Below are positions 1-32,000 of a DNA stretch of 32,000 nt, piece after piece (the first letter of the stretch is position 1; every line of letters begins with the position of its first letter). The translations under genes were made by a program, and so were the position numbers. A model generated the notes under the pieces. That model had not been told where the DNA came from. It saw only the letters and a program-made list of their open reading frames with translations, and did not search any database. This DNA comes from Planctomicrobium piriforme (GTDB lineage Bacteria; Planctomycetota; Planctomycetia; Planctomycetales; Planctomycetaceae). The stretch is from positions 258,659 to 290,658 of the forward strand of contig NZ_FOQD01000003.1 of the NCBI RefSeq assembly GCF_900113665.1. The letters run 5' to 3'.

Positions 1-3394
<3,394 letters not shown>

Positions 3395-3725
3395 CGGCGA
3401 AGGGAGATGCCGTCACGATGGATCGCGTCGATGTCAGCAGGAGTGCTGACGGCGACGCTGAGGAGTTTTGACGTGGACAGACCGCAAGAGAGTTTTGGAC
3501 TGAATCGAATTGAACCGGGGCAACTAATACTTGACGGCGGTTTTCGCCGCTGTAACCTAATAGGCATTGCGTGAGCGCACACGGTGATTGGTCCGTGGAG
3601 CGGCTCCGCCCAAGCTTCTCTCGTGGCATGAAAGCTGCCTGCGTGTCAAAACGTCTTCTGGTCAAGTCGCCAGGAAGTCTACGGATAGCCGGTCGTTGAT
3701 GCGTTTACGAGTTCCCCCTGCTCAT

Positions 3726-5369
3726 ATGCAACACAAGATGATTCTGCGCTCAATCTCCGCACCGGACACGTCCGTCGCGCGGCTCCCCATCCGCTCTGCA
3801 ATCGCCCGCTTCGCGGCGACGGTTGCGGTCTGCCTGTCGGGTGCAGCCATGGCCTCGGCCGAAAACCTCATTCCACAACAGATCACCAGCTACGAACAGT
3901 TGCAGGCGGCGGTGAAGGAGTTGGCGACCAAGCCCTTCACTCCTCAGCCCGAGCTGCCTGAGTCGCTGAAGAACATCGACTACGATCAGTTCCGCCAGAT
4001 CGGTTTCATCGACGGCAAGGAACTGTGGGGCGACGGCAAATTGCCGTTCCGTCTGGGCTTCTACCACAAGGGCTACGTCGCTGTTGACGACGTGTTCATC
4101 AATCTGGTGGAAGACAAAAAGTCGGTCCCGGTTCCGTTCTCGAAGAAGTACTTCCACTACCTGCGTTCGGCAGCGAACTGGAAGATCCCCGATGACCTGG
4201 GCTTTGCAGGCTTTCGCGTCCAGGGAAAGTTTCCTGGCCAGAAAGACTTCACCGAGATCTTCAGCTATGTCGGCGCGAGCTATTTTCGCGCTCGCGCCAT
4301 GAACACGGTACTGGGCACATCCGCCCGTGGACTGGCGATCAATTGCGGCTTGCCGAAGACGGAAGAGTTTCCAATCTTCCGCGAGTACTGGATCATGAAG
4401 CCGCAACCCGGCGACACCTCGTTGCGTGCACTGGCGTTGATGGATAGTCCCAGCGTGGCGGGCGCTTATGCGTTCGTGATGACGCCAGGGATTGAAAAAA
4501 CCGACATTGAAGTCCGCGAAACGTTGTACTTTCGACAGACTCCGGAGAAGGTCGGCATCGCTCCGATGAGCAGCATGTGGCTGTGGGGCGACGCGCTGCC
4601 GGGTCCCAAGGGAGATCATCGTCCGGAAGTTCACGACTCGGACGGACTGCAGATTCAGGCCGCTGACGGGCGTTGGCTATGGCGTACGCTGGGACAACAG
4701 AATTATCCGTCACTTGTCCACTTGAAATACGATGCAGTGCGTGGATTTGGCTTAATTCAGAGAGACACCGATCCGAAACATTACCTCGACGACGAGGCCC
4801 GGTACGACGCCCGGCCAAGTGTCTGGATTCAACCGCAGTCCGATTGGGGCCCTGGAGCCGTCGAATTGCTGGAACTCCCCGCTCCCCATGAGGGGATCGA
4901 CAATATTGCCGCCTGGTGGGTTCCAGCGAAACCGATTGTTCCGGGCGAACCTGTCGACCTGAGCTACCGCATCTCCTTCTTCTCGGGGGACCGCCCGGAT
5001 CACGACTTGGCGAAGGGAGTCGCCCACCGCGTCACTCGGCAGCAGCCGGGGCAGATGCAGGTGGAAATCGATTTTCGTGGTCCATTACTTGCAGAACGGT
5101 CGGAAGCGAATCCGCCAAATGTGCAAGTTGTGTCAATTCGGGCCGCTGTGACCTCCACGGCGTGCCGTAAACTGGCGGATGGAACGTGGACGGCCGTCCT
5201 GGATGTCAAACCGACCGGCGAAGGGCCGTTCGAATTGATGGTGTTCCTGAAAGACGGAGAACGGGAGCTGACGGAAACATGGGCGTACTTGTGTCCTCTC
5301 GATCCCCCGGCAGTCTCGCTTCCCCCTTGGAAAATCAAGGCGGAAGACGGGAAGGAGTCGGCGAAATGA
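3726..5369 (+). CDS. opgG: Periplasmic glucan biosynthesis protein, MdoG/OpgG-OpgD family
   Basis: A signal-like N-terminus (ARFAATVAVCLSGAAMASA) is followed by MdoG-family sequence (DYDQFRQIGF, LPFRLGFYHKGY, FAGFRV, YFRARA, FPIFREYW). The start is uncertain: ATG at 3699, 3726 or 3738. The ORF-track start at 3588 looks too far upstream. Confidence 0.85.
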   Translation: MQHKMILRSISAPDTSVARLPIRSAIARFAATVAVCLSGAAMASAENLIPQQITSYEQLQAAVKELATKPFTPQPELPESLKNIDYDQFRQIGFIDGKELWGDGKLPFRLGFYHKGYVAVDDVFINLVEDKKSVPVPFSKKYFHYLRSAANWKIPDDLGFAGFRVQGKFPGQKDFTEIFSYVGASYFRARAMNTVLGTSARGLAINCGLPKTEEFPIFREYWIMKPQPGDTSLRALALMDSPSVAGAYAFVMTPGIEKTDIEVRETLYFRQTPEKVGIAPMSSMWLWGDALPGPKGDHRPEVHDSDGLQIQAADGRWLWRTLGQQNYPSLVHLKYDAVRGFGLIQRDTDPKHYLDDEARYDARPSVWIQPQSDWGPGAVELLELPAPHEGIDNIAAWWVPAKPIVPGEPVDLSYRISFFSGDRPDHDLAKGVAHRVTRQQPGQMQVEIDFRGPLLAERSEANPPNVQVVSIRAAVTSTACRKLADGTWTAVLDVKPTGEGPFELMVFLKDGERELTETWAYLCPLDPPAVSLPPWKIKAEDGKESAK

Positions 5370-5935
5370 TTGATGCAGTCACACTGAAGAAGTCCTTCGT
5401 TCGGGAATCGCGATCCGCGGTCACCACCGGCAAGGATCTGGCGCGCTATCTCGTCGCGGAGTATCTCCACGACTGGGGCCTTCGCGATCCCGATATCGTT
5501 GCCGCCGAAAGCCGCCGCATCGTCGAACAGGCCGAAGCCCTGACGATGACCGGAGCCGGCGAAGTCAGCGAGCACGAACTGTGCGCCGCTGCCATTCATA
5601 TCACCATGGAAGAAGTCGAAGCGAGCATCGCCCGTATGGCGGCCACTTCGATCCGGGATCAACTGGCCGGTTCGCCGACCAGCAACTCCATCGTTCCCCG
5701 CATGGCCCGTGTGCTGCTGGAATTCCCGGACGCGATCCGTCATCGCGACCGGCCTCCGGCACGCCTGTTGCAGGTATTGGAGCGGTCAGTCGCTCCCATT
5801 ATTCCCCGCTGCCATCCGCGAGAGATGCGTCCGCAGCCCAGTACCCGGCTTTGGTCGGTGCTGCGTCGGAGCTATTGGCTGGAACTCTGTGGGAGTTTCC
5901 AGTCATGGGTCTGCCGCTGCGTTGGAGTCAAGTAG
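5366..5935 (+). CDS. Hypothetical protein translationally coupled between opgG and opgH
   Basis: Its ATG (5366-5368) overlaps the opgG TGA as ATGA. Its TAG (5933-5935) directly abuts the opgH ATG at 5936. The 189-aa acidic product shows no motif I recognise. Confidence 0.55.
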   Translation: MIDAVTLKKSFVRESRSAVTTGKDLARYLVAEYLHDWGLRDPDIVAAESRRIVEQAEALTMTGAGEVSEHELCAAAIHITMEEVEASIARMAATSIRDQLAGSPTSNSIVPRMARVLLEFPDAIRHRDRPPARLLQVLERSVAPIIPRCHPREMRPQPSTRLWSVLRRSYWLELCGSFQSWVCRCVGVK

Positions 5936-7981
5936 ATGTCGACCCCCCTTGTTGATCCTGCTCTGCCGGGCACGCCTCGTTATCGAGTCACCCGCTGGAT
6001 GCTCCTGGTCTTGACGCTGCTCACCACGATTGGCGGCGTTGGATTGTTCGTCAACGTGCTGTCTGTCAACGGCATGAACCCGGCGGAATACGTCATTCTG
6101 CCGCTGTTCACGGTCCTGTTTGCCTGGATCGCATTCTCGTTCTGGACAGCTGCCTGGGGCCTGATGCTGGTTCTCAGCGGCAAGAACCCCGTCGGTGAAT
6201 CCACAGCCTCGAATCGTGATGAAAACGCACCGCTGTCGCCGACCGCGGTGCTGATGCCGATCTATAACGAGTCTCCGACCGACGTCTTTGCAGGCGTACA
6301 GGCGATGTTGCAGTCGCTGGTTGCCACGGGCAAGCCGAACGCCTTCGATATGTTCGTCCTCAGTGACACCACTGATCCGGACATCTGGCTGGAAGAAGAA
6401 CGGGCCTGGGCCCGGCTGGTCGCCGAACACGGTTCACACCCCCGGGTGTTCTACCGTCGCCGTCCGCGAAACGTCAGCCGCAAGGCCGGTAACATTGCCG
6501 ACTTCTGCTGCCGTTGGGGATCGCAGTACGAATACATGATCGTCCTTGACGCCGACAGCGTCATGGAAGGGGCGACTCTGGTGGAAATGGTCCGCCGGAT
6601 GGACGCCGACCCGCAACTGGGCATTCTGCAGGTGCCGCCGACTCCGGTGAATCGCCTGTCGCTCTTTGCCCGTCTCCAGCAATTTGCTTCGCGGCTCTAC
6701 AGCGACATCCTGATTCAGGGTTTCTGCAGTTGGGCCAACTTCGACAGCAACTACTGGGGCCACAACGCCATTATTCGCGTGGAACCGTTTACCCGGCACT
6801 GCGGCCTGCCCATCCTGCCGGGCAAGGCTCCGCTCGGCGGCGAGATTCTGAGTCACGACTTCGTGGAAGCAGCCCTCATGGCCCGCGCAGGCTACAAAGT
6901 CTCGCTCGCTCATGACCTCGGCGGCAGCTACGAAGAATGCCCGACCACGCTGCTCGATTTCGCCAAGCGGGATCAGCGGTGGTGTCAGGGAAATATGCAG
7001 CATATCCGTCTCGTCTTCAGCGAAGGCTTCCGGCCCATCAGCCGATTGCACCTCGCGATGGGGGCAATGGCTTACCTGTCTGCTCCGCTGTGGCTGGCGT
7101 TCATGACGCTCAGTGCAGTCGCGATGTGGATGGACGGCTCGCAAGTTCCGGAAAGTCCGTCGTGGATTGCCGGCGCCTCGGTCGTGTTCGGCATCACAAT
7201 GGCCCTGCTGCTGCTGCCCAAGATGTTCAGCCTGATCGCCCTCGCCAAACAGCCGCAGCGGCTGCGTGAGTTCGGCGGCTGGGACAACGTCGTCGGCAGC
7301 GCCCTGCTGGAAACGCTGATCTCGATTCTCGTCTCTCCGATCATGATGTTCTTCCACACCCGCTTTGTGGTCACCACATTGCTCGGCCAGAAAGTGGTCT
7401 GGAACGCCCAGAACCGCGGTGAAGGAGATATCACGTTCGGCGAAGCACTGCTGGTCTATGGCCCGCACATGCTGGCCGGCGTCCTGACAACGCTGTTCAT
7501 CGGTTACTTCTCTCCGTACCTGCTCATCTGGTTCCTGCCGGTGGTGTTCGGGCTGATCTTCTCAGTTCCGCTCGCACTCACACTCGGCAGCGTCCGGCTG
7601 GGTCAACGGTTGGCGGAGCAGGGGTTGCTGCTGATTCCGGAAGAGATCACCACGCCGCAGATTCTGCACCTGCAGAAACAGGCGTTGGCAGCACGGTTGC
7701 GTTCACGCGATCACTACGACCGCGACAAGCTGTTCGACACCGTGTTGATCGACCCGTCGTTTCATGCCCTGCATCGCAACATCCTTCAGGCGACCGAGTC
7801 GCATGTCCCGGCTCCTCGTGAAGACATCAAAGCGATTCAGGAACTGATTCAACGGGAAGGCCCGTCGGCCGTGCCGCGCGATGCCCGTCGGATGATCCTG
7901 TCCGATGCGGACGCGCTGAAGAAGATTCACGTCCAGGTCCGGAGCCAGATGCGCCTGACCCGATCGGCCCTGAGCAGCTAA
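5936..7981 (+). CDS. opgH: Glucans biosynthesis glucosyltransferase H (GT2, multi-pass membrane)
   Basis: N- and C-terminal TM segments flank a GT2 core with VLMPIYNE, LSDT, VLDADS and the QRWCQG motif. Confidence 0.93.
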   Translation: MSTPLVDPALPGTPRYRVTRWMLLVLTLLTTIGGVGLFVNVLSVNGMNPAEYVILPLFTVLFAWIAFSFWTAAWGLMLVLSGKNPVGESTASNRDENAPLSPTAVLMPIYNESPTDVFAGVQAMLQSLVATGKPNAFDMFVLSDTTDPDIWLEEERAWARLVAEHGSHPRVFYRRRPRNVSRKAGNIADFCCRWGSQYEYMIVLDADSVMEGATLVEMVRRMDADPQLGILQVPPTPVNRLSLFARLQQFASRLYSDILIQGFCSWANFDSNYWGHNAIIRVEPFTRHCGLPILPGKAPLGGEILSHDFVEAALMARAGYKVSLAHDLGGSYEECPTTLLDFAKRDQRWCQGNMQHIRLVFSEGFRPISRLHLAMGAMAYLSAPLWLAFMTLSAVAMWMDGSQVPESPSWIAGASVVFGITMALLLLPKMFSLIALAKQPQRLREFGGWDNVVGSALLETLISILVSPIMMFFHTRFVVTTLLGQKVVWNAQNRGEGDITFGEALLVYGPHMLAGVLTTLFIGYFSPYLLIWFLPVVFGLIFSVPLALTLGSVRLGQRLAEQGLLLIPEEITTPQILHLQKQALAARLRSRDHYDRDKLFDTVLIDPSFHALHRNILQATESHVPAPREDIKAIQELIQREGPSAVPRDARRMILSDADALKKIHVQVRSQMRLTRSALSS

Positions 7982-8008
7982 ACGTGCTGCGATTGATTGA
8001 GAACCTCA

Positions 8009-8044
8009 CAGGGGGCGAGACGAATGTCTCGCCCCCTGTTTTTG
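8009..8044 (+). terminator. Rho-independent terminator after opgH
   Basis: 13-bp perfect stem (cagggggcgagac 8009-8021 with gtctcgccccctg 8026-8038), loop gaat, then a T-run tttttg at 8039-8044. It lies 28 nt after the opgH stop. Confidence 0.85.
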
Positions 8045-8058
8045 TATTTCTGTATTTC

Positions 8059-8090
8059 CCTGATCCCTCGCCCCTATCCCCTGATCCCTC
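8059..8090. repeat. 11-nt direct duplication inside a diverged REP-like element
   Basis: cctgatccctc occurs at 8059-8069 and 8080-8090. The surrounding tccctcgcccct...caggagagagg resembles the 44-nt elements at 17689 and 25772. Confidence 0.4.
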
Positions 8091-8191
8091 ACAGGAGAGA
8101 GGCATGGGAACTGCACTACCGTGTTTTGGGCGAAGGATGGTTGTCCGAGGGGCGGGCAGCGTCTGAGCCTGTGATTCACGGGAGACGAAAC

Positions 8192-8683
8192 ATGTTGACT
8201 GCATTGCTGCGCGTTGTGAGTGCCTGCACCGTTCTTTCTACGGCCTGCCTGATGGCTCATGCCGATGACGCAACGGCGAAGTGCGATCCGGCCGACTTCG
8301 ACGGCACCTACAAGATTGTCTCCGGCGAAATGGACGGGAAAGCAATCCCGCCAGAACGGCTGCACCATGTGAAAGCGGTCTTCACAGCCGGTTCCATCGT
8401 CACGTTCGACAAGGACGAGAATCAGGTCTATGCCGCGACGTTCACCCTCGGGCCCGCGAAAAACGGCTGCCACATCAACATGACCAGTCAGAAGCCGGCT
8501 AAGGAGGGAAGCTCTGCCTCGGGACTCATTAAAAAAGACGGCGACACCGTCTCGCTGATCTACGCCCTGCCGTCAGGCGAATTGCCGACGAGCTTCAAAA
8601 CCCACGCGAAACAACACCTGTTCATCATGAAAAAAGTGACCGACGCGATCCCTCAGAACGATCAGGAACTGAAGAAGCCGTGA
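8192..8683 (+). CDS. Secreted lipocalin-like protein, TIGR03067-type planctomycete domain
   Basis: Signal peptide MLTALLRVVSACTVLSTACLMAHA. The domain pattern FDGTYKIVSGEMDGKAIPPE ... GDTVSLIYALPSGELPTSFKT matches my recollection of the TIGR03067 family. The longer ORF-track form from 7997 would read through the opgH terminator. Confidence 0.75.
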   Translation: MLTALLRVVSACTVLSTACLMAHADDATAKCDPADFDGTYKIVSGEMDGKAIPPERLHHVKAVFTAGSIVTFDKDENQVYAATFTLGPAKNGCHINMTSQKPAKEGSSASGLIKKDGDTVSLIYALPSGELPTSFKTHAKQHLFIMKKVTDAIPQNDQELKKP

Positions 8684-9329
8684 GCGTTCCTGGGAGCGAT
8701 ATCCATTTCTCGGTCGATCCGAAATACCCAAAAGTAGCTGCTACGGCTGTCTGCCAGACGGCGAACATCAACACGACGGGCAATTGTCCGCCTGCAAGAT
8801 CGCGAAGGACAATTGCGAACATCAGATAGCTCATTGTGCTGATGGCCCCGACCAACGACACGACGACCACGCATAACCTCTTTCGGCGACACGGAACCAG
8901 GGTAACGACCGCTATTGCCAGCAGGAATCCGCCAAAAGCTCCGCTGATGCCAAGCCAAAGGTCCCCGCGCATCGATGTTGTAAAAGGCATCAACAGCGCT
9001 GGAAACCACATCGTGAATCCAACGCTGAGAACATACGAGAGTGCTGAACTCAAAACGAGAAGTACCATATTCCTGTTGGACAAGGGCAGGAGAGTGCGTC
9101 CAACTGCGTATGAGAGAGCGATCCCCAAAGTGATTCCTGGTAGGCCCAGTACGAGGGGATAAATGACGGAGCAAGAAAACGCGGTGATCCCACCGGAGAC
9201 CAGGCCGGCTTTTGCAAATTCAATGACAATTCTGGCCCGCTCAGGCGGCTCTCTCTTGAGGTCACGCTGCTCCAGTATCGCCTGGGCAAATTCGACCACT
9301 TCAGGAGAAGCGTCGTTCATCTCAATCAT
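8625..9329 (-). CDS. Hypothetical multi-pass membrane protein, last gene of the terminase operon
   Basis: A soluble N-terminus of about 40 aa precedes 5-6 hydrophobic segments (ITAFSCSVIYPLVLGLPGITLGIAL, MVLLVLSSALSYVLSVGFTMWF, LWLGISGAFGGFLLAIAVVTLV, LCVVVVSLVGAISTMSYLMFAIVL, LPVVLMFAVWQTAVAATFGYF). Same strand as TerL, 102 nt downstream. Its 3' end overlaps the convergent gene by 59 nt. Confidence 0.6.
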   Translation of the reverse strand: MIEMNDASPEVVEFAQAILEQRDLKREPPERARIVIEFAKAGLVSGGITAFSCSVIYPLVLGLPGITLGIALSYAVGRTLLPLSNRNMVLLVLSSALSYVLSVGFTMWFPALLMPFTTSMRGDLWLGISGAFGGFLLAIAVVTLVPCRRKRLCVVVVSLVGAISTMSYLMFAIVLRDLAGGQLPVVLMFAVWQTAVAATFGYFGSTEKWISLPGTLTASSVPDRSEGSRRSLFS

Positions 9330-9431
9330 CTTGTTTATTGGATCGCAGTCTCTCGCTGCGAGAACCGTTTTTCATCGCCAGCTTTCACTGCTTAACAGAG
9401 TATTGCACTGGATATTATCACTGTTTCACCG

Positions 9432-10928
9432 TCACCACCCGAATCCTCCCCCATTCTCCGGCGGCGTCACCAGTAAAAAATCTCCTGTCGACTCCTCGTT
9501 GAGCGTCAGACAGGCGACTCCCAGGGTGAAGGCGCGATCGTCGTGGTGCTGGCCGTCGCTGACGTGATCGATCCGCAGTTTCCCGGCGGAGGATTGCCGC
9601 AGGATCAGCGATGCCAGTTCCGTTTCCAGATCGTCGCGGTGGACGCCGGGAACGCTGCCGCAGCCGGGATACCATTGCACGCGCTGGTGCAGAATGAGCT
9701 GCCGCAGGGCGACCGCCAGCCGATGGTTCCCTTCGCCTGCGGAGAACCGGAAACGCTGCACCGGATATTTGTTTTCCAGCCGCTGGATCGTGCCGATTAA
9801 CTGGTATTCGTCCACGACGAAGCGCACCTGTTCAAAACGCGAGGCGATGTCTTCGATCCAGTCTTCCACCCAGGCAACGCGCGTGGGCGTGTTCTGATCC
9901 GGCTTCACGACGTCCATGCGGTCGACGACGATCAATTCCCCTTCGCGGTGACAGACGCAGCCGACGGTGAAGTCGTGCTTTTCGGCGTAGTCGATGGCGG
10001 CCACGTAGGCGCGGCCCGGCTGGCCTTCGAGTTGATACCGGCGGCGCTCGTTCCGGCAGGCTTCGACTTCCGTCAGAGTGAGAAAGTTGCCTTCCGCATG
10101 CTGCCAGCGATTGAGCCAGAGCCGTTCATAGACGGGTTGCGGCAGCAGAGCCCGTTGTTCGGCGAGCCAATCCTCTGTGATCCACGGCGCCTGCGGGCCG
10201 TCGAGCGAAGAGAAGTACCACCGAGAATCGTGGCGGGCGTGTTCGCGGATCTCCCATTGCCAGCCGCGGCCGACGCCCGCGTTGGTCAGAATCGTCAGCA
10301 CGCAGCGCGGCTTCTTCGCGGCGGAGGACAGCAGCGAGTACCACATCTCCGGCCGCGGCCAATGGCTGACTTCGTCGCAGATGACAAAGTCCGGGAGCGC
10401 GCCATAGGAGCTTTTCACATCGGACGAAATCACGTCGAGACGGCTGCCGGTCTGCTTGTTCTTCACCAGGTGTTCGAGAAACTGCAGCGGTTCCAGCAGC
10501 GGCTGATTGACGCTGGCCAGCCGTCGCAGGGAGTCGAGCAGAAACAACCCCTGATCGCGATCGGCCGCCGCCGCCAGTCCATTCACAGGTTGCCGCGCGG
10601 CGAGCAGAATCCAGGCGATCTGCACGGCCATGTCGGAGGTTTTCGAATGCCCGCGAGGGCGTTCGATATAGGCTCGTCGCAGACATTCCTGATCAGGACG
10701 AGTCGTGCGGCCCGCCAGTTCGAGCCAGGCCGTATCGAGCGCCGCCAGATCCTGCCGCTGCCAGGGCTGCAGTACATCTCTCAGCCGTTGTCGGGCATCA
10801 CCCGGCAGCCAGAGCTGGCGGCGAAACAACTCAGGACTTCGTCTCGCATCGCGATTGAGAATCTCCCGGTGCAGGCTGAGGCAATAATTCTGCCGCCAGC
10901 TTCTGGAATTGGGCAAGGAGTTCATCAT
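9432..10928 (-). CDS. Phage terminase large subunit-like protein (Terminase_1 / COG4626 type)
   Basis: LQPWQRQDL entry motif, deviant Walker A ERPRGHSKTS, Walker B FVICDEVSHW, and nuclease-domain acidic motifs AAIDYAEKHDFTV and HHDDRAFTLGVA. The ATG at 10928 overlaps TerS by 98 nt. An alternative TTG at 10829 starts 1 nt after the TerS stop. Confidence 0.85.
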   Translation of the reverse strand: MMNSLPNSRSWRQNYCLSLHREILNRDARRSPELFRRQLWLPGDARQRLRDVLQPWQRQDLAALDTAWLELAGRTTRPDQECLRRAYIERPRGHSKTSDMAVQIAWILLAARQPVNGLAAAADRDQGLFLLDSLRRLASVNQPLLEPLQFLEHLVKNKQTGSRLDVISSDVKSSYGALPDFVICDEVSHWPRPEMWYSLLSSAAKKPRCVLTILTNAGVGRGWQWEIREHARHDSRWYFSSLDGPQAPWITEDWLAEQRALLPQPVYERLWLNRWQHAEGNFLTLTEVEACRNERRRYQLEGQPGRAYVAAIDYAEKHDFTVGCVCHREGELIVVDRMDVVKPDQNTPTRVAWVEDWIEDIASRFEQVRFVVDEYQLIGTIQRLENKYPVQRFRFSAGEGNHRLAVALRQLILHQRVQWYPGCGSVPGVHRDDLETELASLILRQSSAGKLRIDHVSDGQHHDDRAFTLGVACLTLNEESTGDFLLVTPPENGGGFGW

Positions 10929-11328
10929 CCGTGAGTTCCTCAGGCGTCAGCGCGTCGGCGTCGGCAGTTTCAAACCAGTCCGGCGGGGGTCGGTTTTTCA
11001 AATAGAACGTCTGGGCTGAAACGTTCCCTTTCATCGCCGCGCAGTACAGCGCGGCGGCGACATTCTGGCTCAGCAGTTCGCGAACGCGGTCGACCAGATT
11101 GCGGAAGCGTTCATCCGTCTCCATCACCGCGGCGATTGCCGCCAGCGAGATGCCGACTTTCTTGCAGGCCTCGGCAGGCGGCAGTCCGCACGCCAAGAAT
11201 TGCAGATACTCTTCCTGCTGAGCCGCTGTCAGTTGTAAGCCTGTCGCGTCGTCCGCCAGCAGCTTCGCAACCTTATGCTTTGAGAGCAGAGCGTCACCCG
11301 TCTTACCTTCCACCTGACGCGGGTCCAT
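10831..11328 (-). CDS. Phage terminase small subunit-like HTH protein
   Basis: HTH segment LPPAEACKKVGISLAAIAAV and the TerS-typical FYLKNRPPPDW near the C-terminus. The start is placed at ATG 11328 (MDPRQ). The upstream extension to 11430/11622 has lower third-position GC (hand count 20/34) than the overlapping GNAT frame (26/31). Confidence 0.7.
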   Translation of the reverse strand: MDPRQVEGKTGDALLSKHKVAKLLADDATGLQLTAAQQEEYLQFLACGLPPAEACKKVGISLAAIAAVMETDERFRNLVDRVRELLSQNVAAALYCAAMKGNVSAQTFYLKNRPPPDWFETADADALTPEELTDDELLAQFQKLAAELLPQPAPGDSQSRCETKS

Positions 11329-11923
11329 GTCTTGCGGCGTGCGCCCGGTTGTCGAAGATGTAGTAGACCGGGTTCGCGAAGCGGCTTTTGTCGTACGTTT
11401 CGCGGGTGAGGAGGGCTGCTTTTTGGCCATGTTTCTGACGACGGTAGAGCAGGGAATGGGATGCTCGCGAGCGTTCGACCGTGCGTGAGACGCCGACGCG
11501 GCGGAAGCCGGCCCGTTCGAAGACGGGGTTAACGTGTCCCATCTGGGTGAGGGTTTCGATCCAGGGATACCCGGTGAGTTCGCAGCAGCGGCGGATGAAT
11601 CGATACCCGATGCCGGCCCCACGATAGGTGGGATGGAGCACCACCCGCGACAGTGTTAGCAACTGACGGTTCAATGTGCGCAGTAATGTGCGATCCCATT
11701 TTCCGCCACGGCCAAAGTAACGGTTCCGCTGCGCTAGCGATTTGGGCGGGGCAATGAACAGGCAAATGCCAACCGGTTCATCTCCCTGCCAGAGGAGAAA
11801 CAGCTGCCGAATCAGCCCGATGCGGTGGCTGCGATAATGCCACCGAGCGAAGTACGTCCAGTCGGACTTGGTCGCGGAGGAGATCCAGAACTCGTCGGCG
11901 AGCCGCAGCGTTTTTTTTTGAGA
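11303..11923 (-). CDS. GNAT acetyltransferase domain, reachable only by a -1 shift from the upstream ATPase frame
   Basis: The frame is open from 11923 to the TAA at 11303. There is no ATG/GTG/TTG start until TTG at 11674. It encodes WHYRSHRIGLIRQLFLLWQGDEPVGICLF ... RVVLHPTYRGAGIGYRFI ... VFERAGFRRVG, which includes a GNAT acetyl-CoA motif A. Third-position GC is 37/42 in the first 42 codons after the A9 tract. Confidence 0.8.
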   Translation of the reverse strand, partial: SQKKTLRLADEFWISSATKSDWTYFARWHYRSHRIGLIRQLFLLWQGDEPVGICLFIAPPKSLAQRNRYFGRGGKWDRTLLRTLNRQLLTLSRVVLHPTYRGAGIGYRFIRRCCELTGYPWIETLTQMGHVNPVFERAGFRRVGVSRTVERSRASHSLLYRRQKHGQKAALLTRETYDKSRFANPVYYIFDNRAHAARHGPASGGR

Positions 11924-12615
11924 TCACCGTCAGAGGTCGTCACTTCGATCTCGCCATCCAGCCGACAGCGGATATGAACATCAGCAGCGAGGTCATCCAC
12001 GATATCTTCGTGTGTCGTCACCAGCAGAAAGCCGATTCCAGTCCGGTTGGCGAGCCGGGAGAGATTCGACGCAATCACTCTGGCGAGTCGGCGATCAAGC
12101 GTCGCGGTGAATTCATCCGCCACAATCCAGTCGGCCTGTTGCGACACAGCGAGTGCCAGCAGAAAACGGTAACGCTGTCCATCTGAAAGCTCTGAGGGAG
12201 TTCGCAACATTAGCTGCGCTTCACCCAGTCCGCACGCGGCGAGCAAGGCCAGACCGTCGGCCACCGCCCCCGGCAACAGGTCGACCAGGCAACGGTCGTC
12301 CAGCGTCAAATCGGCAAGCGAAATAACGCGAGCACCCGCTGCCTTCAACTGCTCCGCCGCTGACCTCAACAAAGAAGACTTGCCAGACCCGCTTTCACCG
12401 GTGAACAACACGACGCTGCCAGGCTGCACGCTGAACTGCAAATCACGGGCGATGATATGTTCCCCCTGTTCGAAATCGATGCCGAACTGATCCATCACGA
12501 CCGACGCACGCGTTGAGTTCACTCTCGGGCGGAAGTGATGAGAGACGGACAAGCTGAGAGTTTGGGCGGGCGATGGCATGAATGGGAGGGGGCTCGACGG
12601 GGGGGAATTTGTCAT
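11812..12615 (-). CDS. ABC-type ATPase (zero-frame product; a fusion to GNAT is likely)
   Basis: Walker A GESGSGKSSLL, signature-like LSDGQRYR, Walker B WIVADEFTATLD, H-loop VTTHE. After KKK (the A9 tract) the zero-frame tail RCGSPTSSGSPPRPSPTGRTSLGG is low-complexity, with third-position GC of only 16/32. Confidence 0.85.
   Translation of the reverse strand: MTNSPPSSPLPFMPSPAQTLSLSVSHHFRPRVNSTRASVVMDQFGIDFEQGEHIIARDLQFSVQPGSVVLFTGESGSGKSSLLRSAAEQLKAAGARVISLADLTLDDRCLVDLLPGAVADGLALLAACGLGEAQLMLRTPSELSDGQRYRFLLALAVSQQADWIVADEFTATLDRRLARVIASNLSRLANRTGIGFLLVTTHEDIVDDLAADVHIRCRLDGEIEVTTSDGDLKKKRCGSPTSSGSPPRPSPTGRTSLGGIIAATASG
11911..11919 (-). other. A9 homopolymer (T9 on the plus strand) at the ATPase/GNAT junction; candidate -1 slip site
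   Basis: The minus strand reads ctc aaa aaa aaa cgc. Re-reading the last A gives acg ctg cgg..., which is the GNAT frame. A_AAA_AAA fits the X_XXY_YYZ slippery pattern, and A9 runs are known transcriptional slippage sites. Confidence 0.7.
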
Positions 12616-12695
12616 TTGTCATTTGTCATTTGTCATTTGTCATTTGTCATTGGCTATTGGCTATTGGCTATTGGCTGACTGCTGATAGCTGACCG
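12608..12695. repeat. Compound heptanucleotide tandem array spanning the ATPase start codon
   Basis: Plus strand: (TTTGTCA)x6 at 12608-12649, (TTGGCTA)x3 at 12650-12670, then GCTGACT/GCTGATA/GCTGACC at 12674-12694, abutting the ParB-like stop at 12696. Minus strand: (TAGCCAA)3(TGACAAA)6, with the ATPase ATG (12615) formed by the last unit. A C7 run (12599-12605) follows in codons 4-6. Confidence 0.95.
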
Positions 12696-13280
12696 CTACG
12701 ATGCAGCCTGATTGCGGATGTGGAGGCGGAGGTCGGGGTAGCGCGTCAAGAGGGAATCGAGTTCTTGCTGTACCTCGGGCCAGACATCGGGGGGGACTTC
12801 GAGGGTCACCTGCAGGAGTCCGTTGGTCTCGTCTGCGTTCGCTGCATCCTCTTCCTCGTTCTGATCAACAGGAGCGAGCAGCAGGTCGTGCAGTTGTTGG
12901 GCATCGAAGCCTGTCAGCGTCGCGTCGAACTCCGGAAGTTCCTGCAGTTCTGCCACCAGATCAATCAGGCGGTCGGGATCCCAATCGCTGCCCACTTCTG
13001 AATTGTTCAACGTGATGTTGAGCGCCTGTTCCCGCTCCAGCGGCAGGTCGACCACCACGCAGTCCACCTCCGTCTCCCCGTGATGTTTGAGGATTGCCAG
13101 CCGCTGGTGACCTGAAACGACATGGCCGGTTCGCTCGTTCCAGACAATTGGCTGCACCAGTTGAAATTCCGCCAGCGACCGTTCCAGTTTCTTCCAGGCG
13201 GCATCGCCCGGCTTCAGGGAAATCCGCGGGTTATACGGCGCGGGATTCAGAGACGTGACGGGCAATGTTTTCAGCAGCAT
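12696..13280 (-). CDS. ParB-like nuclease (ParB/Srx N-terminal) domain protein
   Basis: LNPAPYNPR, IVWNERTGHVVSGHQRLAIL, VDCVVVDLPLEREQALNITLN and the WD...L pattern, as seen in phage ParB-like domains that are often fused to DNA methylases. No methylase domain is present here; the C-terminal half is acidic. Confidence 0.8.
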   Translation of the reverse strand: MLLKTLPVTSLNPAPYNPRISLKPGDAAWKKLERSLAEFQLVQPIVWNERTGHVVSGHQRLAILKHHGETEVDCVVVDLPLEREQALNITLNNSEVGSDWDPDRLIDLVAELQELPEFDATLTGFDAQQLHDLLLAPVDQNEEEDAANADETNGLLQVTLEVPPDVWPEVQQELDSLLTRYPDLRLHIRNQAAS

Positions 13281-13315
13281 GCAGATGTCCGGTTGAGTCA
13301 GGAGGCAGTGAACAT

Positions 13316-13765
13316 TTACGGCGTTTCAAGCTGTGAGCTTTCATCGGAGAACAGCAAGGATTCAGGTTGGTCAGACACGGTGACTGCCGGGTCGTTCCAG
13401 CTCAGTTCTTCATCCAGATCGAGAAACTCAGGCGAGGCCTGAAATTCGGCTCGCAGCTCCCCTTTGATCCGGGCCAGGCAACGCGTGACGTGGCCTTTGG
13501 GATGCCCGAACACGGCGCCGATCCGGTCGAGCGGCCAGCCTGCGTTTTCCCGTAAGGCGAGCATCGCGAGATATTTCCATTTGCGCATATCTTCGCCGGC
13601 GAAATGGTCATGAATGATCTGCCAGAACTGATCCGCCCCGGAACGGGGGAGAACGATTTTGACGCCATTGGGTCGCGATACGGACATCAACTCTCCTTCG
13701 AGGGTGAAGTGCTGCGGCGACAGGTGCTTCAACCAGTTCCGCAACTGTTGCGCAGCAGGCGACAA
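13316..13765 (-). CDS. Small DNA-binding protein with a sigma-70 region-4-like HTH
   Basis: LALRENAGWPLDRIGAVFGHPKGHVTRCLARIKGELR resembles region 4.2. The track start at 13765 is a TTG; the alternative ATG is at 13687. A 6-bp inverted repeat (ccggag-aa-ctccgg, 13770-13783) sits just upstream of the TTG. Confidence 0.6.
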   Translation of the reverse strand: MSPAAQQLRNWLKHLSPQHFTLEGELMSVSRPNGVKIVLPRSGADQFWQIIHDHFAGEDMRKWKYLAMLALRENAGWPLDRIGAVFGHPKGHVTRCLARIKGELRAEFQASPEFLDLDEELSWNDPAVTVSDQPESLLFSDESSQLETP

Positions 13766-13926
13766 ACAGCCGGAGAACTCCGGCTGGCATCGCTGCGCTG
13801 AGATGGTTGATCGGAACAGGCGGTTCTTCCCAGTTCCGATCTGGGATCAGGAAGGCGCAGCCTGACTCTGGTAAACGAGCGCTGGGAAGAGGAGTTGCCA
13901 GGATTTTTGTCACTGCAGATCCGAAC

Positions 13927-13954
13927 GCTGACGGCTGATTGCTGACGTCTGCTG
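13927..13954 (+). repeat. GCTGANN heptad array
   Basis: GCTGACG/GCTGATT/GCTGACG/TCTGCTG. TGA at 13929, 13936 and 13943, which covers all three plus-strand frames. Confidence 0.8.
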
Positions 13955-14019
13955 CCTGTGGCAGACTGTTCTCATCCCCAATGGGTCGCAACAATGAGCG
14001 GGACTGGAAACTGAGATTT

Positions 14020-14039
14020 GTTTCGGATTTCGTGCTTCG
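14020..14039 (+). repeat. 20-nt repeat, left copy (gtttcggatttcgtgcttcg)
   Basis: Exact second copy at 15422-15441. The unit tttcggattt recurs at 14042-14051, and a small hairpin (cggatt-tccg-aatccg) follows. Confidence 0.9.
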
Positions 14040-14066
14040 TATTTCGGATTTCCGAATCCGCCTGCC

Positions 14067-15380
14067 GTGGACTCCTGCATCATGACCGACCGATTTCCGG
14101 AGACGCTCTCCCGCGAAGAACTCGCAGCACGGCAACTGAACCGGCTGAACGGCCTGCTGCAGGAAGTGAGTGAGAGCAATTCGTTCTGGAAGTTGCGGCT
14201 GCCGACCGACGTGCAGGCCGCCCCCTTGAATGACCTGACCGAACTCTCGCAAATTCCGTTTCTGACGAAGCAGGAGATCGTTGCCGACCAGCAGAGCCGT
14301 CCGCCGTTTGGAACAAACCTCACCTATCCGCTGACACATTACAGTCGGGTGCATCAGACATCAGGGACGACCGGTCAACCGCTCCGCTGGCTCGACACGC
14401 CTGACAGTTGGTCGTGGCTGATGGGACTATGGGAACAGATTTATCGACTTGTGGGCATCCGTCGTGAAGATGTGTTCGCGTTTCCTTTCTCATTCGGCCC
14501 CTTCATCGGGTTCTGGGCTGCGTTCGAAGGAGCGCAGCGGCTGGGGAACCTGTCGCTGACGATGGGAGGGATGAGCAGCGATGCCCGACTGAAGATGATG
14601 TTGGAGATGCAAGCGACCGTCGTCTGCTGCACGCCCACCTACGCACTGCGATTGGCGGATGTCGCCGAGCAGACAGGCATTCCCTTAGCCGACAGCGCCG
14701 TGCGGATGCTGATTCTGGCCGGAGAACCTGGCGCGGCGGTCCCTGCAGTGCGACAGCGGATCGAAGCGGCCTGGGGGGCTCGGGTGATCGATCACTGGGG
14801 CATGACCGACATTGGCTCGCTGGGAATCGAAACCTGGGACGCGCCAGGCGAGCTGTCGATTCTCGAAACCGAATGCATCGCGGAGATCATCGAGCAGAAC
14901 GGAACACTGCCCGTCGCGCCCGGTGAGATGGGGGAACTCGTCATCACCAATCTGGGACGCTGGGGCCAGCCGGTGATTCGGTATCGCACCGGCGATCTCG
15001 TGCGTGCGGTGACCACGCTAAGCAAAAACGGCTTATCTCTGTTACGACTGGAAGGGGGCATTCTCAGCCGTGCTGACGACATGGTGACGATTCGCGGAAA
15101 CAATGTGTTTCCGACCAGCGTCGATGCCGTGATTCGCGAGTTCACCGAGATCGCGGAATACCGGACGACGGTGGTGACGCGGCGGTCGATGCCGCATCTG
15201 ATCATCGAGATCGAACCGGCCTCAATGAGCGACGGTCAAGCAGATGGCGTGCGAGCGCTGGTCGCACGCGTGGAGCGGACGATCAAGGACCGTCTCAATT
15301 TTCAGGCAGAAGTGGTCACGGTCGAGTCGCTGCCGCGCTTTGAACTCAAGGGCCGGCGATTCTTTCGACAAGACAGATAG
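14067..15380 (+). CDS. Phenylacetate-CoA ligase / coenzyme F390 synthetase family adenylate-forming enzyme
   Basis: HQTSGTTGQPLRW AMP-binding motif, FGPFIGFWA, CTPTYALRLA, ILAGEPG, YRTGD. The length and layout fit the PaaK family (COG1541). An alternative start is ATG at 14082. Confidence 0.8.
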   Translation: MDSCIMTDRFPETLSREELAARQLNRLNGLLQEVSESNSFWKLRLPTDVQAAPLNDLTELSQIPFLTKQEIVADQQSRPPFGTNLTYPLTHYSRVHQTSGTTGQPLRWLDTPDSWSWLMGLWEQIYRLVGIRREDVFAFPFSFGPFIGFWAAFEGAQRLGNLSLTMGGMSSDARLKMMLEMQATVVCCTPTYALRLADVAEQTGIPLADSAVRMLILAGEPGAAVPAVRQRIEAAWGARVIDHWGMTDIGSLGIETWDAPGELSILETECIAEIIEQNGTLPVAPGEMGELVITNLGRWGQPVIRYRTGDLVRAVTTLSKNGLSLLRLEGGILSRADDMVTIRGNNVFPTSVDAVIREFTEIAEYRTTVVTRRSMPHLIIEIEPASMSDGQADGVRALVARVERTIKDRLNFQAEVVTVESLPRFELKGRRFFRQDR

Positions 15381-15393
15381 GTCAGAGAAAATT

Positions 15394-15434
15394 CGAAATC
15401 CGAAGGACGAAGTTCAGCTTCGTTTCGGATTTCG
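15394..15434. terminator. Long hairpin between convergent genes, a likely bidirectional terminator; it overlaps all but the last 7 nt of the right copy (15422-15441) of the 20-nt repeat
   Basis: cgaaatccgaa-gg-acgaag / loop ttcag / cttcgt-ttcggatttcg gives 17 paired bases with a 2-nt bulge. It lies 14 nt after the ligase stop and 17 nt before the end of the minus-strand gene. No clear U-tract. Confidence 0.5.
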
Positions 15435-15450
15435 TGCTTCGAGATTTCCC

Positions 15451-16305
15451 TTATTTGGATCGTTGAGCCACGAGCTTCTGCTGGTACTCCTGGAACGTCA
15501 TCCAGCGAATGTCATTGGAGCGCAGTTGCTTTTCCCAATGGCTGATGTGCCGGCGGTCGACTGACTGGAATTCCCAGGTGAACTGGTGTTCGGCGCGGTA
15601 CTGCATCTGCTTGCCGCGCGGCGCGGAGCCGTTCTGCAGATTCAAGGTCTCGAACTGCAGGTCGACCTGCGTCGGCAACAGCTCTTCGCGTCGGAGCGCC
15701 TCATTCAGTTTCAGGCGGACGTCGGGAAAGTTTGATGACGGGTGCAGCACGAAGTTCAATCGCGCGGCCCAGTCGGCATAGTCGAGATACTGCCGGACAA
15801 ACTGCGGCGAATCGAGCTTCGTGGTCTTCACGGTATAAGTCAGCGGCTCGGCCTTCATTTCGAAGACGTTACGATTCTCTGACAGGTTCGACTGGAACTC
15901 GGGGTTCAACTGAAAGTTCATCAGCATTCCGAGCCGCCGGGAGTTGTCGTCGGACTGCTGCAGCAATTTCTCGACCACCTGTACAGATTCGGTTCTGGTC
16001 GATTCGAGCGAATGATTGATCTCGGCAAAGGGGACTTCCGTCGCGGAAAAATTCTTGCCGAGAATCACGAAGCGATGATGCACCGGTTCGAAGATCAACA
16101 CTTCACCGGCCTCTTCCATGTAGTCGTACACCTTGCCCGCGTGAAACAGGGTGAGGCTGTGCGAGACCGCGCGTGATGGGGCTGGTGCGCGAGAAAGTTC
16201 GCTAACGGTGGTATAGACCCGCATGTCCTGAGCGGACACTGGTGAGGAACTGACGGCCCATCCCAACAGCAGCGCGACAGCCAGGCAGAGAGTGCGGTTG
16301 AGCAC
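15451..16305 (-). CDS. Secreted hypothetical protein
   Basis: Signal peptide MLNRTLCLAVALLLGWAVSSSPVSAQD. The 284-aa ORF has coherent composition but no motif I recognise. Confidence 0.65.
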   Translation of the reverse strand: MLNRTLCLAVALLLGWAVSSSPVSAQDMRVYTTVSELSRAPAPSRAVSHSLTLFHAGKVYDYMEEAGEVLIFEPVHHRFVILGKNFSATEVPFAEINHSLESTRTESVQVVEKLLQQSDDNSRRLGMLMNFQLNPEFQSNLSENRNVFEMKAEPLTYTVKTTKLDSPQFVRQYLDYADWAARLNFVLHPSSNFPDVRLKLNEALRREELLPTQVDLQFETLNLQNGSAPRGKQMQYRAEHQFTWEFQSVDRRHISHWEKQLRSNDIRWMTFQEYQQKLVAQRSK

Positions 16306-16721
16306 GGTGAAAACTCCGTGAGCGTGGGATGGGGCGAGGGATCGGATCGGCGGGAAAACAAGACCAGCGAATGTCGGTCTCGGCGGGAATCTCGAGAGCG
16401 CCGGACTCTACCGGCGTTCATCCAGCCGGGGAAGGGGGCCATGCTCGCCGCCGTGCCAGACCCCTGATCACCCTGCAGGAACTGCCGGACGAGCCGCACT
16501 TTCTCGCGAATTGACCGGTGAGCGCTCGGCGAATTCCCTACGCCCGGACCAACCGGCACAGCTGGACAGGCTGAAAGCAGCGTTTTGCGGCATCCAGCAG
16601 ACAGGCTTTCCAGCGTGACCTAAGTTCAGAGAGCAGACGGCGTGTCTCGACATGCCCCAACGGGCCGATCGTGCGCATTCCGATCGTTTCCCGACGCAGG
16701 ACGTGGTACAGGATCTCCGAG

Positions 16722-17639
16722 ATGGTTTCGGTGTTAACGGAACAAATGGAAGCAGACGTCATCGCCATTCCTTCCAATGTGATGGACCGGATGGGAGGAC
16801 GCCTGCAGAAGATGCAGATGCTGCCGGCGATTGCGCAGCAGGCCCTCGAAATGGTGAAAGACCCGGACTGCACCATCCGGGAATTCGCCAAGGTCATCGA
16901 GCAGGACATCAAGCTGGCGACGGAAATGCTGAAGGTGGCGAACAGCGCCATCTATTCGCAGGGACGTCCCATCGCGAGCCTGTCTGATGCGGCCATGCGG
17001 CTGGGAATGAATCAGTGCAAGAACCTGATTCTGACCTCGAGCTTCGCCAGTCTGATCGAGAATTTCACCCTCGAAGAAGAATGGGTTCGCGAGCTGCTGT
17101 GGCGGCACGGTCTGGCCGCGGCGGTCATCGCCTCAAACCTGAACCGGTCGCTGAAGATCGGTTTTCTGGGAGAAGAATTCACCGGCGGCCTCGTCCATGA
17201 CATCGGCCGCATCCTGCTGGCGGTTGCACTTCCGGATCTGTTTCTGAACGGCGACCCGGTCGACTTCCAGGAACACCGCGCAGACCGTTTGCGAATCGAA
17301 CAGCAGACCTGGGGCACGACGCATACCGAAGTGGGAGCGTGGTTCGCCGTTGAGAACCGGCTGCCGGGCTGTCTGGTTTCGGCCATCCGCTACCACCACT
17401 TCCCGGCCCGCGCGCCCAAAGATCATCAGCGACTGGTCGCACTGGTCTCCGTCGCGGACGACATGGCCAATTATGTGCAGCGGAACGAGTCCGGCACTGG
17501 TTACGATCCGGCGACAAATCCTTACATCAAACTGCTCGAAGAATGCGGCGTGAAAAACGCCCGCAAGAACTTCGACGAGCATGCCGCACCGATCCTGGAG
17601 AAGTCGTGCCAGGACGCACTGGAACTCTGCGGGATCTGA
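16722..17639 (+). CDS. HDOD domain signalling protein
   Basis: LPAIAQQALEMVKDPDCTIREFAKVIEQDIKLATEMLKVANSAIYS, GGLVHDIGRILL, HTEVGAWF, IRYHH. The start is placed at ATG 16722; the track start at 16671 is also possible. Confidence 0.8.
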   Translation: MVSVLTEQMEADVIAIPSNVMDRMGGRLQKMQMLPAIAQQALEMVKDPDCTIREFAKVIEQDIKLATEMLKVANSAIYSQGRPIASLSDAAMRLGMNQCKNLILTSSFASLIENFTLEEEWVRELLWRHGLAAAVIASNLNRSLKIGFLGEEFTGGLVHDIGRILLAVALPDLFLNGDPVDFQEHRADRLRIEQQTWGTTHTEVGAWFAVENRLPGCLVSAIRYHHFPARAPKDHQRLVALVSVADDMANYVQRNESGTGYDPATNPYIKLLEECGVKNARKNFDEHAAPILEKSCQDALELCGI

Positions 17640-17688
17640 CGGGCTTCACTCCTGATGACCGTCATCAGACGAGTGAAGTCCCAATACT

Positions 17689-17732
17689 CCCCTCACCCCA
17701 ACCCTCTCCCCGGAGTACCGGGGCGAGGGAGC
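17689..17732. repeat. 44-nt REP-like element with an internal hairpin
   Basis: cccctcaccccaaccctctccccggagtaccggggcgagggagc, with stem ccccgg/ccgggg around agta. It lies between the convergent HDOD and gltD genes. The reverse complement of 25772-25815 matches at 39/44 positions (hand alignment). Confidence 0.85.
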
Positions 17733-17760
17733 CGTTCCACTCTCGAACTGCGGCGGCTGG

Positions 17761-19281
<1,521 letters not shown>

Positions 19282-19303
19282 GCGATCAAGTCTTTAGTTG
19301 TCA

Positions 19304-19338
19304 GTAGTCAGTGATCAGGTGTCAGTAGAACGCCGCGA
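19304..19338. repeat. Heptad array between gltB and gltD
   Basis: Plus strand: TTAGTTG/TCAGTAG/TCAGTGA/TCAGGTG/TCAGTAG. The minus strand carries TGA x4 and one TAA at 7-nt spacing. The plus strand has TAG/TAG/TGA/TAG, covering all three frames. Confidence 0.85.
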
Positions 19339-19359
19339 TTGCTGCCGCATGCCAGATGA

Positions 19360-23991
<4,632 letters not shown>

Positions 23992-24037
23992 GGCAATCGA
24001 TATCAAAACTTGGTTCGTCCTGTTGGACGAATGATTT

Positions 24038-24589
24038 TCACGCAAAAAACCGGCTCGCGGGCGTCTCGAAACCGGGTAGTAATTCAGGGAACGTCACCAG
24101 TTCATCCCCGGCAAATCGCGCTGGAGGCTGGATGTCGTGATAAGTGCGGACTGCTTCTTCATCGGGGTCAACTAAGCAAACGACGCTGACGCCGATTTCA
24201 AGAAACTCAGCGATTCTGGAGTAAACCTGTGGCCAGCGATCCGAGGGAGATTTCACTTCAAACACAACATCCGGAGCGACTCGCAGATAGCCCTGCGGCA
24301 GTCGCCCGCGAGGAACCTTAGAGTAGCTGACGAACCAGACATCGCCGCCGCGAACGGTGTCGGGGTCGCGGGCGGTGATGATTCCGGAATCGTTGGTAAC
24401 AAGGTGCCCTGACGGCGACTGTTCCAGATACTGGCGGATGAGGAAGTATGCATTGCCGCACACCTGACCATGTCGGGGCGAAGGCTGGTTCAACTGGACA
24501 ATCTCCCCGCGCACGAGTTCGGTCACAGCGCCGGAATTCGGCAGCCGGGCGTACTCTTCAGCGGTCAGGAGTTGAGTCAGGGTGGCCAT
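24038..24589 (-). CDS. Uma2-family (DUF820) putative PD-(D/E)xK endonuclease
   Basis: MATLTQLLTAEEYARLP..., ELVRGEIV, PDVVFEVKSPSD and the overall 183-aa layout are typical of Uma2. The start is placed at ATG 24589, not the track start at 24679. Confidence 0.75.
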   Translation of the reverse strand: MATLTQLLTAEEYARLPNSGAVTELVRGEIVQLNQPSPRHGQVCGNAYFLIRQYLEQSPSGHLVTNDSGIITARDPDTVRGGDVWFVSYSKVPRGRLPQGYLRVAPDVVFEVKSPSDRWPQVYSRIAEFLEIGVSVVCLVDPDEEAVRTYHDIQPPARFAGDELVTFPELLPGFETPASRFFA

Positions 24590-24694
24590 ATTCGAAATCA
24601 AACTGTCCCTGCGGCGGCGGTGCGGGAAACCGGAGCAAGGGGCGGAAAATAACGACAAATCTTTTGGGACGACGCGCAAGACAAAGCCGACGCG

Positions 24695-25660
24695 TCAGAC
24701 CAGGCCGCCGACGGCGACCTGGCGTTGCACAGGGCTCCCGTCGCCGGGATCCTCGTGCAGGATTTCCACGAATTTCTCTGCGGCGCGCGAGAGGTGCTTA
24801 TGACGTTTGTGGACAATTCCGAGCGGGCGAACAAACTTGACGTCGCTGAATCGAGCGGCATGCAGCGTTCCGAATTCCAGCTCACGACGCAATGTCGGCA
24901 GCGGCAGAATCGCAACACCCAGATCGATTTCCACGGCGCGTTTGATCGTCTCCACGTTATCGAATTGGTGGGTCACGTTCACCGATACGTCGGCCATTTT
25001 CAGCAGTTTTTCTGTCTTTCGACGAATTGTGAGGTCTGCGGAAAAAGCGACAAAATCGAGACCGTCCAGTTCCTTCACCGACACCTGATTGCGGGCTCCC
25101 AGCGGATGGGCTGGGGAAACAGCGACCGCCATTTCCTGATCCTGCCAGGGAATGGAGCCAATCTCACCGCCGTCCCTGGGAAAGGAGACGATCCCGAGAT
25201 CGACTTCATCCCGCAATAACCGGCTGTAAATTGCATCCGGATGGGCGTAGTCCAGATGCAGTTCAATGTCAGGGTAATCTTCTCGAATCCGGGCAACGTA
25301 AGACGACATCTGCAGCAGACCGACCGAGTAGATCGAGGCCACCCGCACTTTGCCGGCGACCCGACCGCTGAACTGATGCACGGCGTCTTCGATGGCTCGG
25401 TAGTCGAGCAGCCATTTCTGGCAGCGCTCGAAGTAAATGGTGCCAGCCGCCGTCAGCTCGATCGGTCGCTTCGAACGGTCGACAAGCGTAACTCCAATAT
25501 CATCTTCAAGTTGCTGCAGAGCCTGACTCACCGCAGGTTGCGAAATCTGCCGCGCCACCGCCGCTTTTGAAAAGCTGCGGTGCGTCGCAATGTCGCAAAA
25601 GATTTCCGTATTGCGGAGGTTCACGGCTCGATAACTGTTTGCAAATAGATCGTCCAGCAC
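24695..25660 (-). CDS. LysR-family transcriptional regulator
   Basis: N-terminal wHTH FCDIATHRSFSKAAVARQISQPAVSQALQQLEDDIGVTLVDR plus a substrate-binding domain. The track start is a GTG at 25660; GTG at 25624 (MNLRNTEIF) looks like a more typical LTTR start. Confidence 0.9.
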   Translation of the reverse strand: MLDDLFANSYRAVNLRNTEIFCDIATHRSFSKAAVARQISQPAVSQALQQLEDDIGVTLVDRSKRPIELTAAGTIYFERCQKWLLDYRAIEDAVHQFSGRVAGKVRVASIYSVGLLQMSSYVARIREDYPDIELHLDYAHPDAIYSRLLRDEVDLGIVSFPRDGGEIGSIPWQDQEMAVAVSPAHPLGARNQVSVKELDGLDFVAFSADLTIRRKTEKLLKMADVSVNVTHQFDNVETIKRAVEIDLGVAILPLPTLRRELEFGTLHAARFSDVKFVRPLGIVHKRHKHLSRAAEKFVEILHEDPGDGSPVQRQVAVGGLV

Positions 25661-25771
25661 TCAATAAGTCGAATAGTGTATTTTCAGGCTTTCCCAACGT
25701 CAAGCAGGCAGTTCGAAAGTCGTGTCAGTGCATGGCTGAGCACTCTGTGCAAATGGTTGATTGCTCCCTCG

Positions 25772-25815
25772 CCCCTGTACTCAGCGGAGAGGGCCGGGGT
25801 GAGGGGCTTTCTCCT
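25772..25815. repeat. 44-nt REP-like element, inverted relative to the copy at 17689
   Basis: gctccctcgcccctgtactcagcggagagggccggggtgagggg. Its reverse complement aligns with 17689-17732 at 39/44 positions. Confidence 0.85.
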
Positions 25816-25857
25816 CTGAATTGAAGTGAGCGGATCTGGGTGGAGTTCAAAATAAGG

Positions 25858-25913
25858 GTCCCGGACGCTGGTCGCCCACCGACATGGCTCCCCGCCCCAG
25901 CAGCGTCCGGGAC
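25858..25913. promoter_or_regulatory. 13-bp perfect inverted repeat upstream of gatB
   Basis: gtcccggacgctg (25858-25870) and cagcgtccgggac (25901-25913) are separated by 30 nt, and gggacac is duplicated immediately after. It lies about 100 nt upstream of the gatB ATG. Function unknown. Confidence 0.3.
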
Positions 25914-26010
25914 ACTCACGGGACACTTCGCACGCATCGCTGGATGATCCGCGAGTCAGGCGTCACACTACGGGCCGCTTGTCTGTTCGTCGTCCGTATG
26001 AGCCATCGAA

Positions 26011-27528
<1,518 letters not shown>

Positions 27529-27575
27529 ACTGCTGACGGACCCTATTTGCCACATGTGAGATTGAAAGCCGCTTC

Positions 27576-28316
27576 ATGAAGCGAAAATTCATTTCTCACA
27601 GAGTGATGTTTGCCCTTGTGTTCGGCCTGCTCGCAATTGTTTTGGCTGTTCGAGCATGCCGAACTCAGTCAATCCTGGCAACGGTCATTCTTGCGTGGGT
27701 ATCGGCGAATGCCTTCGTACTCAGCCTCGCCTATCTCGGCAATTGGAAGAAGGTGTTTGGGAAGGCAGAGAAAGGGAATCTGTTTTGGCTGGCAGCCCTA
27801 TTCATGTCACCAATGCTTGCGGTCATTCATTCGACTTGGAAGCTGCAAAATCTCTTCTTGTCGGGGCCCGCAAGCAATCAAGTAACCATCAACCTGTTTT
27901 TGGGAAGACGGTGTGAATTCAAGGAACTGCCGTCTGGAATCGGCGCCTTCGTCGACCTCACTGCGGAGTTTGCCACTCCAGCCTCGATTCGAAAAAAGCT
28001 GCCGGTTTACTGCATTCCAACATTGGATGGCTGTGCTCCCGCTTGGAATGCATGTGAGAAGGTGTTCAATCAATTGCACAACCGCGATCTGCGAATTTAT
28101 GTCTGTTGTGCGAACGGGTACGGCAGGAGTGTTACCTTCCTCGCGGCCTGGCTGTGCGAAAGGGGAGTCTGTCGTTCGCCCCAGGAAGCAATAGAACTCA
28201 TCCAAAGCGTTCGTCCACAGGCTTCACCCAATCGGGATCAAATCAATTCCCTAATCCTATGGTTTCAGACCGCGTGCAGTTCACCGCAAAGACGATATCG
28301 ATCTGAAAGCCATTGA
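27576..28316 (+). CDS. Membrane-anchored dual-specificity / tyrosine phosphatase-like protein
   Basis: Three N-terminal hydrophobic helices, then a CX5R active-site loop VCCANGYGRS preceded by IPTLDG. Confidence 0.7.
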   Translation: MKRKFISHRVMFALVFGLLAIVLAVRACRTQSILATVILAWVSANAFVLSLAYLGNWKKVFGKAEKGNLFWLAALFMSPMLAVIHSTWKLQNLFLSGPASNQVTINLFLGRRCEFKELPSGIGAFVDLTAEFATPASIRKKLPVYCIPTLDGCAPAWNACEKVFNQLHNRDLRIYVCCANGYGRSVTFLAAWLCERGVCRSPQEAIELIQSVRPQASPNRDQINSLILWFQTACSSPQRRYRSESH

Positions 28317-28480
28317 GTTGACAGAACACGCTACCTGCATGCCCGGACGGTGGGCCTTCTCCCGTCGTCACGCCTACTCTTCAGGATGTCCCTTGAATTT
28401 TGACGCTGCCCCTTCCCTGACCGCACCATATAGTCTGGAGAATTAGTACAGCGATAACGGTCTCCTTCCCCAATGAACAC

Positions 28481-28843
28481 TCAAGAACGAGACTGAGCTT
28501 TGTCCACCAGCTTCAATTCCACCTGCTTTCCCAAGGCGCCCGCCACACGAAAAATCGTGTCGATCGTCGGATTCTCGCGCTGTCCGTTCTCCAGTTTGGC
28601 GATGTTCGAAACATCCATGCCGGCGGCGTCGGCCACCTGTTGTAAAGTCAGCTTCTGATATTCACGGGCTGACTTGATCTCTGCAGCGAAGGCCAGCGCC
28701 GCCTGCTTTGCCCGAAATTGAGCAATGACTTCCGGGGCTTCCGCCTGGGCCGCATCCCGCTTTCGTTTCGCGATTGTTGCCTCTTCATCCGTCAGCGGTT
28801 TGGCACGAACGACTCGGGTCAATTTCTGAAATTGACGAGACAT
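28481..28843 (-). CDS. XRE-family HTH antitoxin candidate
   Basis: C-terminal HTH LTLQQVADAAGMDVSNIAKLENGQRENPTIDTIFRVAGALG. The ATG at 28843 lies 1 nt after the upstream toxin stop. Confidence 0.7.
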   Translation of the reverse strand: MSRQFQKLTRVVRAKPLTDEEATIAKRKRDAAQAEAPEVIAQFRAKQAALAFAAEIKSAREYQKLTLQQVADAAGMDVSNIAKLENGQRENPTIDTIFRVAGALGKQVELKLVDKAQSRS

Positions 28844-28844
28844 C

Positions 28845-29105
28845 TCATTCTCCCACATAGTAAGCGGTGATCCGAAAAATCTGGTCTTCCGAAATGACTT
28901 CATAAACCGCTGCGATCAAACGTCCGTTCAAATTGGGACCGATGGCAATTTCCTGACCCGGGTATTGTTCTTTCGATGTGAAATCCACAGCGTTTACGAG
29001 TGCGTGTTCGTAGTCGTTGACCGTAATTCCGTGCTGCTGGATGTGCTGCACGTTTCCACGTGGATCGCTCTCAAGATCCCAGAGAATTGAGTATCGAGTT
29101 GGCAT
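28845..29105 (-). CDS. Small toxin candidate, BrnT/DUF497-like
   Basis: The 86-aa product has ILWDLESDPRGNVQHIQQHGITVNDYEHAL and GRLIAAVYEVISEDQIFRITAYY, echoing the BrnT WD..N..KHG and iRiISAR patterns. A GGAAGG SD-like element lies 5 nt before the ATG at 29105. Confidence 0.55.
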   Translation of the reverse strand: MPTRYSILWDLESDPRGNVQHIQQHGITVNDYEHALVNAVDFTSKEQYPGQEIAIGPNLNGRLIAAVYEVISEDQIFRITAYYVGE

Positions 29106-29130
29106 GCCCGCCTTCCGAGAAACTGGTTTT

Positions 29131-29159
29131 ATATTACCAACACAGAAAGAGGGGATCAA
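29131..29159 (-). promoter_or_regulatory. Sigma-70-like promoter for the toxin-antitoxin pair
   Basis: Minus strand: TTGATC, a 17-nt spacer, then TAATAT, in an unusually AT-rich patch about 25 nt upstream of the toxin ATG. Confidence 0.35.
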
Positions 29160-29322
29160 ATCGATTTCGCTGTGAAATGCATTCCTGGCGCGAGTTTCCC
29201 AACAGGGACGTGAATGCTTCTCGTTAAAAAGAACAGGAGCTTCAAGTTCATCCTTTGGTTTCTTGTGGCAGCCTGATCTCGCTTCCATTGGCACCATGCA
29301 CTCCTCCCCGTAACCTCTCCCC

Positions 29323-30120
29323 ATGTCCTATCAAGAAGCGAATCAGAAGGCGTGGGATCAGTTGGCCCTCGCGAACAGTCAGTTTGCGGCCGTGGCCACT
29401 GACGCGGAATGCGCACAGCCGTTGCTCACGCTCGACAAGCGGGGCTGGCTGCCGGGCTCGGTCAAGGGGCTGGATGTCCTCTGCCTCGCGGCCGGCGGAG
29501 GCTGGCAGTCGATTCTCTATGCGGTTGCCGGCGCTCGCGTGACGGTGGTTGATCTGAGCGAGGAAATGCTCAACCGCGACCGCGAACAGGCTCGGCTTCG
29601 CAATCTCGACATCCGCATTCTGCAGGCGTCGATGAATGATCTGTCTCAACTCGAAGCAGCGTCATTCGACATTGTCCATCAGCCGGTGAGTACCTGTTAC
29701 GTCCCGAAAATCCGCGAAGTCTACGCGCAGATTGCCCGCGTGCTGCGGCAACGGGGCATCTACATTTCGCAGCACAAACAGCCCACGAGCCTGCAGGTTG
29801 TCGAACGCGATACTAGAAACCGCTATGTGATCGGCGTGCCGTATTACCACGGAGACCCGCTCCCCGCCGTGCGGGATACCGCTTATCGCGAGCCGGGTGC
29901 GGTCGAATACCTGCACCGCTGGGAAGAACTGGTCGGCGAACTCTGTCGGGCCGGTTTCGTGATCGAAGATCTGGTCGAACCGCGCCGGGGCGACCCGAAG
30001 GCGAAGCCTGGAAACTTCAAACACCGCGGTATGTTCGTCGCTCCCTACGTCCGCATCAAAGCCCGCCGTCTGAACGTGCGCGAAGAAGAAACCCGTTCGC
30101 CAATTTGGGTCCCGGAGTAG
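29323..30120 (+). CDS. Class I SAM-dependent methyltransferase
   Basis: Motif I VLCLAAGGGWQS, acidic loop VTVVDLSEEM, and FDIVH. The size and layout fit the Methyltransf_11 type. Confidence 0.8.
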   Translation: MSYQEANQKAWDQLALANSQFAAVATDAECAQPLLTLDKRGWLPGSVKGLDVLCLAAGGGWQSILYAVAGARVTVVDLSEEMLNRDREQARLRNLDIRILQASMNDLSQLEAASFDIVHQPVSTCYVPKIREVYAQIARVLRQRGIYISQHKQPTSLQVVERDTRNRYVIGVPYYHGDPLPAVRDTAYREPGAVEYLHRWEELVGELCRAGFVIEDLVEPRRGDPKAKPGNFKHRGMFVAPYVRIKARRLNVREEETRSPIWVPE

Positions 30121-30127
30121 CAGGGAA

Positions 30128-30198
30128 GCGGTCAGCAATCAGCGGTCAGCTTTCAGCAATTCACTGTCTGGCTCTGGACTCTCGACACTGGACCCTCG
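30128..30198. repeat. Heptad array in two sub-blocks between convergent genes
   Basis: GCGGTCA/GCAATCA/GCGGTCA/GCTTTCA (the complement reads TGA at 7-nt spacing), then CTGTCTG/GCTCTGG/ACTCTCG/ACACTGG/ACCCTCG. 30174-30193 (ctggactctcgacactggac) is an exact reverse-complement match to 2170-2189 inside dnaE. Confidence 0.9.
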
Positions 30199-30199
30199 A

Positions 30200-31795
30200 C
30201 TATTTCCAGTGCAGCACCTGTTTTTGTTCCAGCAGCAGCGATTCCAACGCGGCATAATCGAGCTTCTGGACCGCCACTTCTTTTTTCGCAGCCAGATGGG
30301 CCGCCGCGCCGGCGCTGTGGCCGATGACGATCCAGCTCGGTTCGACGCGAATGGAACTCATTGCCACATGTGACGAGGAGAGACAAACCGGCACCAGCAG
30401 GTTGTCGCATTCCTTTTCCAGCGGAGTGATGCTGCGGTACGGCACTTCATACGGCTGTCCGATCTTCCGGCCGGGGATATGACGAGGGAATATCGTCCCT
30501 TCGTTCACGAATCCGCCGTAGGATGTCGGGATGCGCTGGCAGTCATGCGAGTCGATCGGGAACGACGCTACGCCAATCGAGTCCGGCTTGGAGACATTGG
30601 TCAGTACATCATTCTGTGTGAGCACCACACCCCCCTTCATCCGTCGTGCTTCACGGATGTAGAGGACCGGCGGCCAATGACCTGTCTTTACGAACTCATC
30701 TTTACAGAGTCCCCAGCGGCGAATGTCCGTCCGCAGCCGTTCCGGCACCGCAGGATCGGTTCGCAGAAAGTGAATCAGTCCCAGCGTGTACTGCTTGTGC
30801 TTCTGCCAGATTTGCGCGCGAGCTTCCGGCGTCGCGTCCGGCCAGGCATCGCTGCCGCCGACCAGCCCCAGTGAAATCTGCCCGCCGATACTGTTGTTAA
30901 CATCGGTCTTGCCGTTCGGCAACGGATAGAAATCCATCAACTGCCGCGCATTCGGCGTCTGTTTGAGGTAGCGCCGCACGAGCTCGAACTCCGCCGGATC
31001 GTAGGCCTCCGGCTCCGGAAACGGGACTTGTTTCTCAGGCACATCCGTGACGCACAGCCGGAAGCTATAGACCATGACATGGCCGTCGGCTTGGGTCGGG
31101 TCACCGGCGTCCGTCGCCGTCATGAAGGGGAGTAATCCCTGTCGGTCATCAAACGGGGACGCATTGACCGGCAGTTTTGGATACTGGTGACCTGCGAGCG
31201 ATTCTCCATATCTGGCAGCCGGTTCGCGACCAACGACATAACCGACTTTCGCGGCCGGCAACAGATCTCCTTCGTAGCTGGCGTCGACGAACACCTTGGC
31301 CTGAAACGTTTGTCCGGTCGTCTGGATGGAATCGATTTGAACGCCGGTCTTGCTGGCGGACAGCAATTGCTCGCCGAGATGGACCTGGACGCCAGCCTCT
31401 TTCAACAGGTCGTTGAACACCTGTTCGGCGACATGCGGCTCGTTCACCCAGGGAACGTTGTTCTTCTCGGCGATGGAGTAGGGAAGCTTGATTCCCTGGT
31501 CGAGGTAATGCTTCTCGACCCGCAGATGGAACTCTTCAAAGAAGCCGCCCAGCGCTTCACGGGCCATCTGATTCGAATCGCTGAAGCTGAGTCCGCTGCT
31601 CATCATCCCGCCGACGATCTGCAACGGTTCGACGAGAGCCACCTTCGAACCAGCGCGAGCCGCGGCGACCGCAGCGGCTACCCCAGCAGGCGTTGCACCA
31701 TAGACGCAGACATCGACGACAACCGGCTCAGCAGCCGCTAGCGGCGCAAAGGAGTTCATCAACAACAGCGCAGCAATTCCCAGCCAGATCCGCAT
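30200..31795 (-). CDS. Secreted FAD-dependent oxidoreductase (FAD_oxidored-like)
   Basis: Signal peptide MRIWLGIAALLLMNSFAPLAAA, then a dinucleotide-binding fold VCVYGATPAGVAAAVAAARAGSKVALVEP. The start is placed at ATG 31795, not the track start at 31918. Confidence 0.75.
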   Translation of the reverse strand: MRIWLGIAALLLMNSFAPLAAAEPVVVDVCVYGATPAGVAAAVAAARAGSKVALVEPLQIVGGMMSSGLSFSDSNQMAREALGGFFEEFHLRVEKHYLDQGIKLPYSIAEKNNVPWVNEPHVAEQVFNDLLKEAGVQVHLGEQLLSASKTGVQIDSIQTTGQTFQAKVFVDASYEGDLLPAAKVGYVVGREPAARYGESLAGHQYPKLPVNASPFDDRQGLLPFMTATDAGDPTQADGHVMVYSFRLCVTDVPEKQVPFPEPEAYDPAEFELVRRYLKQTPNARQLMDFYPLPNGKTDVNNSIGGQISLGLVGGSDAWPDATPEARAQIWQKHKQYTLGLIHFLRTDPAVPERLRTDIRRWGLCKDEFVKTGHWPPVLYIREARRMKGGVVLTQNDVLTNVSKPDSIGVASFPIDSHDCQRIPTSYGGFVNEGTIFPRHIPGRKIGQPYEVPYRSITPLEKECDNLLVPVCLSSSHVAMSSIRVEPSWIVIGHSAGAAAHLAAKKEVAVQKLDYAALESLLLEQKQVLHWK

Positions 31796-32000
31796 CGCGA
31801 GGCCCTTTTCACCGCAGTTGAGACGTGCCCGGTGAACGAGATCACCGGCGTCGATCGGATTGTCTAGAAACCCGACCGCGTGGTCGAGGGAACCGGTCTT
31901 CGAAACAGACCTGCGCAACTGACTGAACTCCTGTTGAAGACAATTCCAGCCGCCGAAACTCCAGGGGAGCAGTCAGACTTGAGCGGATTCATACCCGGTA

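Follow-up and report, generated by a model that had tools for sequence, protein, structure and literature searches.

The window, i.e., the whole 32,000-nt stretch of Planctomicrobium piriforme DNA that was analyzed, contains a run of co-directional minus-strand open reading frames (ORFs) at 8625-13765, which an earlier note described as a six-gene operon. We found that these ORFs are real but that the unit has five genes (9432-13690, minus strand; Table 1): a small HTH gene, a ParB-like gene, an ABC ATPase gene that continues into a GNAT domain, and the genes of TerS and TerL. Searches of Pfam and PHROGs upheld the proposed ParB_N, ABC ATPase, GNAT, TerS and TerL identities. The sixth ORF encodes a membrane protein that had been regarded as a module partner; it was found at 0 of 80 related loci, and a search of 1.84 billion proteins gave just 9 representative clusters for it. 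As originally read, host genes lie on both sides, MdoG/OpgG with an OpgH-like GT2 on one and a paaK-like AMP-binding ligase on the other, and the neighbor labeled lipocalin-like carries the planctomycete TIGR03067 domain instead. The GC content of the module was the same as that of its flanks. Homolog and tRNA searches confirmed that the window holds no portal, capsid or tail homolog and no tRNA.

Table 1. Features of the packaging module and the adjoining membrane protein gene (positions in the window).
Feature	Position	Strand	Product	Basis or remark
Membrane protein	8625-9329	minus		Near-orphan neighbor, outside the unit
TerL, ATPase and nuclease domains	9432..10928	minus		Pfam TerL_ATPase; phrog_9, E 7e-28
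TerS	10831..11328	minus	~165 aa from ATG at 11328	phrog_309, E 8e-7; phrog_4044
GNAT-like acetyltransferase domain	11303..11919	minus	~200 aa	-1 frame translation; Pfam, phrog and profile matches
ABC-type ATPase	11812..12615	minus	~267 aa (zero frame)	Pfam ABC_tran, E 4e-12; phrog_293, E 6e-33
A9 slippery run, CTC AAA AAA AAA CGC	11911..11919	minus		Site of the -1 frame change from ABC to GNAT
ParB/Srx N-terminal-domain protein	12696..13280	minus	194 aa	phrog_620, E 5e-36; Pfam ParB_N, E 7e-4
Small HTH protein, first gene of the module	13316..13690	minus	~124 aa	Conserved start; weak profile matches

In the NCBI annotation, TerL starts at a TTG codon (~10829) and is 465 aa long. Its match to Pfam TerL_ATPase (PF03354) scored 24.3 bits against a cut-off of 23.7. 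Across 16 homologs, the Walker A-like loop (PRGHSKT), the Walker B motif (CDE) and the acidic nuclease residues D313 and HHDD(R) were invariant, which agrees with the earlier view that the protein is undecayed. The AF2 model (pLDDT 80) gave HK97 TerL (6z6d) as the top PDB match in Foldseek (E 2e-21), with which it aligned over both the ATPase and the nuclease domain, and it matched isolated nuclease domains with a TM of 0.75. The protein has the N-terminal ASCE ATPase and the C-terminal RNase H-like nuclease with acidic residues that define a TerL. Its identity to catalogued phage TerLs was at most 26% over 38% of the protein, and its dN/dS was 0.03-0.14. In the HK97-like terminase system, the portal belongs to the lambda family (PF05136) and the capsid to Phage_capsid_4 (PF25209), and both families were found in relatives; in contrast to HK97-like phage genes, the planctomycete TerL set behaves as host genes. 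The position of TerS was kept in 72 loci; an alternative in-frame ATG lies upstream at ~11430, and a start there would overlap the 3' end of GNAT.

The start of the HTH gene had been placed at 13765; the start kept in 31 species is MSVSRPNG at ~13690. The C-terminal three-helix region of the protein resembles sigma-70 region 4 and DnaA domain IV, with weak matches to Pfam Sigma70_r4 and, in profile comparisons, to DnaA domain IV (E 0.002) and sigma factors (E 0.06), and we consider it a candidate regulator or DNA-recognition factor. The ParB-like protein is of the phage 'ParB-like nuclease/partition' type, and its gene was present at the same position in 52 related loci. The dN/dS values were 0.003-0.1 for the HTH gene and 0.07-0.12 for the ParB-like gene. 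The simple-sequence tracts attributed to the ATPase gene are heptamers in the ParB-ABC spacer, outside that gene. Intergenic regions elsewhere in the window also contain heptamer repeats of this kind.

The ABC ATPase and GNAT domains were found to belong to a single gene that is read in two frames, with a -1 shift at the A9 run. The true start of the ATPase may be the Met at ~12579. Its zero-frame product ends, past the A9 run, in a 32-codon out-of-frame tail whose sequence is conserved only as a shadow of the GNAT frame. The fusion of ABC and GNAT is ~437 aa long and COG2401-like in architecture, with GNAT as its C-terminal half; GNAT matched Pfam Acetyltransf_7 (E 2e-4, with the motif HPTYRGAGIG), phrog_886 (E 1e-8) and, by profile, the GNAT 3fb3 (E 2e-4), and 34 columns were invariant across 37 species.

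We found the A9 run with its -1 frame relation in 48 related species, of which 38 have the AAA_AAA_AAA phase and 10 the A_AAA_AAA_AAN phase; the length is thus conserved whatever the codon phase. In 3 species the run is A10 and ABC and GNAT are fused in frame; A8 variants also occur. Among the 90 A/T runs of at least 8 in 1.35 Mb, 63 were the ABC-GNAT site, and AAA made up only 51% of Lys codons. Because the run and the frame change are kept in 48 species, we read the A9 run as programmed recoding and not as a contingency tract. The apparent frameshift was accordingly rejected as a sign of a pseudogene, and the simple-sequence tracts do not point to the contingency role once suggested for them. 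The features expected of transcriptional slippage, namely, a run of ~9 A/T, a length conserved over phase and variants that shift the frame, were all found at the sequence level. The slippery heptamer A_AAA_AAA or A_AAA_AAG was present in both observed phases, and the region downstream of A9 gave no RNA structure signal (z -1.4 to +1.6). We consider transcriptional slippage more likely than ribosomal -1 frameshifting. ABC-GNAT is a new gene family for A-run recoding and is absent from the ABC clusters in Antonov et al. 2013 (PMC3711429). It resembles Thermus thermophilus dnaX, in which transcriptional slippage takes place on a homopolymeric A9, and E. coli dnaX, in which -1 ribosomal frameshifting takes place on A AAA AAG, an A_AAA_AAR heptamer like that of ABC-GNAT; IS-element transposases also use A-run recoding. 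Common to these cases are an A-run at a domain boundary, a short and a long product, and a site conserved across species, and ABC-GNAT differs from them in that no stimulatory structure was detected.

By the earlier note, a gene set that never occurs together outside this genome would have counted against its reading. We found TerL encoded by 181 species representatives; the best 80 of the 181 are all from Planctomycetaceae/Planctomycetota (52-76% identity), each locus comes from a different species genome, and both the gene order and intact ORFs were kept in most of these loci. The dN/dS values of all six reading frames were 0.003-0.15 (portal-less pairs). Six genomes of the Planctomicrobium clade share the paaK-like flank, with an identity of 65-73% that equals the TerL divergence; the TerL tree was a simple NJ tree with no support values. 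The module is inherited vertically and is under purifying selection across Planctomycetaceae.

In other genera, the locus continues with genes for a portal, a decoration protein, a capsid of the HK97 fold, and neck and tail proteins. The portal immediately follows TerL in 15 loci, and a full head-tail block stands after the module, between host genes, in L031, L042, L043, L078 and Rubinisphaera italica (L108). The R. italica copy is one ~17.5 kb co-directional block, without an integrase or tRNA, bordered by ThiF upstream and by GT2/GT1 downstream; the GT2+GT1 flank of the tail block was kept in four genera. In Polystyrenella (L114), the borders are Peptidase_M48/DinB and UvrC. The called genes bordering L108, L111 and L114 included no integrase, and the complete blocks showed no integration, replication or lysogeny genes, with many small ORFs unannotated. 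No tRNA lies beside any copy, no att-like repeat flanks the element, and lysis genes were not recognized in any copy. The tape-measure-like protein of the complete block is very short (252 aa).

Other copies were split yet intact (L039/L109; HKST-UBA56, L049 and L110; Symmachiella, L111; Polystyrenella, L114), and in L041 the capsid block was inverted. In particular, Planctomicrobium sp. SH661 carries the same orphan module at 2.06 Mb and the capsid at 0.44 Mb, 1.6 Mb apart. The head block of this Planctomicrobium-type clade (L112, L113; SH661) consists of three genes without adjoining tail genes, and neither a portal nor a tail gene turned up in the clade. The capsids were 70-86% identical across genera (~398-405 aa), and within the clade the capsid and its two head partners were 70-76% identical. 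Head-tail structural genes are on the host chromosome in R. italica, L042 and L114 and, in part (the capsid block), in SH661. Judging from its sister species, P. piriforme would also have head, portal and tail genes. According to the earlier note, a locus that runs on into such genes in relatives would point to simple decay. The continuation was indeed found, but we do not take it as decay because the separated pieces stay intact.

On this basis, the region 9432-13690 is probably the packaging module of a fragmented, domesticated element resembling a gene transfer agent (GTA), inherited vertically as host genes. The earlier suggestion of a dispersed GTA-like packaging module gained support from the SH661 capsid and from the other genera, in which the element is whole or variously split. 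The ancestral element would have been a single phage-derived, co-directional block of ~17.5 kb, with the order HTH, ParB-like, ABC~GNAT, TerS, TerL, lambda-type portal, protease/scaffold-like protein, decoration protein, HK97-fold capsid, neck, short tape-measure-like protein and distal tail proteins. In many lineages, this block has been cut into pieces at different chromosomal sites, all under purifying selection, and in the Planctomicrobium lineage the packaging module is left alone beside the paaK-like gene, with the head genes far off. The dispersed genes may be expressed together under host control, possibly via the HTH protein, and TerS and TerL would load DNA through the portal into capsids. 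Slippage on A9 would yield a short ATPase and a long ATPase-acetyltransferase from the ABC gene; the ParB-like protein and the ABC/ABC-GNAT products may act as accessory factors when packaging starts or DNA is processed, a role that they may also have in phages with the same pair just ahead of the terminase. The predicted outcome is GTA-like particles.

An exapted packaging module with a particle-free role, either in chromosomal DNA processing or in anti-phage interference by cutting or sequestering invading DNA, appears unlikely to us. On such a reading, something else would explain why the capsid block is retained. About 35 related taxa have no portal or tail gene near the module, and its parts separate further: 8 loci have ABC to TerL with no HTH-ParB alongside, and L037 and L040 have TerL by itself. 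These observations suit such a reading, as do the weak matches of the ABC ATPase to defence ATPases (mad3, E 9e-20). However, the same five genes, equally conserved, lie inside the complete head-tail blocks of other genera, the Planctomicrobium-type clade has kept its capsid and head partners, and TerS and the two-domain TerL are intact, as expected for true packaging. PADLOC showed no defence-system signature: PADLOC-DB returned only the ParB N-domain (a ParB-methyltransferase model) and generic ABC/AAA ATPase matches (mad3, mad8, PtuA and others), and nothing for TerS, TerL, HTH, GNAT or the membrane protein. The anti-phage defence proposed earlier is therefore unsupported, as these matches are generic and head and tail genes are inherited along with the module. 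Particles might also be made for a purpose other than gene transfer, as PBSX-like defective-phage 'killer' particles or tail-less DNA-filled capsids, the Planctomicrobium clade having lost its tail genes. The three-gene head blocks of SH661 and L113 and the 252-aa tape-measure-like protein are consistent with this. However, the GTA-like element looks the same at the sequence level, and since the element is split at many junctions, the tail genes may sit at another locus; we rate such particles as improbable too.

A decaying prophage remnant, or temperate phages or satellites still mobile and common in Planctomycetaceae, is far less credible. Relatives do run on into portal, capsid and tail genes, IMG/VR lists L087 and L088 as proviruses, and the portal of L063 is split into two ORFs. 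However, the intact module genes, the low dN/dS and the fixed chromosomal position across species largely refute both forms of this reading; the element and its flank are equally diverged, the best 80 loci come one per species genome, the module matches its flanks in GC content, no integrase was called at the borders of L108, L111 and L114, and no tRNA or att-like repeat flanks the element. Decay in particular, the remnant envisaged in the earlier note, is contradicted by dN/dS far below 1 and by conserved synteny. A PICI-like phage satellite was rejected because no integrase or replication genes adjoin the module, either in the window or in the 80 related loci, and its chromosomal position is fixed.

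Comparison with phages bears on the ABC-GNAT pair, which the earlier note did not recognize as a packaging component. Real phages, namely, Stenotrophomonas phage BUCTxx99, Escherichia phage Cyrano, Gordonia phage Sisko and their relatives, carry ParB-like, ABC and GNAT genes just upstream of the terminase, in the order of the module: ParB-like, ABC ATPase, GNAT part, small protein or TerS, TerL and portal. Their proteins belong to phrog_620, phrog_293 and phrog_886 and to the COG2401-type 'ABC ATPase fused to acetyltransferase', with 27-41% identity for the ABC/GNAT proteins. In contrast to the planctomycete module, these are complete phages of 60-110 kb, and their ABC and GNAT are two coupled genes or one fused ORF, without the A9 recoding site.

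We found no description of a gene transfer agent in this phylum, and no report of particles, packaged DNA or gene transfer in these bacteria, in the literature searched. An independently domesticated GTA-like system whose scattered loci still cooperate, with a ParB-like protein and an A9-slippage ATPase-acetyltransferase in its packaging machinery, is a tentative proposal with somewhat less than an even chance; if correct, it would be the first GTA-like system in the PVC superphylum. Among GTAs and other viriforms, the nearest known parallels, the RcGTA of Rhodobacter capsulatus (Rhodogtaviriformidae) is a compact co-directional head-tail cluster of ~15-18 kb that starts with TerS, TerL and portal; its capsid has the HK97 fold, its tape-measure protein is short, and integrase and replication genes are absent. 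It is inherited vertically under clade-wide purifying selection, with genes at more than one locus. The planctomycete element is similar in its ~17.5 kb co-directional block, HK97-fold capsid, short tape-measure-like protein, lack of integrase and replication genes, vertical inheritance with purifying selection, and several loci. The likeness is one of genes; particles and transfer are inferred. The two differ in phylum and in origin, which is independent: the planctomycete TerL is nearest to the HK97 type, and no relationship to RcGTA was seen. Additionally, the planctomycete element has conserved HTH, ParB-like and ABC~GNAT genes ahead of TerS, and it is far more fragmented than RcGTA, as the parts for packaging, portal, head and tail can each stand apart from the others.

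The AlphaFold model of the TerL protein, which was built on an alignment of 16 homologues (pLDDT 80), revealed the HK97 large terminase (6z6d) as the best match among solved structures, with an E-value of 2e-21 and a match spanning the ATPase and nuclease domains. The earlier note had described this enzyme as undecayed, and the alignment agreed with it: the Walker A-like PRGHSKT, the Walker B CDE and the acidic nuclease residues were intact and invariant among the 16 homologues. The small helix-turn-helix (HTH) protein, whose start (MSVSRPNG) was set by a 31-species alignment, showed weak matches to sigma-70 region 4 (Pfam) and DnaA domain IV (profile), and its AF2 model from a single sequence was too poor for use (pLDDT 52). 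No specific family came from NCBIfam. The probable start of TerS was placed from the finding that SRTRSTTSSTT, conserved in its frame, mirrors the invariant GNAT C-terminal PVYYIFDNR. As had been noted before, no portal, capsid or tail homologue and no tRNA was present within the window, and the flanks consisted of host genes for DnaE, MdoG/OpgG, an OpgH-like GT2, a TIGR03067-domain protein, a paaK-like AMP-binding ligase and an HDOD protein. The TIGR03067-domain protein had been taken for lipocalin-like; the domain is planctomycete-specific (E 1e-12, above the cut-off), and Pfam gave no match. The genes of the module lay close together on the minus strand between 9432 and 13690, and the GC content of the module was the same as that of its flanks. 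The region 5' of the HTH gene was mostly unalignable between species, and its alignment diverged too much to define a motif firmly; a block, TCTTCCCA..TTTACCAGAnTCAnGCTGCGC, was common to SH661, SH668 and the window, and all six Planctomicrobium-clade upstream regions contained the motif GCGCAAC. This block and the motif are candidate promoter or regulator sites of the module.

Features of the window, of related loci and of phages carrying the ParB and ABC/GNAT pair
Feature	Sequence	Position	Strand	Description
Small HTH protein	window		minus	~124 aa; first gene of module; C-terminal helix-turn-helix
ParB/Srx-domain protein	window		minus	194 aa; phrog_620, E 5e-36
ABC-type ATPase	window	11812-12615	minus	Pfam ABC_tran, E 4e-12; phrog_293, E 6e-33
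GNAT-like domain	window	11303-11919	minus	different frame from ABC; Acetyltransf_7, phrog_886; profile matches GNAT structure 3fb3
A9 run	window	11911-11919	minus	junction of ABC and GNAT frames
TerS	window	probable start, ATG at 11328	minus	phrog_309
Frame overlap	window	11303-11430	minus	GNAT-frame 3' end with upstream extension of TerS frame
TerL	window	9432-10928	minus	PF03354 above cut-off; phrog_9, E 7e-28
Membrane protein	window	8625-9329	minus	234 aa; predicted multi-pass; 3' of TerL
TIGR03067-domain protein	window	7997-8683	plus	
Upstream region	window	13691-14066		HTH gene to divergent paaK-like gene; holds the shared block
Heptamer tandems	window	12607-12676	plus	perfect (ATTTGTC)x6.4 then (ATTGGCT)x4; fill ParB-ABC spacer; cover annotated ATG of ABC gene
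Further heptamer tracts	window	2170-2275, 14021-14052, 19296-19328, 30127-30150		
Block, first half	R. italica (L108)			small HTH, ParB, ABC, GNAT part, TerS, TerL, portal
Block, second half	R. italica (L108)			protease/scaffold-like (~300 aa), cement/decoration-like (160 aa), capsid, ~10 neck and tail genes
Neck/tail genes	R. italica (L108)			include 252-aa tape-measure-like, 564-aa and 381-aa proteins
Gaps with paired arrays	R. italica (L108)	include 7765-7895, 11200-11345, 15755-15895		
MptE-like (weak), GT2, GT1	R. italica (L108)	18291-21165		after tail genes
Split portal	L063 (MAG)	11688-13206		two ORFs, 303 and 245 aa, beside TerL
Orphan module, paaK-like flank	Planctomicrobium sp. SH661	2.05-2.07 Mb		
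Three-gene head block	Planctomicrobium sp. SH661	0.43-0.45 Mb		scaffold/protease-like, decoration, capsid; between FtsH and BatA operon
Phage_holin_4_2-family membrane protein	SH661 (L112)	5335-5673		112 aa; 2.4 kb 5' of head block, FtsH between
Pair and neighbours	Stenotrophomonas phage BUCTxx99			ParB, ParB/Srx, ABC ATPase, second ORF, two small ORFs, terminase, portal, capsid
Pair and neighbours	Gordonia phage Sisko			gene 1 ParB-like nuclease; gene 2 ABC-like, 406 aa; gene 4 terminase; gene 7 portal
Pair and neighbours	Escherichia phage Cyrano			ParB, ParB-like nuclease, ABC, ORF annotated "ABC-type ATPase fused to a predicted acetyltransferase"; genome end

The membrane protein downstream of TerL had been counted as the sixth member of the operon, a place that it lost in the comparison. 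A counterpart was found in none of 80 related loci, and the protein is a near-orphan: a search of 1.84 billion proteins gave only nine representative clusters at E < 0.001, with 30% identity for the next best. It is encoded in a stretch with a GC content of 0.53, below that of its surroundings, and resembles a recent insertion specific to this species; the sister genomes carry other genes after TerL, namely a metallophosphatase in SH661 and an opposite-strand methyltransferase in Thalassoglobus.

The ParB-ABC spacer of many related loci contained period-7 repeats with species-specific units, at 2.3 per kb versus 0.1 per kb elsewhere. Across 1.35 Mb of Planctomycetaceae loci, tandem repeats most often had period 7, and such repeats were also found in host intergenic DNA. 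A contingency role, which had been suggested from the simple-sequence tracts, was rejected because repeats of this period are common between the genes of these genomes; they seem to be a general property of the genome and resemble the cyanobacterial STRR repeats. In Rubinisphaera italica, a G-rich heptamer array (GGTTAGA-like) followed the stop codon in almost every intergenic gap of the complete element, and its reverse complement (TCTAACC-like) preceded the next gene. These paired arrays folded into long hairpins (z = -5.3, -4.1 and -2.7), which could serve as intra-operon processing, stability or attenuation signals; the ParB-ABC spacer of the window showed no folding (z = -0.1).

Clustering of the ORFs flanking the related loci revealed a lambda-family portal (PF05136, E 6e-34; phrog_21) immediately 3' of TerL in 15 loci. 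In L031, L042, L043 and L078, the portal was followed by about a dozen more co-directional genes, including those for a PF25209 capsid, head-closure and neck proteins and a tape-measure-like protein. In R. italica, the entire element formed a single block of ~17.5 kb (L108 1915-19436), bordered by ThiF and, at its other end, by two glycosyltransferases. Integrase, replication and repressor genes were all absent from the called genes of this block, as were tRNA and att-like flanking repeats, and its architecture is that of a gene transfer agent (GTA) rather than a prophage. The capsids, of ~398-405 aa, were 70-86% identical across genera, a uniformity far above expectation for free phages. The order of a 376-381-aa protein, GT2 and GT1 after the R. 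italica tail genes recurred in L109, L111 (Symmachiella) and L114 (Polystyrenella), and these may be members of the element, for example in glycosylation, rather than host neighbours. The split portal of L063 is either a real pseudogene, a local sign of decay, or an assembly error.

The element was cut at lineage-specific places, and the separated pieces were intact. In one MAG (L039/L109), the packaging module and the portal-to-tail block were separated by about 20 kb and had opposite orientations; in HKST-UBA56, the module and portal were on one contig (L049) and the scaffold-decoration-capsid-tail block was on another (L110). The capsid-to-tail block stood alone in Symmachiella and Polystyrenella, and the capsid block of L041 was inverted and located 5' of the module. 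HTH-ParB was absent beside ABC..TerL in eight loci, and TerL was alone in two. Four genera shared the GT2 and GT1 that follow the tail block, and two shared the Peptidase_M48/DinB pair that precedes it. Planctomicrobium was absent among the 120 matches listed for the capsid profile search; a capsid from this genus (SH661 P0279, 404 aa) was recovered in the search with the L041 capsid alone, and its identity was 70% with the R. italica capsid and 76% with that of L041. The P. piriforme capsid was absent among the matches listed in either search. Since the SH661 capsid block and module lie at the separate positions given in the table, head genes appear to be kept at a distance from the packaging module in the Planctomicrobium clade. 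The same three-gene head block was found in a different host context on a metagenomic contig with a 405-aa capsid.

With one genome surveyed per species, relatives of TerL were found in 181 species; the best 80 of the 181 all belonged to Planctomycetaceae or unclassified Planctomycetota (52-76% identity), and most of these 80 loci kept the order HTH, ParB, ABC, GNAT, TerS, TerL. Six Planctomicrobium-clade genomes, that of the window included, had the paaK-like gene next to the module. The identity of this gene to the window copy (65-73%) equalled that of TerL (66-73%), which marks co-divergence of the module with its host rather than repeated infection. In a neighbour-joining TerL tree without support values, the portal-adjacent state was dispersed over deep branches, and about 35 taxa without an adjacent portal, including the window, Planctomicrobium, Thalassoglobus and Maioricimonas, formed a derived group.

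We consider it probable that the scattered genes constitute a host-controlled regulon for assembling DNA-filled phage-like particles. The window module would contribute TerS/TerL together with accessory ParB-like and ABC/ABC-GNAT factors and might also supply the regulator. A dispersed GTA-like packaging module was among the possibilities raised earlier, and the distant SH661 head block and the full or split blocks of other genera support it. The competing idea of a prophage remnant accounts for how the element arose but not for its condition today: pairwise dN/dS among lineages without an adjacent portal was 0.003-0.15 in all six reading frames, and the pieces were intact. We regard simple decay, or an element that is still mobile, as very improbable.

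Anti-phage defence, also proposed in the earlier note, gained no positive evidence, and PADLOC returned no system-level match. Exaptation of the module for a role independent of particles seems unlikely to us; the related SH661 genome carries the head block. Particles lacking a transfer role, or lacking tails, are doubtful to a similar degree; this reading draws on the three-gene head blocks of SH661 and the metagenomic contig, beside which no portal or tail genes were found. Under a host-controlled regulon, the passage from an intact block to four or more selected pieces would be a natural record of a virus genome dissolving into its host, and the lone terminase should not be annotated as a prophage remnant.

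Within the module, the ABC frame reads CTC AAA AAA AAA CGC and then continues for 32 codons to a stop, and the GNAT domain proceeds in the -1 frame out of the same A9 run; the two are best read as a single gene whose recoding site is conserved. The A9 run with the -1 frame relation was found in 48 related species, in the phase AAA_AAA_AAA in 38 and one base off (A_AAA_AAA_AAN) in 10, and the linker immediately 5' of it ranged in length between a few bases and over 200. Three species had A10 with an in-frame fusion, a few had A8 variants, two had an in-frame ABC-GNAT fusion without a run, and a separate ATG for the GNAT part was apparent in at least one (Maioricimonas, L052). This conservation, the fact that, of 90 A/T runs at least eight long within 1.35 Mb of related loci, 63 were ABC-GNAT sites, and the use of AAA for only 51% of lysine codons argue that the site is a programmed event, with a ~29 kDa ATPase and a ~47 kDa ATPase-acetyltransferase as the predicted products. 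RNA folding gave no signal upstream of the run, nor downstream of it (z -1.4 to +1.6 downstream). We favour RNA polymerase slippage over ribosomal -1 frameshifting, because run length was conserved irrespective of codon phase and downstream structure was absent; the A_AAA_AAR heptamer would also permit ribosomal frameshifting. REP-like GC-rich palindromes (such as CCCCTCTCCCCCCGGGAGAGGGGCTGGGGGTGAGGG) were observed inside the ORF linker, 5' of the slippery run, in L045, L053, L056, L061, L064 and L083, where they add as many as ~70 residues to the ABC~GNAT protein; a hairpin ended 8-10 nt 5' of the A9 run in some of these loci. Antonov 2013 treated ABC-transporter frame transitions as translational coupling only (PMC3711429), and the ABC~GNAT site was undescribed in the literature searched, the coverage of which was incomplete. 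The site would be a clean new case of programmed recoding, and the "frameshifted" ABC/GNAT gene should not be labelled a pseudogene.

The ABC-GNAT protein had not been recognised as a packaging component, but the ParB and ABC/GNAT pair was found just 5' of the terminase in phages BUCTxx99 and Sisko, so it is not foreign to packaging modules. A tblastn search with the conceptual ABC-GNAT fusion retrieved 75 phage records. The pair thus appears to be a recurrent, unstudied terminase companion, and its presence in phages would mark an accessory function in DNA packaging; literature searches for ParB and ABC-acetyltransferase beside terminases returned nothing relevant. Among catalogued phages, TerL matches were distant (26% over 38% of the protein) and came from cluster E mycobacteriophages without ParB/ABC, and the distant IMG/VR relatives (TerL 33-44%) were without the ParB/ABC/GNAT set.

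The finding is no exotic new defence system; it is a domesticated virus element that runs through a whole family of a new phylum, and it opens up a graded series of genome dissolution, a terminase-associated protein pair and a new recoding case. No GTA or conserved phage-derived element of Planctomycetes or Planctomycetaceae was described in the literature searched, with incomplete coverage, and searches on prophages or capsids conserved across Planctomycetaceae gave nothing relevant. To our knowledge, the horizontal-transfer mechanisms of Planctomycetota are poorly known, and genes might be exchanged within this phylum through the element, if it acts as proposed. The GTAs known to us represent only a handful of independent domestications, mainly in Alphaproteobacteria, to which a vertically inherited, family-wide GTA-like element in Planctomycetaceae would add a further lineage.

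Follow-up and report, generated by a model that had tools for sequence, protein, structure and literature searches.

The locus encodes an ABC-type ATPase whose reading frame passes through a run of nine A residues (A9), while a basic linker and a probable GNAT-fold domain are encoded in the -1 frame, read from the last of these residues. It was studied within a 32-kb stretch of Planctomicrobium piriforme DNA (GC 58.8%), the whole of which was analysed and is referred to here as the window. The gene belongs to a conserved phage-type ParB / ABC-GNAT / TerS / TerL cassette, the members of which are listed in Table 1 together with the features discussed below.

Table 1 Features of the ABC-GNAT locus, in order along the cassette; positions are those of the window
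Feature	Coordinates	Strand	Basis or remark
Small conserved protein, no family assigned, first cassette gene	13316..13765	-	Conserved cassette
ParB_N-like protein, 194 aa, upstream neighbour	12696..13280	-	Synteny kept in most of the orthologous loci
Two perfect heptamer tandem arrays, (ATTTGTC)x6.4 and (ATTGGCT)x4 on the + strand	12607..12676	.	Separate the ParB stop from the ATPase coding region
Zero-frame ORF, ABC-type ATPase, 267 aa including a 32-codon out-of-frame tail	11812..12615	-	ORF reading, Pfam, alignment
A9 slippery tract (T9 on the + strand)	11911..11919	-	KKK in the zero frame; same alignment position in orthologues
-1 frame from the last A, basic linker and probable GNAT-fold domain, 202 codons and stop	11303..11911	-	Frame reading, profile and fold searches
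Two-frame overlap of the short-product tail (zero frame) and the GNAT-arm start (-1 frame)	11812..11910	-	Frame reading
GACTGGACGTACTTCGCTCGGTGGCATTA, codons D-W-T-Y-F-A-R-W-H-Y, inside the overlap	11835..11863	-	Orthologue alignment
Small terminase-like protein, 165 aa, downstream neighbour	10831..11328	-	Conserved cassette; 26-nt overlap of its start with the GNAT stop
Terminase large subunit homologue, 498 aa	9432..10928	-	Conserved cassette

The ATPase and acetyltransferase-like frames

The ATPase carries a Walker A motif (GESGSGKS), a signature (LSDGQ), a Walker B motif (WIVADEF) and an H-loop (TTHE), of which GESGSGKS, LSDGQ, ADEF and TTHE are invariant in the homologue alignment. It scores 45.5 bits with the Pfam model ABC_tran, above the cut-off of 25, and its best Foldseek matches are ABC NBDs (E about 1e-10). 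The real start is probably M1 (12615) or M13 (12579); NCBI calls the start at 12495 and annotates the ATPase part alone in P. piriforme, with a length of 227 aa.

The tract begins at codon position 1 in the context ctc AAA AAA AAA cgc, is the sole homopolymer of at least seven bases in the window and provides a zero-frame slippery heptamer A_AAA_AAA of the X_XXY_YYZ type. Beyond it the zero frame continues for 32 codons (RCGSPTSSGSPPRPSPTGRTSLGGIIAATASG), a tail which contains the peptide TSLGGIIAATASG and has a third-position GC (GC3) of 16/32; the GC3 of the ATPase part is 0.66. The GNAT frame is closed by a TGA directly 5' of the tract and runs to a stop at 11303-11305 with a GC3 of 37/42 over its first 42 codons and 0.72 overall. 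Its earliest ATG, GTG or TTG is a TTG lying 79 codons past the last A, some 83 after the frame opens. The initial annotation had described the tract, a low-complexity tail and a start-less GNAT frame from the letters alone and all of these statements were borne out when the window was re-read.

The GNAT arm carries an acetyl-CoA motif (RVVLHPTYRGAGIG), the R-x-x-G-x-G/A pattern being present as RGAGIG, and the family motif FARWHYRS. Pfam GNAT models fall just under their cut-offs (Acetyltransf_7 at 20.8 bits against 27, Acetyltransf_1 at 18 against 20.7). A profile search finds PDB N-acetyltransferases at E = 6e-4 and the fold model resembles NAT_SF proteins, Mom and the LE4 'GNAT' protein. 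A -1 shift at the tract would give a fusion of 437 aa with DGDLKKK followed directly by TLRLADEFW at the junction, and it takes this shift for the predicted protein to line up with more than 100 single-ORF proteins, with which it is then colinear over 92-95%. We found more than 1300 single-ORF ABC+GNAT proteins with which the fusion is colinear, many of them named 'ABC-type ATPase with predicted acetyltransferase domain' by JGI, so that the fused family mentioned in the initial annotation does exist.

Other assignments of the locus were tried and rejected. PADLOC gave only generic ABC and ParB-methyltransferase similarity as regards a defence system, and prophage boundaries were not recognisable, the window having no tRNA genes and the flanking genes being housekeeping genes. 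Exact-protein look-ups of the 267-aa, 255-aa and 123-aa ORFs, of both TerL starts and of P0121 found no independent copy of the locus; of its genes only that for ParB was recovered, on an SRR4234955 Logan contig ending at the heptamer repeats.

Conservation of the tract and of the frame behind it

We compared the tract across 86 orthologous loci from MAGs, metagenomes and one complete isolate genome, 61 of which remained as distinct tract-bearing loci once duplicates had been removed. An A9 run needing a -1 shift was present in 49/86 loci before duplicate removal. Among the distinct loci the slippery out-of-frame tract is mostly kept rather than replaced by a fusion in one frame, 43/61 having exactly A9 with the same -1 shift and eight more needing -1 with A8, A10 or A6. 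An in-frame A10 occurs in 4/61 and an A8 needing +1 in 5/61. The set combines independent assemblies made with SPAdes and MEGAHIT with the complete Planctomicrobium sp. SH527 genome, and flanking sequence differs among assemblies that share the A9/-1 state. At the protein level, when the 267-aa ORF was compared with database proteins, about 115 of the best 120 matches proved to be ATPase-only ORFs, 227-353 aa long, that end in KKK and the same shifted tail, with the K-run inside the last 60 residues in 108/116 of those matches. Six cultured strains are out of frame, namely P. piriforme, SH661, SH527, SH668, Maioricimonas rarisocia and Thalassoglobus polymorphus. In a neighbour-joining tree the A9/-1 state is spread throughout and the in-frame forms are scattered nested tips.

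The A run falls in codon phase 0 in 22 loci and in phase 2 in 18, and its lysine codons are AAA in 88-100% of cases against an expectation of about 50%. Since it is found in two codon phases with an excess of AAA, these alignments indicate that the run is kept as nucleotides and not as codons. The GNAT part of the split loci has a dN/dS of about 0.22, compared with 0.24 for the ATPase part, which indicates that it is under purifying selection.

The comparison also shows real instability of the tract at the DNA level, with A8 and A10 alleles in existence. Two contigs (L105 and L108), aligned over 3261 nt, share 99.88% identity with A8 versus A9 as their sole difference; in 8/9 near-duplicate contig pairs the tract length is identical.

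Synonymous positions at 11835..11863 within the overlap are almost invariant across orthologues. In split loci the D-W-P-Y-F-A-R-W-H stretch uses GCT in 45/49, CGG in 44/48 and CAT in 49/51 cases, and tails of 32-36 codons that end in ..PTGR[TI]SLGGI.. recur among orthologues. No second copy of this frozen 29-mer is present elsewhere in the window.

Explanations for the change of frame

The proposal that the two frames are joined by programmed slippage at A9, whether ribosomal or transcriptional, is supported by the recurrence of the same A9/-1 arrangement in distinct loci and database proteins and by selection on the GNAT frame. Our preferred reading, to which we give a probability of roughly 60%, is that the tract is a conserved and selected recoding site in Planctomycetota ABC-ATPase/GNAT genes, most likely acting through RNA-polymerase slippage with ribosomal -1 slippage possibly added. 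Standard decoding would yield the 267-aa ATPase with its short shifted tail, and in some rounds of expression an additional A would effectively be read at the tract, giving entry into the -1 frame and hence the 437-aa ATPase-linker-GNAT fusion. The tract is the proposed point at which either an extra A enters the RNA or the ribosome slips back by one. In the polymerase the nascent RNA would realign on the T9 template to give A10 transcripts and, since the RNA:DNA hybrid is itself nine bases long, could re-pair without mismatches; -1 slippage of ribosomes on A_AAA_AAA may contribute beside it. Bacterial RNA polymerase slips efficiently on runs of nine A or T, and Thermus dnaX uses one (PMC5009743). 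The known slippage rates are those of E. coli and Thermus polymerases and not of planctomycete ones.

A purely ribosomal event, in which the mRNA is a faithful A9 copy and the P- and A-site Lys-tRNAs slip back by one base on A_AAA_AAA, or on A_AAA_AAG in phase-2 loci, is possible though we think it clearly less probable. The comparative data are compatible with it, because A9 supplies a perfect -1 heptamer whichever codon phase it is in: the window and all A9 loci have a valid one in the zero frame, and in phase-2 loci a following G produces the A_AAA_AAG heptamer of dnaX and IS3. Low-efficiency frameshifting without stimulators is also known in phage genes (PMC5009743). Seven bases would be enough for such a site and yet nine are kept, with the full A9 in 43/52 distinct -1 loci. 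A downstream stimulatory structure, for which the initial annotation had recommended a search, did not emerge as stem-loop or pseudoknot from single-sequence folding (mean z of -0.5 over 60 nt, equal to in-frame controls), from RNAalifold (consensus of -2.9 kcal/mol with 0 covarying pairs) or from an Rfam scan, which returned nothing relevant. Upstream folding is equally unremarkable (mean z -0.19). An SD-like GGAG lies 4-22 nt upstream in 12/51 loci against about 7% (6.7%) of control windows; this mild excess would suit a ribosomal stimulator but could merely reflect conserved ERR codons. Stimulatory structures and SD-like elements are common at -1 ribosomal frameshift sites but not obligatory. 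The A8 loci that need +1 at the same site are more in keeping with a polymerase able to add as well as drop bases than with a ribosomal site limited to -1, and we lean towards the polymerase as the slipping machine. We infer both this machine and the product ratio, as well as that the ratio matters, for example through mixed ABC dimers with one GNAT arm.

Other explanations locate the change in the DNA or do away with the fusion. Replication slippage could switch the gene back and forth from A9, the off state with ATPase only, to A10, the on state with the fusion, assemblies showing the majority state, and the A8, A9 and A10 alleles among orthologues, the contig pair separated by A8 versus A9 alone and the role of poly-A tracts as known phase-variation sites (PMC3711429) all speak for such a switch. 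We nevertheless regard it as improbable: the 'off' A9 is the consensus in 43/61 loci and in six out of six cultured strains as against four 'on' loci, and a GNAT frame that is mostly off would be expected to decay, yet its dN/dS is about 0.22. At a phase-variable locus tract length would differ between close genomes and in-frame alleles would be common, whereas here one of nine near-duplicate pairs differs, eight sharing the same length, and A10 is found in 4/61 loci. The gene is also of neither surface nor restriction-modification type. Self-initiation of the GNAT part from a non-canonical start or by termination-reinitiation, with two separate proteins and no fusion made, appears very unlikely in the tract-bearing clade. 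Separately initiated GNAT orthologues, which the initial annotation would have counted against slippage, do occur in distant phage homologues and in one marine lineage. Escherichia phage Cyrano and Stenotrophomonas phage BUCTxx99 have coupled separate ABC and GNAT genes with an ATGA or TGAcATG junction, and two marine loci (L101, L102) have an ATG in the GNAT frame and no tract. Within the tract-bearing clade, however, no start codon is positionally conserved among the 51 split loci; start-type codons upstream of the DW.YFARWHYRS block are absent in 22/51 and scattered in the rest, and the first in the window lies beyond this conserved block. As the zero-frame stop is 32-36 codons past the junction, termination-reinitiation would miss the conserved N-terminal GNAT part. 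That the true sequence is A10 with a homopolymer miscall, or that the gene is a recently frameshifted pseudogene, we consider scarcely credible. Long-read assemblies are error-prone at homopolymers, in-frame A10 alleles do exist (L001, L003, L111 and L137) and the NCBI annotation in P. piriforme is limited to the 227-aa ATPase part, but dozens of independent assemblies and about 115 protein clusters show the A9/-1 state, and the GNAT frame has remained intact, its GC3 being high and its dN/dS low, which contradicts a sequencing indel or fresh pseudogene at the level of the family.

Related systems and implications for the family

COG2401 / 'MK0520' shares the domain order and content of the present gene, and homologues are so named by JGI and in a phage record; in most close relatives of the present gene, unlike that family, the two domains are in different frames. 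A close parallel to the preferred polymerase mechanism is dnaX (tau/gamma) of Thermus thermophilus, which likewise has a nine-base A/T run matching the RNA:DNA hybrid length and needs no flanking structure, and in which, as is proposed here, short and long proteins arise from a single gene, in its case at a set ratio (PMC5009743; PMC3711429). There the long product is the one encoded in the genomic frame, and it is truncated by slippage, whereas here that frame gives the short product and slippage would be needed for the fusion; the gene family and biology of Thermus dnaX are also unrelated to those of the ABC-GNAT gene. E. coli dnaX and the OrfA/OrfAB genes of IS3-family elements (-1 ribosomal, A_AAA_AAG / A_AAA_AAA) share the slippery heptamer, and the IS3 transposases resemble the present gene in that the downstream domain lacks its own start and is fused only after the shift. 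In contrast to both, no downstream stem-loop or pseudoknot was detected here and a full A9 is conserved instead of seven bases. The G/GT tail assembly chaperones of tailed phages similarly have a conserved frameshift in a phage morphogenesis-type cluster that gives a short protein and a C-terminally extended version of it, apparently without strong stimulators (PMC5009743); here an ABC ATPase/GNAT gene beside a terminase is concerned and the slippery site is a long A run. Homopolymer contingency genes also carry a mutable mononucleotide run in a coding region with length variants among relatives, but in the present family the out-of-frame length is a stable consensus across species and the downstream frame appears to be kept by selection. 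In fold searches with the model, matches included TmcA (tRNA-Met cytidine acetyltransferase, PDB 2zpa), which combines a P-loop ATPase with a GNAT fold, and the phage Mu protein Mom, a GNAT-fold nucleic-acid modifier; the likeness to both is at the fold level alone and the ATPase here is of ABC and not helicase type.

To our knowledge few conserved recoding sites exist in cellular, non-transposon bacterial genes. Support for the A9 site comes from dozens of independent lineages and also from several planctomycetes in culture. A search of the literature on COG2401, fused ABC-type ATPases and transcriptional slippage in Planctomycetes found no prior description, and the GeneTack survey included two planctomycete genomes only. 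The family is systematically mis-annotated, automatic pipelines calling the ATPase half and losing the acetyltransferase arm.

A more speculative extension, which we hold to be rather doubtful, is that the overlap (100 nt) is dual-coding and that the short isoform has a selected C-terminal peptide (..PTGR[TI]SLGGI..), which would account for the near-frozen synonymous sites of the D-W-P-Y-F-A-R-W-H codons in split loci. In that case the stoichiometry of mixed ABC dimers, with one plain and one GNAT-bearing ATPase, would depend on the slippage rate at A9, and the dimers would belong to a ParB / ABC-GNAT / terminase module by which DNA is modified or marked during packaging, with the species-specific upstream heptamer arrays as its recognition site.

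The module occurs in three forms, as one fused ORF, as two coupled phage genes and as two frames joined by A9, and represents a natural experiment, from which we take it that the ratio of ATPase to ATPase-GNAT would matter. Through this site one can approach a ParB / ABC-GNAT / terminase module that is as yet uncharacterised and occurs widely in phages and on planctomycete chromosomes.

Reading frames at the A9 junction

The ATPase ORF carries recognisable Walker A (GESGSGKS), signature (LSDGQ), Walker B (IVADEF) and H-loop (TTHE) motifs and runs into an A9 tract that is the sole homopolymer of at least 7 bases in the 32-kb window (58.8% GC). Beyond the tract the zero frame continues through 32 low-complexity codons, with a third-position GC (GC3) of 16/32, before reaching a stop, and the -1 frame has a GC3 of 37/42 across its first 42 codons. 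This -1 frame is closed by a TGA directly 5' of the tract and its earliest ATG, GTG or TTG lies 79 codons past the last A. Re-reading the sequence reproduced all of the figures for the ORFs, the tract and GC3 in the initial annotation.

Coordinates of the gene, its junction and related loci
Feature	Sequence	Position	Strand	Remark
Gene cassette	window	8600-13800		
ABC-type ATPase ORF, 267 aa	window	12615 to 11812	minus	ORF reading
Tandem heptamer arrays	window	12607-12676		ParB-ATPase gap
NCBI start, Met41	window	12495-12615 region		
A9 tract (T9 on + strand)	window	11919..11911	minus	ctc AAA AAA AAA cgc
Nearly frozen codons	window	11835-11863	minus	
TerS-like gene ATG	window	11328		
TerS-like/GNAT overlap, 26 nt	window	11303-11328		
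GNAT-like domain, -1 frame from last A, 202 codons open	window	stop 11303-11305	minus	
Phage locus of module	L169	2986-4538		
Phage locus of module	L170	3001-4627		
Phage locus of module	L171	597-1817		
Marine locus, frames differ	L101	1311-1500		
Soil contig, A8	L105	584-591		
Soil contig, A9	L108	1706-1714		

The public P. piriforme annotation contains the ATPase half only, as a 227 aa NCBI protein with 100% identity to the window ORF. Its start is probably too far downstream since it drops an N-terminal stretch, residues 20-45 of the longer ORF (LSLSVSHHFRPRVNSTRASVVMDQFG), that is conserved in all homologues and predicted to form a beta-strand. The ATG of the longest ORF sits within the last of the heptamer repeats upstream. 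At the other end of the gene the TerS-like gene begins within the GNAT frame, and the Ser codon of a conserved K-S-R motif near the GNAT C-terminus is unusually uniform across orthologues (0.74 vs 0.23 expected).

Conservation of the split gene

A protein database search using the deduced fusion (...DGDLKKK-TLRLADEFW...) returned 1327 proteins at E <= 1e-5. The best 120 of these were nearly all single ORFs of ~390-490 aa, mostly with 92-95% query coverage and 45-62% identity, and were from Planctomycetota nearly throughout, many under the JGI name 'ABC-type ATPase with predicted acetyltransferase domain'. Homologues align colinearly across the junction, where family members have a short basic linker (KKK, KRR or RRR, for example), and at the protein level the single-polypeptide fusion is thus the usual form in the family. 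In an AlphaFold model of the fusion (mean pLDDT 82.9) the ABC domain is joined to a GNAT-like alpha/beta domain by a linker modelled with low confidence at residues 231-240. The top matches of a fold search against the PDB were ABC nucleotide-binding domains, and TmcA (PDB 2zpa) aligned across 434 columns; among viral models the matches included a 'GNAT' protein of Leptospira phage LE4 that shares the two-domain layout (TM 0.62/0.73), as well as Mom-like and NAT_SF proteins. Given the resemblance of the fold to TmcA and Mom, nucleic-acid modification is a plausible role.

Orthologous loci were taken from species-representative genomes, JGI metagenomes and IMG/VR, and in each we noted which frame holds the ATPase Walker B motif and which the GNAT motif WHYR[SG], together with the A run separating the two. 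Both motifs were found in 86 loci. A -1 shift is needed in 49 loci with A9, seven with A8, two with A10, one with A6 and two with no run, and a +1 shift in six with A8; the motifs are in frame in four loci with A10, one with A8 and 14 with no tract. The initial annotation had looked to orthologues to show whether the gene is fused or the slippery tract kept, and once contigs with identical flanks were removed A9 needing -1 was found in 43 of 61 distinct tract-bearing loci. Flanking sequence is very different among these 43. Their sources are MEGAHIT and SPAdes assemblies from many environments, plus the complete Planctomicrobium sp. SH527 genome. In the nearest full-length relatives (loci L001 and L003) an in-frame A10 occupies the identical position. 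The split state looks old, repeatedly retained and occasionally converted to a fixed fusion, since in a neighbour-joining tree A9/-1 loci occur all through the Planctomycetia part of the family, with in-frame forms (A10 or no tract) dispersed among them as single tips or small clades; sequences from Phycisphaerae and viruses, which have no tract, lie outside. In two marine loci, L101 and L102, the frames differ without an A run and the GNAT frame has an ATG (MSPGTDRLISFADELW...) just ahead of the conserved block, which looks like a lineage in which the gene became two overlapping genes.

Gene calls provided a second, independent test. When the protein database was searched with the 267-aa ORF ~115 of the 120 best matches were ATPase-only ORFs of 227-353 aa, ending in KKK and a tail of ~32-36 residues of the type ..PTGR[TI]SLGGI.., among them those of six strains in culture (P. 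piriforme, Planctomicrobium SH661, SH527 and SH668, Maioricimonas rarisocia and Thalassoglobus polymorphus). The recurrence of the split state in both loci and gene calls could not arise from a sequencing error or a recent pseudogene.

The downstream frame itself behaves as a working gene, judged by substitution rates that are rough because dS is saturated: dN/dS in split loci is ~0.22 for the GNAT part and 0.24 for the ATPase part, and 0.32 and 0.26 respectively in in-frame relatives. The suggestion that the GNAT domain has no obvious start of its own is borne out by 51 split loci, among which no start codon is conserved; in 22 of them the stretch from where the -1 frame opens up to the conserved DW.YFARWHYRS block lacks any ATG, GTG or TTG, start-type codons are at scattered positions in the remainder, and in 16 loci the frame is closed by a TAA made of the 5' T and the first two A's of the tract. 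Some 50 nt past the tract, inside the two-frame overlap, the D-W-P/T-Y-F-A-R-W-H codons show almost no synonymous variation in split loci (GCT 45/49, CGG 44/48, CAT 49/51) and are less constrained in tract-less in-frame loci (GCT 6/12, CGG 8/9, CAT 8/12), with Fisher p = 0.002 for GCT and 0.01 for CAT when kinship among loci is ignored. This stretch has no second copy within the window. It could reflect a second coding role, for the tail of the short product, or the presence of a nucleic-acid element.

Proposed slippage, and phase variation as a rival

Orthologue DNA and gene calls both support the programmed slippage at A9 favoured by the initial annotation. The serious rival that remains is DNA-level phase variation, in which the tract itself would change length. 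Tract length does differ among relatives, and two soil metagenome contigs of 99.88% identity over 3261 nt (L105 and L108) are separated only by a single gap at the run (A8 in one, A9 in the other), which may be a true difference in length or an assembly error at the run. Against this, nearly all groups have the out-of-frame A9 as their consensus, tract length agrees in 8/9 near-duplicate contig pairs and the GNAT frame is undecayed.

With respect to the machine that slips, the run is conserved as nucleotides rather than as Lys codons, since among A9/-1 loci its first A falls at codon position 1 in 22 cases, at position 3 in 18 cases and at position 2 in 3 cases, and codons aligned to it are 88-100% AAA in genes where AAA and AAG are otherwise about equally used. 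Ribosomal slippage may contribute alongside the polymerase, as A9 holds A_AAA_AAA in every phase. GGAG lies upstream of the tract in 12/51 loci vs 6.7% in controls, a mild excess made ambiguous by overlap with conserved ERR codons. Seven bases are sufficient for a ribosomal slip, yet the full A9 is kept in 43/52 distinct loci needing -1. The downstream stimulatory structure that the initial annotation had suggested looking for was not seen: the 60 nt past the tract are no more stably folded than their shuffled versions (mean z -0.5) and equal in-frame controls, a consensus fold of 40 loci reached -2.9 kcal/mol with zero covarying pairs, the upstream 45 nt gave a mean z of -0.19 and an Rfam scan found nothing relevant. 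Five distinct loci have A8 needing +1 at the same site, more easily explained by a polymerase adding and dropping bases than by a -1-only ribosomal site. Bacterial RNA polymerase slips efficiently on 9-A/T runs, its RNA:DNA hybrid being 9-10 bp, and Thermus dnaX likewise exploits a 9-base A/T run (PMC5009743). Taken with this precedent, the retention of A9, the lack of stimulatory RNA and the A8/+1 loci favour transcriptional slippage, whereby RNA polymerase would add one A on the tract and reading would continue into the GNAT frame.

The cassette, its phage relatives and precedents

The gene belongs to a cassette of conserved order (small protein, ParB_N-like protein, ABC/GNAT gene, TerS-like protein, TerL), which in the window is flanked by the housekeeping genes dnaE, mdoG, a glycosyltransferase, an AMP-ligase, gltB/gltD and gatB, with no structural phage genes (portal, capsid, tail) in the window and no tRNA genes near the cassette. 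In Planctellipticum variicoloris (L168) portal and capsid genes come after the same cassette. Two perfect arrays, (ATTTGTC)x6.4 and (ATTGGCT)x4, occupy the gap ahead of the ATPase, and period-7 or -8 arrays of other unit sequences occupy the same place in orthologous loci (L010, with an 8-mer x13, and L016, L021, L087, L110, L122, L152, L153 and L168); these might bind a protein, ParB or TerS for instance, in a species-specific manner. An independent short-read assembly (L004, Logan SRR4234955 contig 365) has an identical ParB gene and ends ~70 nt past it where the arrays begin, thus the repeats appear to break such assemblies.

From the loci recovered the ABC-GNAT module is widespread in phages. 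Gordonia phages encode the fused protein as gene 2, adjoining a ParB-like nuclease and a terminase, and in phage Sisko a fused 406-aa gene lies between these two. In Escherichia phage Cyrano and Stenotrophomonas phage BUCTxx99, both phages of Proteobacteria, a pair of ParB-like genes precedes separate coupled ABC and GNAT ('MK0520') genes, which meet at an ATGA or TGAcATG junction; the small protein next after GNAT is DNA-binding by annotation in Cyrano and hypothetical in BUCTxx99, where terminase and portal genes are reached a few genes further on. The existence of three arrangements, a fused ORF, two coupled genes and two frames joined by A9, suggests that both the ATPase alone and the ATPase linked to GNAT are useful.

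We found no earlier description of this case in the literature; the large GeneTack survey, devoted to prokaryotic genes with frameshifts, took in just two planctomycete genomes (PMC3711429), and a 2016 recoding review does not mention Planctomycetes (PMC5009743). The ABC-GNAT A9 site is a well-supported candidate for a further case of programmed recoding on a poly-A tract, a new member of a kind already known.
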